From: Oscillospiraceae bacterium
GTDB taxonomy: Bacteria > Bacillota > Clostridia > Oscillospirales > Ruminococcaceae
Direction: 5' to 3'
Length of the DNA stretch: 64,000 bases
NCBI GenBank assembly: GCA_021769525.1
Contig: JAETSQ010000003.1
Coordinates: forward strand, 36,151-100,150
In this document: positions 1 to 64,000 of the stretch, in pieces
How the letters are laid out: each line of letters opens with the position of its first letter
Position numbering within the stretch: position 1 is the first letter of the stretch
Notes under the pieces: generated by a model
Database searches by the model: none
The model's input: only the letters and a program-made list of their open reading frames with translations
What the model was told of the DNA's origin: nothing
Translations under genes and position numbers: made by a program

Positions 1-165
1 GGTGACCCGCATATACACCAGGATGATGATGGCCGCGATGAGGGAGCGCAGCCCGCAGATCACCGCCGCGTGCCAGGGCAGGAGCTTGATGAACAGCCCG
101 CCAATGCTCCAGAGAAAGGCGCAGAGGCACATGAGGAGCATCGCTTTTTTTTCGCTGATCTGCAT
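1..165 (-). CDS. DMT/EamA-family transporter, N-terminal part (runs off window)
   Basis: Not in the ORF track. My translation from ATG at 165: MQISEKKAMLLMCLCAFLWSIGGLFIKLLPWHAAVICGLRSLIAAIIILVYMRVT, with EamA-like 'LWS.GG.FIK' and 'R..IA' patterns and an upstream SD. Confidence 0.75.
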   Translation of the reverse strand, partial: MQISEKKAMLLMCLCAFLWSIGGLFIKLLPWHAAVICGLRSLIAAIIILVYMRVT

Positions 166-245
166 AGGATGGATCCTTCCTTTAGCTTTAGAGATAGTGT
201 GGATGCGGCGGTTTTGCCGTTCCGGAGGGAGTGCGTAACTTTTTA

Positions 246-293
246 ACTCCCTCAGCCAGCCTTACGGCTGACAGCTCCCTCAGCGAGGGAGCC
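246..293. repeat. REP-like double-hairpin element
   Basis: Hairpins cagcc-ttac-ggctg and gctccctc-agc-gagggagc. Related units at 40411-40549. Confidence 0.7.
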
Positions 294-307
294 TAGGAGA
301 AGTGCTC

Positions 308-336
308 TTGACAAAGGGTGTCCCATGGGGTAAAAT
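308..336 (+). promoter_or_regulatory. sigma-A promoter of the MBOAT operon
   Basis: TTGACA (308-313), 17 bp, TAAAAT (331-336). Confidence 0.75.
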
Positions 337-502
337 CATCTGTAGTTTAATGTCGTTAAACCTCGAAAAATGGGAAGCTCTCCCGAACCTTGGTTATTGG
401 GCGGGCCGCGGGAAAAGATACCCTTGTAATTCTACTAAAAAAAGGGTATCATTACAAGTGCCCGCAAAAATTTTGTCGAAAAACAGAAGGGGGCCGCAGC
501 CT

Positions 503-1918
503 TTGGTTTTCTCCAACCTTTTCTTTCTATATATATTTCTCCCCGCCAATATCATCCTCTACTTCGCCGTCCCCTCCATCCGGATGAAGAACGCCGTCAT
601 GGTCTGCTTTTCCCTGGTCTTCTACGCCTGGGGGGAACCGGTGTGGGTCTTCCTCCTCATCGCCACCGCCCTCATCAACTGGCTGCTGGCCCTGCACATC
701 CAAAAGCACCTGGAGGAGCCGGACCGTTTGGAGGCCCGCTGCGCCCTCATCGCGGCGGTGGTGCTGGACCTCTCCCTGCTGGTGCTCTTTAAGTACACCG
801 GCTTTCTGTACGAGAACATCAACGCCCTCTTTGGCACCAGCTTTGTGGGGCCGGGGCTGGTGCTGCCCATCGGCATCAGCTTCTACACCTTCCAGATCAT
901 CTCCTACATGGCGGATGTGTACCGCCGGGACGTGGAGGCCCAGCCCAGCTTTGTGAAGTTCCTGATGTACGTCACCATGTACCACCAGCTTGTGGCGGGG
1001 CCCATCGTCCGCTACCGGTGGATCGCCCAGGAGATCGACCATCGGAAGAGCGACCCCGCTGAGGTTTGGGGAGGCCTCTGCCGGTTCTGTGTGGGCCTCT
1101 GCAAAAAGGTGGTGGTGGCCAACGCCGCCGGCAAGCTGGCGGGGCAGTACCTGGATGGGGACCTGGGCCGCCTCACCACCGCCGGGGCCTTCTTCGGCAT
1201 CCTGATGTTCACCCTCCAGATCTACTACGACTTCTCCGCCTACTCGGATATGGCCATCGGCATGGGCCGGGTCTTCGGCTTCCACTACATGGAGAACTTC
1301 AACTACCCCTACATCGCCCGGTCGGTCACCGACTTCTGGCGGCGGTGGCACATCTCCCTCTCCTCCTTCTTCCGGGATTACGTCTACATCCCCCTGGGGG
1401 GCAGGTACCGCCACCAGCTGCGGAACATCTGCATCGTCTGGCTCCTAACCGGGCTTTGGCACGGGGCCAGTTGGAACTTCGTCCTGTGGGGGGTGTGGTA
1501 CGGGTTCCTGCTCATCCTGGAAAAGACCTTCCTCCTGCGGTGGCTGGAGCGCCTCCCCGGCTTTGTGGGCTGGCTCTGGTCCACCCTGGCGGTGCTGGTG
1601 GGGTGGAGCATCTTCTATTTTGTGGATGCCCGGCGGCTCCTGGAGTTCCTGCCCATCCTCTTCGGCGGGCGGCTGGCCCCGGACCCCGGTCTTTGGGTCA
1701 CCGTCCAGAACCAGATCTTCTGGCTGGCGCTCTCCCTGGCCTTCTGCGCCCCCATCCTGCCGGGGCTGAAAAATCTGGCCGCCCGGTACGCCGACGGGGA
1801 GGGGAAGCAGGCGGGGGTGGTGCTGCTCCAGGCGGTCTGCTGCCTGCTGCTGGTGATGGTCTCCACCGCCTACCTGGTGGGCCAGAGCTACAACCCCTTT
1901 TTGTACTTCCGATTCTGA
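503..1918 (+). CDS. MBOAT family O-acyltransferase (AlgI/PatA/DltB-like)
   Basis: Likely TTG start at 503 after SD gaagggg (MVFSNLFFLYIFLP). Motifs LPIGISFYTFQ, DFSAYSDMAIG, FWRRWHISLSSFFRDYVYIPLGG, GLWHGA, YNPFLYFRF. Confidence 0.93.
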   Translation: MVFSNLFFLYIFLPANIILYFAVPSIRMKNAVMVCFSLVFYAWGEPVWVFLLIATALINWLLALHIQKHLEEPDRLEARCALIAAVVLDLSLLVLFKYTGFLYENINALFGTSFVGPGLVLPIGISFYTFQIISYMADVYRRDVEAQPSFVKFLMYVTMYHQLVAGPIVRYRWIAQEIDHRKSDPAEVWGGLCRFCVGLCKKVVVANAAGKLAGQYLDGDLGRLTTAGAFFGILMFTLQIYYDFSAYSDMAIGMGRVFGFHYMENFNYPYIARSVTDFWRRWHISLSSFFRDYVYIPLGGRYRHQLRNICIVWLLTGLWHGASWNFVLWGVWYGFLLILEKTFLLRWLERLPGFVGWLWSTLAVLVGWSIFYFVDARRLLEFLPILFGGRLAPDPGLWVTVQNQIFWLALSLAFCAPILPGLKNLAARYADGEGKQAGVVLLQAVCCLLLVMVSTAYLVGQSYNPFLYFRF

Positions 1919-1956
1919 GAATTTGTACCATACCGCTTCTAACGAGGTGACATATC

Positions 1957-3369
1957 ATGGCACAGTATGAGAAGAAAAACGAAACGGAGGGAAAGTACGC
2001 GGCCCCCTCCCGCGGCATCTATCGCCGGGCCTGCCAGGGGGCGGCGGTCTTTTTGGTGACGGTGCTGGCCCTGGTGGGGGTCCTCTCCCTGGTGCTCCCC
2101 AAGCCCACCGTTTCCGTCTACGAAAAGCGGGAGCTGGCTTCCTTCCCCGCCTTCTCCCCCAAGGCCCTGTGGAGCGGGGAGTGGCTGCGGGACTTTGAGG
2201 CCTATTATGCCGATACCTTCCCCGGCCGGGACGGCTTCATCGCAGCCGCCGCCATCCTGGATGACTGGAAGGGCGTCCGGGGGGAGGATGAGATCAAGAT
2301 CTATACCCAGCCCTCCGGGGGCAGCCAGTCCTCCTCTCCCGCCAGCCCTCCCCCCCCGTCCTCCCAGCCGGCGCCTTCCTCTTCCCAGCCGGCCCCCGGA
2401 CCGGGGGATATAAAGGACTCCTCCCAGCCGGAGGAAAGCTCCGCCTCCTCTGTCCCGGATGCCCCCCCGGAGGTGCCGGACGGCTACCTCACCGAGGGGT
2501 ACTGCATCGTGGGGGACCGGGGGATGACCCTCTTCGGCGGCTACCGCCCGGTGGCGGAGCAGTACGCCGGCATCCTGACCAAATTTGCCGACCGTCTGGG
2601 GGGGCAGGCCAAGGTCTATAATATCGTGGTGCCCTGCTCCGGGGAGTTCTATCTGCCGGAAAAATACCGGTCCCTCTCCAACTCCCAGAAGGAGAACATC
2701 CAGTACCTCTATTCCCAGATGGGGGAGAGCGTCACCACCGTGGACGCCTACAGCTGGATCGCCCAGAACACCGATAAATACCTCTACTTCCGCACCGACC
2801 ACCACTGGACCGCCCTGGGGGCCTACTACGCCTATGTGGCCTTCTGCCGGGCCGCCGGGCTGGAGGAGGTGAATATCTCCCAGGTGGAAAAGCGCACCAT
2901 CCAGCCCTTCCTGGGCACTGTCTACAACGCCACCAGGGACCCACGCCTGGAGGAGAATCCCGACTGGGTGGATTACTACATCACCGCGCCAAACGCCACC
3001 GCCCAGCTGTGGATGAAGGGCTACGCCCAGCCCCTGGAGGTGTTCCCGTGGTCCGAGTCCTCCGCCGGGGGCAACAGCTACGGGGTGTTCATCTGGGCGG
3101 ATAACCCCCTCTTCGCCGTCCACAACCCGGATGTCCAGAACGGCAGGAAGGTCCTGGTGCTGAAGGAATCCTACGGCAACGCCTTCGTCCCCTGGCTCTT
3201 TGCCAACTTTGAGGACACCTATGTCATCGACTACCGGCACAGCGAGCAGTCGGTCTATAACTTCGTGGTGGAAAACGGCATCGATACCGTCATCTTCATC
3301 AACAATTCCTTTGCCGCCAACACCGGCTTCCATGCCCAGCGCATCGATTACCTCTGTAATCAGCTGTAG
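1957..3369 (+). CDS. DHHW family protein (AlgX/AlgJ/PatB-like extracellular acetyltransferase partner)
   Basis: N-terminal TM, S/P-rich linker, YFRTDHHWT motif, KESYGN; directly follows the MBOAT gene. Confidence 0.88.
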   Translation: MAQYEKKNETEGKYAAPSRGIYRRACQGAAVFLVTVLALVGVLSLVLPKPTVSVYEKRELASFPAFSPKALWSGEWLRDFEAYYADTFPGRDGFIAAAAILDDWKGVRGEDEIKIYTQPSGGSQSSSPASPPPPSSQPAPSSSQPAPGPGDIKDSSQPEESSASSVPDAPPEVPDGYLTEGYCIVGDRGMTLFGGYRPVAEQYAGILTKFADRLGGQAKVYNIVVPCSGEFYLPEKYRSLSNSQKENIQYLYSQMGESVTTVDAYSWIAQNTDKYLYFRTDHHWTALGAYYAYVAFCRAAGLEEVNISQVEKRTIQPFLGTVYNATRDPRLEENPDWVDYYITAPNATAQLWMKGYAQPLEVFPWSESSAGGNSYGVFIWADNPLFAVHNPDVQNGRKVLVLKESYGNAFVPWLFANFEDTYVIDYRHSEQSVYNFVVENGIDTVIFINNSFAANTGFHAQRIDYLCNQL

Positions 3370-3383
3370 CCGATCTGGCGATT

Positions 3384-3466
3384 CTGGGGCGTTGCCCCAG
3401 CCCCCACTTCTTTTTCCTTTCGCGGGAAAAGAAAAAGAAGCAAAAAGAAAAGCGGCCAAAGTCCTT
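3384..3466 (+). repeat. Bipartite hairpin repeat, copy 1
   Basis: ctggggc-gtt-gccccag, then a 15-bp stem (14/15 paired) with GCGG loop, then caaaaagaa. Only 3 mismatches to the reverse complement of 40608-40690. Confidence 0.85.
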
Positions 3467-3487
3467 AAAAGAAAGGAGGCTCCCGCC

Positions 3488-4498
3488 ATGAAGCGACGAT
3501 TCCTTGCCGGCCTGCTGGCCCTCTGCCTGCTGGCGGGGTGCGGCCCCGACCTGGCCCGCTACCCCAGGGTGGAGCCCTCCTCCCGGACGGTGGAACCCCA
3601 GACCATCACCATCGATGTGCCCCAGAACGCGGACCAGGTGACCCAGAGCGCTGTCAACCAGCTGGGGGCGGCCCTGCTGGAGCTTTCCGACGGGGCCATC
3701 ACCCTGGAGGTGGTCTCCTCCAACAATCCCGCCCTGGCCCTGGCCCACGGGGCCACCCAGCTGGCCCTGCTGGAAAATCAGGACCTCATCGCCGCCGACC
3801 CCTCCATGGGCTTTTTGGACTGGCCCTTCCTGATGGACGGGGTGGAATCGTACCTGGCGGTCATGGGGGCGGAGGACGGAGCGGTGCGGGGCAGCGGTTC
3901 CCTCCGGGAGGCCCTGGGAGGAGAGATCATCGGCCTGTGGTATCAGGGCCGCACCGTTCTCCTCTGCCGGGGGACCTTCTACCCGGAGATCGGCTTTGCC
4001 GGCACCTCTGTGGGGGTGCTGGAGGACCGGGAGGGCTCCGGCTACTTTGAGGGTATGCTGGAGGACCTGCGGGCGGTGAAGATGTACACCGGCAGCCCGG
4101 AGGAGCTCCGGGGCTATCTGGAAAACCGGACGGTGAAGTTCCTGGAATATCCCCTGGAGGAGCTGGACGCCGAGGACCTCCCCCAGGAGCTGAAATGCCT
4201 GGAGGACACCGCCCACCGGGTCCGGGGGATGTGGCTGGTGCTGGGGAAGGACGCGGTGGAGGAGGAGACCGCCCAGATCATCCGGGCGGCGGCGGCCTAT
4301 GTGCCCCAGTCGGTCTTTACCGCCCGCACCCGCCAGGAGGAGGAACTGTTCCAGGCGCTGGAGGCCCAGGAGATACCGGTGCGCCGGGGGGACTACACGA
4401 TGCTGAACCGGGCGGCGCGGGAATACTTCCGCAAAAATTACCAGGAGCTGGGGATGAGCCAGCGGGCCTGGGACCAGATCCTTCCGGTTTTGCCATAG
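3488..4498 (+). CDS. Divergent TRAP-type (DctP-like) substrate-binding lipoprotein
   Basis: ATG 3488 after SD aaggagg. Lipobox LLAGC. DctP-like segments (ELSDGAITLEV, FLDWPFL). No DctQ/M nearby. Confidence 0.6.
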   Translation: MKRRFLAGLLALCLLAGCGPDLARYPRVEPSSRTVEPQTITIDVPQNADQVTQSAVNQLGAALLELSDGAITLEVVSSNNPALALAHGATQLALLENQDLIAADPSMGFLDWPFLMDGVESYLAVMGAEDGAVRGSGSLREALGGEIIGLWYQGRTVLLCRGTFYPEIGFAGTSVGVLEDREGSGYFEGMLEDLRAVKMYTGSPEELRGYLENRTVKFLEYPLEELDAEDLPQELKCLEDTAHRVRGMWLVLGKDAVEEETAQIIRAAAAYVPQSVFTARTRQEEELFQALEAQEIPVRRGDYTMLNRAAREYFRKNYQELGMSQRAWDQILPVLP

Positions 4499-4507
4499 GT
4501 ATAAAGG

Positions 4508-4534
4508 AAAAGCAGGGTAGCCCCCTGCTTTTTT
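4508..4534. terminator. Bidirectional intrinsic terminator
   Basis: aaaagcaggg-tagcc-ccctgctttttt between convergent genes. Confidence 0.8.
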
Positions 4535-4549
4535 CTATTAAATTGCGAT

Positions 4550-5353
4550 TTATCCCTTGAAATCGGAGGGAAAATCCGGGCGGTACCGGCGGATCTCCTC
4601 CAGCAGGCCGGGGAGGGAGGTGCGGGGGATGGGCAGCTCCAGGCCGCCCTCCATCCGGAGCACCGGCGGGGAGGCCTTCCGGTCCACCTCCCGCAGGTAG
4701 TCCAGGTTCACAAGCTGGGCGGCGGAGACCTGGGAAAAATTCTGGTGCAGCAGCAGATAGCGCACCACCTGGGGAAAGGGCCGCCGCAGGGTGGAGCTGC
4801 GCACCGCTTCGCCCTCCGCCGTCCGGCAGGTGATGATGTGGTCATCGTAGGAGAGGTGGACCACCGAGGAAAAGGGCAGCTCCCGCGGTCCCTCCGGGGT
4901 GGGGAAGAGGAGCATCGGCGGCGGTGTCCCCGGCTGCCGGAGGGGCTCCTCTTCGGGGGCCTCCTCCCGGATGAGCCGCTCCAGCACCCGGAAGAGAAGG
5001 TAATCATCCACCGGCTTGCAGATGCAGGCGGCCAGGCCCAGGGGGTCGCTGGGGATGGGCCGGGGGAAGGCGGCGGAGGGCAGGGCGGTGAAGCCCACCA
5101 GGTCCCCGTCTGGAAAGGACCGGCGCAGCAGGGCCTCCGGGGAGAGGTTCCCCATCCAGGGCTGGTAGCCGTGGTCCAAAAGGCAGAGGGAAAAGCGGCG
5201 TCCCGCCGCCAGGCGGTCCAGCAGGTCGTACAAGGAGTGGAACCGGCGCACCTCCATGGGGGGAGCCGGATGGGCCTGGCCGTATGCCGAAAGGAGGCCG
5301 GCCAGGTGCTCCAGCTGGGTGACGTTGTCGCTGCAAAGGGCAATGCTCGGCAT
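4550..5353 (-). CDS. LytTR-family response regulator (atypical receiver)
   Basis: ATG 5353 after SD aggagg. Receiver-like N-terminus (IALCSD..., LLD, CKP) and LytTR C-terminus (FSQVSAAQLVNL, LPIPR). Confidence 0.8.
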   Translation of the reverse strand: MPSIALCSDNVTQLEHLAGLLSAYGQAHPAPPMEVRRFHSLYDLLDRLAAGRRFSLCLLDHGYQPWMGNLSPEALLRRSFPDGDLVGFTALPSAAFPRPIPSDPLGLAACICKPVDDYLLFRVLERLIREEAPEEEPLRQPGTPPPMLLFPTPEGPRELPFSSVVHLSYDDHIITCRTAEGEAVRSSTLRRPFPQVVRYLLLHQNFSQVSAAQLVNLDYLREVDRKASPPVLRMEGGLELPIPRTSLPGLLEEIRRYRPDFPSDFKG

Positions 5354-5367
5354 AGGGGCGTTTCCTC

Positions 5368-6651
5368 CTATTGGTTCAGGGCCTGGTCCAGGTCCCAGAG
5401 GATGTCGTCGATGTGCTCGGTGCCGACGGAAAGGCGGATGGTGCTGGGGGAGATGCCCGCCGCGGCCTGCTCCTCCCGGCTCATCTGGCCATGGGTGGTG
5501 GTGGCGGGGTGGATGACCAGGCTCTTGACATCCGCCACATTGGCCAGGAGGGAGAAGATCTTGAGGCGGTTGCAGAAGTCCAGGGCCGCCGCCTCCCCGC
5601 CCCTTACGCAGAAGGTGAAGATGGACCCGGCCCCCTGGGGGAAGTACCGGTCGTAGAGCTCCCGGCAGCCGCATTCCGGCAGGCTGGGGTGGCTCACCGA
5701 TTCCACCTGGGGGTGATCTTTCAGGAACTCCACCACCGCCAGGGCGTTTTGCACATGGCGCTCCACCCGCAGGGAGAGGGTCTCCAGCCCCTGGAGGAGG
5801 AGGAAGGCGTTCATGGGGGCAAGGCAGGCTCCCAGGTCCCGGAGGATGACCCCCCGCACGCGGGTGATGTAGGCGGCCCGGCCGGCGGCCTTTACGTAGC
5901 TGAGGCCGTGGTAAGCCGGGTCCGGCTCCACCAGGGAGGGATATTTTCCGCTTTTCTCCCAGTCGAAGGTGCCGCCGTCCACCAGCACGCCGCCGATGGT
6001 GGTGCCGTGTCCCCCCAGGAACTTGGTGGCGGAGTGGACCACAAGGTCCGCCCCGTGCTCCAGGGGCCGGAAGAGGTAGGGGGTGGCAAAGGTGTTGTCC
6101 ACCATCAGGGGGATGCCGTGGCTGTGGGCGGTCCGGGCCACCGCCTCCATATCGATGAGGTCGGAATTGGGGTTGCCCAGGGTCTCCGCAAAGACCAGGC
6201 GGGTGTTTTCCCGGATGGCCTCCTCAAAGGCCCCGGCCCTGTGGGGGTCCACAAAGGTGCAGGTGATGCCGTACCGGGGCAGGGTGTTGGCAAAGACGCT
6301 GTAGGTGCCGCCGTAGATATTGGTGGCGGCCACGATGTGGTCCCCGGCCCCGCAAAGCCCCAGGACGCCCCCCACGATGGCGGCGGCCCCGCTGGCGAAG
6401 GCGGCGGCTCCTACGCCCCCCTCCATGGCGTTTACGCGGGCGGCAAAGACATCGCAGGTGGGGTTGCTGATGCGGGAGTAGACGTACCCGTCCTCCGCCA
6501 GTGCGAACCGATCCGCCGCCTGCCGGGCGTCATCAAAGACGAAGGAAGAGCTCTGGTAGATGGGCACCGCGCGGGCCCCGGTGGCGGGGTCGGCCAGCTC
6601 CTGCCCGGCGTGGAGCTGGATGGTCTCAAATTTCATCGGATGTTCGGACAT
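5368..6651 (-). CDS. metY: O-acetylhomoserine sulfhydrylase / aminocarboxypropyltransferase
   Basis: FETIQLHAGQE, YSRISNPT, PLP lysine motif HSATKFLGGHG, LANVADVKSLVIHPA. Confidence 0.92.
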   Translation of the reverse strand: MSEHPMKFETIQLHAGQELADPATGARAVPIYQSSSFVFDDARQAADRFALAEDGYVYSRISNPTCDVFAARVNAMEGGVGAAAFASGAAAIVGGVLGLCGAGDHIVAATNIYGGTYSVFANTLPRYGITCTFVDPHRAGAFEEAIRENTRLVFAETLGNPNSDLIDMEAVARTAHSHGIPLMVDNTFATPYLFRPLEHGADLVVHSATKFLGGHGTTIGGVLVDGGTFDWEKSGKYPSLVEPDPAYHGLSYVKAAGRAAYITRVRGVILRDLGACLAPMNAFLLLQGLETLSLRVERHVQNALAVVEFLKDHPQVESVSHPSLPECGCRELYDRYFPQGAGSIFTFCVRGGEAAALDFCNRLKIFSLLANVADVKSLVIHPATTTHGQMSREEQAAAGISPSTIRLSVGTEHIDDILWDLDQALNQ

Positions 6652-6831
6652 GGCGATACGCTCCTTCTTAGATCATCGGATATAATTTGATTATACGGCA
6701 TCGGGGCGGATTCGGCAATTGGTTTTTCAAAGAAAATCCGATTGCTTTTCCTCTCCGAACTGTGTAAAATATAAAATAAATGAATAAGAGGAAGAATCGC
6801 GCCAGGGTAAATTGGGAAAGGGGAGAGGACC

Positions 6832-7677
6832 ATGCGGGAAATTCCAGACGTCGTTTACACCCACGCCGGGAGGTTCCACGCCGACGATGTCTTTGGAGCG
6901 GCGCTGTTAAAGATCCTGAAGCCGGAGGTGGCCGTCCGGCGGGTCTTTCAGCTTCCGGAGGGATTTGACGGGATGGCCTTTGACATCGGCTGGGGGGAGT
7001 TTGACCACCACCAGTCCGGGGCTCCGGTGCGGGAGAATGGGGTCCCCTACGCCGCCTTCGGCCTGCTGTGGCGGGAATACGGCGCCTCCATCCTGGGGGA
7101 GACGGAGGCCAGGCGCCTGGACGAGCGCTTTATCCAGGCCATCGACCTGGACGACAACACCGGCTGCGGCGGGGCCATCCCGGAGATGATCGCGGACTTC
7201 AACCCCCGGTGGGACAGCGGGGAGGACCCGGACCGGCGGTTTGCCCAGGCGGTGGAGCTGGCCCGGCAGGTGCTCCAAAACCGCCTGGACTGCATCCTGG
7301 CTACCGGCAGGGCCTACCGCCTGGTGAAGGAGGCCCTGAAGGCCATGGAGGACGGCATCGTGGTGCTGGACACCTACTGCCCCTGGAAGCCCTTTGTGTC
7401 CAAAAGCCCCGCCAAATTCGTGGTGTACCCTTCCCAGCGGGGGGGCTGGAGCGGCCAAGCCGTGCCGGCGCCGGAAAAGGACGGGACGCTGAAATGTCCC
7501 TTCCCCGCCCCCTGGACCGGCAAGAGCCCGGAGGAGCTCTCCGCCATCACCGGCATCCCCACGCTGCGCTTCTGCCACAACAACCGCTTTTTGGTGGCCG
7601 CAGAGACCATGGAGGACGCCCGCGCCGCCTGCCTGCTGGCCCTGGAAGAGGCCAAGAAGAGCAGCGGGAACCACTGA
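6832..7677 (+). CDS. MYG1 family protein (putative exonuclease/hydrolase)
   Basis: THAGRFHADDVF, FDIGWGEFDHHQ, YAAFGLLW, FCHNNRF are MYG1 hallmarks. Confidence 0.9.
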   Translation: MREIPDVVYTHAGRFHADDVFGAALLKILKPEVAVRRVFQLPEGFDGMAFDIGWGEFDHHQSGAPVRENGVPYAAFGLLWREYGASILGETEARRLDERFIQAIDLDDNTGCGGAIPEMIADFNPRWDSGEDPDRRFAQAVELARQVLQNRLDCILATGRAYRLVKEALKAMEDGIVVLDTYCPWKPFVSKSPAKFVVYPSQRGGWSGQAVPAPEKDGTLKCPFPAPWTGKSPEELSAITGIPTLRFCHNNRFLVAAETMEDARAACLLALEEAKKSSGNH

Positions 7678-7696
7678 CGGAACTATCGATCAAGAC

Positions 7697-7952
7697 GCCC
7701 CGGTTTTCCCCCAAAAAAGGGAGGACCGGGGCGCAGAAACTTTCTGCGGAAGGCGGCCGGGGCTCTGCCCCTGGACCCCGCAAGCCTTTGAAAAGGCTTG
7801 AGCGAAACTTTTGGCGGCCCTTCGGGCCAGTGGGAAGAACGGGCTTTCCCCCTAATCCCCCCCGGAGGGCAGGGGGGTACACGGGGGGACTGGTCCCCCC
7901 GTGAGGCGCAGCGGAGCCCGTTAGGGCTCCCCGGACCTTCCGCAGAAGGTCC
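7697..7952. repeat. Cluster of REP-like palindromes between convergent genes
   Basis: At least 7 hairpins, e.g. caagcct-ttgaaa-aggcttg (7781-7800), cacgggggga-ctgg-tccccccgtg (7880-7903), ggaccttc-cgca-gaaggtcc (7933-7952). Confidence 0.75.
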
Positions 7953-8514
7953 CTGCGCCGACGATCCGGGCCCCCAGGAGGTCCGCTTCCTCCCGGTGGT
8001 GGACCACCGCCGCCACCCTGGCCCCGGCGAACCGCTCCCGGAGGAAGGCCGCCGCCCGCTGCCGGTTTTCCGGGTCCAGGCCGGTGAAGGGCTCATCCAG
8101 CAGCAGCAGGGAACTGCCCAGGGCCGCCGCCCGCGCTATGGCTACCCGCCGGGCCATCCCCCCGCTGAGGGCGGAGGGGAGGCTGTCTCCCTCCGCCGCC
8201 AGCCCCAGGGGGGCGAGGAGGGCAAGGAGCTCCTCCCGGCGGGACCGGGGGGAGACCAGGGCCAGATTTTCCAGGACAGTGAGGGAGGGGACCAGGCGGT
8301 TCTCCTGGAACACCATGGAGACCCCCTCCGGGGGGATGCCGCAGACCGTGCCGGAGAGGGGCCTTTCCAGCCCCGCCATCAGCCGCAGGAGGGTGGTCTT
8401 GCCGCAGCCGGAGGGGCCCATCATCGCCACCGGCTCCCCCGGCTTGAGAGCAAGGGAAAGGTCCCGGAAGATCATCCGGCCGGGGTATCCGAAGGTCACA
8501 TGGGAAAGCTCCAT
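7921..8514 (-). CDS. ABC transporter ATP-binding protein (NitT/TauT/SsuB type)
   Basis: ATG 8514 overlapping the permease stop. GPSGCGKTT, LSGGMARR, LLLLDEPF. Confidence 0.88.
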   Translation of the reverse strand: MELSHVTFGYPGRMIFRDLSLALKPGEPVAMMGPSGCGKTTLLRLMAGLERPLSGTVCGIPPEGVSMVFQENRLVPSLTVLENLALVSPRSRREELLALLAPLGLAAEGDSLPSALSGGMARRVAIARAAALGSSLLLLDEPFTGLDPENRQRAAAFLRERFAGARVAAVVHHREEADLLGARIVGAGTFCGRSGEP

Positions 8515-9266
8515 CAGTCTCGCTCCTTTCCGGGGAAGCGGCGGGCCAGGAAGGCCATCATACCCCGCTCCAGCAGTACCGAAAGGAGGATGATAAATCC
8601 CGTCCAGGCGAAGAGGTCCACCATTTCCAGGCCGGTTTTGGCGTCGTGGAGCCGCCGCCCGATGGAACCGGGGGCGATAGCCAGCACCTCTCCGGCGATC
8701 CCCGCCTTCCAGGCGAAGCCGAAGCCCACCCGCAGGGCGGAAAGGAGATGGGGGAGCACCGCCGGCAGATAGACCGCCCGCAGGATCGACCGGGGGGAGA
8801 GGCGGTAGACCTGGGCCATCTCCAGGAGCTGCCGGTCTGCCCCGGCGATGCCCTGGCTGACGTTCTGCCAGACCAGGGGCAGCACCATCAAAAAGGAGAT
8901 GAACACCGAGAGGTTCTCGCCCCGGAGCCACACCAGGACCAGGATGACAAAGGAGGCCACCGGCGTGGCCTTTACCGCTGCCATGGCGGGGGAAAAGAAG
9001 GCCCCCACCAGGGGGAAGCGGGCGGAGAGGACCGCCAGGAGGCCGCCCAGGAGCACCCCCAGAAGAAAGCCCAGAAGGATTCGCCCCAGGGAGTGGCCGC
9101 AGGTCAGCCAGAAGTCCCCCTCCCCCAGGAGGGCCAGCATCCGCCCCAGCACCGGCAGGGGGGCGGGAAGGAGCAGCTCCTCCCCCACCAGGAGGGCCGC
9201 CCCCTGCCACAGCAGCAGCCACAGGCCGGGGATCCAGGCCCGGCGGAGGATACGGGGGATGTCCAT
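8514..9266 (-). CDS. ABC transporter permease (SsuC/TauC type)
   Basis: Multi-TM protein with an EAA-like loop (LLEMAQVYRLS) and GFAWKAGIAGEV. Confidence 0.88.
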   Translation of the reverse strand: MDIPRILRRAWIPGLWLLLWQGAALLVGEELLLPAPLPVLGRMLALLGEGDFWLTCGHSLGRILLGFLLGVLLGGLLAVLSARFPLVGAFFSPAMAAVKATPVASFVILVLVWLRGENLSVFISFLMVLPLVWQNVSQGIAGADRQLLEMAQVYRLSPRSILRAVYLPAVLPHLLSALRVGFGFAWKAGIAGEVLAIAPGSIGRRLHDAKTGLEMVDLFAWTGFIILLSVLLERGMMAFLARRFPGKERD

Positions 9267-9300
9267 GGCGAGGCCTCCTTTCTTTTATCAAGCTCAGGGG

Positions 9301-9356
9301 TTGACAAGTTGTTCCCGATGTGGTATATTCATAACATAAAGTGCGAAATATACCAC
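9301..9356 (+). promoter_or_regulatory. sigma-A promoter with overlapping inverted-repeat operator
   Basis: TTGACA 9301-9306, 17 bp, TATATT. Perfect 10-bp IR gtggtatatt (9320-9329) / aatataccac (9347-9356). Confidence 0.65.
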
Positions 9357-9380
9357 GTATCGAAAGGGGAACGATTCCAA

Positions 9381-9749
9381 ATGGTGAAACAAAGAAAGCG
9401 AAAGATCAACTGCCTGGGGTTCCTGTCCCTGCTGTCCCTCATCGCGGTCCTTGGATGGACCACCGGCAACGAAGGGTTCTACGGCTTTTTCGGCTTTGCC
9501 TACTACCTGCGCTATTTCTGGGTCTTGCCGGATGAACTGTTCCGGCAGAACCTGCAAAAGGCCGCCACCTGCGCCTTTCTGACAGAGCTGCTGGCCCTGG
9601 TGCCCCTTATGTTCCTCTGCGCTGCCTTTTCCGACGGCCGGAGGGCTGTCCCTGCCGCCTTCGGTCTCAGCTTTGCCGCCGCTATCCTGGTCTTTACCAT
9701 CGCCCTGCTGGTGCTGGAATGGCGGGAGCAGAGGGGGGCGGAGCCGTGA
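9381..9749 (+). CDS. Small membrane protein, DUF3796-like
   Basis: [18 protein letters not shown]...[12 protein letters not shown]; about 4 TM segments; precedes an XRE gene. Confidence 0.7.
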
Positions 9750-9949
9750 TTTATAACCGCATGAAGGAGCACCGGGCCCGGCTGGGGCTGAACCAGGAGG
9801 AGCTGGCAAGGCGGGTGGGGGTCCGGCGGGAGACCATCGGCAACCTGGAGAAGGGGAAATACAACCCCTCCCTGGTGCTGGCCTGGAACATCGCCCAGGT
9901 GTTCGGGGTGCCCATCGAGGAGGTCTTTACCGTAGAGAACGAGGAATAG
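9746..9949 (+). CDS. XRE-family helix-turn-helix transcriptional regulator
   Basis: GTG start overlapping the upstream stop. [29 protein letters not shown]. Confidence 0.9.
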
Positions 9950-9957
9950 AGCGGGAA

Positions 9958-9990
9958 AAGCCGGGGACAGCGCGCCCCGGCCCTTTTTTA
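9958..9990. terminator. Bidirectional intrinsic terminator
   Basis: aaaagccgggg-acagcgcg-ccccggccctttttt between convergent genes. Confidence 0.65.
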
Positions 9991-11070
9991 TCCCAGGTAA
10001 TAGAGCCCGTCATCCGGCAGGGCGCCGCCTACCGAGGCGGGGTCGGCATCGTAGAGCACCTGCAAAAAGCCGGAGGCGGTCTTTTTCATCTCCTCCCCGG
10101 AGAGGAAGGTGATGCCGCACTGGGGCAGGGCGGCCTTGGCCACCGGCTCCTTGGGGAGGATGCCCGCCTTCACCACCAGGGCGGAGGCGGTATCCAGGTT
10201 CCGGGGGTCGGTGACAAAGTCCACCGAGGCCTCATATTCCGCCAGGAAGGCGGCAGCCGCGGCGGCGTTTTCCTCCAGGAAGGACCGCTGGGCGATGACG
10301 CAGCCCATGGTCAGCCCGCCGGCCCCTTTGGAGACCTTGTCCCACTCCTGGGTGAGGTCCAGGGCCACCCGCAGCTTGTCGTTCTGCATGAGGGCGGTGG
10401 TGACGAAGGGCTGAGGCAGCAGGGCGACGTCCGCCTGCCCCTGGCTGAGGAGGGCGGCCAGCTCGGCGTGCTCGGTCTTATACTCCACCGCCACCTGGTC
10501 CGCCAGGCCGTTCTCCGCCAGGACATAGTTCAGGGCGAACTCCGGGGTGGAGCCCTTGCCGGTGGAATAGACCGTCTTCCCCGCCAGGTCCCCGATGGAC
10601 CGGATGGTATCCCCGGCCTCCACCACGTAGAGGACCCCCAGGGTGTTGAGGGCCAGCAGCTGCACCTTCCCCTGGGTCTTGTTGTAGAGGGTGGCGGCCA
10701 GGTTGGTGGGCACCGCGGCGATGTCAAATTCCCCCTGGATGATGCTGCCCACGATCTCGTCCGGGGAGCCGGCCAGGGTGAACTCGTAGCCGTTGGCGGT
10801 GTTCCCCGCGGCGGCGTCCTCCATCAGCTTCACCATCCCCATGGCGGTGGGGCCCTTGAGAGCGGCCACCCGGAGGGTTTTGCCGGTCTTCTCCAGGGCC
10901 GCCGACGAGGAGGCGGTATCCGGAGGGCTTTCCGGCTGGGAGGAAGGGCTTTCCGGCGCCGGGGAGGCGGGGGGCAGGGTGGTGCCGGAGGTGGCAGGCG
11001 TCCCGCCGGAACATCCGGCCAGGGCCAGGATCAGGGTGAGGGCCAGGACAAGGGACATCAGCTTTTTCAT
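9988..11070 (-). CDS. ABC transporter substrate-binding lipoprotein (NitT/TauT family)
   Basis: ATG 11070 (MKKLMSLVL...LAGC lipobox). LKGPTAMGM, DIAAVPTNLA, GKGSTPEF, ALLPQPF. Confidence 0.85.
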   Translation of the reverse strand: MKKLMSLVLALTLILALAGCSGGTPATSGTTLPPASPAPESPSSQPESPPDTASSSAALEKTGKTLRVAALKGPTAMGMVKLMEDAAAGNTANGYEFTLAGSPDEIVGSIIQGEFDIAAVPTNLAATLYNKTQGKVQLLALNTLGVLYVVEAGDTIRSIGDLAGKTVYSTGKGSTPEFALNYVLAENGLADQVAVEYKTEHAELAALLSQGQADVALLPQPFVTTALMQNDKLRVALDLTQEWDKVSKGAGGLTMGCVIAQRSFLEENAAAAAAFLAEYEASVDFVTDPRNLDTASALVVKAGILPKEPVAKAALPQCGITFLSGEEMKKTASGFLQVLYDADPASVGGALPDDGLYYLG

Positions 11071-11121
11071 AAATTTCAGACTCCTTTTTTGTGGGGTGAC
11101 AAGACTTTCCCATATCATACG

Positions 11122-11775
11122 TCAGCAGAAATCGGCGCCGGGGCCCTCCGGCAGAAGGATGCGCTTCCCTTCCCGGCGGATGCGGCCCTCCGCCTCCAGG
11201 GCCTCCAGGGCCCGGTAGAGGGAGGCCCGGCCGATGTTCAGCGCCCTGGCCAGCTGGCTGTAGCCGCCGGCGATCTCCGCCGTGCCGTCCCGCTGGATGG
11301 CAAGCAGATGGCGGTAGAGGGTCTCCTGGGCGTTGGGGGCGGTGAAGCTGTCGATCTTCCGGTTCAAAAACCGGATGCGCTGGGACAGGAAGGCGATGTA
11401 GGCCACGGCGGCGGGGGGATGCCGGGCGAACAGGCCGGTGAGCCATTGGTCGGAGAGGAACACCAGCGCCGCGGAGGTCTTTGCCGCCACCGTGGTGACG
11501 TAATCCTCCGCCGGGCAGAAGATGGCCGCCGCCCCGAAGCACTGCCCCGGTCCCAGGGTGTTCAGCAGCAGCTCCTTCCCCTTGAGCACCGAGAGGTTCC
11601 CCTCCAGCACCACCCCCATGGCCCGCCGGAACTCCTGCCGGCTGTAGATCACCTGGCCGGGGTCGTACCGCTCCGCCGAAAGGCCGGCGGTGAGGGCCGC
11701 CAGCTCCTCCGGCGGAAGGTCTTGGAAAAGGAAGAACCGGGACAATAGGCGCAGGTGCGCAGGGGAAAGGGACAT
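11122..11775 (-). CDS. Crp/Fnr family transcriptional regulator
   Basis: cNMP-binding-like domain (LGPGQCFGAAAIF) and C-terminal HTH (SQLARALNIGRASLYRAL). Confidence 0.88.
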   Translation of the reverse strand: MSLSPAHLRLLSRFFLFQDLPPEELAALTAGLSAERYDPGQVIYSRQEFRRAMGVVLEGNLSVLKGKELLLNTLGPGQCFGAAAIFCPAEDYVTTVAAKTSAALVFLSDQWLTGLFARHPPAAVAYIAFLSQRIRFLNRKIDSFTAPNAQETLYRHLLAIQRDGTAEIAGGYSQLARALNIGRASLYRALEALEAEGRIRREGKRILLPEGPGADFC

Positions 11776-11932
11776 GGGGACCGCCTCATTTCTGTATTAT
11801 TTGAGACAGTTTTATTATAATCGGCCTGGGAGGAGCTGTCAAGGGGAAAGAAAAAGAAGCGGCCACTGGCCTTTTCCCAAGATCTGTAGTAAAATAAAGA
11901 CCGGCGGAGCTTTGGCCGCCGGAAGGGGGAGT

Positions 11933-12787
11933 ATGGATATGGCAAGGGGAAAACGCCTCCTGCCCTGGGGAGGGGCGGTGCTGGCCGCCCTGGCGCTGCC
12001 GGGGCTGTACAACGGCCTTACAGTCCGCCGGTATACGGTGCGCACCGGGCGCTTTACCGGCCCGCTCCGCATCGCCCTGGTCTCCGACCTCCACTGCTGC
12101 CGGCACGGACGGGGGGAGCGGCGGCTCATCGAGGCCATCCACCGGGAACAGCCGGACCTCCTGCTGATGGCCGGGGACATCTTTGACCACCGGCGGGATA
12201 TACGCAACGCGGACCTCTTCCTGCGGGGGGTGGCGGGGAAGTACCCCTGCTACTACGTCACCGGCAACCACGAATACTGGCACAAAGGGAAGGTTCTCCC
12301 CGGCGATATGGCGCTGCTGGCGATGCGCGGGGTGAAAAGGCTTTCCGGGGAGATGGAGACGGTGACGCTCCGTGGGCAGACCCTCAACCTCTGCGGTGTG
12401 GATGACCCGGACGCCTCCACCGTCCACCCCTTCTACAACGGCGGAGATTCCGGGAGCTTTTTGCAGCAGCTTGCCCGCCTGCGGGAGCAGTCCCGCAACG
12501 GGCACTACACCGTCCTGCTGTCCCACCGCCCGGAGTGGTTCCGCTTCTACGCCTACCATGGCTTTGACCTGGCCCTCTGTGGCCATGCCCACGGGGGCCA
12601 ATGGCGGATCCCCGGCCTGCTCAACGGCCTGTACGCCCCAGACCAGGGGCTCTTCCCCCCATACGCCGGGGGGAAATACCAAAGGGGCAGTACCACCATG
12701 ATCGTCGGCCGGGGGCTGGCGCGGGAAAACACCCGCGTCCCCCGCTTTTACGATCCCCCGGAGCTGGTGATGGTGGAGCTGATATAG
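11933..12787 (+). CDS. Metallophosphoesterase (YkuE-like)
   Basis: DLH, GDIFD, GNHE, LSHRPE and GHAHGGQW motifs; N-terminal TM. Confidence 0.9.
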   Translation: MDMARGKRLLPWGGAVLAALALPGLYNGLTVRRYTVRTGRFTGPLRIALVSDLHCCRHGRGERRLIEAIHREQPDLLLMAGDIFDHRRDIRNADLFLRGVAGKYPCYYVTGNHEYWHKGKVLPGDMALLAMRGVKRLSGEMETVTLRGQTLNLCGVDDPDASTVHPFYNGGDSGSFLQQLARLREQSRNGHYTVLLSHRPEWFRFYAYHGFDLALCGHAHGGQWRIPGLLNGLYAPDQGLFPPYAGGKYQRGSTTMIVGRGLARENTRVPRFYDPPELVMVELI

Positions 12788-12798
12788 AACGGGGGGAG

Positions 12799-13263
12799 AT
12801 GAGGATGGAGGAGCTGCTTGCCTGTGTTTTCCTCTACCGGGAGGGGCTGATGTCCGGAGCGGCCTGCCGGGAAAAGCTGGATCAGCTCTTCCTGGAAGAC
12901 CCGGAGGATGAGCTCCTGCTGGAGCTGGAATGGAACTTCCGGGATATGAAGGAGATGGCGGTCCGGGTCTGGGAATACTGGGGGGCCCACACGAACAGCT
13001 TTTCTAACGAGGTTTTCGGCCGTTTCCTCATGGCCCGCCTGAAGGAGCTCTACCAGCGGGAGGAGCTGAATATCCACAGCTTTGCCGGGCGGATGTACAG
13101 CCTGTGGGAGGGGCTTCCCCCCTGGCTCCAGGATGTTCAGCCCTTTTGGACCCTCAGCTACGCCGACGACCCCCTCTCCTGGGGGGATGAGGCCCAGACC
13201 AGGGAGATTTACCGGGGGATGCTGGATTACTACGAGAAAGAGGACCCCGCCCCCATGGAATGA
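12799..13263 (+). CDS. Conserved hypothetical protein (154 aa)
   Basis: SD gggggag, typical codon usage, ...PFWTLSYADDPLSWGDEAQTR.... Its TGA stop is the MITE TSD. Confidence 0.75.
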   Translation: MRMEELLACVFLYREGLMSGAACREKLDQLFLEDPEDELLLELEWNFRDMKEMAVRVWEYWGAHTNSFSNEVFGRFLMARLKELYQREELNIHSFAGRMYSLWEGLPPWLQDVQPFWTLSYADDPLSWGDEAQTREIYRGMLDYYEKEDPAPME

Positions 13264-13482
13264 GAAGCCGTACCAATAGCCGCCGCACCCGTCTTGGCGG
13301 CAAATTTCCCGTCTGACTTTATCCCAAAAACTTGAAAGCCATAAAGGATTTCGGCGTTTTTGGGACTTCGTCAGCCAAACTGCGCCCGCAGGCGCGTCCA
13401 TAGCGCAACCGCCGCAGGCGGCTTTTAGCGCGGAGGAAAATTTTCTCGCCAATCCGTACACTTCGGCTAATGGTACAACTTC
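13264..13482. mobile_element. MITE, subfamily A copy 1 (219 bp, includes a 57-bp insert)
   Basis: TIRs gaagccgtaccaatagccg / cggctaatggtacaacttc (16/19). TGA at 13261-13263 and 13483-13485. Near-identical to 62471-62632 apart from the insert. Confidence 0.85.
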
Positions 13483-13501
13483 TGAGAAAGGAGCCTTTAT
13501 C

Positions 13502-13702
13502 ATGGAAAAATTTGTCCCCTATGAAAAACTCTCCAAGCGGAAAAAGCGGGAGCTGAACGCCAAGGGGCGGAAGGGCTGGAACGGGCTGAACCCCGTCACC
13601 CGCAGGCCCCCGGACCCCAAGGCCTATGACCGCAGAAAAGCGCCCCGGTGGCAGGAGGAGCCGCCGGAGCGTTTTTTTGTTGGTGCAGGCCGGGCTAGAT
13701 GA
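13502..13702 (+). CDS. Small basic hypothetical protein (66 aa)
   Basis: SD gaaaggag; MEKFVPYEKLSKRKKRELNAKGRKGWNGLNPVTRRP. Confidence 0.7.
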   Translation: MEKFVPYEKLSKRKKRELNAKGRKGWNGLNPVTRRPPDPKAYDRRKAPRWQEEPPERFFVGAGRAR

Positions 13703-15443
13703 GCAGCCGCACCGTGATGATGCGATCCCAGGTGTTGCGGCCGATGATGCCGTCCGCCGGGAGGTCGAAGAGGTTCTGGAAGGCCACCACCGCCCGCCGT
13801 GTGGAAGGGCCGAAGATGCCGTCTATGGCCACGGAGGGGATGTCGTACCGCTGGCTGATGGTCTGCAAATACTCCTGCATCAGGCGGACGTTGTCCCCCC
13901 GGCTCCCCTCCCGCAGCAGCACGCCGGGGTAGGGGATCACCAGGCCGCTGGTATTGGCGATGCCCATAAAGATATCGTAAAGGCTGCTCCAGGTGGCGGG
14001 GCCGATGATGCCGTCCGGGGTGAGGCCGAATCGCTTCTGGAAGTCGATGACCGCGTTCTTGGTGGCGGGGCCGAAGATGCCGTCCGGCTGGATGGGGCGC
14101 ACCGAGTAGTAGTAGTTGGAGATGACCCGGAGGAAATACTGGGCCAGCCGCACGTAGGGCCCCCGGTCCCCCTGCCGGTAGACTCCGCCGGGGCGGGTCT
14201 CCGGCAGGGGCTCGCTTTCGCCCCCCAGCTCCGCCAGGCGGGTGACCGCCACATAGATGTTGGAGATGCGGTTCCAGGTGCCCCGGCCCACGATGCCGTC
14301 CTGGGTGAGGTTGAAGATCCGCTGGAAGGCCAGCACCGCCGCCCGCGTGTTGCTGCCAAAGATGCCGTCCACCGGGGAGATGGCCGGGAGGGCCGGGTAG
14401 TTGCGGCGGATGCGGTTCAGCTGCCGCTGGATGGTGCGCACCGCCGCACCCCGGCTCCCCATCTGGAGGGGGGAGCCGGGATAGGAGCTTTCGATATTGC
14501 GCACCTGGCGGGCCTGGACCAGCTCCACGTTCCCATAGTACCGCCGGAGGATGTTGATGGGGTAATACCCCGCCTCCGCCAGGGAGACGGTGCCCCATTG
14601 GGAGAGGCCGGCACAGGTGACGGTGGTGCCGTTGCAGTACTCGGCAAAGAGGGGATTTAACGCTCCGGGCCGCCGGATGTAGGTGGTGAAGATCTCGTCC
14701 ACGATGCGGCTGATGTTGGTGAAGATATTGCGGCCGGGAACGTAGTACTGGTCGTAGCCGGTGTGATTGGTGATGTTGAAGCTGTACCCCCGGCTGGGAT
14801 ACCATTCGGTAAAGACCCGGTTGAGAGCAAAGGAGATCTGGGCGTAGATGTTGGCCCGGATGGCGTTTTCCGGCCAGGTGGGGTAGATCTCGCTGCTGGC
14901 GACGTTTTTGATGTAATGGGCGAAGTCCACCGTCATGTTCCGGGCGGAGGAGTCGCTGGGGGCCCCCAGGTGGACGGTGATGTACCGGGGGATGTAGACG
15001 GTATCCAGCACCCGCCCGGCGGGGACGTCCTCCTCCGGGCCGATGGGCTGCTGGTCCGGGGTGGTGCGCAGGGCGTTGGGGGGGATCTCAAAGACCTCCC
15101 CAGGCTCCTGCTCCCGGTCCACCGGCTGGGGGTTCATCTCCAGGGGGACCACCGAATCCACCCCGGCAAAGACCTGGATGCCCCGGATGGTCACGGGGGA
15201 AAAGCCCTCCGCCAGCACCTGGGCATCGTACAGCCCGTAGGGGAGGGCCTGGGCTTCCGGGTCCAGGCTGAGCTCCTGGGGCGGGGCGCAGACCCGGAAG
15301 GGCGGGGTGCGCCCGGAGATATTGGTGGTAAAGGTGGTCCGCCGACCGGTGCGAGGATCGGTGAGGACTACAATGGCGCCCTGCACCGGTGTCGCCTCCC
15401 GGCCGGAATAAAGCTGGAAAACCAGCGAAGAGGATCGCTGCAT
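13695..15443 (-). CDS. sleC: SleC-like spore cortex-lytic enzyme with three peptidoglycan-binding domains
   Basis: ATG 15443 after SD aaggag. YIKNVASSEIYPTWP, LNRVFTEWY, GLSQWG (SleC/SpoIID-type catalytic region). Three 'V..FQ..F.L..DGI.G..TW' repeats. Confidence 0.8.
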   Translation of the reverse strand: MQRSSSLVFQLYSGREATPVQGAIVVLTDPRTGRRTTFTTNISGRTPPFRVCAPPQELSLDPEAQALPYGLYDAQVLAEGFSPVTIRGIQVFAGVDSVVPLEMNPQPVDREQEPGEVFEIPPNALRTTPDQQPIGPEEDVPAGRVLDTVYIPRYITVHLGAPSDSSARNMTVDFAHYIKNVASSEIYPTWPENAIRANIYAQISFALNRVFTEWYPSRGYSFNITNHTGYDQYYVPGRNIFTNISRIVDEIFTTYIRRPGALNPLFAEYCNGTTVTCAGLSQWGTVSLAEAGYYPINILRRYYGNVELVQARQVRNIESSYPGSPLQMGSRGAAVRTIQRQLNRIRRNYPALPAISPVDGIFGSNTRAAVLAFQRIFNLTQDGIVGRGTWNRISNIYVAVTRLAELGGESEPLPETRPGGVYRQGDRGPYVRLAQYFLRVISNYYYSVRPIQPDGIFGPATKNAVIDFQKRFGLTPDGIIGPATWSSLYDIFMGIANTSGLVIPYPGVLLREGSRGDNVRLMQEYLQTISQRYDIPSVAIDGIFGPSTRRAVVAFQNLFDLPADGIIGRNTWDRIITVRLLI

Positions 15444-15514
15444 GGTAACACTCCTTTCCCGGCCCCGGCAGGGGGGCCTTTCGTAACCGGTGATGGGGGC
15501 GGTTACTTTGTACC

Positions 15515-15541
15515 ATCCTATGCAGAAAATGCCGGTTTGGT
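15515..15541 (-). promoter_or_regulatory. Putative sigma-K promoter of sleC
   Basis: Minus strand reads AC-N17-CATAggAT, matching the sigma-K pattern AC-N16/17-CATA---T. Short motif, so weak. Confidence 0.4.
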
Positions 15542-15564
15542 AAAAATTCCACTCCCTGGGTGGG

Positions 15565-15593
15565 TTGCCATTTGACAAATTTTTCAGTATAAT
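15565..15593 (+). promoter_or_regulatory. sigma-A promoter
   Basis: TTGCCA, 17 bp, TATAAT. Confidence 0.6.
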
Positions 15594-15677
15594 AAAAGAA
15601 ATATCGAAATGTATGCAACAAAACAGGGGTTTTTATCGTACTATATAACAGAAAGCGGATGTGGAGGTACAAAACCT

Positions 15678-16949
15678 ATGAAGAAATTTCTCTCGGCAGT
15701 CCTGGCCATCGTGATGATGGCCTCTATGGCGGCCATGGCATTTGCGTTGGATTTTGAAACCGATAACGATGGAAACAAGGTCCTTCCCGGCCAGGAGCTG
15801 CGGATCTATACCGATAACTTTATAGACGAGAAGGACGGGGGCACCCCCGGCACCCTGGACCACGAGTACCACAGCATCTCCGCCAGCTGGAAGAGGGGCG
15901 CGAACTACATCGAGCGCACCTACTTTGAGGACGGGGACGGCTTCGTTCGGGTGCGCATCAAGCCGGGACTGAATCTCACCGCCGATGCGACCCTCACCGG
16001 CACCCTGAAGATCCGGGACCGGGGAGCCGACGAGGGCACCACCGTCTACACCCTGCGCATCGAGGAGGGGGATCTGTACATCACCTCGGTGGATAACGAG
16101 GAAAAATCCAATATGGTGCGCACCGGGGAGAAGGAGTTCAGCCTCCCCTATGACTACATGGAGAAAAAGGTCCGCTTCATCACCGATGACGAGGACGACC
16201 AGGAGCGGTACGGCACCTTCACCGCGGAGTTTAGCAACGGCTCCGGCACCGATGTGGCCAAGTATGTGGTGAAGGTGGTGGACCAGAGCCCCCTGTACCT
16301 GGGCTTTAACGAAAGCAGCAACGCCACCGTGGCGAAGAAATACCCCAATGCGGATCTGCGGTTCGTCAGCTGGAGCGCCGTCCCCACCTTCGACCTGGAG
16401 GGCAAGCTCTATATCTACATGAAACCCAGCGAGTACATCTACGGGATCGATAAGGACAACAATCTTTACCGCCTGGGGGGCAGCTACGACAGCAGCGAGG
16501 GCGCCTATGTCATCAAGACCAAGACCCTGGGCAGCTATATCGTCAGCGATACCCAGCTGGTGAACACCGGCAGTCAGACCTCCTCCGCGGCCCCGGTGTC
16601 CTCCTCCACCGCGCCGAAGCCCAGCAGCTCCACCCCACCCCCCGCCCCTTCCAGCTCCAGCGCGGCCCCCGCTCCCTCCAGCGACCCGGACACCGGCGGC
16701 GCGTCTGAGCCGGAACCCGAACCGGAGCCTGAGCCGGAGCCCGTCCCGGAGACCTCTTCCAGCCAGCCGGAACCGGAGAGCGAGCCCGCCGATACCGAGC
16801 CCGATGAGGAAAAGGGCGGCTTCCCCCTGGTGCCGGTGCTCATCGTGGCGCTGGTCATCGTGGCGGTGGTCTGCGGCGTCATCCTCATGGGCAACAAGGG
16901 CAGCCACGGCAAGGGCAAACGGAAACACTTTGACGATTGGGACGACTAA
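15678..16949 (+). CDS. Secreted, C-terminally membrane-anchored surface protein of unknown function
   Basis: Signal peptide MKKFLSAVLAIVMMASMAAMAFA, beta-rich body, S/P- and EP-repeat linker, C-terminal TM and charged tail. Confidence 0.85.
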   Translation: MKKFLSAVLAIVMMASMAAMAFALDFETDNDGNKVLPGQELRIYTDNFIDEKDGGTPGTLDHEYHSISASWKRGANYIERTYFEDGDGFVRVRIKPGLNLTADATLTGTLKIRDRGADEGTTVYTLRIEEGDLYITSVDNEEKSNMVRTGEKEFSLPYDYMEKKVRFITDDEDDQERYGTFTAEFSNGSGTDVAKYVVKVVDQSPLYLGFNESSNATVAKKYPNADLRFVSWSAVPTFDLEGKLYIYMKPSEYIYGIDKDNNLYRLGGSYDSSEGAYVIKTKTLGSYIVSDTQLVNTGSQTSSAAPVSSSTAPKPSSSTPPPAPSSSSAAPAPSSDPDTGGASEPEPEPEPEPEPVPETSSSQPEPESEPADTEPDEEKGGFPLVPVLIVALVIVAVVCGVILMGNKGSHGKGKRKHFDDWDD

Positions 16950-16976
16950 GTAAGCGGCATCCTTTCAGAGAGCAAC

Positions 16977-17005
16977 AAGGGCCCCCGCACAGCGGGGGCC
17001 CTTTT
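16977..17005 (+). terminator. Intrinsic terminator
   Basis: aagggcccccgc-aca-gcgggggccctt followed by tt. Confidence 0.75.
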
Positions 17006-17155
17006 CCGGCCGTAGGGAGGGATTAGTAAAGCGAGACGGCGGCAGTCCGGATCGGCAGAAACTTTTACCTTGCGAAACAGGGCGGAATATGCTAAACTAA
17101 GCCTGTATGATCGCCCGGCGGACCGCCGGAGCGGGACGAAAGGAGTGCGGCAAAA

Positions 17156-18070
17156 GTGGCTTTGAAAGCGGAGGACATCAAGAGAGTAAAGGGAGAGGGG
17201 TTCCTTCTCAACCGGGGGACCGAGTGCTTCAACGGGCGCATCATCACCGAAAACGGCACCCTCACCGCCCGGCAGATGGTGCGGGTGGGCCAGGCCGCCG
17301 AAAAATTCGGCAGTGGCACGGTGGCTTTCACCACCCGCATGACGGTGGAGGTCCCCGGCATCCCCTACGAGAGCATCCCGGATTTCCAGGCATTCCTCCG
17401 GGAGGAGGGGATGGTCACCGGCGGCACCGGGGCCAAGGTGCGTCCCGTCATCGTCTGCAAGGGCAGCACCTGCGTCTTCGGCCTCTACGACACCCAGGGC
17501 CTGGCGAAGGAGCTGCACCACCTGTACTACGAGGGCTACCATGCGGTGCCCCTGCCCCATAAGTTCAAGATCGGCGTGGGGGGCTGCCCCAACAACTGCG
17601 TAAAGCCGGATCTCAACGACATCGGCATCGTGGGTCAGCGGGTCCCGCGGTACGACCCGGAAAAGTGCCGGGCCTGCAAGGTGTGCCAGGTGGAAAAGGC
17701 CTGTCCCATAGGGGCGGCCGTGCTGCCGGAGGGGGAGAAGCTGGTCCTCTCGCCGGAGGCCTGCAACCACTGCGGCCGGTGCGCGGGGAGCTGCCCCTTC
17801 GGGGCCCTGGTGGGGGAGGAGACGATGTACAAAGTCTACCTGGGGGGCCGCTGGGGGAAGAAGGTGCGCATCGGCACCCCCCTGTCCCGGCTCTTCACCA
17901 GGGAGGAGGTCATCGCCCTGGTGGAAAAGGCCATCCTCCTCTTCAAGCGGGAGGGACGGCCTGGGGAGCGCTTTGGGCAGACGGTGGAGCGCCTGGGCCT
18001 TTCCCGGACCGAGGAGCTCCTCGGTTCCAATGAGCTGCTGGAGCAGAAGGCGGCGATCCTGGCGGGATAA
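17156..18070 (+). CDS. Nitrite/sulfite reductase-like (AsrC/DsrA-type) 4Fe-4S protein
   Basis: GTG start. FTTRMTVE, CKGSTC...GCPNNC siroheme/cluster cysteines, and two CxxCxxC..CP ferredoxin motifs. Confidence 0.8.
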   Translation: MALKAEDIKRVKGEGFLLNRGTECFNGRIITENGTLTARQMVRVGQAAEKFGSGTVAFTTRMTVEVPGIPYESIPDFQAFLREEGMVTGGTGAKVRPVIVCKGSTCVFGLYDTQGLAKELHHLYYEGYHAVPLPHKFKIGVGGCPNNCVKPDLNDIGIVGQRVPRYDPEKCRACKVCQVEKACPIGAAVLPEGEKLVLSPEACNHCGRCAGSCPFGALVGEETMYKVYLGGRWGKKVRIGTPLSRLFTREEVIALVEKAILLFKREGRPGERFGQTVERLGLSRTEELLGSNELLEQKAAILAG

Positions 18071-18109
18071 CGGCCTCTGCCCCGATGGAAAAAGCGACTT
18101 GAGAGGACT

Positions 18110-19666
18110 ATGAAAAAGAAAGAAACCATCACAAAAAAGCTGTTCCGGCTGCTGTTCCACCGCATGGTCTTCGTGGGGGCCGCCCTGGTGCTCCAGCTAG
18201 CCGTCCTGCTGGTGATGCTGCTGCGCTTCAACGAGTACTTCGTCTACTTTTATGGCGTGAGCATCGCGGTGAGCATCGCGGCGGTGCTGTATATCATCAG
18301 CAACCGCAGCAACCCGGCCTATAAGATCGCCTGGATCACCCCCATTCTCCTGACCCCGGTCTTCGGGGGGATGCTTTACCTCCTCTTTGGGGGGAACCGG
18401 CTGAGCCGCCGGGAGCGCCGCCGGATGTCCCAGCTGGAAAAGGGCTTTGAGGGGGCGGCGGTCATCGCTCCCTCCTGCCAGGAGGAGCTGCGGTGGATCT
18501 CCCCCGACGCGGCCAACCAGTCGGAGTACATCCGCCAGATCGCCGGGGGCCCGCCCTACCAGAACACCCAGGCGGAGTACCTGCCCCTGGGAGAGATAAA
18601 ATTCCGGCGGATGCTGGAGGAGCTGGAGAAGGCGGAGCACTACATCTTTCTGGAGTACTTCATCATCCAGGAGGGAAAGATGTGGGACCCCATCCTGGAG
18701 ATCCTCACCCGGAAGGCAAAGGCCGGCCTGGATGTGCGGGTGATGTACGATGACATCGGCTGTATGCTCACCCTCCCCGCCCATTACAAGCGGGTGCTGG
18801 AGGAGCGGGGGATCAAGTGCTGCGTCTTCAATCCCTTCGTCCCGGTCCTCAGCAGCCGCTTCAACAACCGGGACCACCGGAAGATCTGCGTCATCGATGG
18901 ATACATCGGCTTCACCGGCGGCATCAACCTGGCGGATGAGTACATCAACGCCTACGAAAAGCACGGCCACTGGAAGGACACCGCGGTCCTTCTGCGGGGG
19001 GATGCGGTGGCGAGCCTGACCCTTATGTTCCTGACCCTTTGGGACTTCACCACCGGCACCCAGGAAAATTACGCCGCCTACCTTCCCAGGGTCCACCATC
19101 CGGAGCCGGTGGAGAGCGACGGCTTTGTGCAGCCCTACACCGACAGCCCCCTGGATGACGAGACGGTGGGGGAGACGGTGTATATGAACCTCATCAACAA
19201 GGCAAAGCGGTATGTCTACATCACCACCCCCTACCTCATCATCAGCAACGAGATGATAACCGCCCTCACCACCGCAGCGAAGTCCGGGCTGGATGTGCGG
19301 ATCATCACCCCCCATATCCCGGATAAGTGGTACGTCCACGCCCTCACCAGGGCCTACTACGAGGTGCTCATCGAGGCCGGGGTGCGGATCTTTGAGTACA
19401 CCCCCGGCTTCATCCACGCCAAGACCTTCACGGTGGACGATGAATACGGGGTGGTGGGCACCATCAACCTGGATTACCGCAGCCTCTACCTCCACTTTGA
19501 ATGCGCCGCCTGGCTGTACCGGTGCGGCTGCATCCGGGAGATGCGGGAGGATTTTCTGGCTACCCAGGAAAAGAGCCGGGAGATCACCCTGGAGCAGTGC
19601 CAGAGGGTACACCCCGTCACCCGGCTGGTGCGCAGCGTGCTGCGCCTCTTTGCCCCCCTTATGTAA
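18110..19666 (+). CDS. cls: Cardiolipin synthase
   Basis: N-terminal TMs (KIAWITPIL) and two HKD motifs (RDHRKICVID, FIHAKTFTVD). Confidence 0.92.
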   Translation: MKKKETITKKLFRLLFHRMVFVGAALVLQLAVLLVMLLRFNEYFVYFYGVSIAVSIAAVLYIISNRSNPAYKIAWITPILLTPVFGGMLYLLFGGNRLSRRERRRMSQLEKGFEGAAVIAPSCQEELRWISPDAANQSEYIRQIAGGPPYQNTQAEYLPLGEIKFRRMLEELEKAEHYIFLEYFIIQEGKMWDPILEILTRKAKAGLDVRVMYDDIGCMLTLPAHYKRVLEERGIKCCVFNPFVPVLSSRFNNRDHRKICVIDGYIGFTGGINLADEYINAYEKHGHWKDTAVLLRGDAVASLTLMFLTLWDFTTGTQENYAAYLPRVHHPEPVESDGFVQPYTDSPLDDETVGETVYMNLINKAKRYVYITTPYLIISNEMITALTTAAKSGLDVRIITPHIPDKWYVHALTRAYYEVLIEAGVRIFEYTPGFIHAKTFTVDDEYGVVGTINLDYRSLYLHFECAAWLYRCGCIREMREDFLATQEKSREITLEQCQRVHPVTRLVRSVLRLFAPLM

Positions 19667-19673
19667 CCGCCGA

Positions 19674-19752
19674 TATGGGCTGCCGCCCATACCCGCCTTC
19701 TTTTTCTTCTTGCGGAAGAAGAAAAAGAAGCAAAAAGAAGAACGGCAAAGCG
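19674..19752 (+). repeat. Bipartite hairpin repeat, copy 2
   Basis: tatgggc-tgcc-gcccata, then cttctttttcttctt-gcgg-aagaagaaaaagaag, then caaaaagaa. Confidence 0.8.
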
Positions 19753-19845
19753 CATTTGATAGGTATGATAAAAGAAAAGGCAGCCAGGGGAAAAATCCCC
19801 GGCTGTCTTTTGCTGTGCTGTGATTAAAAAATGCGTTTTTGTTTT

Positions 19846-20709
19846 TTAGAACACCGGCACCACCGCGACGCCGTATTTCTGGGTGATGAACTTCCGGGCG
19901 TCCTCGCTGGTGAGGGCTTTCACCAGGGCCTGGATGGCAGGATCGTTCTCCTTGCCGGGCTTTACCGCCACGATGTTGGCAAAGGTCTGGGCCGCCTCGG
20001 AGTTGGGGTCCTCGGAGACCAGGATGGTGTCGGACAGCTCCGAGCCCACGGCGTAGTTGCCGTTGATGACGCCGAAATCATAGTCCGGCAGGGCCATGGG
20101 CACCTGGGCGGCCTCCACCTCGGTGATCTTCACGTTTTTGGGGTTCTCGGTGATGTCCTTGACGGTGGCCGCCAGGCCCACGCCGTCCTTCAGGGTGATG
20201 ATCCCCTGGGCCGCCAGCAGGTTCAGGGCGCGGGCCTCATTGGTGGGGTCGTTGGGCACCACGATGGTGGCGCCGTCCGCCAGGGAGGCCAGGTCCTTCG
20301 CCTTGCCGGGATAGATGCCCAAAGGCTCAAAGTGGACCGACACCACCGATACCAAGTCGGTCTTGTTCTTCTCGTTGAAGTCGGTGAGGTAAGGCTGGTG
20401 CTGGAAGTAGTTGGCGTCCATCTCGCCGTTAAAGACGGCGTTGTTGGGCATGATGTAGTCGGTGTACTCGGTCACCTGGAGGTCGTACCCCTCGGCGGCC
20501 ATGGCGTCCTTCACCGCGTTCAGGATCTCGGCGTGGGGGGCGGGGGAAGCGGCTACCTTCAGCACGGTGAGGCCGCCGTCACCGGGGGCGGGCGCAGAGG
20601 GAGAGGCCGAATTTCCGGGGGCGGTGCCGGAAGAGGCAGGGGTGTTCCCGCATCCGGCGGCGCCCAGCACCAGGACCAGGGCAAAAATAAAAGCCAGCAG
20701 TTTTTTCAT
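19846..20709 (-). CDS. metQ: Methionine ABC transporter substrate-binding lipoprotein
   Basis: Lipobox AAGC; ASPAPHAEIL, DANYFQHQPYL, PNDPTNEARAL. Confidence 0.92.
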   Translation of the reverse strand: MKKLLAFIFALVLVLGAAGCGNTPASSGTAPGNSASPSAPAPGDGGLTVLKVAASPAPHAEILNAVKDAMAAEGYDLQVTEYTDYIMPNNAVFNGEMDANYFQHQPYLTDFNEKNKTDLVSVVSVHFEPLGIYPGKAKDLASLADGATIVVPNDPTNEARALNLLAAQGIITLKDGVGLAATVKDITENPKNVKITEVEAAQVPMALPDYDFGVINGNYAVGSELSDTILVSEDPNSEAAQTFANIVAVKPGKENDPAIQALVKALTSEDARKFITQKYGVAVVPVF

Positions 20710-20943
20710 GGCAGTATTCCTCCTAAAGAACATCTTGTAATTTCACTTTCCCGCGGCCCCCAGGGAGGGGGGCAGGCTGTTTTTCCGGGGGTCCCAGGGG
20801 TTCCGCGGTGCCTCTGGGGCCCTCGTCCAAGGCGGTTTCCCGGCGGCCGGAAGGCTGCCAAAGGAGGTGGAGGGAAGCCGCCTTGGATTCTCCCCGCCCC
20901 CGGATGGGGGGGAGGGGCGGGGAGACGAAAAATAAGAAGGAAG

Positions 20944-21609
20944 CTATTTGTTCTTGTCCACCCTGCGGACAATGAGGTTGAAGGCCACATGGATGAGCTG
21001 CACCAGCAGGATGGTGAGGATGATGGTGACGTTCATCACCGGGCGCTCGTACCGGTAGTAGCCGTAGTTGATGGCCACGGCCCCCAGGCCGCCGCCCCCC
21101 ACCATCCCCGCCATGGCGATGTAGCCGATGATGGTGATGGTGGCGATGCTCATCCCCCGCAGCAGGGAAGGGAAGGACTCCGGCAGCAGCACCTTCCGGA
21201 TGATCTGGAAATTGGTGGCCCCCATGGCCTGGGCGCTTTCGATAACGCCCCGGTCCAGTTCGTTAAAGGAGCTTTCCACCATCCGGGCGATGAAGGGGGC
21301 GGAGCCGATGACCAGGGGGAAAATGACCCCCCGCGTCCCGGAGGCGGTGCCCATGATGAAGCGGGTGTAGGGGATGAGGAAGAGGATGAGGATGATGAAG
21401 GGGATGGAGCGGACGATGTTGATGACCCAGCCCACCACCGTGTTCACCACCCGGTTCTCGCTGATGGAGCCGTGATCGGTGACATAGGCCACCACCCCCA
21501 GGGGGATGCCCAGGAGATACCCGAAGCCGGTGGAAAGGACCACCATCACCAGGGTGTCCTTGATAGCCACCAGGATGATAGAGCCGTATTCGGCGAGGAA
21601 TTCCGCCAT
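20944..21609 (-). CDS. metI: Methionine ABC transporter permease
   Basis: NIVRSIPFIIL, APFIARMVE, AGMVGGGGLG. Confidence 0.92.
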   Translation of the reverse strand: MAEFLAEYGSIILVAIKDTLVMVVLSTGFGYLLGIPLGVVAYVTDHGSISENRVVNTVVGWVINIVRSIPFIILILFLIPYTRFIMGTASGTRGVIFPLVIGSAPFIARMVESSFNELDRGVIESAQAMGATNFQIIRKVLLPESFPSLLRGMSIATITIIGYIAMAGMVGGGGLGAVAINYGYYRYERPVMNVTIILTILLVQLIHVAFNLIVRRVDKNK

Positions 21610-21610
21610 C

Positions 21611-22360
21611 TCAGATCTCCCCCTTTCCAAAGAACAGGCTGCGGGTGATGGGGTGCATATCGCTGTCCAGCACCTCGCCGATGGGGCCGTTGTCCACCAG
21701 GGTGCCACCCTCCAGCACCGCCACCTTGTTGCAGATCTTGCGCACCACGGCGATCTCGTGGGTGATGATGAGGATGGTGACCCCCAGCTGGCGGTTGATG
21801 TCCGAAAGGAGACCCAGGATGGAATCGGTGGTGAGGCGGTCCAGGGCGGAGGTGGGCTCGTCGCAGAGGAGGAGCTTGGGGTTCGTAGCCAGGGCTCTGG
21901 CGATAGCCACCCGCTGCTTCTGCCCGCCGGAAAGCTGGCTGGGGTAGACGTCCGCCTTTTCGGTGAGGCCGGTGAGCTCCAGCAGCTCCGCCACCCGCTT
22001 TTTGGCGGCGGCTTTATCGTACCCCTTGGAGAGGGTGAGGGGGAAGATGACGTTCTGGGCCACCGTCTTCTGCATCAGCAGGTTATAGCCCTGGAAGACG
22101 GTCCCCACCGTTTTGTAGTAATCGATCTTCGCCTTGCCGGTGAGGGTGGAAAGGTCCTTTCCCTCCACCGTGATGGTGCCGGAGGTGGGGGTATCCAGCA
22201 GGCCGATGAGCCGCAGCATGGTGGATTTTCCGGCGCCGCTCATGCCGATGATGCCGTAGATGTCCCCGGCCTCCACCGTCAGGGATACGTCCCGGAGGAC
22301 GCCCAGCCGGGTCTTGTCCGGGTTATCAAATTCTTTGGTGAGATGGGCTATCTCGATCAT
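21611..22360 (-). CDS. metN: Methionine ABC transporter ATP-binding protein (short form)
   Basis: [42 protein letters not shown]. 249 aa with no C-terminal NIL domain. Confidence 0.9.
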   Translation of the reverse strand: MIEIAHLTKEFDNPDKTRLGVLRDVSLTVEAGDIYGIIGMSGAGKSTMLRLIGLLDTPTSGTITVEGKDLSTLTGKAKIDYYKTVGTVFQGYNLLMQKTVAQNVIFPLTLSKGYDKAAAKKRVAELLELTGLTEKADVYPSQLSGGQKQRVAIARALATNPKLLLCDEPTSALDRLTTDSILGLLSDINRQLGVTILIITHEIAVVRKICNKVAVLEGGTLVDNGPIGEVLDSDMHPITRSLFFGKGEI

Positions 22361-22399
22361 TCGCCTCTCCGCCTCCCGCGTCGTTGTATCGCCCCGCAA

Positions 22400-22720
22400 C
22401 AAAAAGGCCTTCCGTCCCCCTCCCCCTCTTCTTGGGGAAGGACATAAGGACGAAGGCCGAAACCTGCGTGTTACCACCTTACTTCACGCCCGCCTCGCGG
22501 CAGGGCGCCTCTTCGGGTACAAATGGGATACCCTATCGCTCTAACGGGCGAACCCCGTCGCAGCCTGGGTCAGCCGCATCCGGATGGGGATGCTCTGCCG
22601 CCGTCGGTGCGCGGCTCCGAGGCCATTTTCAGCCGGTCCGGTCTCCGTCCCTTTTCAGCTACCGGGACTCTCTGGGGGAGCCAGGAAGGGCTTACTCTCC
22701 TCTTCACAGCCTTTGTTTGC
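22400..22720 (-). ncRNA. Met-specific T-box riboswitch leader
   Basis: Minus strand: GA/AGUA-type stem I (gaagaggagagta, agagag, gctgaaa); specifier gaaaATGg (22624-22626); T-box aaggtggtaacacg (22467-22480); terminator ggccttcgtcc...ggacggaaggcc-ttttt. Upstream of metNIQ. Confidence 0.9.
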
Positions 22721-22730
22721 TATGGGTGAT

Positions 22731-22759
22731 ATTATAGCGCGGCTTTTGCGGAATGTCAA
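22731..22759 (-). promoter_or_regulatory. Consensus sigma-A promoter of the T-box/metNIQ
   Basis: TTGACA, 17 bp, TATAAT. Confidence 0.9.
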
Positions 22760-22797
22760 CACTTTTTTGGAGAAAAAGAGGGGACTGCACGCATACC

Positions 22798-23715
22798 CTA
22801 CACGCTGTACTCCTCCACTTCCTTCCGGGTGGGGATGGAGGTCTGGGCCCCCTTGCGGGTCACCGAGATGGCGGCGGCCCGGTTGCCGAAGGCGATTGCC
22901 TCCGCCTCGTTCTTTCCCTCCGCCAGGGCGGTGACAAAGGCCCCGTTGAAGGTATCCCCGGCGGCGGTGGTGTCCACCGCACGCACCCGCAGGGTGGGGA
23001 TCACCTGGGCGGTCTCCCCGGTCACCAGCAGGGCGCCGGCCTCCCCCAGGGTGGCCAGGACGGTGCCCACCCCCGCCTCCACCAGCTTCTTTCCGGCGGC
23101 GACGGCCTCCTCCGTGTTCCCCACCGGCAGCCCGGCGATGCGGCCCATCTCCGTCTCGTTGGGGGTGAAGTAGTCCAGGCTGGCGATGACCTCCGGCGGC
23201 AGGGAATCGGGGGCCGGGGCGGGGTTTAAGACCACCAGGCGCCCGTGCTTTTTGGCCAGCCGGATGGCCCGGAACACCCCGTCGTAGGGGATCTCCAGCT
23301 GGAGGACGATGATGTCGTGGGCGGCGATGAGGTCCTCGTTGGCTTCGATATAGGCGGCGTCACAGAGGCCGTTGGCGCCGGGGATCACCACGATGCTGTT
23401 GCTCCCGCTCTCGCTGACGTAGATCACCGCCATGCCGGTGGGGGCGTCCGGCGTCTCCTCCACATGGGAGACATCCACCCCGGCGGCGGCCAGGTTTTCC
23501 TTCAGGGCCCGGCCCATGCTGTCCCGGCCCACCTTCCCCAGCATGGTGACCGCGCCCCCCAGCTTGCCGGCGGCGCAGGCCTGGTTGGCCCCCTTCCCTC
23601 CGGGGATGTAGTCCGGGGATCCCCCCAGGATGGTCTCCCCCTTCTGGGGCAGCTCCTTCACCGGGATCACCATATCCATGTTGAGGCTGCCGATCACCAG
23701 TATCTTTTTGCGCAT
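22798..23715 (-). CDS. rbsK: Ribokinase (PfkB family)
   Basis: VIGSLNMD, PGGKGANQACAA, PNETE, DTTAAGDTFNG. Confidence 0.9.
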   Translation of the reverse strand: MRKKILVIGSLNMDMVIPVKELPQKGETILGGSPDYIPGGKGANQACAAGKLGGAVTMLGKVGRDSMGRALKENLAAAGVDVSHVEETPDAPTGMAVIYVSESGSNSIVVIPGANGLCDAAYIEANEDLIAAHDIIVLQLEIPYDGVFRAIRLAKKHGRLVVLNPAPAPDSLPPEVIASLDYFTPNETEMGRIAGLPVGNTEEAVAAGKKLVEAGVGTVLATLGEAGALLVTGETAQVIPTLRVRAVDTTAAGDTFNGAFVTALAEGKNEAEAIAFGNRAAAISVTRKGAQTSIPTRKEVEEYSV

Positions 23716-23974
23716 CCGTATCCACTCCTATCCTAAGATCATATTGGGAAGCCGCGCCGGCAGCCGGCCCAGCTTTTTACCTATAAAATAATCATACCAC
23801 GTCCGGCGGGCAAATACAATTTCTTTCGGGGGGGAATGGCATCATCTCCGGCAAATTATCGAAAACAAATCGACTTGAAAAAATTTTTTTAGATATATTT
23901 CCGAGAAATGGGTTGTATCCGCAAAAGGAATCTGTTATAATAGACAAAAAGCAAGAGACAGGAGGAAAGACCCT

Positions 23975-24241
23975 ATGGCACTGAGAGTTGAGAGAGCCAC
24001 GGACGTCCAGAAGGAAGCCTTTGCGGGACTGCGGGAGAAACACCGGGAGCCCGGCGAGGTCCTGGACTGGTACTACGATGAAAAGACCACCTGCCTGATC
24101 CTGGAGGGCAAGGCCGTTGTGGACCACTACGGGGAGAAGATCCCGGTGGAGGCCGGCGATCTGGTCACCTTCCCCCAGGGCTTCCACTGCGAATGGGAGG
24201 TGCTGGAACCCCTGCGGGTGGTAGGGAAGGCGGCTGAGTAG
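23975..24241 (+). CDS. Small cupin (DUF861/EutQ-like)
   Basis: WYYDEKTTCLILEG...AGDLVTFPQGFHCEWEV. Confidence 0.8.
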   Translation: MALRVERATDVQKEAFAGLREKHREPGEVLDWYYDEKTTCLILEGKAVVDHYGEKIPVEAGDLVTFPQGFHCEWEVLEPLRVVGKAAE

Positions 24242-24380
24242 CAGGATACATACCCGGCCCCGTGTCCCCGGCCGGAATGGGGGAGGAAAAGCTCCCAAAT
24301 GAACAGTGCGCTGCGAATGTCCGGCTTTGTTTTATGCTATTTATACAAAAAATATAATAAATGATTTATAAAAATGCGCA

Positions 24381-24409
24381 TTGAATCCATAGACGCTGTA
24401 TGGTAAAAT
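24381..24409 (+). promoter_or_regulatory. sigma-A promoter of the choline cluster
   Basis: TTGAAT, 17 bp, TAAAAT; the spacer is itself a short IR (ccata...tatgg). Confidence 0.6.
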
Positions 24410-24483
24410 GTGATAAACTAACATACAGTGGAAAGTGTTTCGGCACTGCCAAGAGACGGTAAGAAGATTGACGCGGAGAATTG

Positions 24484-24529
24484 GAGCGTAAAGATCTCTG
24501 TCTGTTAGAGATTTTTGCGCTCTTTTTTT
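24484..24529 (+). terminator. Intrinsic terminator within the 5' leader (attenuator)
   Basis: 16-bp stem GAGCGTAAAGATCTCT/AGAGATTTTTGCGCTC (2 G-U pairs) followed by T7, lying between the promoter and the GTG at 24610. Confidence 0.75.
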
Positions 24530-24609
24530 GTTTTTCTGCGCGTCCTGCGTCTCCGTCCGGCTGCCTGCCGCAAAAAACGCGTCAGGAAAAATTGGGAAAG
24601 GAGATCGCT

Positions 24610-26400
24610 GTGAAGAAAAGAGATTACATTGTTCTGTCTACGGTGGTGCGGGAACACTGCGCCACCCAGCGGGAGGTGGCTGCCCAGACCGGGTACCCTC
24701 TGGGCCTTGTCAGCGCCTCCCTCAAGTACCTCATGGAGGAGGGCTACCTGGCGGAGGATTACTTCCTCACCCAAAAGACCATCGAGATGTTCCGGCGCAA
24801 CAGCCCCCGCCAGGCGGTGATCCTGGCCGCGGGGCCGGGGCTGCGGATGGTGCCCATCAACAGCACCCCCAAGGCGCTGCTCACCATCGGCGGCGAGTCC
24901 CTCATCGAGCGCCTCATCAACCAGCTCCACCGCACCGGCATCTACAACATCGCCGTAGTGGTGGGCTACCAGAAGGAGAAGTTCCAGTACCTCACCGGCC
25001 TGTACAACGTGGAGCTCATCGAAAATCCCCGCTGGGCCGAGGGGGACAGCCTTCACTCCCTGGCCTGCGCCGCCCATCTCCTAGATAACTGCTACGTCAT
25101 CAACGGGGACGTGTGGTGCGGCGAGAGCCTCTTCAGCCGTTCGGAATACAGCTCCTGGTACGCGGTGCGCAGCTACTTTGACGAAAGCAGCATCCTCCGG
25201 GTCACCAGGGAGATGGAGCTGGTAGGAGCCCGGCAGGGGGGCGGCAACGCCATGTGCGGCATCGCCTACCTGTGCAGCGATGATTCGGTCATCGTGCGGG
25301 AGAACCTGGGCAGGCTCTGCGCCGACCCGGCCTACAAAAAGGCCTGCTGGGAGGCCGCGCTCATCAGCCGGGGCAACCGGCTGGTGGGCTATGCCAACAT
25401 CATCTCCGGGATGCTGGTGATGCCGGTGAATACCTACGAGGACCTTCGCCTGCTGGACAGCGAGTCCAAACACCTGGAAAGCCGCCGGATGGCCCTCATC
25501 AGCCAGCTCTTCGGCGTTTCCGCAGGGGAGGTCACCGACATCCATGCCCTTTCCAGCGGCATGACCAACCACCTGATGCACTTCTCCTGCAAGGGGAAGG
25601 AATACCTGATGCGCTCCCCTGGGGAGGGCACCCAGAAGCTGGTGAGCCGCCAGAAGGAGAGCGCGGTGTACAAGGCCCTGGCCGGCACCGGTATGGATAT
25701 TTCCGATAAAGTGATCTACTTGAACCCGGAGACCGGCTACAAGGTCACCGAGTTCTGGTCCGACGCCCGCCCCTGCGACCCGGAAGACCCGGAGGAGGTG
25801 GCGGCCTGTATGCGCCACCTGCGGCGGTTCCACCAGCAGCGGCTCCAGGTGGACTTCCGCTTTGACCTGCGGGAGCAGCTGGATTACTACGAGGACCTGC
25901 GGCAGGATTCCATGCCCTTTGCCGATTACGAGACCACCCGCCGCCATATCGACGAGCTGCTCCGGCGCATCGAGGCCTGCCCCAGGGAGGAGTGCCTGGC
26001 CCACATCGACTCGGTGTACGATAACTTCCTCATGGTCCGCCGGGAGGACGGCAGCCAGGAGGTGCGCCTCATCGACTGGGAGTACGCCGGGGTCAGCGAC
26101 CCCCACGTGGACATCGCCATGTTCTGCATCTACGCCTACTACGATAAGGACCAGATCGACCGCACCATCGATTTTTACTTTGAGGGGAACTGCCCCGACC
26201 AGGTCCGCCAGAAGATCTACTGCTATGTCGCCGTGGCGGGGCTGCTGTGGACCAACTGGTGCGAGTACAAGGGCCGCATGGGGGTTAAGTACGGCGCCTA
26301 CGAGATGCGCCAGTACCAGTACGCCAAGCAGTTCTACGATTACGTCACCGCCCTGTGGCCGGAGGAGGCCCCGGCTTCCTCCGGGGAGGTGCTGGTTTGA
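24610..26400 (+). CDS. wHTH - LicC-like NTP transferase - LicA-like choline/ethanolamine kinase fusion
   Basis: GTG after SD aaaggag. HTH (TQREVAAQTGYPLGLVSASL), AVILAAGPGLRM..PKAL, kinase motifs HID...NFL and LIDWEYAG. Confidence 0.85.
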   Translation: MKKRDYIVLSTVVREHCATQREVAAQTGYPLGLVSASLKYLMEEGYLAEDYFLTQKTIEMFRRNSPRQAVILAAGPGLRMVPINSTPKALLTIGGESLIERLINQLHRTGIYNIAVVVGYQKEKFQYLTGLYNVELIENPRWAEGDSLHSLACAAHLLDNCYVINGDVWCGESLFSRSEYSSWYAVRSYFDESSILRVTREMELVGARQGGGNAMCGIAYLCSDDSVIVRENLGRLCADPAYKKACWEAALISRGNRLVGYANIISGMLVMPVNTYEDLRLLDSESKHLESRRMALISQLFGVSAGEVTDIHALSSGMTNHLMHFSCKGKEYLMRSPGEGTQKLVSRQKESAVYKALAGTGMDISDKVIYLNPETGYKVTEFWSDARPCDPEDPEEVAACMRHLRRFHQQRLQVDFRFDLREQLDYYEDLRQDSMPFADYETTRRHIDELLRRIEACPREECLAHIDSVYDNFLMVRREDGSQEVRLIDWEYAGVSDPHVDIAMFCIYAYYDKDQIDRTIDFYFEGNCPDQVRQKIYCYVAVAGLLWTNWCEYKGRMGVKYGAYEMRQYQYAKQFYDYVTALWPEEAPASSGEVLV

Positions 26401-26449
26401 GAAGACCCGCCGGCCGGCGGGGAAACGCTGAGAAAGGAAGTGAGAAGGA

Positions 26450-28039
26450 ATGAAAAAAGACCGCCCTTCCAAAACGGGTATCGGCGGGCTGCTGCCTCAG
26501 CTGGACCCCACCGATATGCTGGTGCCTCTCTTTGTGGTGGTGGGGCTCTGTGCCATCTTCATCCTCAGCCCGGAGCAGAGCACCCGCGTGGTGGACGCCA
26601 TCCGGGGCTTTCTGGGCAACCAGCTCAGCTCCTTCTACATCCTCATCGGGGTGGGCTTTTTGGTGGTGTCCCTCTACATCGCCTTCTCCAAGTACGGGGA
26701 CATCCGCCTGGGGGGACCGGAGGAAAAGCCCGCCTACAGCAACTTCCAGTGGGGGGCCATGATCTTCACCGGCACCATGGCGGCGGACATCCTCTACTAC
26801 TCCTTCTGCGAGTGGGCCCTTTACGCCCAGGAGAGCCGCATCCTGGAGCTGGGCTCGGTGCAGGACTGGGCCAGCACCTACCCCCTCTTCCACTGGGGGC
26901 CGGTGCCCTGGAGCTTCTACATGGTCCTCAGCGCCTGCTTCGGCTTTATGATCCACGTAAGAAAACGCACCAAGCAGAAGTTCAGCGAGGGCTGCCGGGC
27001 GCTGCTGGGGGATAAGGTAGACGGCCCCGTCGGCCACCTCATCGACCTTATCGCTATCTTCGCCCTGCTGGCGGGGACGGCCACCACCTTCTCCCTGGCG
27101 ACGCCCCTCCTCAGCTCGGTGCTGGGGGACATCTTCGGCATCCCTTCCTCCACCCTCCTGACCATCGCCCTGCTGGTGCTGGTGGCGCTGGTCTACACCG
27201 CCGATGTCATCATCGGCTACCACGCCATCATGAAGATGTCGGTGATCTGCGCCTGGCTCTTCTTCGCCCTGCTGGGGTACTTCTTCCTGGGGGGCGGGCA
27301 GGCCCAGTACATCCTGGAGACCGGCATCACCGCCATCGGCAACCTGGTGCAGAACTTCATCGGCATGGTCACATGGGCGGACCCCCTGCGCACCAGCGGC
27401 GATGGTTCCGCCGGTTTTGTCCAGAACTGGACCGTCTTCTACTGGGCCTACTGGATGGCCTGGTGCGTGGCCACCCCCTTCTTCGTGGGGGTCATCAGCA
27501 AGGGCCGCACCATCCGGAATACCATCCTCGGCGGCTACATCGCGGGGCTTTCCAGCACCTTCCTGTCCTTCATCGTCTTCGGCAACTACGGCCTGGGGCT
27601 GGAGATGCACGGGCGGCTGGACCTCTCCGGGGCCATCGCCGCCGGGGCGGACATCCCCACCGTCATCATCTCCATCTTCCACACCCTGCCCCTGCCGGTG
27701 GTGGCGCTGGGGCTGCTGTTTATCACCATGGTGCTCTTCTATGCCACCACCTTCGATTCCCTCACCATGGTGGTGGCCGCCTACTCCTACCGCCGGCTGG
27801 CGGAGGTGGAGGAGCCCCACCACGCGGTGCGCATCTTCTGGGCTTTCATCTTCATCATCTTTCCCATCGGCCTTATCAACGCCCAGAGCTCCCTCAGCAG
27901 CCTCCAGTCGGTCTCCATCGTGGCGGCTTTTCCCATCGGCATCGTCATCGTGCTGCTGGTGGCCAGCTTCCTAAAGGATGCCGGGCGGTACCTGCGGGGG
28001 GAGGACTCTCCGCCTCCCGGCGCTCCGGGGGAGGAATAG
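26450..28039 (+). CDS. BCCT family transporter (choline/betaine/carnitine)
   Basis: WGAMIFTG, LFHWG, WTVFYWAYWMAW, ISKGRTIR. Confidence 0.9.
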   Translation: MKKDRPSKTGIGGLLPQLDPTDMLVPLFVVVGLCAIFILSPEQSTRVVDAIRGFLGNQLSSFYILIGVGFLVVSLYIAFSKYGDIRLGGPEEKPAYSNFQWGAMIFTGTMAADILYYSFCEWALYAQESRILELGSVQDWASTYPLFHWGPVPWSFYMVLSACFGFMIHVRKRTKQKFSEGCRALLGDKVDGPVGHLIDLIAIFALLAGTATTFSLATPLLSSVLGDIFGIPSSTLLTIALLVLVALVYTADVIIGYHAIMKMSVICAWLFFALLGYFFLGGGQAQYILETGITAIGNLVQNFIGMVTWADPLRTSGDGSAGFVQNWTVFYWAYWMAWCVATPFFVGVISKGRTIRNTILGGYIAGLSSTFLSFIVFGNYGLGLEMHGRLDLSGAIAAGADIPTVIISIFHTLPLPVVALGLLFITMVLFYATTFDSLTMVVAAYSYRRLAEVEEPHHAVRIFWAFIFIIFPIGLINAQSSLSSLQSVSIVAAFPIGIVIVLLVASFLKDAGRYLRGEDSPPPGAPGEE

Positions 28040-28188
28040 CCCCCGCCGCGCCCCGTTCCATCGGACTTCAGGGCCGCTTTCTGTGGCCCTTGCAAGTAAG
28101 TTCTGGCCGGTAAAGGTCGCACAGCCCCGCCGCCCAGGGCGAAGAAGTGTTTCAGCGTTGTACCCAAATGTAGTGAGGAGGAAAATCT

Positions 28189-29472
28189 ATGACAAAGACC
28201 CGCGCAAGCAACAAATGGCTGACCCTGATCCTGGTAGCGTTTGCCGGAGGCATCATCACCAAGCTCCCGTACCTCCGGGAAACCTATATGGCCCCCCTGA
28301 TGGAGGCCACCGGCGCCAACGCCACCCAGCTTGGCCTCATCATGTCCGCCTACGGCATCGTGAACTTTATCTGCTACTTCCCCGGCGGCATCCTGGCCGA
28401 TAAGTTCAGCTGCAAATCCCTCATCGTATTCTCCTGCATCGGCACCGCTCTGGCGGGCTTCTGGTTCTGGACCATGCCCAGCTTCATCTGGCTGGTGGTG
28501 ATCCACGCCATCTTCGCCATCACCACCGTGTTCACCTTCTGGGCCGCCATGGTCAAGTCCATCAACCGCCTGGGTGAGGCGGAGGAGCAGGGCCGTCTCT
28601 TCGGTCTGCTGGAGGGCGGACGCGGCCTCATCGGCACCATCGCCGCCTTCGGCTCCGTGGCCGTCTTCTCCTGGGCCACCAACAGCATCGGCGGGATGCA
28701 GAACGCCATCATGTACTACTCCATCCTGATGCTGGTAGCCGGTATCCTCTGCCTCATCTTCATGGAGAACGACAAGCCTGTTGCCAAGACCCCGGAGGAA
28801 AAGGCCGCCGAGGGCAACCCCCTGAACATGAAGGACTTCCTGGAAGTGGCCAAAATGCCCCGCGTCTGGCTGTGCGGCCTGCTGGGCATCTGCAACTACT
28901 CCGCCCTCATCTTCCACGGCTATGTCACCGCTTATCTCTCCGCCGCCTTTGAGATCCCCGATTCCACTGTCGCCACCCTTTCCGTTGTCCGTACCTACAT
29001 GATGATGATGCTGGGCGCCTTCGCCGCCGGCTTCATCGCCGATAAGCTGGGCAGCCGCATCAAGTTCATCCAGTTCGGATTCATCGGCATGACCATCTTT
29101 GCCCTGGCCTATGTGGTCATCCCCGCCGGCAAGTCCTCCATCCCGCTGATCGTGGCCACCTTCGTGGTGTACGGCCTCTGCCTCTACGCCATCAAGGCCC
29201 TGTACTTCGCCACCATCGATGAGGTCATGGTCCCCAAGCGCTTGGCTGGTACCGCCTCCGGCGTTATCTCTCTGTGCACCTACGCCCCGGAAATTTTCCT
29301 GTACACCCTCTCCGGCAGCATGGTGGATAAGTACGTTGGCACCGCCACCCCCCTCAAGGGCTACATGAACTGCTTCATCGCCATGTCGGTCCTTTCCGCC
29401 ATCGGCTTTGTCTCCGCCTTCGTTCTGCTGCGCCTCAACAGCAAGGCCCGGAAGGAAGCCGGTCTGGCCTGA
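28189..29472 (+). CDS. MFS transporter (YqcE/YihN-like)
   Basis: About 12 TMs, MFS motif A (GGILADKFS), KLPYLR N-terminus. Confidence 0.85.
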   Translation: MTKTRASNKWLTLILVAFAGGIITKLPYLRETYMAPLMEATGANATQLGLIMSAYGIVNFICYFPGGILADKFSCKSLIVFSCIGTALAGFWFWTMPSFIWLVVIHAIFAITTVFTFWAAMVKSINRLGEAEEQGRLFGLLEGGRGLIGTIAAFGSVAVFSWATNSIGGMQNAIMYYSILMLVAGILCLIFMENDKPVAKTPEEKAAEGNPLNMKDFLEVAKMPRVWLCGLLGICNYSALIFHGYVTAYLSAAFEIPDSTVATLSVVRTYMMMMLGAFAAGFIADKLGSRIKFIQFGFIGMTIFALAYVVIPAGKSSIPLIVATFVVYGLCLYAIKALYFATIDEVMVPKRLAGTASGVISLCTYAPEIFLYTLSGSMVDKYVGTATPLKGYMNCFIAMSVLSAIGFVSAFVLLRLNSKARKEAGLA

Positions 29473-29564
29473 ATGATATGAGCATCTGCCGGACGGCAGA
29501 AATACAGCGGGGCCGCTTTTCGCGGCCCCGTTTGAACAGGCTCTAAGAAAGGAGTGCGCTTGCC

Positions 29565-30290
29565 ATGATCAAAAACTACGCCCACCGGGGCTTTTGCAGC
29601 CGCTACCCGGAAAATACCCTCCTGGCCTTTGAGAAGGCCCTGGCGGAGGGTGTGGACGGCATCGAAAACGACGTCCAGCTCACAAAGGACGGCCAGATCA
29701 TCATCATGCACGATGAGAGCATCGACCGCACCACCGACGGAAAAGGCTGGGTGAAGGACCTGACCCTGGCCCAGCTAAAGGAACTGAACGCCAACGAGAA
29801 GTTCGGCAGTCAGTTCCCGGTGCAGCGGGTGCCCACCCTCCGGGAGTACCTGGAGCTGGTGAAGGACGAGCCCATCCTCACCAATATTGAGATGAAGACC
29901 GGGGTCTTTGAGTACCGGGAGATGGAGCAGCTGCTGGTGGATATGCTCCGGGAGTACAAGGTGGAGGACCGCATCCTCATCACCAGCTTCAACCACTTCA
30001 CCATCATGCGGATGAAGAAGCTGGCCCCGGAGCTGAAGTACGGCTTCCTGGCCTACGACTGGCGGCTGGACGCCGGGGAATACACCAAGAAGAACGGCAT
30101 CCCCTGCTACCACCCGGATTACCACAACCTCACCCCGGAGGTGGTGGAGGATCTGCACAGCCACGGCATCGAGGTGAACCCCTACACCGTGGACGACCCG
30201 GAGGACATCCGGGACATGATGGCCAAGGGGGTCCACAGCGTCATCAGCAACTGCCCCGACGTGGTGAACCGCGTCCGGGCGGAGAAGTAA
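29565..30290 (+). CDS. Glycerophosphodiester phosphodiesterase (UgpQ/GlpQ family, cytoplasmic)
   Basis: AHRG, ENT, IENDVQLTKDG, HDE, NIEMK; no signal peptide. Confidence 0.92.
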   Translation: MIKNYAHRGFCSRYPENTLLAFEKALAEGVDGIENDVQLTKDGQIIIMHDESIDRTTDGKGWVKDLTLAQLKELNANEKFGSQFPVQRVPTLREYLELVKDEPILTNIEMKTGVFEYREMEQLLVDMLREYKVEDRILITSFNHFTIMRMKKLAPELKYGFLAYDWRLDAGEYTKKNGIPCYHPDYHNLTPEVVEDLHSHGIEVNPYTVDDPEDIRDMMAKGVHSVISNCPDVVNRVRAEK

Positions 30291-30423
30291 AGGGCCCGCC
30301 TGGCTGGTAGGCCGCAAAACAAAATGCCGCTTTCCCCGCAAAGAGCGCAAACGAAAAGGGCCCGCCGAGAGGCGGACCCTTTTGCTTAGGTCGCAGGCCC
30401 CCCGGAGGGGGCCGTTTTTTTGT

Positions 30424-33400
30424 TTAGGCGCTGGGCTGTTCGTTGGGGTCGGTCGTTTCTGCCGGCGTCTCCGGAGTTGGGGTTTCAGGGGTTGTTGGGT
30501 CAACGGGATTTGGATCGACAGGATTCGGGTCGACAGGATTCGGGTCAACGGGATTTGGATCGACGGGATTTGGGTTGTCAGGATTATCCGGATTCGTGGG
30601 GCCCACCGGATCCACCGGGTTGGGATTCTCTTCTTCCGCCGCGGTAACAGTCACCTCGCAGGTGACCTTGATAGTCCCCGCTTGGGCGGTAATGGTGGCT
30701 GTGCCCGCCTTAATGCCCTTCACAGTACCGCCGCTGACGGTAGCAACGCTGGAGTCGCTGCTGCTCCAGGTGATGGTGTCGGTGCTGTTTGTCGGCTCTA
30801 CAGTGGCACTCAAACTTTCGCTGGCCCCTGCCTTAAGGGTGAGATTTCCGGGTACTCCTGTGATACCGGTAGCCGGAGTGGATGCGGCGTTGACCGTAAC
30901 GGAGCAGGTAGCGGTAAGATTGGTTCCCGCAACCTTAGCGGTGATTGTAGCACTGCCAACCTTTACAGCGGTTACAGTGCCGCCGCTGACGGTGGCAACG
31001 CTGGAGTCGCTGCTGGACCACTCAATTGTACCGGAGGCCCCCTCCGGTGTCAAGTTAGCGGAGACGGTTCCGTTGTCGCCCACTTTAAGGGAAAGGCTGC
31101 TGGGATTGAGACTGATGCCGGTGGGCGCCACGGTGCCGGGCTTCACCGTCACCTTGCAGGTGGCGCTGACATTCCCCGCCTTGGCGGTGATGACGGCTTC
31201 GCCTGCCGCGATGCCCCGCACCGTGCCGCCGCTGACAGTGGCAATGCCCTCGTTGCTGCTGGACCAGGTGATGGTGTCGGTGCTGTCGGCCGGTTCCAGG
31301 GTGGCATGGATGGCGGCGGTCTCGCCCGCCTTCACCTCCAGGCTCCCCGGCATACTGATGCCGGTGGCAGCCACCGCGGCCTTGGTGACGGTGACGTTGC
31401 AGGTGGCGGTAAAGCCGCCCTCCGCCGTGGTGACGGTGATGACGGCGGTGCCCTCCTTCATGCCGGTCACCTTGCCGTTCGCGTCCACTGTGGCGACGTC
31501 GCCGTTGCTGGTGGTCCAGGTCACCGCCTTGTTGAAGGCGTTCTCCGGAAGCACGGTGGCCACAAGGGTCTCGCTCTTGCTGATGGCTAAGGTAAGGTCA
31601 GTCCGGTTCAGGGTCACGCCGGTGACGTTGGCCCCCTTGGCGGCCATCAGCTCCTGCACCTTGGACCACTTGCCGGCTTTCAGGAGTTCCTCTTCGGTGA
31701 TGCCCAGGGCCTCCGCCGCGGCGCGGCGCTCCCTGGCGGTGCTCACCCGCTTGGAGGGGGAGAGCTCGCTCATCTCCTCCTCGGAGAGGAAGAGCCGGAA
31801 CTCCAGGGTGCGCTCCTCAATAAGGTGGAGCATGGCCTCCAGGTCGTCCTCCAGATCAAAGAGCTCGTTGGAGGTGAGGTACTTCTTGGCGTCGGCCTCC
31901 CGCTGCTGGGCCAGGGCCTTCTGCTCCTCCAGGGAGAGGTTCTTCTGCTCCTCCTCGGTGAGCCACTTGGCGTTGATCTGCTTCTCGGCCTCTTCCTGCT
32001 GGCGCTTCAGCTCGGCCTCCTGCTGCTTCTTCAGGTGGGCGTACCACTCGGCGGGCATCACGGGGTTGGTGTTGATGGTGGCCCCGGCGGTATCCACGTC
32101 CAGGGACTCCCCGTCCCGCACCTTGCGGGCAAAGACCACGAACCGGGCGATGTGATCGCCGTTCTCCGCCTTGAAGGAGTAATCGCAGGTGGACATGGTG
32201 AGGAGGAGGTCATCGGTGCGGACATCCACCTTGGTGTTCAGGATGGAGCGCTCCCGGATCTTGTTGACGTACTCCGCCATCTCCTCATCGCTTTCCTTAT
32301 CGATGAAGTTGTGGTAGAGGAAGTCGGGGTCGTCCTTTTTGCACACCACAACGGCGAAGATCTTGTACATCCCCTCGTAGTAGACGCTGTCGTAGCTCAC
32401 CAGGGGGTGGGTGCGGTAGAAATCGATGGACTTGTACTTCAGCAGCTCGCCGAACATCTGCCCGTCGTTCATGTTGTGGGAGTAGATGATGGTATTGGTG
32501 CTGGGCTCCCGCTGGAACACCCGGTAGTCCACAAAGGCCACGCCGTGCTGGTTGCTGGCCCCGGTGAAGTCCCGGCGCTCGTAGTACAGGTTGTCGTCGG
32601 TCTGCACCACCACCATGTCCAGGTGCTCGGTGCCGTCGATCTTGATCCACCCGGCCACGTCCGGGTTCTGGGCGTAGAGGGCGGCGAATTTGGGCAGGTA
32701 GCCGCTGGGATAGCCGTCCACATCCTCCGGGCGGATGTCCGAGTTGCTGTAGGCGTCCCGCTGGTTCTGGACCAGTCCCTTGTTCTTGTGGGACTCCCCG
32801 AAGACGCTGCCGATGTAGATGATGCAGCCCACGAACACCGCCACCGAAAGGCCGAGGATGCCCAGACGGAGGCTGTCCTGCTTTGTGAGTTTTTTATAAC
32901 GGATCTTCTGAATGAGATTCATGTCCTTCGCTTCCTTCTCTCCGTTGGGGTCATTGGAGGAGCCGCCCCTGGGCAGAAGGCCGGAGACGGCGGCCAGCAG
33001 CCGGTCCACCGGGCTCTGCACGCCGGGGGCCGCGTGGCTGAGGGGCACTCCGCCGGGCAGCTGGGCCGGATAGTGCTGGAGGTAGAGCCGCAGCATATTC
33101 AGCACCTGGACACAGGCGGCGGAACGGATGGCCTCCGCCGGGCAGTCCGGGGGGAGGATGAGCTTTTTGGCCCACACCTGCCGCCCGTCGGTGACGGCGG
33201 CGTAGATCTGCCCCGCCTTGGGGCCGCTGGGGTCCACCCCGCAGGTGACCGCCAGGCCCAGGCTGGCCCCGGCCTTTTTGCGCACCAGGGCGGCCATGGC
33301 GGCGGCCACCCGGCGGCTGACGCCGCCCGCCTCCTTCAGGAGCTTTTCCGGAACGCCCAGGCGCTCCACCTTCTGGCTGTCGGTGGGGACGGTCATCCCC

Positions 33401-34287
33401 CCCAGCAGCACCTTGTCGGTCTGGCCGCCCCCCTTGAGGAGGGAAGCCAGGTGCCCGCCGGTGCCGGATTCGGCGGTGGCGGCGGTGAGGCCGTGCTTTT
33501 GGAGGAGGCGGTCCACCTGCTGGTTCAGGGGCTCTCCCTGGGTGCTGGTGAGAAGGGCGCCCAGCCGCTCCCCGATCTCCTGGGCCATCTCATCGCACCG
33601 GGCCTGGGCATCCGCCCCGGCGGCGGTGATGTGTATCTCGCACTCCCCGCCCTGGCTCTGGAGGGCCACGCGGGGATTCTGGGAGCGGAAGTAGGGCTCC
33701 AGCTGGGAGCGGATGGAGGTCTCCCCCAGCTCCACCGCCCGCAGGGTCCGCTGGGCGGAGGAGCCGCCCCCCACCCCGGCCAGCATCTGCCGCACCGTGG
33801 AGGTGAAGCACCCCATCAGCTCGCTGGGGGTGGCGGGGAGCACCAGCATCAGCTGCTTTTTCGCGCTGAGGGCGTACCCCTGGACCATGCCGGAGGGGTT
33901 CAGGATCCGCCGGCACCCGCCGGGGGCGGCGGCAAAGGCCTCCACCTCCGCCTGGGTGTAGGGGGCCGCCTCCTGGGAGGCCCTGCGGGCCAGTTGGCGC
34001 ACCAGGGCGGGGTCGATGCGGGGCTCCAGCCGCAGCCCCTGGCAGACCGCCTCGGTGACCGCGGCGGCCGCCGCCGGCTCCGGGGTGGTGAGGACCACCA
34101 CCAGGTCGCCCCGCTGGGATACCTCCAGCAGCTGGGCAAAGACCTCCGCTGTCCGGCCGGGGACCAGCCGGGAGCTGCCCAGGGTGACGCCCAGGGCGGC
34201 CAGCTCCCGCTGGAGGTACTCCCGCGACGCCTCAAAGAAGCTCTGATATTTGCTTTGGTTTCCAACGCCGATGATCTCTGCTCTCAT
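30424..34287 (-). CDS. CinA-like domain - TM - class B sortase - helical stalk - 4x Big_2 - Pro-rich tail fusion (1287 aa)
   Basis: N-terminus MRAEIIGVG and ATAESGTGG (CinA-like); single TM at about aa 475-497; sortase His604 (IIYSHNM), Cys701 (LTMSTC), Arg715; four 'TW.SS...VATV..G.V' Ig-like repeats. Confidence 0.85.
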   Translation of the reverse strand: MRAEIIGVGNQSKYQSFFEASREYLQRELAALGVTLGSSRLVPGRTAEVFAQLLEVSQRGDLVVVLTTPEPAAAAAVTEAVCQGLRLEPRIDPALVRQLARRASQEAAPYTQAEVEAFAAAPGGCRRILNPSGMVQGYALSAKKQLMLVLPATPSELMGCFTSTVRQMLAGVGGGSSAQRTLRAVELGETSIRSQLEPYFRSQNPRVALQSQGGECEIHITAAGADAQARCDEMAQEIGERLGALLTSTQGEPLNQQVDRLLQKHGLTAATAESGTGGHLASLLKGGGQTDKVLLGGMTVPTDSQKVERLGVPEKLLKEAGGVSRRVAAAMAALVRKKAGASLGLAVTCGVDPSGPKAGQIYAAVTDGRQVWAKKLILPPDCPAEAIRSAACVQVLNMLRLYLQHYPAQLPGGVPLSHAAPGVQSPVDRLLAAVSGLLPRGGSSNDPNGEKEAKDMNLIQKIRYKKLTKQDSLRLGILGLSVAVFVGCIIYIGSVFGESHKNKGLVQNQRDAYSNSDIRPEDVDGYPSGYLPKFAALYAQNPDVAGWIKIDGTEHLDMVVVQTDDNLYYERRDFTGASNQHGVAFVDYRVFQREPSTNTIIYSHNMNDGQMFGELLKYKSIDFYRTHPLVSYDSVYYEGMYKIFAVVVCKKDDPDFLYHNFIDKESDEEMAEYVNKIRERSILNTKVDVRTDDLLLTMSTCDYSFKAENGDHIARFVVFARKVRDGESLDVDTAGATINTNPVMPAEWYAHLKKQQEAELKRQQEEAEKQINAKWLTEEEQKNLSLEEQKALAQQREADAKKYLTSNELFDLEDDLEAMLHLIEERTLEFRLFLSEEEMSELSPSKRVSTARERRAAAEALGITEEELLKAGKWSKVQELMAAKGANVTGVTLNRTDLTLAISKSETLVATVLPENAFNKAVTWTTSNGDVATVDANGKVTGMKEGTAVITVTTAEGGFTATCNVTVTKAAVAATGISMPGSLEVKAGETAAIHATLEPADSTDTITWSSSNEGIATVSGGTVRGIAAGEAVITAKAGNVSATCKVTVKPGTVAPTGISLNPSSLSLKVGDNGTVSANLTPEGASGTIEWSSSDSSVATVSGGTVTAVKVGSATITAKVAGTNLTATCSVTVNAASTPATGITGVPGNLTLKAGASESLSATVEPTNSTDTITWSSSDSSVATVSGGTVKGIKAGTATITAQAGTIKVTCEVTVTAAEEENPNPVDPVGPTNPDNPDNPNPVDPNPVDPNPVDPNPVDPNPVDPTTPETPTPETPAETTDPNEQPSA
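30497..30571 (-). repeat. 5 x 15-bp coding tandem repeat (PNPVD)
   Basis: gggtcaacgggattt-type units at 30497, 30512, 30527, 30542 and 30557. Confidence 0.9.
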
Positions 34288-34315
34288 GGAATCATGACCT
34301 CCAAGGGTTTATAAA

Positions 34316-34477
34316 GAACCTGCATTCACAACCGTCTAACGCCGTCAGGCCGGGCCTTTTTTCGCCCTGCTGCGTTAAAAATCCTTGTAATACACCAAGT
34401 ATTCCTGCGGATTTTTGCCTTGCAGGACGGAAAAATTCCTCGGCCTGCCTGCATCATCCGGTCATGAATACAGGTTC
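34316..34477. mobile_element. MITE, subfamily B (162 bp)
   Basis: TIRs gaacctgcattcacaaccg / cggtcatgaatacaggttc (16/19), flanked by AAA on both sides; long internal rod hairpin. Confidence 0.75.
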
Positions 34478-34555
34478 AAACTTCCCACACATTCGGGTTC
34501 TTTATCTATTATAGCTATTATAGTGCAGCCGGCTTTCCGGCGGATGCGCAGCGCC

Positions 34556-35752
34556 TCAGACGGGCTGGCTGTGGTGGTGGAGGGAGAGGACGATAAGTTC
34601 CGCCTCCCGGACCGCTTCTTCAAAGAGTTCCGGGGGCAGGGCGGCCTCCTCCTCGATGCGGGCCACCTCGGCGGGCTTCGGCCGGGTGCGGGGGTGGCGG
34701 GGGGTGAAGACGGTGCAGCAGTCCTCGTAGGGGAGGATGGAGGTCTCGAAGGTGTCGATCTTCCGGGCGATGGCCACGATCTCGCTCTTATCCAGGCCGA
34801 TGGCGGGACGCAGCACCGGCAGGCCGGTGACGCAGTCGGTGACGCCGATGGCCTGGATGGTCTGGCTGGCCACCTGGCCCACGCTCTCCCCGGTGATGAG
34901 CCCCTGGCAGTCCTCCCCCAGGGCGATGGTCTCGGCGATGCGCATCATGGCCCGGCGCATCAGCAGGGTGAAGTATTCCTCCGGGCAGCGGTCCCGCAGC
35001 TGCTCCTGGATCCGGGTGAAGGGCACCACAAAGAGGCGGATGCGCCCGGTGTAGGGCAGCAGCTTTTCCCCCAGGGAGATGACCTTCTGGCGGGCCCGTT
35101 CGCTGGTGTAGGGGGGGCTGGCGAAGTGTACGGCGATAAGCTCCAGCCCCCTTTTCGCCATCATGTACCCGGCCACCGGGCTGTCGATGCCGCCGGAAAG
35201 GAGCAGGGCCGCCCGGCCCCCGGTGCCCACCGGGATGCCCCCGGCGCCGGGGAGCTGGTCTTTGTGTATGTAGGCGTCCTTTTCCCGGACCTCCACCGTC
35301 ACCGTCACTTCCGGGTCGTTTACATCCACCCGCAGGTGGGGGAAGCGGGAGAGGAGCAGCCCCCCCAGCTCCCGGCAGATCTCCGGGGACTTCATGGGGA
35401 AGGATTTATCGCTGCGCTTGGCGTTCACCTTAAAGGTCTTGGCCGCCGTAAGGCTGGCGGCAAGATAATCCGGGGCGGCGGCGCAGATGGCCTCCCAGTC
35501 CTTGGGGACCACCAGGGCGGGGCAGAGGGCGGCGATGCCGAATACCGTTTGGAGCCGCTCCACCGCCTCCTCCATCCGGATCCCCTGGGTGAGGGGTTCC
35601 ACGTAGACGGTGGACTGGCTCTTCCAGATGTGGAACTTCCCCAGGTCCTCCAGCCTCCGGCGGGCGTTTTTTATCATGGTATCCTCAAAGGAAGTGCGGT
35701 TGAGGCCCTTGAGGACCAGCTCCCCGCATTTTAAGAGTACGATCTCCTTCAT
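34556..35752 (-). CDS. thiI: tRNA 4-thiouridine synthase
   Basis: GELVLKGLNR, THUMP region, PP-loop LLSGGIDSPVA, GESVGQVASQT, PYEDCC. Confidence 0.95.
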   Translation of the reverse strand: MKEIVLLKCGELVLKGLNRTSFEDTMIKNARRRLEDLGKFHIWKSQSTVYVEPLTQGIRMEEAVERLQTVFGIAALCPALVVPKDWEAICAAAPDYLAASLTAAKTFKVNAKRSDKSFPMKSPEICRELGGLLLSRFPHLRVDVNDPEVTVTVEVREKDAYIHKDQLPGAGGIPVGTGGRAALLLSGGIDSPVAGYMMAKRGLELIAVHFASPPYTSERARQKVISLGEKLLPYTGRIRLFVVPFTRIQEQLRDRCPEEYFTLLMRRAMMRIAETIALGEDCQGLITGESVGQVASQTIQAIGVTDCVTGLPVLRPAIGLDKSEIVAIARKIDTFETSILPYEDCCTVFTPRHPRTRPKPAEVARIEEEAALPPELFEEAVREAELIVLSLHHHSQPV

Positions 35753-35765
35753 GCTCTCTCCTTCT

Positions 35766-36902
35766 TTATCTGACATGGGCCAGTTCCTCGCTCCCTTTTT
35801 GGAGCCACCGGCAAAATTCATCGATCTCATCAAGGGTGTTGTCCCGGCAGAAGCTGGCCCGGATGGCGCTGTCGATCCGCCGGGGCAGAAGGCCCATGGC
35901 GGTGAGGACGTGGCTCTTTGCCCCTTTGGAGCAGGCGGAGCCGCTGGAGACCGAGATACCCTGGCGCTCCAGGTAGTGGATCATCACCTCGGAGCGGATG
36001 CCGGGAACCGAAAAGTTCACTATATAAGGTGCAGCATCCGGGGGGGAATTGATGCACACCCCGGAGATTTTTTCAAGATTTTCTAAGAGGCGGCTCCGCA
36101 GGGCGTGGAAATGAGCCATATTTTCCTCCCGCTTTTCCCACATCTCCCCGGCGGCATAGGCGAAGGCGCAGGCGCCGGGGGTGTTCTCGGTGCCCGGATG
36201 ATGCCCCCCCTCCTGTCCCGCGCCGTAGTACAGGGGCCGCAGGCGGGTGCCCTTCTTGAGCCAGATGGCCCCGATGCCCTTGGGGGCGTGGATCTTGTGG
36301 CCGCTGACGGTGACGGCGTCCACATCCCAGAGGGCGGGCCGCACCAGGAGCTTTCCGAAGCCCTGAACACAGTCGCAGTGGATGAGGATGCGGGGGTTTT
36401 TCCGCCGGGCGGCCTGGGCGATGGAGCGGATGTCGTTGACGGCCCCCGTCTCGCTGTTCACCAGCATGACGGAAAGGAGCACCGTCTTTTCGTCCACCGC
36501 CGCCTCCGCCGCCTGGGGGGTGACGATCCCCTCCGGGGTGGGGGAGAGCAGGACCGTATCGAAGCCTTCCTCCGCCAGGTGCCGCACCGGGGCCAGCACC
36601 GATTCGTGCTCCACGGCAGTGGCGATCACCTTGTTTCCCCTCCGGCGGGCAGCCAAAGCGCCCCCCAGTACGGCCAGGTTGTTCCCCTCGCTGCCGCAGG
36701 AGGTGAAGAACACCTCCTCGCTGCGGACTCCCAGCACCTCCGCCAGTTCCCGGCGGGCGCCGGCAAGGGCCTGCTCCGCCAAAAACCCCCGGTGATGGAG
36801 GGAGGAGGGGTTCCCGTATTCCCCGGTCATCAGTTCCAGGGCCCTGCCGGCCGCCCCAGGGCTGACCCTGGTGGTGGCGCTGTTATCCAGGTAGATCTCC
36901 AA
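35766..36902 (-). CDS. iscS: Cysteine desulfurase (ThiI-associated, IscS/NifZ-like)
   Basis: TTG start. IYLDNSATT, YGNPSSLH, SGHKIHAPKG, SSGSACS. Confidence 0.88.
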   Translation of the reverse strand: MEIYLDNSATTRVSPGAAGRALELMTGEYGNPSSLHHRGFLAEQALAGARRELAEVLGVRSEEVFFTSCGSEGNNLAVLGGALAARRRGNKVIATAVEHESVLAPVRHLAEEGFDTVLLSPTPEGIVTPQAAEAAVDEKTVLLSVMLVNSETGAVNDIRSIAQAARRKNPRILIHCDCVQGFGKLLVRPALWDVDAVTVSGHKIHAPKGIGAIWLKKGTRLRPLYYGAGQEGGHHPGTENTPGACAFAYAAGEMWEKREENMAHFHALRSRLLENLEKISGVCINSPPDAAPYIVNFSVPGIRSEVMIHYLERQGISVSSGSACSKGAKSHVLTAMGLLPRRIDSAIRASFCRDNTLDEIDEFCRWLQKGSEELAHVR

Positions 36903-37180
36903 AGGGGCACCCCTTCCTGCCAGTTTTTTTGAGACGGGTATACAAACAGATACAGTATAGCGCAAACGGGAAAAAAGTTCAATCTTTTCCCGTGAAATTG
37001 GCACAGAAAACAGGGCGTACTTTATAGTAAAACGCTGAAAAAGGGAAAATATTGCATTCCGGAGGAAATTTTTTTCGGACAGGGCTTTCCAAATGCCTCA
37101 TGTTTGGTTAAAATAAATAAGTCGTAATCTCTCCAAGCGATCCCATCCGATCGGTGAACCCATGTTAGGAGGAATTCCCA

Positions 37181-39013
37181 ATGAAGCGTTTCCTTGCCGC
37201 CCTCACCGCCGGGCTGATGCTCCTGGCCGCCTGCTCCGCCCCGGAGCCGGGATCCGCCCCGGAGCCGGAGCTGCCCGGCACCGGCCACACCGCCGAGGGC
37301 GCCCTTACCCTGAACATCCACCTGGGGGGAGAGCCCACCGCCCTGGACCCGGCCTACGCCACCGCCGATGACGGCGGCAGCTATGTCCTGCACCTCTTTG
37401 AGGGCCTCACCGCCCTGGGGCCGGACGGCAAGGCCCAGCCCGCCGCCGCGGAAAGCTGGACCCTGGAGGAGGAGGACGGCCTGCCGGTGTACACCTTCAC
37501 CCTGCGGGAGGGGGCGGAGTGGAGCGACGGGGAACCGGTAAAGGCGGAGGATTTCGTCTACGCCTGGCAGCGGGTGCTGGACTACGAGGACCCCACCCCC
37601 AACGCCTACCTGCTCTACCCCATCCACAACGCCCAGAGGTACCGGGAGGGGGTGCCGGTGCAGGGGGATGACGGCACGTCCTCCTACCAGAACACCCTGG
37701 AGCCGGGGGACCTGGGGCTGGAGGCGGTGGATGAGACCACCCTGAAGGTGACCCTGGAAGGGCCCTGCCCCGACTTCCTGGAGCTGCTGGCCCAGCCCGC
37801 CTTCTGTCCCGTCCGGAAGGACGTGGTGGAGGAGAACCCGGAGAGCTGGAGCCAGTCCGCCGCCACCTGCGTGGGCAACGGCCGCTTCATCCTCCGGGAG
37901 TGGAACCACGACCAGAACCTCACCATGGTCTGGAACGACCAGGAAGGGGAGGAGCCGGGTTCGGTGGTCTTTTTGAACTTTGTCCTCTCGGAGGACGCCC
38001 AGGCCGTCTACAACGACTTTAAGGCCGGGCGGCTCCAGTACGCCAGCGCCATCCCCACCCTGGACCGCCCCGCCGAGGCGGAGGCCGGGACCCTCACCCT
38101 GGAGGACCGGGCGGGGGTGTACTCCTATCTCTTCAACACCACAAAGGCCCCCTTTGACGACGCGCGGGTGCGCCGGGCCATCTCCCTAGCCATCGACCGG
38201 GAGGCCCTGACCGCCGCCGTGGGGGTGGACCTGGTCCCCGCCTACGGCCTGGTGCCGGACGGCATCCCCGATTCCCTCACCGGGGGGGATTTCTCCAAGG
38301 CCCTGCCCCCCCTGAAGCACCGGCCCGCCGGCAACACCGAGGACGCCCAGAAGCTCTTAAAGGAAGCGGGCTACCCCGGCGGGGAAGGATTCCCCCAGCT
38401 GCGCTTCATCACCAATGACAGCCCTGCCCACCTGGCTGCCGCGGAGAACATCCGCCAGCAGCTGGCGGAAAAGCTGGGCATCGATATGGCCATCTCCGCC
38501 CTCTCTACCCAGGATTTTGCCGCCGCCCGCCAGGGGGACGGCTGGGACCTGGCCCGGAGCGGCATGGTGGGGACGCGGATGGACCCCGCCACCTATCTGA
38601 TCGGCTGGGGCACCGATGCCGCCGCCAACTACGGGAAGTTTGCCAGCGAGGATTACGATACCCTGCTGGAGGCCTCTTACGCCGCCCCGGAAGAGCCCCC
38701 GGAGGAGGATGATGAAGAGGAAGAGGAAAAGACGGAGGAAACGGCCCCCGCCGCCGATGACAGCGGGGAAGAGGGGGAGGATCATCCCCTGGTGATCCCG
38801 GATACCCGGATGGAGATCCTCCACTCTATGGAGCTGCTGCTGGTGGCGGAGGAAGCTGCCGTCATCCCCCTGTGGCAGTACCGGGAGCCCACCCTCACCG
38901 CCCAGGGCCTCACCGGGGTGGTAGCCAGCCCCCTGGGCTACCGCCTGTTCCACTGGGCGGACTGGGCCCCGCCGGTAGTGGACCCGGATCCCCAGGAGCA
39001 GCAGGGGGAATAG
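37181..39013 (+). CDS. oppA: Oligopeptide ABC substrate-binding lipoprotein (OppA family), orphan
   Basis: Lipobox LAAC; EPTALDP, LFEGL, WSDGEPVKAEDF, GNGRF, PFDDARVRRAISLAIDR. Confidence 0.85.
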   Translation: MKRFLAALTAGLMLLAACSAPEPGSAPEPELPGTGHTAEGALTLNIHLGGEPTALDPAYATADDGGSYVLHLFEGLTALGPDGKAQPAAAESWTLEEEDGLPVYTFTLREGAEWSDGEPVKAEDFVYAWQRVLDYEDPTPNAYLLYPIHNAQRYREGVPVQGDDGTSSYQNTLEPGDLGLEAVDETTLKVTLEGPCPDFLELLAQPAFCPVRKDVVEENPESWSQSAATCVGNGRFILREWNHDQNLTMVWNDQEGEEPGSVVFLNFVLSEDAQAVYNDFKAGRLQYASAIPTLDRPAEAEAGTLTLEDRAGVYSYLFNTTKAPFDDARVRRAISLAIDREALTAAVGVDLVPAYGLVPDGIPDSLTGGDFSKALPPLKHRPAGNTEDAQKLLKEAGYPGGEGFPQLRFITNDSPAHLAAAENIRQQLAEKLGIDMAISALSTQDFAAARQGDGWDLARSGMVGTRMDPATYLIGWGTDAAANYGKFASEDYDTLLEASYAAPEEPPEEDDEEEEEKTEETAPAADDSGEEGEDHPLVIPDTRMEILHSMELLLVAEEAAVIPLWQYREPTLTAQGLTGVVASPLGYRLFHWADWAPPVVDPDPQEQQGE

Positions 39014-39023
39014 CGGGACAGAA

Positions 39024-39063
39024 AAAACGCGCCGGGGGATCGAAACATCCTCCGGCGCGTTTT
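39024..39063. terminator. Bidirectional intrinsic terminator
   Basis: aaaacgcgccgg...ccggcgcgtttt between convergent genes. Confidence 0.75.
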
Positions 39064-39084
39064 GCGAAGAAAGGGGCCCCCCGG

Positions 39085-40230
39085 TCAGTTGCCAAAGACC
39101 CGGACCGCCTGGGCCATCTTTTCCACCACCGGCACCGCGAAGGGGCAGCGGCCCTCGCAGGCGCGGCAGGCGACACATTGGGAGGCCCTGTGGGGCAGCA
39201 GGCCGTAGTGCTCCCGCACCGTCTCCGGCACCGCCCCCTGGGCCTGGGCCAGGCTGAGGAACTTCATCACCGCTGCCACGTCGATACCCGCCGGGCAAGG
39301 GGCGCAGTGGCCGCAGTACATACAGTGGCCCTCCCAACTGATGCGGGGGAAGGAGGCCAGGGCGGCGGCGTAGTCGGTCTCCTCCTCCGGGGCGTCCCCG
39401 TAGGCCATGGCGCTGCGCACCTCGTCTACGGTCCGAGCCCCCGCCAGCACCGAGGCGACGGCCGGCCGGTCCAGGGCGTAGCGGATGCACTGGTAGGGGG
39501 TGAGGGCCGCCCCCGCCGGGGAGTATTCCGCGTGGAGCAGGTCCCCGCCGCCGAAGGCCTTCATCACCGTGATGCCCACCCCCAGCCGCTGGCAGGTCTC
39601 ATAGAGGCTCTCCCGGAGGGGCTCCATGTTCAGGAGCTGCTTTTGGTAGTTCTTGGGGGCCCACAGCTCCTCCAGGTCCTCCCCGGCGGGCTGGAGGTCG
39701 TAGCAGGGGTTGACGCTGAACATCAGCACATCGATGTCCCCGGTCTTTATGGCCGCCAGCGCCGCCTCCGGGTTGTGGCTGGAAAGGCCGATGGCCCGGA
39801 TGGTCCCGGCGGCCTTCAGCTCCTTGGCGTAGGCCAGCACCCCGTCCTTGCAAACCTCCCAGTCCGCCAGGCTGTCCACATAGTGGATCATCCCCACGTC
39901 CAGGTAGTCGGTGCCCAGCAGGCGCAGCTGCTCCGCAAAGCCCGCCCGGACCTCGTCCATCCGGCGGGTGCGGCGGTACTGCCCCTTGTCCCAGATGGAG
40001 CAGAGGTGCCCCTGGAGGACAAATTTTTCCCGCCGTCCCCGGACGGCCTCCCCTACGGCGGCGCGCATCTCCGGGTTGGAGGCGTAGAGGTCCACGCAGT
40101 TGCCGCCCCCCGCCAGGAGAGCGTCCAGCATCTCCCGGACCGTCTCCCTGGGCTTCTCCAAAAAGCCCTCGCAGCCAATGCCTACCTCGCCCACCCGGAT
40201 GCCGGTGCGGCCCAATTCTCTCGTCCTCAT
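39085..40230 (-). CDS. Aldo/keto reductase with C-terminal 4Fe-4S domain
   Basis: MRTRELGRTG, GLSSHNP, VMKAFGGG; C-terminal CMYCGHCAPCP and CVACRACEGRCP. Confidence 0.9.
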   Translation of the reverse strand: MRTRELGRTGIRVGEVGIGCEGFLEKPRETVREMLDALLAGGGNCVDLYASNPEMRAAVGEAVRGRREKFVLQGHLCSIWDKGQYRRTRRMDEVRAGFAEQLRLLGTDYLDVGMIHYVDSLADWEVCKDGVLAYAKELKAAGTIRAIGLSSHNPEAALAAIKTGDIDVLMFSVNPCYDLQPAGEDLEELWAPKNYQKQLLNMEPLRESLYETCQRLGVGITVMKAFGGGDLLHAEYSPAGAALTPYQCIRYALDRPAVASVLAGARTVDEVRSAMAYGDAPEEETDYAAALASFPRISWEGHCMYCGHCAPCPAGIDVAAVMKFLSLAQAQGAVPETVREHYGLLPHRASQCVACRACEGRCPFAVPVVEKMAQAVRVFGN

Positions 40231-40266
40231 GATGTGATCGTCTCCTTTCCGGTCGTTCTGATCACC

Positions 40267-40297
40267 AGTATACAGCATGGAGTGGACTCCAAGTCAA
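40267..40297 (-). promoter_or_regulatory. MerR-type promoter/operator of the aldo/keto reductase
   Basis: TTGACT, 19 bp, TATACT, with dyad TGGAGT-cc-ACTCCA in the spacer. Confidence 0.75.
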
Positions 40298-40410
40298 GAG
40301 GGAACGCCGTATGACGGCCGGGTGACAGAAAAAAGTCACCCCCGCCGGGGAGGCGAACGGCGTTAGTGCAGTAGAAAAGCAAATTCCAGAAACGAGGCCC
40401 AGTGCTTAAA

Positions 40411-40560
40411 ACTCCCTCCGTCAGCCTACGGCTGATCCCTCCCTACGGTCGGGAACGTGGGCTACGCCCAAAGCCTCCCTCGGCGAGGGAGGCTTTGGGG
40501 AACCCCTCCGTCTCGCTTCGCTCGACACCTCCCCTTTCAGGGGAGGCTCTGGCGGTTTCC
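40411..40560. repeat. REP-like modular palindrome cluster
   Basis: Units a(a/c)cccctccgtc..., gcctccctc-ggc-gagggaggc and cctcccct-ttc-aggggagg. Related to 246-293 and 17006-17043. Confidence 0.7.
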
Positions 40561-40607
40561 GCCAGCGTTCTGTTAGCCCGGCGGCCCTTTGTTTTCCACT
40601 CTGTATC

Positions 40608-40690
40608 AAGGACTTTGGTCGCTTTTCTTTTTGCTTCTTTTTCTTTTCCCGTGAAAAGAAAAAGAAGTGGGGGCTGGGGCAACGCCCCAG
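40608..40690 (-). repeat. Bipartite hairpin repeat, copy 3
   Basis: Reverse complement differs from copy 1 at 3 positions; perfect 15-bp stem with ACGG loop. Confidence 0.85.
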
Positions 40691-40708
40691 ATTGGCAAAG
40701 ATACCCCC

Positions 40709-40739
40709 TTGACCTGGAGGCGGGTCCAGGTGGTATGAT
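40709..40739 (+). promoter_or_regulatory. MerR-type promoter/operator upstream of the amidase-dac operon
   Basis: TTGACC, 19 bp, TATGAT, with dyad ACCTGGA-N6-TCCAGGT. Confidence 0.6.
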
Positions 40740-40778
40740 AGGGCTGTAGCCCATTTCTTCTCTGGGAGGTGCCCGTTT

Positions 40779-42092
40779 ATGCCGTATCCGATTCAAAGGG
40801 CCGCCGCTCTGCTGGCGGCTGCCGCGCTGCTGCTCTCCGCCAGCGGGACAGGCTCCCCGCCCGCCCCTTCTCCCGCTCCCGCGCCGGAGACCTCCATCGC
40901 GGAGCCGGCCCCCGCCCCGGACCAGCCTGCTCCGGAGGACCGGTCCGCGCCGGAAGAGGCCCCTGCCCCGGAGGCTCTGGGCATCGGGACCGCCGTCTTT
41001 CTGGATCCGGGGGAGCTGACCCCCGGCCAGCAGGAGCTCATCCTGGCCCTGGTGACCCGCCTGTACGGTTCCCTGGCGGTGCTGGAGGTGCAGGACCCGG
41101 AGGACCTCTTCGCCCCGGAGGCCGAGGGACAGCTGTGGGGGAACAAGGCGGTGTGGGCCTACAGCTGCGGGGTGCGCCTGATGCAGCCCGCCGACCTTTC
41201 CCTCACCGGCTGGAGGGCCGAGCTGACCTTTCAGGAGATGGAGGAGGAAGAGGACGGCAGCATCCACGTCCAGGTCACCGAGGACAGCGTCCAGAACTTC
41301 CGGGCCGCGCCGGGGGTGGATTCCCGGCAGCTGGGGGTGCGCCGCCACTTTTACCTGCGTCCGGCGGAGGGGGAGGACCGGTGGCTCCTCACCGCCCACA
41401 GCCAGCGGGATACCCTGTACTGGATGGTGATGGGCCGGTACGCCTGGGGCTCCTCCGGCTATGGCAGCGGGGCGCCGGGGCACTACTACGGTGTGCTGGA
41501 TCGGCTGCTGAATACCGCCTGGGAGGACACCCAGGCCCGCCTCACCCAGGGGGAGGGACGGGAGGCCGCCGCCCGGAACCCCTACGACCGGCAGGGGGCG
41601 GTGGACTACGCCCGCCGGTGGGTGGGGACCCGCAGCGGGGACTGGCCGGACTACAGCCGCAACGGCGGCAACTGCCAGAACTTTGTCTCCCAGTGCCTGC
41701 TGGCCGGCGGGGTCCCCATGGATACCCAGGGCCCCGCTGTCTGGAAGTGGTACGGCGGCACCCCGGATAACCTCCCCCGGATGACCGGGCGCTCCGCTTC
41801 CTGGTCCTCGGTGCGGGACTTCCTGGACTATGCCCAGGAAAACAGCGGCTGCGGCCTGGCCGCCTCGGTGGATGTTCCCTATTACTCCGGCTCGCCGGGG
41901 GATGTCATCCACCTGGGCACCGGCGACCGGTGGCGGCACACGGTGCTCATCTCCCAGGTGCTGGCCGGTGAGGACGGGGAGCCTGTGGACTACCTGATCT
42001 GCTCCAACACCGCCGATCTGCTGGATTTCCCGGTGGGGGCCTACTGCTACACCCGGCAGATGCTCATCCGCATCGACGGCTGGAACCCGTAA
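40779..42092 (+). CDS. Secreted protein with C-terminal putative amidase (Amidase_6-like) domain
   Basis: Signal-like N-terminus, P/A/E linker, YDRQGAVDYARRW, GGNCQNFVSQCLLAGG, WRHTVLI, CSNTAD. Confidence 0.82.
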   Translation: MPYPIQRAAALLAAAALLLSASGTGSPPAPSPAPAPETSIAEPAPAPDQPAPEDRSAPEEAPAPEALGIGTAVFLDPGELTPGQQELILALVTRLYGSLAVLEVQDPEDLFAPEAEGQLWGNKAVWAYSCGVRLMQPADLSLTGWRAELTFQEMEEEEDGSIHVQVTEDSVQNFRAAPGVDSRQLGVRRHFYLRPAEGEDRWLLTAHSQRDTLYWMVMGRYAWGSSGYGSGAPGHYYGVLDRLLNTAWEDTQARLTQGEGREAAARNPYDRQGAVDYARRWVGTRSGDWPDYSRNGGNCQNFVSQCLLAGGVPMDTQGPAVWKWYGGTPDNLPRMTGRSASWSSVRDFLDYAQENSGCGLAASVDVPYYSGSPGDVIHLGTGDRWRHTVLISQVLAGEDGEPVDYLICSNTADLLDFPVGAYCYTRQMLIRIDGWNP

Positions 42093-42140
42093 CGAATGGG
42101 GGCCTGCCCCGAAAGATCTTTTGGAAAGGAGGCGAAGGGC

Positions 42141-43520
42141 TTGCGCCAAAAAAAGAGATGGACCGCCCTGCTGCTGGCGCTGGTCCTCTGCGTCCTCTCC
42201 GGAGGAAGGACCGCCTGGGCCGTCCAGGAGCCGGTGGTCCGGGCCGAGGCGGCGGTCCTCATCAGCGCGGACACCGGGCAGGTGCTCTTTGAGAAGAACG
42301 CCCGCCGGCGGATGGAGCCCGCCAGCCTCACCAAGATCATGACCTGCCTTTTGGCCATGGAGAGGGCGGCGCCGGAGGAACCGGTGACCGTCACCGCCGA
42401 GGCCCTGCGGATGATGGAGGACGCCACCGCCATCGGCCTGCTGGAGGGGGAGACGCTGACCATGGCCCAGCTGCTGTACGCCACCATGCTCCCCTCCGCC
42501 AACGACGCGGCGGCGGCCATCGGCATCCACCTGGAGGGTTCCACCGCCGCCTTTGCGGAGGCCATGAACCGCCGGGCCCAGGAGCTGGGGCTCACCGGCA
42601 CCCACTTTTCCAACGCCCACGGCCTCCCCGCGGCGGACCACTACTCCACCGCCTGGGACCTGGCCCAGATCACCCGCGAGGCCCTCGGTCACCCGGAGTT
42701 TTTGTCCTATGCCGGCCGCCCCGGCTACACCATCCCCGCCTCCCCCACCAACCGGGCCTACAGCTTTAGCCACCTGAACCACGCCCTGACCCTGGGCAGC
42801 GGCTCCTTTGACCGCCGGGCCATCGCCGGCAAGACCGGCTGGACCCGCTCCGCCGGCAGCTGCCTGATGACGGTGGCGGAGCAGGACGGGGTCCGGCTCA
42901 TCGCGGTGATACTCAAGGAGGACAGCCAGGCCAGCGGGGCGAATATCTACCAGGATACCAAGGCGCTGTTCGATTACGGCTTTTCCGCCTTCCGGCCGGT
43001 GACCATCCCCCTGGCAGGGAGGGACCTGCCGGTTTTCCTGGGGGAGGACAGCCGGGAATACAGCCTCACCCTCCCCGGCGGGACCTGGCAGGTGCTGCTG
43101 CCCGGCTCCCTGGCGGCGGAGGACCTGGCCCTGGAGGTCGACCTCCCGGCGGCGGGGGGTGCCCAGGTGGGGCTCTGGGGGGATGTCCTCGTCCTGGACC
43201 GGGCCGGCGGCAGGACGCTCCTGAAGGCGGGGCGGGTGCCCCTCACCGGGCAGCTCCTGGCCCCGGAGCCGCTGGGCCCTTCGGCGGCGGCGCTGGAGGT
43301 GGTGCGGGACGGGGAAAGGGACCGGGGGGACATCCCCCTGGCCATGGGGGGCTCGCTGCTGCTGGTGCTGCTGCTGGCCGCCGCCAACCGGGAGAACCGG
43401 CGGATCGAGCCTCCCGCCGGCCCCTTTTCCCAGTGGGAGAAGGCGCAGGAGGAGCCGCGGGAGCCACAGACCCCAAGGGAAGAGGCGGAGCTCCGCCGTC
43501 CGATCCGGCAGAAGAGATGA
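42141..43520 (+). CDS. D-alanyl-D-alanine carboxypeptidase (peptidase S11)
   Basis: TTG after SD aggagg. SxxK (ASLTK), SxN (SAN), KTG (GKTGWT); C-terminal TM. Confidence 0.9.
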   Translation: MRQKKRWTALLLALVLCVLSGGRTAWAVQEPVVRAEAAVLISADTGQVLFEKNARRRMEPASLTKIMTCLLAMERAAPEEPVTVTAEALRMMEDATAIGLLEGETLTMAQLLYATMLPSANDAAAAIGIHLEGSTAAFAEAMNRRAQELGLTGTHFSNAHGLPAADHYSTAWDLAQITREALGHPEFLSYAGRPGYTIPASPTNRAYSFSHLNHALTLGSGSFDRRAIAGKTGWTRSAGSCLMTVAEQDGVRLIAVILKEDSQASGANIYQDTKALFDYGFSAFRPVTIPLAGRDLPVFLGEDSREYSLTLPGGTWQVLLPGSLAAEDLALEVDLPAAGGAQVGLWGDVLVLDRAGGRTLLKAGRVPLTGQLLAPEPLGPSAAALEVVRDGERDRGDIPLAMGGSLLLVLLLAAANRENRRIEPPAGPFSQWEKAQEEPREPQTPREEAELRRPIRQKR

Positions 43521-43535
43521 GGGAGGGAAGGGGAA

Positions 43536-44240
43536 GTGAAGGATTTGGCTGCGAAGCTGGGAGCGATTTTTGTTTTTGGCATCGCCTTCGCAGTGATGCT
43601 GGCGGGAGTGGGGGCGGGCTTTTGGCTGCTGGTGAAGCTGGTGTCCGCCCTGGGGCGGCTGCGCCTGTCCCCGGAGGAACGGGAGAGGCAGGCGGCCGCC
43701 GCCCGGCATCCCTTTGCCAGGGTCTCGCTGCGGGGCAAGGAGGCCTGGCTGGTCTGCTGCCTGGAGCAGGCCCTAATTGCCTGCGGCCTGGACGCCGAAG
43801 AGGATGAGCCGGGGAGCTGGCACCCTATCCTGGCCCTGCTGTGGGAGTTCCCGGAGCTGCCGGAGGAGGAGATGGAGGACTGGCTGGACCGGACCGCGGA
43901 CATCCTCCCCAGCACCGTCCTCTTCTGCGGACCCGGAGGGCCTGGGGAGCTGTCCCAGGGGGAGAGGGAGCGGTTTGCAGCCGCCTCTGCCCTCTACAGT
44001 CAGGCCGGGGCGAAAATGGCCCTGCTGGGGCCTCTGGCGGAGCTGCCGGTCCGCCTGGTGCGGGAAAACCGGGAGGCCCCCCGTTTCCGCCCGGAGCTGG
44101 CCCTGGCCCTCCTGGATGAGGCGGGGGAACTGCTGGAGAGCTACGGCGTCCCCCAGCCCCCGGCGGATGTCCGGGACTTCCTGCTGGGCCGGCGCTCTCC
44201 CGGCATGGGGGAGCGTTTTGTGGGGCGGCAGTGCTCTTAA
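43536..44240 (+). CDS. Hypothetical membrane-anchored protein
   Basis: GTG after SD ggga; N-terminal TM; in operon orientation; host-like codon usage. Confidence 0.6.
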   Translation: MKDLAAKLGAIFVFGIAFAVMLAGVGAGFWLLVKLVSALGRLRLSPEERERQAAAARHPFARVSLRGKEAWLVCCLEQALIACGLDAEEDEPGSWHPILALLWEFPELPEEEMEDWLDRTADILPSTVLFCGPGGPGELSQGERERFAAASALYSQAGAKMALLGPLAELPVRLVRENREAPRFRPELALALLDEAGELLESYGVPQPPADVRDFLLGRRSPGMGERFVGRQCS

Positions 44241-44339
44241 GGATTTGTGGGGCGGTGAATCGCCCTCATCCCCCTGTTCTTTTCCCGCGGGATATGCTAT
44301 ACTAGACCCGTAACTACTACGAAACGAGAGGGAAGCGCC

Positions 44340-46256
44340 TTGCAGATCGCACTGGAAAACATCGGGAAGTCCTTTGGCAGCGACCTTATCTTCCGGGAGG
44401 TCACCGCCCGCATCGAGGACCGGGACCGCATCGGCCTGGTGGGCATCAACGGGGCGGGGAAGACCACCCTGCTGAACATCATCACCGGGGATCTGGCGCC
44501 GGACGAGGGGACGGTGACCAGGGGAAGCGGCCTTTCCATCGGCTACCAGCGGCAGAACGCCGGCCTCCAGAAGGGGAACACCATCCTGGCGGAGATGCGC
44601 TCCGTCTTCGCCGATGTCTACGAGCTGGAAGAGAAGATGCGGGAAACGGCGGAAAAAATGTCGGCGGAGCCGAAGAATACCGCCCTGGGGGATCGTTATA
44701 GAGAATTGGAGGACCGCTTCCTGGCGCGGGACGGCTACCAGACCCAGGTGAAGATCAATACCGTCCTCACCGGCATGGGCTTTGCGGAGCACGGCTTTGA
44801 TAAGCAGATCGACAAGCTCAGCGGCGGGGAGCAGACCCGCCTCGCCATCGCCAAGCTCCTGCTGGAGCAGCCCAGCCTCCTCATCCTGGATGAGCCCACC
44901 AACCACCTGGATTTTAAGACCCTGGGCTGGCTGGAGGAATACCTGGGCTCCTACAAGGGGGCGCTGCTGGTGGTCTCCCACGACCGGTACTTTCTGGACC
45001 GCCTCTGCGGCAAGATCTGGGAGATGGAGTACGGGGAGCTGACCGTTTTTCCGGGGAACTACACCCGGTACACCCAGCTGCGGGACGAGCGCAACGCCCG
45101 GCAGCAGAAGCTCTACGAGGCCCAGCAAGCGGAGATCGCAAAGCTCCAGGAGTATGTGGATAAAAACCTGGTGCGGGCCTCCACCACCAAGATGGCCCAG
45201 AGCCGCCGCCGGATGATCCAGCGGCTGGAGGAGGAGCCCGCCGAAAAGCCCAAGGCCCGGATGAAGCCCCCCATCATCCACCTGAACGAATACGCCGCCG
45301 AGCCGGTGAAGGATGTCCTGCTGGCGGAGGACCTGACCGTGGCAGTGGGGGAGGGGGAAAAGCGCCGGGTCCTCCTCAGCGGGGTGGAGCTGGCGGTGCA
45401 GCGGGGGGATAAGATCGCTATTATCGGCGGCAACGGCACCGGCAAGAGCACCCTCTTAAAGTGCCTGCTGGGCAGGCACCCGGTGAATCCGGAGGCCCGC
45501 ATCACCTGGGGCCGGGGGGTGCGCAGCTCCTACTACGACCAGGGGAGCAACCACCTGGACGGCAGCCTCACCGTGCTGGATACCCTGTGGGAGGCCTACC
45601 CCCGCAGCTACGAGACCCCCCTGCGGAATATGCTGGGGGCCATGGGCCTCAAGGGGGAGGATGTCTTCAAGCGGGTGAGCCAGCTTTCCGGCGGGGAAAA
45701 GGCCCGGCTGAAGCTGGCCGTCATCTGCCTTGCAAAGTCCAACCTGCTGATCCTGGACGAGCCCACCAACCACCTGGACCTGGCCACCAAGGAGGTACTG
45801 GAACAGGCCCTTTCGGAGTTTACCGGCACCCTCATCATGGTCTCCCACGACCGGTATCTGCTGGACCGCATCCCCACCCGCGTCATCGAGCTGGAGGGGG
45901 GAACGCTGCACCAGTACAAGGGCCGGTACAGCGATTACCTCCGCCAGGCGGCGGGCAAGCCGGAGCCTGCGTCCAAAAAGGCGGAGGCGGGGGAAGCCCC
46001 GAAGCCCGCCCAGACCGGCTACGCCAAAGGCAAGGAGCAGCGCCGGGCCGACGCCCAGAGGCGCAAGGAATACGCCGAGGCAGAAAAGCTCGTCACCCAG
46101 CTGGAGCGGGAGGTGTGGCAGCTGGAGCAGCAGATCGCCTCCCCGGAGGCGGCAGCGGATTACCTGCTGCTCCAGGACCTCTGCGCCCAGGTGGAGGAAA
46201 AGCGGGACGCCCTCAGTAAGGCGGAGAACCGCTGGCTGGAGCTCTCCGAGGAATAG
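44340..46256 (+). CDS. ABC-F family ATP-binding protein
   Basis: Two ATPase cassettes (GINGAGKTT/LSGGEQ/LDEPTNHLD; GGNGTGKST/LSGGEK), no TM, C-terminal coiled coil. Confidence 0.93.
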   Translation: MQIALENIGKSFGSDLIFREVTARIEDRDRIGLVGINGAGKTTLLNIITGDLAPDEGTVTRGSGLSIGYQRQNAGLQKGNTILAEMRSVFADVYELEEKMRETAEKMSAEPKNTALGDRYRELEDRFLARDGYQTQVKINTVLTGMGFAEHGFDKQIDKLSGGEQTRLAIAKLLLEQPSLLILDEPTNHLDFKTLGWLEEYLGSYKGALLVVSHDRYFLDRLCGKIWEMEYGELTVFPGNYTRYTQLRDERNARQQKLYEAQQAEIAKLQEYVDKNLVRASTTKMAQSRRRMIQRLEEEPAEKPKARMKPPIIHLNEYAAEPVKDVLLAEDLTVAVGEGEKRRVLLSGVELAVQRGDKIAIIGGNGTGKSTLLKCLLGRHPVNPEARITWGRGVRSSYYDQGSNHLDGSLTVLDTLWEAYPRSYETPLRNMLGAMGLKGEDVFKRVSQLSGGEKARLKLAVICLAKSNLLILDEPTNHLDLATKEVLEQALSEFTGTLIMVSHDRYLLDRIPTRVIELEGGTLHQYKGRYSDYLRQAAGKPEPASKKAEAGEAPKPAQTGYAKGKEQRRADAQRRKEYAEAEKLVTQLEREVWQLEQQIASPEAAADYLLLQDLCAQVEEKRDALSKAENRWLELSEE

Positions 46257-46286
46257 GCACTGGAAACCGGAATCGGGGAAAGGAGA

Positions 46287-46754
46287 GTGGGAAAGGTGCA
46301 AAGGAAAAAGCTCTGTGCCGCAGCGGTTTTGGCGGTGCTGCTGGCCGGTCTGATCCTCTACCTTCTGCCAAGGCCCTTATCGGATCTCTTGGGGGAAAGC
46401 AGCCGGATCGATACCGTAAGAACCTATGAATTTGAAATCCGGGAGGGCCAGCCGTTTATCGATTCCGCCACCTACCCGGAGCTCACAGAGGAGCAGAAAG
46501 CCCGCGTTTTTGCCCTGTGCCGCCAGTACTCCTACCGGAGGACCCTTGGCACACCCTTCTCGGACGGCTCCATCTCCGGGCTGGGGAACAGGCTGCTGGA
46601 TATTTTTGTGACCGGCGGGGATGCGGCCCCGCAATCGGTTACGGTATCCTCAACCGGAAAGCTCGCCATCGCGAACAGGGTATATAAAATGAACCACGCG
46701 GAGCGGTTTTTGGAGCAAATGGAGGAGGTCCTGGGGGAACCGCCCTCCGCGTAG
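46287..46754 (+). CDS. Hypothetical secreted/membrane-anchored protein
   Basis: N-terminal hydrophobic segment (AAAVLAVLLAGLILYLLPRP). Start uncertain (46287 or 46296). Confidence 0.6.
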   Translation: MGKVQRKKLCAAAVLAVLLAGLILYLLPRPLSDLLGESSRIDTVRTYEFEIREGQPFIDSATYPELTEEQKARVFALCRQYSYRRTLGTPFSDGSISGLGNRLLDIFVTGGDAAPQSVTVSSTGKLAIANRVYKMNHAERFLEQMEEVLGEPPSA

Positions 46755-46790
46755 GGCGCGCAAACTGGAAGTTAAGGAGATGAGCCATAG

Positions 46791-47969
46791 TTGAAGAAGA
46801 TCGATTGGAACAACAAGTATACCACCATCGCCGTTTATGTCTTTCTGGTGGTGGCGGCCTGCCTGCTTTTCGGGGCGGCGGTGGATCAGTTTGATGTGAT
46901 CTGGATGTGGATCCGCAAGATCATCGGGTTTTTGTTTCCCTTTATCTATGGCTTTGTGCTGGCCTATATCCTCTCCCCCCTGGTGCGGCGGATGGAGACC
47001 CCCCTCCGCAAAAGCGGCCGCCTTTCCCCCAAGGCCTGCCGGGGGCTGGCGATGGCGGGGAGCTACCTGCTGGTGGCGGCAGCCCTGAGCGCCTTCGGGA
47101 TGGTGGTGCTGCCGGTGCTGGTGGAAAGCGCCGCCCAGCTGGTGGGGAACGTCCGGTTCTACACCGAGCGCCTCAACGAGCTGGTGAACCAGCTCATCAC
47201 CTACATCCCCGATGAGACCATCTCCAAAGAGGTGCAGACCGCCCTCACCCAGGTCTTTAACCTTCTGTATGACTTCATCGCCAACTTCCTCACCCAGGTG
47301 GTGTCCATCGCCACCAGGGTGGCCAGCTCGGTCATCGAGGTGGTGATGGGCGTCATCATCTCGGTCTATATGCTCACGGATAAGGAAAAGCTCATCGCCC
47401 AGTTAAAGAAGATACTCTCCGCCTTCCTGCCGGGGCGGGTGATGGACGAGGTGCTGCGGGTGGCCCACGACAGCAACCAGAAGTTCAGCGGCTTCATCAC
47501 CGGCAAGATCATCGATTCCACCATCATCGGCATCATCTGCGCGGTGGGGATGCTGCTCTTCAAGATGCCCTTTGTGGCCCTGGTGAGCCTCATCGTGGGC
47601 ATCACCAACGTCATCCCCTACTTCGGGCCCATCATCGGGGCGGTGCCGGGGGTGATCTTGGTCCTCATCGGCGGGGATCTCACCCAGGCCATCCTCTTCG
47701 GGGTCTTTATCCTGGGGCTCCAGCAGTTTGACGGCAACATCCTGGGCCCCGCCATCCTGGGGCAGTCCACCGGGCTTTCCGCCATGTGGGTGGTGTTCGC
47801 CATCCTCCTCTTCGGCGGGCTGTACGGCTTTGTGGGGATGCTCATCGGGGTGCCCCTGCTGGCGGTGATCTTCGGGGTGCTGCGGAGCATCGTCAATGCG
47901 CTGCTGCGCCGCAAGGGGATGTCCACCGACGCGCGGGACTACGCCTCCGACCAGCACCCCATCCCGTAG
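46791..47969 (+). CDS. AI-2E (PerM) family transporter
   Basis: TTG start. LAYILSPLV, GITNVIPYFGPIIG, QQFDGNILGP, GMLIGVPL. Confidence 0.9.
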   Translation: MKKIDWNNKYTTIAVYVFLVVAACLLFGAAVDQFDVIWMWIRKIIGFLFPFIYGFVLAYILSPLVRRMETPLRKSGRLSPKACRGLAMAGSYLLVAAALSAFGMVVLPVLVESAAQLVGNVRFYTERLNELVNQLITYIPDETISKEVQTALTQVFNLLYDFIANFLTQVVSIATRVASSVIEVVMGVIISVYMLTDKEKLIAQLKKILSAFLPGRVMDEVLRVAHDSNQKFSGFITGKIIDSTIIGIICAVGMLLFKMPFVALVSLIVGITNVIPYFGPIIGAVPGVILVLIGGDLTQAILFGVFILGLQQFDGNILGPAILGQSTGLSAMWVVFAILLFGGLYGFVGMLIGVPLLAVIFGVLRSIVNALLRRKGMSTDARDYASDQHPIP

Positions 47970-47973
47970 CGGT

Positions 47974-50037
47974 ATGGATATTCCCCGCTATCTGCGGCAG
48001 AGCCGCGGCATCACCCTTTCGGACCAGCAGAGGGCGGCGGTGGAGGCGGCTTTTGGCGATGTCCTCCTCCTGGCGGTGCCGGGGGCGGGGAAGACCACCG
48101 TCCTCACGGCGCGCATCGCGAACCTGATGGCGAACCACAACGCGGACCCCCGCAGGATCCTCACCCTCACCTTCAGCCGGGAAGGGGCCAGGGACATGGC
48201 CCGGAGGTGGGAGCGGCTCTTTGGGGGTCTGTTTCCCTGCGCGCCGGCCTTTTCCACCATCCACAGCTTCTGCCTGCGGCTGCTGGAGGAATACGCGGCG
48301 GGGCGGGGGAGCCGCCTCCCGGAGCTGCTGGAAGGCGGGGAGAGCCGGGGTGGAAAGGAAAGGCTCCTGGGGGAGGTGTACCGGGAGGTCACCGGGGAGT
48401 ACGCCTCGGACGAGGTCTTGAGCCGGGCGGCCGCCGCCGTGGGCTACTGCGTCAATATGCGCCTCACCGGCCGGGAGGAGGAGGGCCTGCCGGAGGGGGT
48501 CCCCCACCTGGACCGGCTGCTGGAGCGGTACACCGCCCGCAAGCGGGAGCGGGGACTGATGGACTTTGACGATATGCTCCTCTTTGCCGATACCGCCCTG
48601 GAGCGGAGCGCCGTCCTCCGGGAGCGGGCCGCCGGGCGGTACGACTACATCCTGGTGGACGAGGCCCAGGATACCTCCCGCCTCCAGCACAGCATCCTGC
48701 ACAGGCTGGAGCGGGGGAACCTCTTCCTGGTGGGGGACGAGGACCAGAGCATCTACGGCTTCCGGGGGGCCTGGCCCCAGGGACTGCTGCGGTTCTCCCA
48801 GGACCGCCCCCAGGGGCGGCTGCTGAAGCTGGAAGAAAACTACCGCAGCACCGGCGCGGTGGTGGCCGCCGCCGGCCGCCTCATCGCCCAGAACCGCCAG
48901 CGGTACCCCAAGGCGGCGTTTACCCGCCGGCCACAAGGGGAGCCGGTGGGCATCCTCCGGGAGCTGGACCACGGGGAGGAGTACGGCCGCATCGCGGACC
49001 TGCTGGAACAGATGCCGCCGGAGCGCACCTGCGCCGTCCTCTACCGCACCGGCTACACCGGCATCGGCCTGGGGTGGACGCTGCGCCGCCGGGGCATCCC
49101 CTTCTTCTCGCGGGAGAGCCGCCTGGGCTACCGGTCCGATACCATCACGCGGGAGGTGACGAACCTCATCCGCCTGGCCCAGGACCCAGGGGACGAAGAG
49201 GCCTTCCGCCGCAGTTGGTTCCTCCTCCCCTGCCGCATCCCCAAGGCGGCGGCGGAGCGGGCCCTGGCTGTCCATCCGAGGGACCTCCTCCGGGAGGTGC
49301 TGGAGGAGGAGTTCACCCAGCGAAACAGCGGCCGCATCCTTTGGGTCCGCCGGGTGCTGGCCGGGATGGCAAAGGAGCCGCCCCTGGGGCAGCTGGAGAC
49401 CATCCTGGGGGAGCTGGAGTACCTCCGGGCGCTGGACCGCCGCTGCCAGAACAATTACGACCGGGGCAGCTATCTCCAGAAGCTCTCGGTGCTGCGGGAC
49501 TTCGCGGCGGCCGCCCCGGATACCGCCGCCTTCCTGGAGAGCCTCCGGGAGGCGGAGCGGGTGCTGGACAGCCCCCAGCGGAGGAACATCATCCTTTCGT
49601 CGGTCCACTCCGCCAAGGGGCAGGAGTTCGACGAGGTCATCATCGCCGACGCCATCGAGGGGGTGTTCCCCATGGCGGACGCCCTCAGCTTCCGGGCCGC
49701 CGGGGACACAAGGCCCCTGGAGGAGGAGCGGAGGCTCTTCTACACCGCCATGACCAGGGCGCGGGACCGCCTCACTATCTTTGCCCCCTCCGGCTGCCTG
49801 GGCCAGCCGCTGCTGCCCTCCCGCTTCCTGTACAGCGCCGGCGGCGGGGAGGCGCCGGAGCTGGACGGCGTGCCCCTGGTCCCCGGCCTGCGGGTGGCCC
49901 ACGCCTTCTACGGGGTAGGGGTGCTGGAGCGGGCGGATACGGTCCGGGGAGAGGTGGTGGTGGACTTCCGCCGCCAGGGAAAGAAACGGTTCACCCTGGA
50001 GGAGCTGCGCAACCCCATGGTGTTCCGGCTGTATTAG
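47974..50037 (+). CDS. UvrD/PcrA-like (YjcD-type) ATP-dependent helicase
   Basis: AVPGAGKTT, DEAQD, VGDEDQSIYGFRGA, NYRST, SVHSAKGQEF, EERRLFYTAMTRAR; Tudor-like C-terminus. Confidence 0.9.
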   Translation: MDIPRYLRQSRGITLSDQQRAAVEAAFGDVLLLAVPGAGKTTVLTARIANLMANHNADPRRILTLTFSREGARDMARRWERLFGGLFPCAPAFSTIHSFCLRLLEEYAAGRGSRLPELLEGGESRGGKERLLGEVYREVTGEYASDEVLSRAAAAVGYCVNMRLTGREEEGLPEGVPHLDRLLERYTARKRERGLMDFDDMLLFADTALERSAVLRERAAGRYDYILVDEAQDTSRLQHSILHRLERGNLFLVGDEDQSIYGFRGAWPQGLLRFSQDRPQGRLLKLEENYRSTGAVVAAAGRLIAQNRQRYPKAAFTRRPQGEPVGILRELDHGEEYGRIADLLEQMPPERTCAVLYRTGYTGIGLGWTLRRRGIPFFSRESRLGYRSDTITREVTNLIRLAQDPGDEEAFRRSWFLLPCRIPKAAAERALAVHPRDLLREVLEEEFTQRNSGRILWVRRVLAGMAKEPPLGQLETILGELEYLRALDRRCQNNYDRGSYLQKLSVLRDFAAAAPDTAAFLESLREAERVLDSPQRRNIILSSVHSAKGQEFDEVIIADAIEGVFPMADALSFRAAGDTRPLEEERRLFYTAMTRARDRLTIFAPSGCLGQPLLPSRFLYSAGGGEAPELDGVPLVPGLRVAHAFYGVGVLERADTVRGEVVVDFRRQGKKRFTLEELRNPMVFRLY

Positions 50038-50154
50038 GGCAAAAATTTTTTCCGGGGGATTGACAAATTCCTGTCTTGCCGGAATAATTAGAAGGGAGAA
50101 AGGGGCCTGCTCGGCGTTCGGGCGGGCTGTCCCCCCCAGGAAGGAGAAAAGCAT

Positions 50155-51666
50155 ATGCGTGGGATGCAAACATCTGTACAGGACATCCGCCGCCGGATCT
50201 TTACCGAGGTGGCGAGAATGGGATACGAGGGAGGGGACTACTCCCGCATCGAGGAACTGCCCTATAAGATCGTCCCTGGGGAGGTGGCCCAGTACCGGGA
50301 GTCCATCTTCCTGGAGCGGGCCATCGTGGGGGAACGGCTGCGCCTTGCCATGGGCCTGCCCCTGCGCCCCATGGACGAGCACGCCCCCCTTTCCATGGGG
50401 GTGAACGAGAGCGCCATCGCGGAGAAGTACTACGATCCGCCCCTCATCAACCTTATCAAGTTCGCCTGCCACGGCTGCCCGGAAAAGCAGTACCGGGTCA
50501 CCGACTGCTGCCAGGGGTGCCTGGCTCACCCTTGCAGTGAGAGCTGCCCCAAGGACGCCATCACCGTCCATAAGAACGGCCAGTCGGTCATCGATCCGGA
50601 AAAGTGCATCCGCTGCGGCCGGTGCGCCGCCGCCTGCCCCTACGGGGCCATCATCAAGCTGGAGCGCCCCTGCGCCGCCGCCTGCGGCATGGACGCCATC
50701 GGCACCGACGAGCAGGGGAAGGCCTCCATCGACCAGGATAAGTGCGTCTCCTGCGGGATGTGCCTGGTGAACTGCCCCTTCGGCGCCATCTCGGATAAGG
50801 GGCAGATCTTCCAGCTCATCCAGTCCATCAAGCGGGGGGACCGGGTCATCGCCATCGTGGCCCCCGCCTTCATCGGGCAGTTCGGCCCCGCCCTCCCGCC
50901 GGAAAAATTCGAGGCCGCCATGAAGCAGCTGGGCTTTGACCAGGTGGTGGAAGTGGCGGTGGGCGCCGACCTCTGCACCATCGAGGAGGCCAAGGACTTC
51001 CTGCGGGCGGTGCCGGCGGAGCAGCCCTTTATGGCCACCTCCTGCTGCCCCTCCTGGTCGGTGATGGCGAAGAAGCTCTTCCCCACCATCTCCCACTGTA
51101 TCTCCATGGCCATGACCCCCATGGTCCTCACCGCCCGCCTCCAGAAGAAGGAGCACAAGGGCTGCAAGATCGCCTTCATCGGTCCCTGCGCCTCCAAGAA
51201 GCTGGAGGCCAGCCGCCGCACCATCCGCAGCGACGTGGACTTTGTCCTCACCTTTGAGGAGCTGATGGGGATGTTTGAGGCCAAGGAGGTGGATTTCAGC
51301 CTCATCACCGAGGAGAAGCCCATGGAGGAGGGCACCGGCGCGGGCCGGGGCTTCGCCGTGGGCGGCGGCGTCGCCAAGGCGGTGGCCGATGTCATCCGGG
51401 AGATGGATCCGGAGCGGGAGGTGAAGATCGCCAGCGCCCAGGGCCTGGCGGAATGCAAAAAGCTGCTGGCGATGGCTAAAGCCGGCAAATACAACGGCTA
51501 CCTCCTGGAGGGGATGGCCTGCCCCGGCGGATGCGTGGCCGGAGCCGGGACCCTCCAGCCCATCAACAAATCCTCCGCCACGGTGATCCAGTACGCCAAG
51601 AGCGCCAAGCTCCAAAGGGCCAGCGAATCCAAGTACGACATCACCCTGAGCCTCCTGAGCGACTGA
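50155..51666 (+). CDS. Monomeric [FeFe]-hydrogenase (group B-like) with ferredoxin domains
   Basis: H-cluster motifs TSCCPSW, GPCASKKLEA, EGMACPGGCVAG; several CxxCxxCxxxCP motifs. Confidence 0.88.
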   Translation: MRGMQTSVQDIRRRIFTEVARMGYEGGDYSRIEELPYKIVPGEVAQYRESIFLERAIVGERLRLAMGLPLRPMDEHAPLSMGVNESAIAEKYYDPPLINLIKFACHGCPEKQYRVTDCCQGCLAHPCSESCPKDAITVHKNGQSVIDPEKCIRCGRCAAACPYGAIIKLERPCAAACGMDAIGTDEQGKASIDQDKCVSCGMCLVNCPFGAISDKGQIFQLIQSIKRGDRVIAIVAPAFIGQFGPALPPEKFEAAMKQLGFDQVVEVAVGADLCTIEEAKDFLRAVPAEQPFMATSCCPSWSVMAKKLFPTISHCISMAMTPMVLTARLQKKEHKGCKIAFIGPCASKKLEASRRTIRSDVDFVLTFEELMGMFEAKEVDFSLITEEKPMEEGTGAGRGFAVGGGVAKAVADVIREMDPEREVKIASAQGLAECKKLLAMAKAGKYNGYLLEGMACPGGCVAGAGTLQPINKSSATVIQYAKSAKLQRASESKYDITLSLLSD

Positions 51667-51804
51667 CCGGCGGAGCGGGAAAATTTTTTGGCGGGGGCGT
51701 GAAGTAATTTCCTTCCCTTTATCGTACTTATAGGCAGAAGGGAAAGACCAAAAGGTTCTATTTGCCGAAAGGTACGGTTCTCACAGGAATGGAGGGACTC
51801 CCCC

Positions 51805-52371
51805 ATGCGGGATATTTACATCGTCACCAGCCAAACGGGGACAAGGTTTTCCCGGTTTCTGCATATCTTCAACCGCGCCCCCTATAACCACGCCTCCATC
51901 GCCCTGGACGGGGAGCTGGGGGAGCTCTACAGTTTTGGCCGGCAGTGCCTTTGGATGCCCATTGCCAGCGGCTTTGTGCGGGAGGCTCCGGGCCGGGGCA
52001 TCTACCGCCGCTACCAGGACACCCAGTGTGCCGTCTACCGGGTGCGGGTGAGCGGGGAGCAGTACCGCCGCCTGGAGGAGGCCATCCGCCGCTTTGAGGA
52101 GGAAGAGTGGGCCTACCGGTACAATTTCCTGGGGCTCCTTACCATGATGGCAGGCATCCCCTTCCGCCGCCGGCATCACTTTGTCTGCTCCCAGTTTGTG
52201 GCCTATGTGCTGTGGGAGAGCGGCATCTGGACCCTGGAGAAGGACATCTCCCTGGCCCGTCCCCAGGACTTTGCCCTCCTTCCCGGCGCCCGGCTGGTTT
52301 ACCAGGGCCGCCTCAATGACTGCGGGGACCTCCGCCCCCGGCTGCTGCCTCTGCCAAAGATCCCGGCGTAG
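51805..52371 (+). CDS. Permuted papain-like (NlpC/P60, YiiX-like) hypothetical protein
   Basis: His (YNHASIAL) precedes Cys (FVCSQFVA), as in permuted NlpC/P60 enzymes. Confidence 0.65.
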   Translation: MRDIYIVTSQTGTRFSRFLHIFNRAPYNHASIALDGELGELYSFGRQCLWMPIASGFVREAPGRGIYRRYQDTQCAVYRVRVSGEQYRRLEEAIRRFEEEEWAYRYNFLGLLTMMAGIPFRRRHHFVCSQFVAYVLWESGIWTLEKDISLARPQDFALLPGARLVYQGRLNDCGDLRPRLLPLPKIPA

Positions 52372-52516
52372 AGGGGGGAGCGGCCGAATGGAATAGATTA
52401 AGATACACTAGATGATAAGAGATATTTGAAGTAGAGATCGTGCTGCTACACACCCTTCGGGTCAAAAGAAATGCGGGAAGGGGCACACCCGCCAAATATC
52501 TCTTGTTTTTTGAGCA

Positions 52517-52558
52517 ATGAAAAAGCATCGCACTGAAAATGCACGGTGCTTTTTTCAT
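52517..52558. terminator. Bidirectional terminator-like hairpin
   Basis: atgaaaaagca...tgcttttttcat. Confidence 0.65.
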
Positions 52559-52571
52559 ACACAGATTACCG

Positions 52572-52782
52572 CCCGCCGCAGCGGCCCACCAAATAGAAGG
52601 ACCAGTCCGTAGACTGGTCCTTCTATTTGTCTTGTCCCAAGACTTTAGATGTTTTGCGGCTTTAAGATTATGGCAGCCGTTTTCCCTGAAGCGGGGGAAA
52701 AAGTGTGAAAAGGGGGGGCCGAAAGGCCCCTCTTTTCGCGTAGAGCGAAGCGGATAACCCCGCCGCAGCGGCCCACCAAATA
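52572..52782 (+). repeat. Two identical 24-bp direct repeats carrying a tRNA 3'-end copy, each followed by a hairpin
   Basis: cccgccgcagcggcccaccaaata at 52572-52595 and 52759-52782. Confidence 0.85.
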
Positions 52783-52813
52783 AAAAAGGACCGGAAACCG
52801 GTCCTCTTTTATT

Positions 52814-52889
52814 TGGTGGGCGGTAAGGGACTTGAACCCCTGACCCCCTGCACGTCAAGCAGGTGCTCTTCCAGCTGAGCTAACCGCCC
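52814..52889 (-). tRNA. tRNA-Val (GAC)
   Basis: GGGCGGTTAGCTCAGCTGGAAGAGCACCTGCTTGACGTGCAGGGGGTCAGGGGTTCAAGTCCCTTACCGCCCACCA; cloverleaf with GAC anticodon and encoded CCA. Confidence 0.97.
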
Positions 52890-53104
52890 GTTTCCCTGCC
52901 TGTCACTGCTGACAGCTTTTATATTATACATGACGAAAAATAAAAAATCAAGCCCTATTTTTTATTTTCGCCTCCTCCTGTGGATATTTTATAAATGCCA
53001 AGAATAATCCTTGTAAAATACTGACAAAGGAGGAGCCTTGTGCTATAATAAAATAGATTATGGCCTCCCCTGCGCGGGCCGGGCCGGGAAGGAGGCGGCG
53101 GACC

Positions 53105-53608
53105 GTGCGGGTGTTTGGCATCGATCCCGGATATGCCATTGTGGGCTGCGGTGTGGTGGACTGCGCCAAGGGAAAGTACCGGATGGTGGACTATGGGGCC
53201 ATCACCACCCCGGCGGGGATGGAGATGGGCCAGCGCCTTCTCACCATCTATGACCAGCTCACCGTCGCTCTGGAAAAATACCGGCCGGAGGCGGTGGCCA
53301 TCGAGCAGCTCTTCGCCACCCACAACCAAACCACGGTGATGGGTGTGGCCCAGGCGCGGGGCGTGATCCTCCTGTGCTGCCAGCAGCACGGCCTGCCGGT
53401 GTTTGAGTACACCCCCATGCAGGTGAAGATGGCGGTGGTGGGCTACGGGGTGGCGGAGAAAAGGCAGGTGATGGAGATGACCAAAAACCTCCTGAACCTC
53501 CGGGAGATCCCCAAGCCGGACGATGCCGCCGATGCCCTGGCCATCGCCATCTGCCACGGCAATGTGGGGGGCTCGGTCCTCTTCCAAAAAAAACTGAAGC
53601 TGAGGTAA
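53105..53608 (+). CDS. ruvC: Holliday junction resolvase
   Basis: GIDPG, AVAIE, VAQARGV, DDAADALAIA. Confidence 0.95.
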   Translation: MRVFGIDPGYAIVGCGVVDCAKGKYRMVDYGAITTPAGMEMGQRLLTIYDQLTVALEKYRPEAVAIEQLFATHNQTTVMGVAQARGVILLCCQQHGLPVFEYTPMQVKMAVVGYGVAEKRQVMEMTKNLLNLREIPKPDDAADALAIAICHGNVGGSVLFQKKLKLR

Positions 53609-53615
53609 CAAAAAC

Positions 53616-54233
53616 ATGATCTACAGCGTCACCGGAAAACTGATCGCTATGGAACCGGGCTTTGCGGTGGTGGAGGCCGGCGGGGTGGGCTACCGCTGCT
53701 CCACCACCAGCAGCACCCTGGCGAAGCTCCCCGGCCGGGGGAGGGAGGTCACCCTCCTCACCCACCTCTACCTCCGGGAGGATGTGCTGGAGCTCTTCGG
53801 CTTCTATACCGAGGAGGAGCTGCGGTGCTTCCGCCTGCTCATCGGGGTGAGCGGGGTGGGGCCCAAGGTGGCGCTGGCCATCCTCTCTGCCCTCACCCCC
53901 CAGAAGCTGATGCTGGCCATCGCCGCCGGGGACGCCAAGGCGGTGAAGGTCCCCGGCGTGGGGCCCAAGATCAGCCAGCGCATCATCCTGGAGCTGCGGG
54001 ACAAGTTCTCCGCCGAGGACCTGGCCGGGGGCATCTCCGCCGGGGGCGGGAGCGATTTCTCCTTCCTGGCCGGCAGCGATGCTCCCTCCGCCCAGGGGGA
54101 GGCGGTGGCCGCCCTGGTCTCCCTGGGGTACAGCCAGACCGAGGCCGCCTCCGCCATCGCCAAGCTGGATCCGGAGCTGCCGGTGGATGAGCTGATAAAG
54201 GGGGCGCTGAAGCGCCTTTCCAGGGGGGTGTAA
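53616..54233 (+). CDS. ruvA: Holliday junction branch-migration protein
   Basis: GGVGY, LIGVSGVGPKVAL, VPGVGPK, ALVSLGY. Confidence 0.95.
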   Translation: MIYSVTGKLIAMEPGFAVVEAGGVGYRCSTTSSTLAKLPGRGREVTLLTHLYLREDVLELFGFYTEEELRCFRLLIGVSGVGPKVALAILSALTPQKLMLAIAAGDAKAVKVPGVGPKISQRIILELRDKFSAEDLAGGISAGGGSDFSFLAGSDAPSAQGEAVAALVSLGYSQTEAASAIAKLDPELPVDELIKGALKRLSRGV

Positions 54234-54236
54234 AAA

Positions 54237-55289
54237 ATGGGGATGTTCGATAAGGACAGCGATTTTGAAAACCGCATCGTCACCGCCGAATACACAAGGG
54301 ACGACAGCGAGGCGGAAAATTCCCTCCGCCCCAGGACCCTGGAAGAATATGTGGGCCAGGAGAAAGCCAAGGAGCTGCTGCGGGTCTACATCGAGGCCGC
54401 GAGGCTCCGGGGGGAGCCCCTGGACCACGTCCTCCTCTACGGCCCGCCGGGGCTGGGGAAGACCACCCTCTCCGGCATCATCGCCAACGAGATGGGGGTG
54501 AACCTGCGCACCACCTCCGGTCCCGCCATCGAAAAGCCGGGGGACCTGGCCGCCCTTCTCACCAACCTGGAGGAGGGGGACATCCTCTTTATCGACGAGA
54601 TACACCGCCTCAACCGCAGCGTGGAGGAGGTCCTCTACCCCGCCATGGAGGACTACGCCCTGGACATCATCCTGGGCAAGGGGCCCTCCGCCCGCTCCAT
54701 CCGCATCGACCTGCCCAAATTCACCCTGGTGGGGGCTACCACCAGGGCGGGGCAGCTCACCGGCCCCCTCCGGGACCGCTTCGGGGTCATCTTCCGCCTG
54801 GAGCTCTACACCCCGGAGGAGCTGACCCGGATCATCACCCGCAGCGCCGGCATCCTGGGCATCTCCTGCGATCCAACCGGCGCCGGCGAGCTGGCCCGGC
54901 GCAGCCGGGGCACCCCCCGCATCGCCAACCGCTTCCTCAAGCGGGTGCGGGACTTCGCCCAGGTGATGGGGAACGGGGACATCACGGCGGAGCTGGCCGC
55001 CGCCGCCCTGGACCGTCTGGAGGTGGACTATCTGGGCCTGGACGCCATCGACCGGCGTATCCTGTCCACCATCATCCAGTCCTACGCCGGGGGCCCGGTG
55101 GGTCTGGACACCCTGGCTGCCGCGGTGGGGGAGGAATCGGTGACCATCGAGGACGTCTACGAGCCCTACCTGATGCAGGAGGGATTCCTCTCCCGCACCG
55201 CCCGCGGCCGCTGCGTCACCCAGAAGGCCTACCGGCACCTGGGGCTGCCCATGCCCGGCGGAGGCGGTCCTTTGCAGATGAGCCTGTGA
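54237..55289 (+). CDS. ruvB: Holliday junction branch-migration helicase
   Basis: [46 protein letters not shown]. Confidence 0.97.
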
Positions 55290-55293
55290 CAGG

Positions 55294-55386
55294 GCAGGGG
55301 CTCCGCCCCCTGCACCCCCGCTTCTTTTTCTTCTCACGGGAGAAGAAAAAGAAGCAAAAAGAAGCAAAAAGAAGAGCGGCCAAAGG
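55294..55386 (+). repeat. Bipartite hairpin repeat, copy 4
   Basis: gcagggg...cccctgc, then cttctttttcttctc-acgg-gagaagaaaaagaag, then caaaaagaag duplicated. Confidence 0.8.
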
Positions 55387-55581
55387 AATTTATAGATCGG
55401 TACAAGGCGAAAGGCGCTTGGGGAAATGGGACGGCGGCCCGCCCCATATCCTCGCCACCCTGCCCAGCGGCGAAATCCTGTTTTTAGCGCATTGACAGCC
55501 TGGTTTTTAGCAAAAACTTCGGTTCTACCATAAACTACGAAGGAAGCAAAACGGCAGCGACAAGAAAGAGAGGCTTTACTT

Positions 55582-56943
55582 ATGGGAAGATTATTTGGCA
55601 CCGACGGCATCCGGGGCATCGCCAACCGGGACCTGTCCATTCAGCGCAGCGCCCAGGTGGGCCAGGCCCTGGCCACCGTCCTGCGGGAGCGTCTGGGGGG
55701 AGGGAAGAAGCCCAGGGTCTTTATCGGCAAGGATACCCGCCTCTCCTCGGATATGATCGAGGCCGCCCTGGCGGCGGGGCTCTGCGCCGGGGGGGCGGAC
55801 TGCGTTTCCCTGGGGGTGGTGCCCACCCCGGCGGTGGCCTGCCTCACCGTCGCCCACCGGATGGACGCCGGGGTGATGATCTCCGCCAGCCACAACCCCT
55901 TCCACTTCAACGGCATCAAGATTTTCGGGCCCAGGGGGTATAAGCTCACCGATGAGGAGGAGGCGGAGATCGAGGACATGATCCTGGATGACGCCATCCC
56001 CATGCACAAGGCGGAGGCCGCCGACATCGGCCGGTACAGCCACCGGGAGGACCTGGCCGGGGAGTATATCCGGCACATCGCCGCCACCCTGCCGGGGGAA
56101 AAGCCCCTTGCCGGGATGAAGGTGCTGGTGGACTGCGCCAACGGCAGCGCCAGCCGCACCGCCGGGGAGCTCTTTGACCTGCTGGGAGCGGATGCCGAGA
56201 TCCTCTGCCGGGAGCCGGACGGGGTGAATGTCAACCGGGACTGCGGCTCCACCCACATCGAGGCCCTGCGGGAGCGGGTGAAGGCCGGGGACTACGCCCT
56301 GGGGGTGGCCTTCGACGGGGACGCCGACCGGTGCCTGGCGGTGGATGAGAAGGGGAACCTGGTGGACGGCGACCAGATGATCGCCATCTTCGCCACCGAG
56401 ATGAAGCGCAAAGGGACCCTCCGCCGCGATACCGCCGTGGTCACCGTCATGAGCAACTACGGCTTTATGAACTTCGCGAGAGAGAGCGGCATCACCGTCA
56501 GGACCACCAAGGTGGGGGATCGGTACGTGCTGGAGACCATGCTGGCGGAGGGGTACAACATCGGCGGCGAGCAGTCGGGGCACATCATCTTCACCGACCA
56601 CATGACCACCGGGGACGGGCAGCTTTCCGCGGTGCAGCTTATGGCGGCCATGAAGGAGACCGGTAAGCCCCTGTCCGAGCTCACCAAGGTCATCACCATC
56701 CTGCCCCAGGTGCTGGTGAATATGGAGGCCACCGTGGATATGAAAGCGGGCCTTGCCGAAAGCCTGGAGATCTCCGCCGCCGTCCGGGCCTGCGAGGAGG
56801 AGCTGGCGGGGGAGGGCCGGGTGCTCATCCGCCCCTCCGGCACCGAGCCCCTCATCCGGGTGATGGTGGAGGGCCCCGACCAGGGGCAGATCGAGGACAT
56901 TGCGAACCGCATCGTAAAGGCCATCCGGGAGACCCTCAGCTGA
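55582..56943 (+). CDS. glmM: Phosphoglucosamine mutase
   Basis: FGTDGIRG, ISASHNP, FDGDADR, GGEQSGH, RPSGTEPLIRVMVE. Confidence 0.95.
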   Translation: MGRLFGTDGIRGIANRDLSIQRSAQVGQALATVLRERLGGGKKPRVFIGKDTRLSSDMIEAALAAGLCAGGADCVSLGVVPTPAVACLTVAHRMDAGVMISASHNPFHFNGIKIFGPRGYKLTDEEEAEIEDMILDDAIPMHKAEAADIGRYSHREDLAGEYIRHIAATLPGEKPLAGMKVLVDCANGSASRTAGELFDLLGADAEILCREPDGVNVNRDCGSTHIEALRERVKAGDYALGVAFDGDADRCLAVDEKGNLVDGDQMIAIFATEMKRKGTLRRDTAVVTVMSNYGFMNFARESGITVRTTKVGDRYVLETMLAEGYNIGGEQSGHIIFTDHMTTGDGQLSAVQLMAAMKETGKPLSELTKVITILPQVLVNMEATVDMKAGLAESLEISAAVRACEEELAGEGRVLIRPSGTEPLIRVMVEGPDQGQIEDIANRIVKAIRETLS

Positions 56944-57815
56944 TGCGCACGGCGGCGGGCTGGCGGGATTTTGCCGTCCTGGATGCCGGCAGCGGGGAGA
57001 AGCTGGAGCGGTGGGGGGATGTCACCCTCATCCGCCCCGACCCCCAGGTGATCTGGAACACCCCCAGGGGCCCGGCCTGGGGGCAGGCGGACGCCTGCTA
57101 CCACCGGTCCGAGAAGGGGGGCGGAAGCTGGGAGTTCCGGCGGCCCATCCGGGAGTTCTGGACCATCGGCTATGGGGAGGGGCTGCGCTTTAAGATCAGC
57201 CCCACCGGCTTTAAGCACACCGGGCTCTTCCCGGAGCAGGCGGTGAACTGGGAGCTCTTCGGGGAGATGATCCGGGGGGCGGGGAGGCCGGTGCGGGTGC
57301 TGAACCTCTTCGCCTACACCGGCGGGGCCACCCTGGCCTGCGCCGCGGCGGGGGCTTCGGTCTGCCACGTGGACGCCAGCAAGGGGATGGTGGCCTGGGC
57401 CAGGGAGAACCAGGCCCTTTCCGGCCTTTCGGACAAGCCCATCCGCTGGATCGTGGATGACTGCCGGAAGTTCGTGGAGCGGGAGATACGCCGAAACAGC
57501 CGGTACGATGCGGTCATCATGGACCCGCCCTCCTACGGCCGGGGGCCGGGGGGCGAAATATGGAAGCTGGAGGACAGCGTCTATGACCTGGTGTCCCTCT
57601 GCGCCGGGGTGCTCACCGAAGAGCCGCTGTTCTTCGCCGTCAATTCCTACACCACCGGCCTTTCCCCCTCGGTGATGGAGTACATCCTGGGGGTGACGGT
57701 GGGAAGGAAATACCCCGGCGGGCGGCTTTCCGCCGACGAGATCGGCCTGCCGGTGGAGGAGACCGGGTTCACGCTCCCCTGCGGGGCGACGGCGCTGTGG
57801 AGCCGGAACGGATAG
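56943..57815 (+). CDS. Class I SAM-dependent methyltransferase (RlmI/YwbD-related)
   Basis: GLFPEQAVNW, VLNLFAYTGGAT, IMDPPSYGRG. Confidence 0.88.
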   Translation: MRTAAGWRDFAVLDAGSGEKLERWGDVTLIRPDPQVIWNTPRGPAWGQADACYHRSEKGGGSWEFRRPIREFWTIGYGEGLRFKISPTGFKHTGLFPEQAVNWELFGEMIRGAGRPVRVLNLFAYTGGATLACAAAGASVCHVDASKGMVAWARENQALSGLSDKPIRWIVDDCRKFVEREIRRNSRYDAVIMDPPSYGRGPGGEIWKLEDSVYDLVSLCAGVLTEEPLFFAVNSYTTGLSPSVMEYILGVTVGRKYPGGRLSADEIGLPVEETGFTLPCGATALWSRNG

Positions 57816-57830
57816 AAAGGGGATGACCTT

Positions 57831-58487
57831 ATGGCTCTGTCCTGGACCTTTATAGGGAGTGCGGGAGCTTTGCTCCTCTGCTGTGGCATCATGATCCCGG
57901 TATGGTTTTTTACCCGCAGGCTTTCCGACGAGGAGGATTGGCGGTACGCCCCGGCAGGCCCGGAGGCCAGGGGCCGGAAAATGTCCCAGCGGACCAGGAT
58001 CCGGCTGCTGGTGGCTCTGCCGGTGTTCATCACCGCAGCCATATGGGTTTTTACAGGCGTGATGGCAGATTCGATCCTGCGCAGTGCCCCTTCCCTCGCG
58101 TATAACAGCAAGGTGGACTTTGAGGATGACCAGTGGGCGGCAGGATGCAGCAGCTACAAGAGTGTCAACAGCTACCGGTTCCGTTCCGGTTCTACCCTGG
58201 AGCTGCGTTACGGCAGCTTTACCGGGGCAAAGACCCTGTGGCGCCTCTACGCCGGCGAAGAGGAGGAGCGGGAAGTCATCCTCCGGTATCAGGCGGAGGT
58301 GGAGAAAGGACAGGCCGACCTGGTGCTGGTCCATCCGGATGGGACCGTCACCCGTCTTTCGGAGCAAAGCTCCCCCTATACCTTTACCGCCGGGGCGGGG
58401 GAGACCCGTCTCCGGCTCATCGGGAACAAGGGAAAGCTGGCGCTGGAGCTGACCGTCCAGGATCAGAATGGCCGGTGGGTGGACTGA
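57831..58487 (+). CDS. Hypothetical membrane protein (2 TM + beta-rich domain)
   Basis: Two hydrophobic segments; SD aaagggg. Confidence 0.65.
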   Translation: MALSWTFIGSAGALLLCCGIMIPVWFFTRRLSDEEDWRYAPAGPEARGRKMSQRTRIRLLVALPVFITAAIWVFTGVMADSILRSAPSLAYNSKVDFEDDQWAAGCSSYKSVNSYRFRSGSTLELRYGSFTGAKTLWRLYAGEEEEREVILRYQAEVEKGQADLVLVHPDGTVTRLSEQSSPYTFTAGAGETRLRLIGNKGKLALELTVQDQNGRWVD

Positions 58488-58630
58488 ACAGGCCGTGCCG
58501 TCCGCCTTCCCCGAAAGCGGCCCGCCCGTGCCTCCGGCCGCCGGCATATCGATCATGAAGAAATCCCCTGCCGATCGGTGCACTCCGGCGGCCGGCGCAA
58601 CTTCTGACCTTTTTTAGGAGGAACAAAACA

Positions 58631-59485
58631 ATGGATACGATCATGGAAGCCACCAAGGTCTCCTTCTCCTACGACGAGGCCCCGGAGGCCCCGCTGGTTC
58701 TGGATGACATCAGCCTGACCGTCCGCCAGGGGGAGTTTTTGGCGGTGCTGGGGCACAACGGCAGCGGCAAATCCACCCTGGCCAAGCACTTCAACGCCAT
58801 CCTGCTGCCCCAAAAGGGGCGGGTGGTGGTGGGGGGGATGGACACCGCCGACGAGGAAAAGCTCTACGACATCCGCCAGACGGTGGGGATGGTCTTCCAG
58901 AACCCGGATAACCAGATCGTTGCCACCATTGTGGAGGAGGACGTGGCCTTCGCCCTGGAGAACATGGGGGTGCCCCCGGCGGAGATACGCCGGCGGGTGG
59001 ATGACGCCTTAAGATCGGTGGGGATGTACGAGTACCGGGAGCACGCCCCCCACCAGCTTTCCGGCGGGCAGAAGCAGCGCATCGCCATCGCCGGCATCAT
59101 CGCCATGCGCCCCCGGTGCATCGTCCTGGACGAGCCCACCGCCATGCTGGATCCCCGCGGCCGGGCGGAGGTGATGAAGACCCTCCGGGAGCTGAACCGG
59201 GAGCACGGCATCACCATCGCCCTCATCACCCACTATATGGACGAGGCCGCCCAGTGCGACCGTGTGGTGGTGGTGGACCGGGGGAAGCTCCTGATGGACG
59301 GCCTTCCGCGGGAGGTCTTCTCCCGCGTGGAGGAGCTGAAGGCGGTGGGGCTGGACGTGCCCCAGGTCACCGAGCTGATGCACAGCCTGCGCCGGGCGGG
59401 GCTCCCCGTCCGGGAGGACATCATCACCGAGGAGGAGTGCGCCGAAGAGCTCTGCCGCCTCCTGGGAAAAGGAGGAACGGCCTGA
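58631..59485 (+). CDS. ecfA1: ECF transporter ATPase A
   Basis: [41 protein letters not shown]. Confidence 0.95.
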
Positions 59486-59949
59486 TGCAGACGGTATTTC
59501 TGGCGGTCTACTTTGTGGGCATTGCCGCCCTTAGCACCTTCACCCTCTACAAATTCGCCCAGGACTGGCTCTGGACCTCCCCCATCATCGCCACCCTGGC
59601 GGGCACGGCGATGATGACCGTCTACCTGGGGGGGATGCCCAGCCCGGCGGACGAGCGGTGGATGACCCTCTGGGCGGTTTTTATGCCCTTCCAGCAGCTC
59701 ATCGCCATCTCCATCTGCCTGGGGACACTGTCGGGGCTGCGCTGGGGCGGCTCCCTGGGCCTCGCCGTAGGCGGCAGCGGGGTGGTGCTGGGGCTGATGA
59801 TCGTGGCGGTCACCGATATGGCCTTCCTCCTCTACCCCATCTGCCTGATGCTCTACGGGGCGGTGCTGATTCTCAGCTTTACCGGCAAGGACAAAAAGGA
59901 CTGGGACGAACTTTGCCAGGGGAACGAGCCGGAGAAATGTAATCTATAA
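59485..59949 (+). CDS. Unknown polytopic membrane protein (154 aa, about 5 TM)
   Basis: ATG overlaps the ecfA1 stop (TGATG); SD aggagg; hydrophobic throughout. Confidence 0.75.
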   Translation: MQTVFLAVYFVGIAALSTFTLYKFAQDWLWTSPIIATLAGTAMMTVYLGGMPSPADERWMTLWAVFMPFQQLIAISICLGTLSGLRWGGSLGLAVGGSGVVLGLMIVAVTDMAFLLYPICLMLYGAVLILSFTGKDKKDWDELCQGNEPEKCNL

Positions 59950-60042
59950 ATTATACGATCCGTATTTATCTTAACGTCATCCCGAAGCGGCGGCCAGCCG
60001 ATTCACAGGGCGGCCGACCAAACCCCATCAGGAGGTCAAGCT

Positions 60043-60909
60043 ATGACAGCCATCAGAACGGAACATCTCACCCACACCTACTCGCCGAACACCCCCTTCC
60101 AAAAGGTGGCGGTGGAGGACGTCTCCATCGCCATCGAGGAGGGGGAATATGTGGGGGTCATCGGACACACCGGCAGCGGCAAGTCCACCCTCATCCAGCA
60201 CCTGAACGGCCTGCTGGCCCCCACCTCCGGCAAGGTGTTCATCGGGGAGGAGGACCTGTGGGCGGATAAGGCGAAGCTCCGGTCCTTCCGCTTTGCGGTG
60301 GGGCTGGTGTTCCAGTACCCGGAGTACCAGCTCTTTGGGGAGACAGTGTACAGCGACATCGCCTTCGGCCCCACCAATATGGGCCTCACCCCCGATGAAG
60401 TGGACAGCCGGGTGCGCCAGGCGGCCCGGTTCGTGGGCCTCACCGAGGAAAAGCTGCAAAAGAGCCCCTTTGAGCTCTCCGGCGGCCAGAAGCGCCGGGT
60501 GGCCATCGCCGGGGTGCTGGCCATGGACCCCAGGGTGCTCATCCTGGACGAGCCCACCGCCGGCCTGGACCCCAAGGGCCGGGACAAGATCCTGGGGGAG
60601 ATCCGGGAGTACCACCAGGAGAAGAAGAACACCATCCTCTTGGTGAGCCACAGCATGGAGGACATCGCCAAAAACGCCACTATGGCCCTGGTGATGAACC
60701 AGGCAAGGCTCTTCTGCTACGACCGGGTGGAGGAGGTCTTCGGGCGGGGGGAGGAGCTCTCCCGGATGGGCCTCGCTGTTCCCCAGGTCTCGCGGGTCTT
60801 TCTCTCCCTGGCAAAGCGGGGCATCCCCATCGACCCCAGGGTTTATACAGTTGAGGCTGCCAGGGACGAAATTATACGCTGTGTAAAAGAAGGGAGGCAG
60901 GGGAAATGA
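60043..60909 (+). CDS. ecfA2: ECF transporter ATPase A'
   Basis: YSPNTPF, GHTGSGKST, FQYPEYQLF, SPFELSGGQKRRVAIAG. Confidence 0.95.
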   Translation: MTAIRTEHLTHTYSPNTPFQKVAVEDVSIAIEEGEYVGVIGHTGSGKSTLIQHLNGLLAPTSGKVFIGEEDLWADKAKLRSFRFAVGLVFQYPEYQLFGETVYSDIAFGPTNMGLTPDEVDSRVRQAARFVGLTEEKLQKSPFELSGGQKRRVAIAGVLAMDPRVLILDEPTAGLDPKGRDKILGEIREYHQEKKNTILLVSHSMEDIAKNATMALVMNQARLFCYDRVEEVFGRGEELSRMGLAVPQVSRVFLSLAKRGIPIDPRVYTVEAARDEIIRCVKEGRQGK

Positions 60910-61709
60910 TCAAGGACATCACCATCGGACAGTATTTTCCCGGCCGGTCCCCGGTCCACCGCCTGGACCCCCGTGTGAAGATCCTCCTGGCCCTGGGGTA
61001 TATCGTCCTGCTTTTCATCGCCCAGAACGCCTGGGGCCTAGCCCTGGGGGTAGTGCTGGGCTTCGGGGCCTATGTCATCAGCCAGATCCCCCTGGTGATG
61101 ATCTTAAAGAGCCTGAAGCCGGTGGTGCCCATCATCATCTTCACCGCGGTGCTGAACATGCTCTTTGTGGACGGGGAGGCGCTGTGGCAGTGGTGGATCA
61201 TCAAGATCACCAGGGAGGGGATACACACCGCCGTCTTTATGGCGGTGCGGATCATCTGCCTCATCGCCGGGACCTCTCTCCTCACCTACACCACCTCCCC
61301 CATCGCCCTCACTGACGGCATCGAGCGGCTGATGAACCCCCTCAAGCGATTCCATTTTCCGGTCCACGAGCTGGCTATGATGATGACCATCGCCCTGCGG
61401 TTCATCCCCACCCTCATTGAGGAGACGGACAAGATCATGTCCGCCCAGAAGGCCCGCGGGGCGGACCTGGAGACCGGCGGCCTGATGCAGCGGGCCAGGG
61501 CCCTCATCCCCATCCTTATCCCCCTCTTTGTCTCCTCCTTCCGCCGGGCGGATGAGCTGGCCCTGGCGATGGAGTGCCGCTGCTACCGGGGCGGGGAGGG
61601 CCGCACCCGTATGAAGCAGCTGCACATGGGGCCGGGGGACTTTGCGGCCTGCGGCATCATCCTGGCCTGCATCGCCGGGGTCGTCGCCCTGAACCTTCTG
61701 CTGCCATGA
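60906..61709 (+). CDS. ecfT: ECF transporter transmembrane component T
   Basis: LDPRVK, IALRFIPTL, AQKARG, AMECRCY. Confidence 0.95.
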   Translation: MIKDITIGQYFPGRSPVHRLDPRVKILLALGYIVLLFIAQNAWGLALGVVLGFGAYVISQIPLVMILKSLKPVVPIIIFTAVLNMLFVDGEALWQWWIIKITREGIHTAVFMAVRIICLIAGTSLLTYTTSPIALTDGIERLMNPLKRFHFPVHELAMMMTIALRFIPTLIEETDKIMSAQKARGADLETGGLMQRARALIPILIPLFVSSFRRADELALAMECRCYRGGEGRTRMKQLHMGPGDFAACGIILACIAGVVALNLLLP

Positions 61710-62470
61710 GGAACATCCGCATGACCCTGGCCTACCGGGGCACCGCCTACCACGGCTGGCAGGTGCAGCAGAACGCCCGCAGCGTCTGCACCGTCTTCCA
61801 GGACGCCATGGAGGGGGTACTGGGGCGGCGGTACGATGTAAAGGGCTGCTCCCGCACCGATGCGGGGGTCCACGCCAACCGCTTCGTCCTTGCAGTCCGC
61901 TGCCCGGAGGATGTGCCCCCCGCCATCCCCTGCGGTGCCCTCCAGAAGGCGCTGAACGACCGCCTGCCCAGAGACATCGCTGTGCTGGACTGCGCCGACG
62001 CCCCGGAGGGCTTCCATCCCCGGTACGACTGTGTGGGGAAGCGGTATCTCTATAAAATTTGGAACAGCCCGGTGAAGAACCCCTTTTTGGAGGATCTGGC
62101 CTGGCAATATCGTTACCCAATTGACGGGGAGCTGGCGGATGAGGCGGCCCGGCGGTTTACGGGGCGCCACGACTTCACCTCCCTCTGTGCCGCCGGCGGG
62201 AGCGTGGAGGACAAGGTCCGCACCGTCTTCCGGTGCAGCGTCCGGCGGGAGGGGGAGCTGGTGACCCTCTCGGTGACCGGGGACGGCTTCCTCTACAACA
62301 TGGTGCGCATCCTTACCGGGACGGTGCTGGAGGTGTGCAGCGGAAAGCTCCGCCCGGAGGACATCCCGGCCCTCCTGGAGGCACGGGACCGCCGCAGGGC
62401 GGGCCCCACGCTGCCCCCCCAGGGCCTCTACCTGGACCAGGTTTTTTATCCCGGCGACGAAATTCTTTAA
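61706..62470 (+). CDS. truA: tRNA pseudouridine(38-40) synthase
   Basis: GTAYHGWQ, GCSRTDAGVHA, GDGFLYNMVRI, AGPTLPPQGLYL. Its TAA stop is the MITE TSD. Confidence 0.95.
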   Translation: MRNIRMTLAYRGTAYHGWQVQQNARSVCTVFQDAMEGVLGRRYDVKGCSRTDAGVHANRFVLAVRCPEDVPPAIPCGALQKALNDRLPRDIAVLDCADAPEGFHPRYDCVGKRYLYKIWNSPVKNPFLEDLAWQYRYPIDGELADEAARRFTGRHDFTSLCAAGGSVEDKVRTVFRCSVRREGELVTLSVTGDGFLYNMVRILTGTVLEVCSGKLRPEDIPALLEARDRRRAGPTLPPQGLYLDQVFYPGDEIL

Positions 62471-62632
62471 GAAGCCGTACCAATAGCCGCCGCACCCGTC
62501 TTGGCGGCAAATTTCCCGTCTGACTCTATCCCAAAAACTTGAAAGCCATAAAGGCTTCCTGCGTTTTTGGGACTTCATCAGCCCGAAAAATTTTCTCGCC
62601 AATTCGTGCACTTCGGCTAATGGTACAACTTC
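62471..62632. mobile_element. MITE, subfamily A copy 2 (162 bp)
   Basis: Same TIRs as 13264-13482; TAA at 62468-62470 and 62633-62635. Confidence 0.85.
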
Positions 62633-62708
62633 TAAAATTCGACATCTATTATTGTTATTATATATCTGTAATCTGCATCACAAAACGGCGGAAAGGGGGG
62701 CGGGCGGA

Positions 62709-63860
62709 ATGGGAAAGGCCAGCCAGTTTGACAAGCTGCGCCGGAGCCGCAAGCGCAAGCGGTTCTTCCGGCGGACCGTGGCGGCCATTGCCGGAACGGC
62801 ACTGACGCTGGCCTGCCTGGCGGCCTTCGCGGTGGTGTACCAGCTGGACCTGCGCAGCGCCCTGGAAAATTCCGTCGCTTCCCTCAAGGGGGGCGGGGGC
62901 TTTCCGGTGCCCCTCACCGAGGTGAACGTTCAGCAGCTCCTCCCCATGGGCGGGGATGTGGCGGTGGTCACCGGCGCGGGGACCTACATCTACAACGGCA
63001 ACGGCGCCCTGCTGAACAGCTGCCTGAGCAGCTACCGCACCCCCCAGACCAAGACGGCGGGGGGCAAGCTCCTCACCTACGACCTGGGGGGCAGCGGCCT
63101 GCGGGTGGATAACAAGGCCAAGAACCTTTACACCACCACCGTCAGCGGCACCCTGCTGGCGGCGGACATTGCCCCCACCGGGGCCATCGCCGCCGTCCAG
63201 TCGGTCCCCGGCGCCTACGCCCAGGTCTCCGCCTACAATCCCCGGTTTGAGCTGATGTACGCCTGGACGGTGCAGGACAGCTACATCACCGGGGTGTCCC
63301 TCTCCCCGCGGGGGGAGCGGATGTCCTGCGCCGGCCTCACCATGGAGGGGCAGCACCTGGTTTCCCTCCTGCGCATCCACCATTTTGACCGGGACCAGGA
63401 GGCGGCCCGCGTCTCCCTCCCGGATCAGCTCATCGTCTCCATGGTCTGGAACGATGAGGACGAGATCCAGGTGGTCACCAACCGGAATCTTTACCTCTTC
63501 AGCAGCGAGGGGGAGCAGCTGGCTATGACCGCCCTTCCGGGGGAGCTGATCACCTACGAGAATGTCCCCGGAGCGATATACATAGCCTACGGCGACTACC
63601 GGGACCCGGCAGGGGTCACCGTCCTCAGCTATTCCGGCGACCTGGAGCGGGAGGGCTCCGTCAGCCTGGACCGGCGGCTCATCTCCATCACCTCGGACGG
63701 GAACCATGTCCTGGTGCTGGCGGAGGGTCAGCTTTACCTGGGGGATCCCTCCCTCCGGGAGCTGAAGCAGCGCGGCCACAGCGATCTCTATATGGTCTGT
63801 CCGGCGGGGAGCTACATCTACGGCGTCTCCCCCGACGGCCTCATCCACGCCCCGCTGTAG
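62709..63860 (+). CDS. DUF5711-like membrane-anchored beta-propeller protein
   Basis: Basic N-terminus plus TM, then repeated beta-blade patterns; followed by a CvpA-like ORF. Confidence 0.65.
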   Translation: MGKASQFDKLRRSRKRKRFFRRTVAAIAGTALTLACLAAFAVVYQLDLRSALENSVASLKGGGGFPVPLTEVNVQQLLPMGGDVAVVTGAGTYIYNGNGALLNSCLSSYRTPQTKTAGGKLLTYDLGGSGLRVDNKAKNLYTTTVSGTLLAADIAPTGAIAAVQSVPGAYAQVSAYNPRFELMYAWTVQDSYITGVSLSPRGERMSCAGLTMEGQHLVSLLRIHHFDRDQEAARVSLPDQLIVSMVWNDEDEIQVVTNRNLYLFSSEGEQLAMTALPGELITYENVPGAIYIAYGDYRDPAGVTVLSYSGDLEREGSVSLDRRLISITSDGNHVLVLAEGQLYLGDPSLRELKQRGHSDLYMVCPAGSYIYGVSPDGLIHAPL

Positions 63861-63928
63861 AACAGGGGTAGAATAGCGGAAAAACGGGACCGGGCGCCCT
63901 TCGTCCGGGAAAGGAGCGAACCGAAACT

Positions 63929-64000
63929 ATGGACCTGCCAATGAACATCATTCTGGATGTGGCCCTGGGCCTCATCCTTCTTTCCATCCTGCACACCTCC
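63929..64000 (+). CDS. Probable CvpA-family membrane protein, N-terminus (runs off window)
   Basis: SD aaggag; MDLPMNIILDVALGLILLSILHTS. Only 24 codons visible. Confidence 0.45.
   Translation, partial: MDLPMNIILDVALGLILLSILHTS

Follow-up and report, generated by a model that had tools for sequence, protein, structure and literature searches.

Eukaryotic PIF/Harbinger transposons and Tourist-like MITEs share a 3-bp TWA or TNA target duplication and an IS5-related transposase. In bacteria, the small two-ORF insertion sequences (ISs) of the IS5 family (subgroups IS427 and IS1031) have a 3-bp T-N-A duplication and GA(A/G) termini in common. Classical bacterial MITEs (Correia/NEMIS, RUP, ERIC, YPAL) are short, non-coding and intergenic, carry TIRs, are transcribed into long hairpins, often together with adjacent genes; most of them are rich in A+T, and both their termini and their duplications are TA (PMC2229807).

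The element described here comes from a 64,000-nucleotide stretch of DNA of an Oscillospiraceae bacterium ("the window", G000:C18:36151-100150), part of a draft genome of 2.04 Mb with 63% GC. Like the classical bacterial MITEs it is short, non-coding, intergenic and bounded by TIRs, and it forms a long hairpin; unlike them, it is not rich in A+T, its target duplication is T-N-A, and its three TIR subfamilies are all built on one architecture. The 3-bp duplication and the IS5-related transposase recall PIF/Harbinger, but the host is bacterial and the presumed partner transposase is of the small two-ORF type, without a second Myb-like protein. The closest comparison is with the IS5 family itself, whose related autonomous elements are 836-889 bp long and encode OrfA and OrfB, joined by a frameshift and matching NF033580, DUF4096, DDE_Tnp_1 and DDE_Tnp_1_2. 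In contrast to these ISs, the MITE has no autonomous copy in its own genome; only about 15-19 terminal bases are common to both, and its interior is not an internal deletion of any IS that we have seen.

At two loci in the window, the triplet duplicated by the element is the stop codon of the gene upstream. Both loci are very probably insertions of a non-autonomous MITE, about 160 bp long and of IS5-family type; the coincidence with stop codons is real and very probably for the most part a by-product of how and where the element inserts.

Two insertions on stop codons

The original prediction described both insertions as MITEs whose target duplication is the stop codon of the host gene, and a direct reading of the two regions bears this out (Table 1). 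Copy 1 (13261-13485) reads ...ATGGAA TGA / GAAGCCGTACCAATAGCCG...CGGCTAATGGTACAACTTC / TGA GAAAGGAG and copy 2 (62468-62635) reads ...ATTCTT TAA / GAAGCCG...CAACTTC / TAA AATTCG, where slashes mark the ends of the element. In copy 1 the left triplet still ends the host ORF, which the insertion has left intact as predicted, and in copy 2 the gene stopped by the left triplet is confirmed as truA by its Pfam match. We also reproduced the predicted 19-bp TIRs of copy 1: left and right repeats are identical at 16/19 positions, which is far beyond chance.

Table 1. Mapped features of the window (positions are those of the window)
Feature	Positions	Strand	Basis
Host ORF of copy 1, 154 aa, no Pfam family, conserved in the genus	12799-13263	+	
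Left target copy TGA, stop codon of ORF 12799-13263	13261-13263	+	Sequence, ORF calls
MITE copy 1, subfamily A, long variant (219 bp)	13264-13482	+	TIRs and TGA/TGA flanks
Left TIR of copy 1, GAAGCCGTACCAATAGCCG	13264-13282	+	
Nested 59-bp GC-rich two-hairpin repeat in copy 1, absent from copy 2	13377-13435	+	
Right TIR of copy 1, GAAGTTGTACCATTAGCCG on the minus strand	13464-13482	-	
Right target copy TGA, directly before RBS GAAAGGAG (13486-13493) of ORF 13502-13702	13483-13485	+	
Subfamily C MITE, 162 bp, TIR GAACCTGCATTCACAACCG, flanks AAA/AAA (not T-N-A)	34316-34477	+	
truA (tRNA pseudouridine synthase), 254 aa	61706-62470	+	PF01416, E=7e-42
Left target copy TAA, truA stop codon	62468-62470	+	
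MITE copy 2, subfamily A, standard 162-bp form	62471-62632	+	TAA/TAA flanks
Right target copy TAA after copy 2	62633-62635	+	

The gene that directly follows copy 1, ORF 13502-13702, is small (66 aa) and very basic, with a strong RBS and no Pfam family, and is conserved in two related genomes (G004 and G009). In the empty allele described below, the TGA lies 16 nt upstream of its ATG. The insertion has placed 222 nt of hairpin between both genes and left the RBS directly 3' of the element. The long hairpin had been predicted, and when computed, copy 2 indeed folds end to end into a single one (-61.8 kcal/mol, z=-8.1); the corresponding values for copy 1 are -86.5 kcal/mol and z=-5.2. An Rfam scan of the copy 1 region returned nothing relevant.

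Empty sites hold a single triplet

For copy 2, we reconstructed the empty site and searched for it across the genus. In three sister species (G004:C125, G012:C3 and G042:C349) only one TAA stands before AATTCGACA; all of them read ...GACGAAATTCTGTAA AATTCGACA, without the element, and the alignment runs end to end, with 86% identity in G004. For copy 1, two rodent-gut metagenomes that are independent of each other (X12 and X14) have an empty allele, with one TGA, in their Logan contigs. These contigs join 13260 to 13483 and so omit 13261-13482, that is, 222 bp or 219 + 3, and the filled allele is present in another run (X1); contig-level read evidence of this kind gives the presence of an allele, not its frequency. 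Among sister species no strict empty site of copy 1 was found: either synteny breaks down or the site is already filled. At both loci, then, the empty site has one triplet and not both, as the original prediction required, so the triplets that flank the element arose by duplication of a stop codon as target. Close strains are polymorphic for the presence of copy 1, a sign of fairly recent movement.

One of the occupied sites shows the same stop codon hit by a different subfamily. In G004 (L241, C72, about 2645-2828), the ortholog of ORF 12799-13263 ends in TAA, followed by a subfamily C MITE and a second TAA. This insertion and the subfamily A insertion of our genome (TGA/TGA) lie at the identical position before GAAAGGAGCC. 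Given that different subfamilies sit at one stop and that empty alleles exist, this stop codon was hit at least twice independently. It is a local hot spot, as would fit a strong match of the local sequence (T-R-A-GAAAGG) to the target motif.

A superfamily with three kinds of ends

In its own genome, BLAST and TIR-pattern searches recovered nine copies with both TIRs, one 33-bp mini-copy and one diverged variant, or about 11 subfamily A copies and about 30 for subfamilies A, B and C together. All the subfamily A copies have T-N-A flanks. The family is also present in five further genomes of the genus and in many MAGs of rodent-gut Oscillospiraceae, whose labels are Angelakisella, Lawsonibacter, Anaerotruncus or "uncultured Oscillospiraceae". 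From own and related genomes we collected 74 non-redundant subfamily A copies, 55 of which have identical flanking triplets, and each of these 55 perfect duplications is a T-N-A (TAA 25, TTA 18, TGA 6, TCA 6), as the prediction had it for IS1031-type elements. The TIRs are conserved over all copies. The 162- or 219-bp element encodes no transposase, the ORFs that overlap it mostly entering from flanking sequence. Being short (<300 bp), non-coding, bounded by TIRs and dispersed in many copies, with a target duplication established by comparing filled and empty sites, the element is a MITE, and the prediction holds that it is non-autonomous and duplicates a 3-bp T-N-A target. Read on one strand or the other, any T-N-A spells a stop codon, so the question about stop codons becomes whether the triplet is the working stop of a gene.

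Subfamilies A, B and C have their length (about 160 bp), fold, layout and central module in common and differ in their TIRs, which are GAGCCTGTTCAGAATCTCC in B and GAACCTGTATTCACAACCG in C. Their termini, GAAG in A, GAG in B and GAAC in C, are all of the GA(A/G) type. Besides the subfamily C element of the window, the genome holds at least 9 more copies of C and about 11 of B. Our literature search, which is no proof of absence, returned no description of this element, nor of MITE duplications that coincide with stop codons; the superfamily, three TIR subfamilies with one architecture in uncultured rodent-gut Oscillospiraceae, is apparently previously undescribed.

Two other origins were considered and rejected. 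A MITE derived from IS630/Tc1-mariner would have a TA target and a 2-bp duplication, but here the duplication is 3 bp long and its variable middle base is identical on both sides. A REP/BIME mobilized by a RAYT (Y1 transposase) would have neither TIRs nor target duplications, and both are present.

The additional length of copy 1 is due to the GC-rich repeat, which the contigs of other copies skip (13377-13436). The same 59-bp insert lies at the identical internal position in three copies: copy 1, G000:C5:129820-130039 (98% identical to copy 1) and C23:24176-24395 (93%). Three loci with the insert at the same internal position indicate that the composite transposed after nesting. The repeat (CTGCGCCCGCAGGCGCG...CCGCCGCAGGCGGC...) is nested in MITEs of all three subfamilies, occurs also at G000:C5:129868-129926, C23:24224-24282, C8:10081-10138 and in L026, and has about 25 related free-standing copies, several of them at contig ends. 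A 62-bp pyrimidine/purine hairpin repeat (CTTCTTTTTCTTTTCCCGTGAAAAGAAAAAGAAG core), often found beside the GC-rich one, is dispersed in intergenic DNA, in the window at 3399-3460, 19697-19749, 40601-40675 and 55315-55363 and genome-wide at more than 80 places. Neither the GC-rich repeat nor the other repeats scanned matched Rfam.

Two further loci depart from the standard form. A diverged 169-bp variant (G000:C42:6522-6690) joins a subfamily A-like left end to an unrelated A+T-rich interior and has unequal flanking triplets, TGA and TAA. At L040 (G004:C157, from 956 onward), a subfamily A left end directly adjoins what is left of the C-terminal coding part of an IS30-like transposase (...ENTNGLLREFFPKGYDL...); here another IS was either entered or truncated by the MITE.

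Related insertion sequences belong to the IS5 family

The original prediction placed the element, by its GA(A/G) ends and T-N-A duplication, with the IS5 family, and this assignment is supported at the family level because related ISs match IS5-family profiles. An 889-bp IS in another genome (G421:C76) has subfamily B TIRs and a TAA duplication and encodes OrfA (DUF4096) and OrfB (DDE_Tnp_1, DDE_Tnp_1_2), which together span the whole of NCBIfam NF033580, "IS5 family transposase". The ends of a multicopy IS in G250, GTACCCGTACCAATAGCC, match the subfamily A TIR at 16/18 positions and have TNA flanks, and relatives of this IS in G350 and G412 have GAAYYYGTACCAATA ends; the copies in G250, G341, G350 and G412 are truncated, decayed or interrupted. 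A protein-based metagenome scan returned eight relatives, and the three that were checked all lack the GTACCAATA core. One of these three (L254) is an 836-bp IS with subfamily C-like ends (GAAGCTGTATTCAAC), a TAA flank and two ORFs that overlap at an A8 slip site. We take this two-ORF frameshift layout to fit ISfinder subgroup IS427 at least as well as the predicted IS1031. Subfamily B matches the 889-bp IS in its TIRs, and subfamily C, like a mini family, matches the ends of the 836-bp IS; for subfamily A the nearest match is the G250 end, at only 16/18. Members of this mini family are 67-bp elements (GAAGCTGTATTTATAACCG...TACAGCTTC) with TTA flanks at L033:1388-1454 and L021:1629-1695, whose ends match the 836-bp IS over the first 11 (L033) or 13 (L021) bases.

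The search for a transposase with matching TIRs, in contrast, came back empty for this assembly and for an exact subfamily A partner. Searches with PF01609 and PF13586 profiles gave no match in any of the six MITE-bearing genomes of the genus (own plus five), in draft assemblies that may drop multicopy ISs. When two related transposases were compared by tblastn with the own genome and all MITE loci, only an unrelated Streptomyces locus came up. No full-length IS with the exact subfamily A TIRs (GAAGCCGTACCAATAGCC ends) appeared in scans of a genome collection and of metagenomes. In the public genome collection, the TIR pattern occurred at 115 loci, none with a TIR pair 0.7-4 kb apart that encloses a transposase; these loci are MITEs of about 160 bp or shorter and chance matches in unrelated phyla. 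A metagenome scan for a transposase C-terminus fused to a subfamily A end also gave no match. As the MITE-bearing assemblies hold no IS5-type transposase, we infer mobilization in trans.

How often are stop codons hit, and why?

Insertion was scored against genes called with a home-made codon-usage model trained on the own genome (1811 genes, 86% coding; calls spot-checked at truA and at a DUF975 protein on C42). Each element was excised in silico, and the null was a random T-N-A in the same spacer, flanking stop codons included. Subfamily A occupies 53 independent sites across genomes, 12 of them exactly on a called stop codon, against 7.1 expected over the 43 evaluable sites (P=0.024). For subfamilies A, B and C in the own genome, 8/21 insertions are on stops (6.5 expected, P=0.24). 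Pooled, the figure is 16/55 independent evaluable insertions, with 11.7 expected from the uniform T-N-A null (P=0.055) and 11.9-13.0 from leave-one-out, motif-weighted nulls (P=0.015-0.08). A genome-wide null gives a very different impression: stop codons are 11.7% of the tolerated T-N-A sites, and 8/21 is then a 3.3-fold excess (P=0.0017), which vanishes once the spacer is conditioned on. The ten insertions called "inside gene" by our caller are taken with those calls as they stand.

The insertion sites themselves follow the motif W-N-T-(A>>G, A 84%)-A-R-R-R, with enrichments at P between 1e-8 and 1e-3. The base at +1 is a purine at 91% of sites (61% in the background, P=7e-7), and the middle base is A or T at 84% (46% in the background, P=1e-8). 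Spacers with an insertion have a median length of 154 bp and a median of 7 T-N-A sites. Where a start codon faces the insertion, 20/45 lie at most 30 nt upstream of it.

The special relation to stop codons that the prediction implied is thus weak. The coincidence is frequent, but conditional on the spacer the hits are only 1.2-1.4 times the expectation. Could the transposase or a host factor specifically select the junction of stop codon and next RBS, so that the landing would be a property of the enzyme? There is something to be said for it: of the 44 insertions with a facing stop codon in the spacer, 16 are exactly on it and only 5 are 1-16 nt away, the purine preference after the triplet is strong and one-sided, a residual excess persists under the motif-weighted nulls, and the copy 1 stop was struck independently by subfamilies A and C at the same position. 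This double hit keeps the idea alive, at low probability. Yet the conditional excess is borderline, the motif alone lifts the expectation to about 12-13/55, hot spots are usual for sequence-preferring transposases, and insertions are also found in divergent promoter spacers (11) and elsewhere in spacers (28 more). Overall, we consider dedicated selection of the junction unlikely.

Retention by function is more doubtful still. Here the hairpin would act as a transcript stabilizer, terminator or decoupler, and copies at gene ends would be kept for that reason. The stability of the end-to-end hairpin and the presence of copy 2 in 4/4 metagenomes examined speak for such a role; the RNA runs searched hold almost none of this organism's sequence. 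Against it, copy 1 is polymorphic, sister species do without copy 2 and without any replacement for it, both orientations occur (28 versus 19), and a palindrome is inherent to any MITE made of two inverted ends, so that we give this account very little credence. The stable fold, in a genome rich in other short hairpin repeats, could even suggest that the element is no transposon at all but a structured RNA gene or a REP/RAYT-type repeat flanked by chance triplets. We regard this as next to impossible: TIRs are present and match the ends of IS5-family ISs, Rfam has no counterpart, the perfect duplications are T-N-A without exception, and the precise empty sites already contradict it.

A probable by-product of the T-N-A rule

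Our preferred reading, insertion of a non-autonomous IS5-type MITE, would work as follows. The element is mobilized in trans, probably by a small two-ORF, frameshifted DDE transposase of the IS5 family supplied by elements of 836-889 bp. The enzyme would cut the target at T-N-A with a 3-nt stagger, and repair of the gaps would duplicate the triplet. When that triplet happens to be the TAA or TGA of a gene, the left copy would still terminate the ORF, the 3' untranslated or intercistronic region would begin with the element, and the right copy would come to precede a downstream feature, often the RBS of the next gene. Copy 1 would be a variant that went on transposing once it had acquired the GC-rich repeat.

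About 30% of copies have landed on a stop codon, and we attribute this high share mainly to three conditions: the motif W-N-T-(A>>G)-A-R-R-R matches a stop codon followed by a purine-rich RBS; T-N-A sites are scarce, since the genome is GC-rich and its spacers are short; and purifying selection presumably removes intragenic insertions. What these conditions leave unexplained is an excess of 1.2-1.4-fold at most. There is a slim chance that this clade of the IS5 family prefers the stop/RBS junction, T-(A/G)-A with its purine run, as a safe landing site. If this were true, MITE subfamilies would repeatedly and independently hit the same stops in related species, and a long hairpin would be placed between co-transcribed genes with neither of them broken.

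With a filled and an empty allele, copy 1 provides a natural experiment on what a hairpin of 220 nt does when it separates two co-transcribed genes. More generally, in a GC-rich and compact genome the T-N-A rule yields frequent "stop-codon duplications" without dedicated targeting, which calls for caution with similar claims.

Follow-up and report, generated by a model that had tools for sequence, protein, structure and literature searches.

How can a protein resembling CinA, a soluble cytoplasmic enzyme, share one polypeptide with an envelope sortase, and what might it still do there? The question is raised by a single uninterrupted open reading frame (ORF) of 1,287 amino acids plus stop, which lies on the minus strand at 30424..34287 of the window, the 64,000-nucleotide stretch of DNA analyzed here; all features of the gene given below are on that strand. 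The ORF list of the window, Pfam, NCBIfam, and full-length homologues agree with the domain order that an earlier note had read from the letters alone: a CinA-like head, one transmembrane (TM) helix, a class B sortase, a stalk, four Big_2 domains, and a Pro-rich tail. Our preferred explanation, to which we give a probability of about 60%, is an active envelope transpeptidase with a noncatalytic, probably structural, cytoplasmic head.

The head begins with a degenerate COG1058/MoCF-like domain (aa 1 to 175; 33763..34287), recognized from PDB alignments, a motif survey, AF2, and Foldseek; the Pfam MoCF_biosynth match (5 to 169, 22.1 bits) is under the cutoff of 26.6. A CinA KH-type domain (aa 179 to 244; 33556..33753; CinA_KH, PF18146, 43.4 bits) and a degenerate PncC-like domain follow, the latter (aa 252 to 402; 33082..33534) found by alignments, the motif survey, and Foldseek and matched over its length by Pfam CinA (86.9 bits). 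Against the NCBIfam CinA model PRK00549, the score was 176 bits, far short of the equivalog cutoff of 379. A low-confidence linker (aa 403 to 473; 32869..33081; AF2 pLDDT below 50 for 434 to 453) with a conserved LPGGxP motif leads to the single TM helix (aa 474 to 498; 32794..32868), a hydrophobic stretch that lies within a long AF2 helix (469 to 514) and aligns in sequence with the N-terminal anchor of Bacillus anthracis SrtB. Its flanking charges are +5 on the N side and +1 on the C side, and therefore the helix reads as a signal anchor with its N terminus inside, consistent with the topology first proposed, head inside and sortase outside.

The fusion proves genuine and ancient, occurs widely in gut Oscillospirales, and is transcribed in vivo across the junction. 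That it might be a strain-specific stop loss or an assembly artifact, the refutation the earlier note had named, is ruled out by independent rodent-gut metagenome contigs that cross 32365 to 34400 and 31126 to 33436 gap-free, by RNA contigs that cover junction, head, and sortase alike, and by conservation in 22 species-level genomes. The complete fusions in these genomes range from 77% down to 29% identity and include that of a cultured type strain, Angelakisella massiliensis; one further genome lacks the PncC part. Among the best 150 clusters at 50% identity, about 110 contain the fusion. More distant relatives do carry cinA and srtB as two adjacent genes, as had been thought possible, but not as the sign of an artifact. 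No characterized protein or publication with a CinA-sortase architecture was found in the literature and databases, in line with the earlier note's expectation.

The common operon of the Oscillospirales reads NifS-ThiI-CinA/PncC-(three or four tandem SrtB paralogues)-SpoIID-like, and in its unfused versions cinA runs up to the first sortase gene or overlaps it. Four MAG loci (L057 to L060) have NifS-ThiI-CinA, three sortases, and SpoIID, with a 41-nt cinA/srt overlap; L061, from a MAG as well, has four sortases without cinA; Ruminococcus flavefaciens 007c (L034) has PncC-Srt-Srt-SpoIID; and L031 and L027 hold full-length cinA and srtB as split genes. In the window, NifS, ThiI, and the fusion are followed by a convergent GDPD gene, and there is no SpoIID-like gene near the fusion. 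The NifS/IscS-type cysteine desulfurase (Pfam Aminotran_5; 35766..37004, minus strand, exact start uncertain) is the first gene of the conserved unit, and ThiI (tRNA 4-thiouridine synthase; 34556..35752, minus strand; Pfam ThiI, THUMP, and ThiI_fer) is a conserved upstream partner, with gene order shared in L053 to L061, L034, L031, L021, and L018. Given the adjacency of cinA and srtB in outgroups, the fusion arose from operon neighbors with compatible topology; it would be viable because CinA is cytoplasmic and the sortase N terminus is a cytoplasmic signal anchor. Fusions that retain only PncC are nearest to the full-CinA fusions, not to the unfused operon sortases, which argues for a single origin; the comparisons show what we read as one in-frame cinA-srtB fusion, giving CinA-TM-SrtB, that spread through a large clade. 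The window shares with the unfused operon its upstream genes and the sortase clade signature ARKVRxGExxVDT...N.N...P.W/Y. However, the unfused operon, itself uncharacterized, encodes separate proteins, with a short and catalytically canonical PncC, several sortase paralogues, and a SpoIID-like gene after them, whereas the window has one polypeptide that combines a Big_2 module with an apparently dead CinA of full length.

Decay of the head is graded. The split forms, L021, and L022 are canonical; erosion is partial in L018 and L020 and reaches every block in the Angelakisella clade. The 110 fused representatives divide into 42 fully intact, 45 fully degenerate, 17 with PncC motifs alone, and 6 with COG1058 motifs alone. 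By their motifs, early-branching fusions keep a fully canonical CinA that is presumably active, while the same comparison shows both predicted active sites decayed in the Angelakisella lineage, window included. In the window head, the GGLGPTxDD site reads TTPEPAAAA (aa 67 to 75), AESGTGG stands at 272 to 278 and AVTCGVDP at 346 to 353, and K306 lies within DSQK, all replacements and remnants that had been picked out before. PDB alignments and the motif survey place Q11, G44, and A75 at the Mg ligands E12, D45, and D76 of TtCinA. In the PncC-like domain, S274 and K306 are retained in the window, but among the 10 nearest relatives, 6 have Ala in place of Ser274 and one has Met in place of K306; the equivalents of Y58 and the phosphate-binding R145 are P301 and C382, two losses that the earlier note had missed in calling the head a possible pseudoenzyme, a view now supported; and TCGVDP is a shorter form of the TGxAGP loop. 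Published work defines the Mg ligands of the ADP-ribose pyrophosphatase site (PMC4246079) and the residues essential for NMN deamidase, of which Tyr and Arg are inactive as Ala mutants (PMC5384747). By these criteria, the residue comparison shows a head predicted to be catalytically dead at both CinA sites.

The head nevertheless has the COG1058-KH-PncC order and folds of bifunctional CinA (Thermus thermophilus 4CT8/4UUX and Streptococcus mutans 6MR3), and with CinA and stand-alone PncC (Agrobacterium tumefaciens 2A9S and Escherichia coli PncC) it shares E156, the ribose-binding Glu of the COG1058-like domain, together with AE(S)xTGG, K306, and T348. What sets it apart from these soluble dimeric enzymes is its tether to a TM helix and its loss of the three Mg ligands and, among the elements that NMN deamidation requires, of the Tyr, the Arg, and the TGxAGP loop. 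Modeling shows that it should still fold as CinA: AF2 pLDDT is 80 to 93 overall and 82 to 93 for the COG1058-like domain (Foldseek TM score 0.85 to 6mr3), and TM scores to CinA/PncC structures, including the PncC-like domain against PncC structures, are 0.83 to 0.89. Its dN/dS of 0.05 to 0.3 (NG86, approximate in a genome of 63% GC) shows purifying selection, as estimated from these alignments.

Since the head is folded and under purifying selection, we infer that it has been retained for a noncatalytic job. CinA is an obligate dimer, and for that reason the head is most likely a stable cytoplasmic dimerizing or anchoring module, through which the sortase and stalk could be stabilized, positioned in the membrane, or held in a given oligomeric state. 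Counting against a required head, the PncC part has been deleted and the sortase kept in L014, L024, and about a dozen clusters, and the whole head is seemingly missing in some relatives (P0046-like), so that the sortase can do without it.

In this single-pass membrane protein, the working enzyme would be a Cys transpeptidase, the class B sortase outside the membrane. Its catalytic domain (aa 531 to 722; 32122..32697; Pfam Sortase 549 to 723, 34.1 bits) scored 147 bits with TIGR03064 (srtB), just short of the 153.75 cutoff. The triad H604 (32476 to 32478), C701 (32185 to 32187), and R715 (32143 to 32145) is invariant in close relatives and invariant or nearly so across wider sets; all PDB sequence matches are SrtB (best 1rz2, 1.8e-33); the AF2 pLDDT is 94; and the top 19 Foldseek hits are all SrtB (TM scores 0.78 to 0.92). 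The sortase is the best-conserved part of the protein, with an NG86 dN/dS of 0.006 to 0.2, or 0.006 to 0.02 in unsaturated pairs. The intact class B sortase of the earlier note has thus held up, and its sequence places it in a clade specific to Oscillospirales, marked by the extension VRDGESLDVDTAGATINTNPVMPAEWY (aa 723 to 750; 32038..32121). The extension is ordered in AF2, keeps R721, R724, E727, and N739 invariant at 23% identity, and also forms the C terminus of the stand-alone operon sortases. Like the class B sortases of B. anthracis (1RZ2/2OQW), Staphylococcus aureus (1NG5/1QWZ), and Clostridioides difficile (4UX7), the protein has an N-terminal signal-anchor helix, an SrtB-type barrel with extra helices, a His/Cys/Arg triad, and an LTxSTC motif. 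Those characterized enzymes, however, have about 220 to 255 aa, few cytoplasmic residues, and nothing beyond the barrel; the window protein adds a 470-aa cytoplasmic CinA-derived head, the clade-specific signature, a helical stalk, and four Big_2 domains.

Is the head simply a tolerated accident, useless to the sortase? Because the ancestral genes touch or overlap, a single frameshift fuses them, and such neutral collapse would fit the decay of the catalytic sites, the deletion of domains, and the variants that seem to have no head. In the window's clade, the working product might then contain the sortase without the head, with Met456 (ATG, 32920 to 32922) as a possible internal start just before the TM helix; this in-frame ATG and an AAGGA tract 8 to 13 nt upstream are both conserved in the Angelakisella clade. 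Yet the conserved peptide EKExx(D/E)MNL could explain both ATG and purine tract, and RNA contigs span head plus sortase. A useless 450-aa head would be expected to vanish quickly, but a confident CinA fold under purifying selection is kept down to 29% identity, and of 157 representatives that are fused or have a long head, 146 still carry a recognizable CinA-derived one. We consider this reading unlikely.

The missing substrate could fit another role. Characterized SrtBs are encoded beside their substrates, in isd or pilus loci, whereas a search of the window and of the fused loci turned up no sorting-signal substrate. The sortase clade might act with the operon's SpoIID-like protein on wall precursors or wall-bound partners, and not on proteins with the usual C-terminal sorting signal, as a peptidoglycan-remodeling or sporulation-type machine that the CinA head links to the cytoplasmic side. 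SpoIID-like genes lie 3' of the sortases in L034 and L057 to L061 and are fused to them in L018, L023, L024, and L027; their products bear a GHGVGMSQxGA signature and no sorting signal. The three or four tandem paralogues are catalytically intact with no substrate gene nearby, while xPxT[GD] substrates are encoded beside stand-alone sortases that are more distant. Still, we think this unlikely: in the window protein and its genus, helical repeats or Big_2 have taken the place of the SpoIID-like module, the Pfam SpoIID matches are partial, the sortase fold and triad are those of an ordinary SrtB, substrates may be encoded elsewhere in the genome, and co-location may be historical in an operon that also holds the unrelated housekeeping genes NifS, ThiI, and PYNP.

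Very improbable is the metabolite-gated anchoring that the earlier note raised as possible, in which the dead head would still bind a pyridine nucleotide or ADP-ribose-type ligand, as its conservation, the great age of the cinA-srtB link, and the persistence of E156, the PNPSG(M/L)VQGY loop, AE(S/A)GTGG, and T348 may allow, and would switch or relocate the sortase through the TM helix and dimer geometry: the ligand-gripping residues are gone (all Mg ligands, the phosphate Arg, now Cys, Ser, Ala, Thr, or Gly, and the Tyr, now Pro, Ser, Ala, or Thr), their replacements vary between close relatives as expected of relaxed, not redirected, selection, some relatives have deleted PncC, the outgroup CinA is a separate soluble protein unable to gate through a membrane, and a literature search for precedent found none.

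For an active sortase with a structural head, we infer that the enzyme sits next to the bilayer and that the charged, E/K/Q-rich helical stalk (aa 751 to 880; 31648..32037; AF2 helices from 746, kept in near relatives) carries a variable module through or along the wall. That module differs by lineage, a SpoIID-like peptidoglycan-binding domain or helical repeats elsewhere and here, as its predicted architecture shows, four Big_2 Ig-like domains plus (NPVDP)n. The Big_2 block (aa 886 to 1215; 30643..31632; PF02368, 172.5 bits in four stretches, 886 to 968, 972 to 1049, 1053 to 1133, and 1137 to 1215, and a self-profile) occurs in L001, weakly in L012, and in the fragment P0168, and is absent from other near relatives; the adhesion or substrate-capture domains of the earlier note are a swappable, lineage-specific module and do not define the system. 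In other metagenomes, it shows indels and skips, a strain-level length polymorphism. A sorting-signal scan found none in the Pro-rich tail (aa 1216 to 1287; 30427..30642), whose (NPVDP)n is encoded by a 15-nt tandem repeat (TRF, 30495 to 30585). Long opposite-strand ORFs, such as 31825..34314 on the plus strand, are high-GC shadow ORFs. The gap between ThiI and the fusion (34288..34555, minus strand) is 268 bp, compared to 30 to 43 bp in relatives; a GGAGG lies 9 nt ahead of the ATG, and the gap also holds TATAAT-like boxes and a dispersed hairpin repeat (fold, -114.6 kcal/mol) with copies in L001 and L002, and contigs from other metagenomes show a depth spike and end at 34314 to 34400.

The gene at 30424..34287 (minus strand) encodes a topologically coherent membrane protein: the CinA head, which is dead, faces the cytoplasm, and the intact class B sortase lies on the outer side, followed by a charged helical stalk and by a distal module that varies between lineages. 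The ORF list of the window gives one unbroken frame of 1287 aa, as an earlier note on this DNA had claimed; on the other strand, the long ORFs are shadows that come with high GC. Profile scans bear out the domain order proposed there (CinA-like part, transmembrane [TM] segment, sortase, stalk, Big_2 repeats, and Pro-rich tail), and every motif it quoted was found in the protein. A MoCF/COG1058-like domain (PF00994) at aa 5 to 169, a weak match at 22.1 bits against a cut-off of 26.6, is followed by CinA_KH at aa 179 to 244, CinA/PncC (PF02464) at aa 252 to 402 (86.9 bits; cut-off, 23.5), Sortase (PF04203) at aa 549 to 723 (34.1 bits; cut-off, 26.6), and four Big_2 domains (PF02368) at aa 886 to 968, 972 to 1049, 1053 to 1133, and 1137 to 1215 (172.5 bits; cut-off, 22.8). 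The single TM segment, aa 474 to 498, is modeled by AlphaFold2 as a long helix and aligns with the N-terminal signal anchor of Bacillus anthracis SrtB, so that the protein has the signal anchor of a class B sortase. Given this alignment and the positive-inside flanks (charge of +5 on the cytoplasmic side and +1 on the outer side), the head lies inside and the sortase outside.

Two trivial explanations, an assembly artifact and a strain-specific stop loss, are ruled out by conserved full-length relatives and gap-free independent contigs. Independent gut metagenomes of mouse and rat contain contigs that span 32365-34400 and 31126-33436 without gaps, and therefore the CinA-sortase junction is not a product of assembly; both halves of the gene are also covered by metatranscriptome contigs, one of which spans 32890-33378. 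A word-indexed search with aa 1 to 760 recovered ten more 90%-identity clusters, 46 to 74% identical and 1176 to 1304 aa long, that cover the whole query. When one genome per species was scanned, 52 loci were found, with the full CinA-TM-sortase in 22 of them, at 77% down to 29% identity. A stop loss confined to one strain, which the earlier note had named as the finding that would undo its proposal, fails against these 22 species-level genomes, which include the cultured type strain Angelakisella massiliensis, the isolate Oscillospiraceae PP1C4, “Heteroruminococcus,” an Anaerotruncus MAG, and various Ruminococcaceae. In an exhaustive HMMER search, 676 of 1.84 billion 50%-identity representatives were hit with an E value of ≤1e-30; among the best 150 of these, about 110 have full CinA plus sortase, 13 to 14 have PncC only plus sortase, and about 13 have COG1058 only plus sortase. 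No paper on the CinA-sortase architecture was found in the literature searched, in agreement with the earlier note, which knew of no characterized protein of this kind, and searches for sortase with SpoIID, for sortase with thiI and cinA, and for class B sortase in Ruminococcaceae gave nothing relevant. Public databases label these proteins only “class B sortase,” the NCBI name of the relatives being just that, and so obscure the architecture. It is an uncharacterized, widespread class B sortase variant with a clear evolutionary origin.

Conservation is highest in the sortase, which is 74% identical between the window and A. massiliensis, compared to 29 to 42% for the head. Its triad, H604 (in YSHN), C701 (in LLTMSTC), and R715 (in ARFVV), is unchanged in 11 close relatives, is invariant or at least 90% conserved in alignments of 30 and 77 sequences, and aligns to that of B. 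anthracis SrtB. The score against TIGR03064 (srtB) is narrowly under the cut-off (147.0 versus 153.75 bits), and all 15 of 15 sequence matches of the domain in the PDB are class B sortases. An AlphaFold2 model of the TM segment, sortase, and extension, built from the 77-sequence alignment, reached a pLDDT of 94.1 and has the SrtB fold; the top 19 Foldseek matches are all SrtB (TM-score, 0.78 to 0.92; E value down to 7e-21), followed by a clear gap down to classes C, A, and D (TM-score of ~0.5; E value of ~1e-7). A clade signature, ARKVRxGExxVDTxxAxxNxNxxxPxW/Y, occupies aa 720 to 749 and also forms the extreme C terminus of the operon sortase paralogues described below, all of which keep His, Cys, and Arg. 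The stretch after the sortase, NTNPVMP.EWY, was considered as an intramolecular pseudosubstrate or lid and rejected, as the same signature simply ends the stand-alone operon sortases.

SrtB substrates bear a sorting signal at the C terminus (NPxTx/SPxTG with a hydrophobic stretch and basic tail) and are usually encoded nearby. A pattern scan of the 64-kb window and of the fused loci found no such substrate. The same scan did find substrates beside distant stand-alone sortases of Lachnospiraceae and Ruminococcus, in genes upstream of the sortase (L028:2895-3614, L032:2177-2848, L036:5234-6706, and L037:7621-9708); these end in APNTG, SPKTG, or VPKTD, together with the hydrophobic stretch and basic tail of such a signal. 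Those loci hold classical substrate-sortase pairs, and the fused clade differs from them. No second cinA, pncC, or sortase gene was found within the 64-kb window.

CinA is a NAD-salvage enzyme and an obligate dimer whose physiological role is still debated. Its COG1058 ADP-ribose pyrophosphatase needs the Mg2+ ligands Glu12, Asp45, and Asp76 (Thermus thermophilus CinA numbering), which are “absolutely conserved” (PMC4246079). In the window protein all three are lost (Q11, G44, and A75), and the GGLGPTxDD block reads TTPEPAAAA. The ribose-binding Glu156 of LPGxPxE (PMC4246079) is kept as E156 in LPATPSEL and is conserved in 11 of 11 close relatives and nearly all others. For PncC activity, the S31A, Y58A, K63A, and R145A mutants of Agrobacterium tumefaciens CinA are each inactive; T105 and G106 of the TGxAGP loop matter too, with reduced activity remaining in T105A (PMC5384747). 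S31, K63, and T105 are kept as S274, K306, and T348, and Y58 and R145 are lost to P301 and C382. These last two bind phosphate (Y296 and R377 in T. thermophilus, R377 being the phosphate-binding Arg), and neither Tyr nor Arg occurs here in any of the close relatives. The TG(I/V)AGP oxyanion/ribose loop has become TCGVDP, two residues shorter, and differs in every close relative. The earlier note had recorded that the PncC-type Ser and Lys remain; both are present but not conserved, Ser274 being Ala in 6 of the 10 nearest relatives and Lys306 being Met in one, and thus selection does not act on them as a dyad. At the Tyr, Arg, and loop positions, the residue varies in almost every one of the ten nearest relatives, which argues for relaxed selection on the pocket rather than a redesigned one.

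The fold of the head is nevertheless retained. Its AlphaFold2 model has a pLDDT of mostly 80 to 93, and the head superposes on CinA/PncC structures with TM-scores of 0.83 to 0.89. The COG1058-like part matches 6mr3 (Foldseek TM-score, 0.85; root mean square deviation [RMSD], 2.6 Å), its PF00994 score being under threshold, and the PncC-like part matches PncC structures with TM-scores of 0.83 to 0.89 and RMSDs of 1.3 to 1.5 Å, its PF02464 membership indicating homology, not activity. Against the NCBIfam equivalog PRK00549, the protein scores 176, far under 379. In the unsaturated pairs L007/L056 and L009/L010, dN/dS is 0.05 to 0.14 for the head versus 0.006 to 0.02 for the sortase. The confident model, the superposition, and the low dN/dS together mean that the head is not junk. 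Motifs, selection, and predicted structure show a head that is, by these measures, catalytically dead yet folded and constrained.

Fully canonical motifs are found in split cinA/pncC genes and in the distant fusions L021 and L022, and half-eroded motifs are found in L018 and L020. Among 110 fused representatives, all motifs are kept in 42, none in 45, only the PncC set in 17, and only the COG1058 set in 6, a distribution of motifs that indicates lineage-specific decay. At two loci, L014:9917-12781 and L024:8231-11221, KH and PncC are deleted, leaving the COG1058-like domain, TM segment, and sortase.

In the Angelakisella clade, genes for ThiI and an Aminotran_5 cysteine desulfurase always precede the fusion gene. 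This pair also lies ahead of the sortase in far more distant Oscillospirales, where the parts are separate. Ruminococcus flavefaciens 007c (L034:7055-14527) encodes NifS, a small ORF, ThiI, PncC (178 aa), sortases of 563 and 324 aa, and a SpoIID-like protein. The unfused MAG loci L057 to L060 (L057:4115-11280; L059:3079-10282) encode NifS, ThiI, a PncC-type CinA of ~190 aa, three tandem sortases, and a SpoIID-like protein, with a 41-nt overlap between cinA and the first sortase gene in L057, and L061 (4426-13782) has NifS, ThiI, four sortases, and a SpoIID-like protein without cinA. This operon, often followed by a gene for pyrimidine-nucleoside phosphorylase or a Zn-ribbon protein, is apparently undescribed, and no sorting-signal substrate was found inside it (L057, L059, L061, and L034). 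At L031 and L027, full-length cinA abuts srtB directly, the two ORFs being parted by one in-frame stop in L027 (11108-11110) and by one frameshift with a 40-nt overlap in L031 (11233-11272); these interruptions may stem from sequencing errors in the MAGs or from recent splits, or they may be sites of recoding. Other fusions extend further, L018 and L023 reading CinA-TM-sortase-SpoIID and L024 reading COG1058-sortase-SpoIID. Several independent fusions, which would argue for selection, are unsupported, since by sortase-domain distance the PncC-only fusions group among the full-CinA fusions, apart from the unfused operon sortases. The simplest history is one fusion of neighboring, topologically compatible genes, after which domains were lost and the C-terminal module was exchanged.

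The sortase is most likely the working enzyme, and the head, coming from an obligate dimer, probably serves as a cytoplasmic dimerizing, anchoring, or stabilizing module, while the stalk and Big_2 repeats would extend through or along the wall. The CinA-sortase pairing occurs in three forms: adjacent genes, then fusion to active CinA, then retained pseudo-CinA. It could reflect a functional coupling, and not history alone, in which the CinA module recognizes either a cytoplasmic partner or an envelope precursor linked to a nucleotide or lipid and signals to a multi-sortase/SpoIID-like wall-remodeling apparatus specific to Oscillospirales; we consider this unlikely, at roughly one chance in eight. 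A wall-remodeling or sporulation-type role for the sortase clade is a real possibility, since a SpoIID-like partner recurs and no sorting-signal substrates lie nearby, although the genus of the window has swapped the SpoIID module for other domains.

It is also possible that the fusion is neutral and that a sortase-only isoform does the work. An in-frame ATG, Met456 (32920-32922), lies 24 codons before the TM segment with GAAGGAAG/AAGGAC upstream (32923-32942), roughly where an ancestral stand-alone sortase would have begun, and possibly allows internal initiation of such an isoform. The ATG and its AAGGA tract are conserved just before the TM segment in the Angelakisella clade (the window, L001 to L004, L007, L011, and L056), not in distant fusions; against a neutral fusion stands the long-term purifying selection on the head, which implies that the full-length form matters. 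Gating of the sortase by a metabolite bound to the head is unlikely. The earlier note's picture of a pseudoenzyme inside and an intact sortase outside holds up, but its suggestion of gating, for which the persistence of E156 and a few other pocket elements leaves some room, lacks support and is weakened because the pocket is otherwise stripped and variable and because some relatives are without the PncC domain altogether.

Sortases are usually viewed as small, free-standing, and encoded beside their substrates. This clade of Oscillospirales, abundant gut Clostridia, departs from that view in four respects: its cytoplasmic head is large and comes from a NAD-salvage enzyme, its extracellular modules are interchangeable, no substrate is encoded nearby, and ancestrally it is linked with a SpoIID-like wall protein and multiple paralogous sortases. 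If functional coupling were true, CinA would gain an envelope function, and these proteins would define a new kind of sortase system, one that does without classical sorting-signal substrates. The family forms a natural series, with active CinA at one end, partly decayed forms in between, and pseudo-CinA and headless variants at the other, in which the conversion of an enzyme domain into a structural or regulatory appendage can be followed, and it offers a new lead on CinA biology and on the unstudied multi-sortase/SpoIID-like envelope operon of gut Oscillospirales.

The C-terminal part differs between strains, and this surface-exposed module likely varies in length. In the sequence for the Pro-rich (NPVDP)n tail, a 15-nt unit is repeated in tandem about six times (30495-30585), and within 30437-31126 other metagenomes skip 122 to 479 bp or carry small indels in the Big_2/Pro-rich region. 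The coding strand of the Big_2 region carries a near-consensus sigma-70-like promoter sequence, TTGACA-17 nt-TACAAT, matching at 11 of 12 positions (31025-31053, minus strand).

Upstream, the gap before the fusion gene is 268 bp (34288-34555) versus 30 to 43 bp in relatives. It folds into a long hairpin (−114.6 kcal/mol) and holds a short dispersed repeat, at which contig depth is ~10x up and many unrelated contigs end (34314-34400); copies lie in related Angelakisella MAGs (L002:9414-9515; L001:3878-3943 and 9918-9974). The features of this repeat resemble those of a MITE/REP-type element that has inserted between thiI and the fusion gene. No riboswitch or known RNA was found in the gap, and TATAAT-like boxes there may provide the fusion gene with its own promoter. 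At the other end, a GC-rich hairpin with T-runs (30343-30417), between the fusion gene and a convergent GDPD gene, is likely a bidirectional terminator; the only RNA match, to Rfam suhB/mmgR on this hairpin, is subthreshold (28.9 versus 41 bits) and probably spurious. The neighborhood downstream varies between relatives, and in the close relative L056 a conjugative element seems to have inserted there, with genes for DUF6017, DUF3801, and a VirD4-like T4SS-DNA_transf protein (L056:13693-16493).
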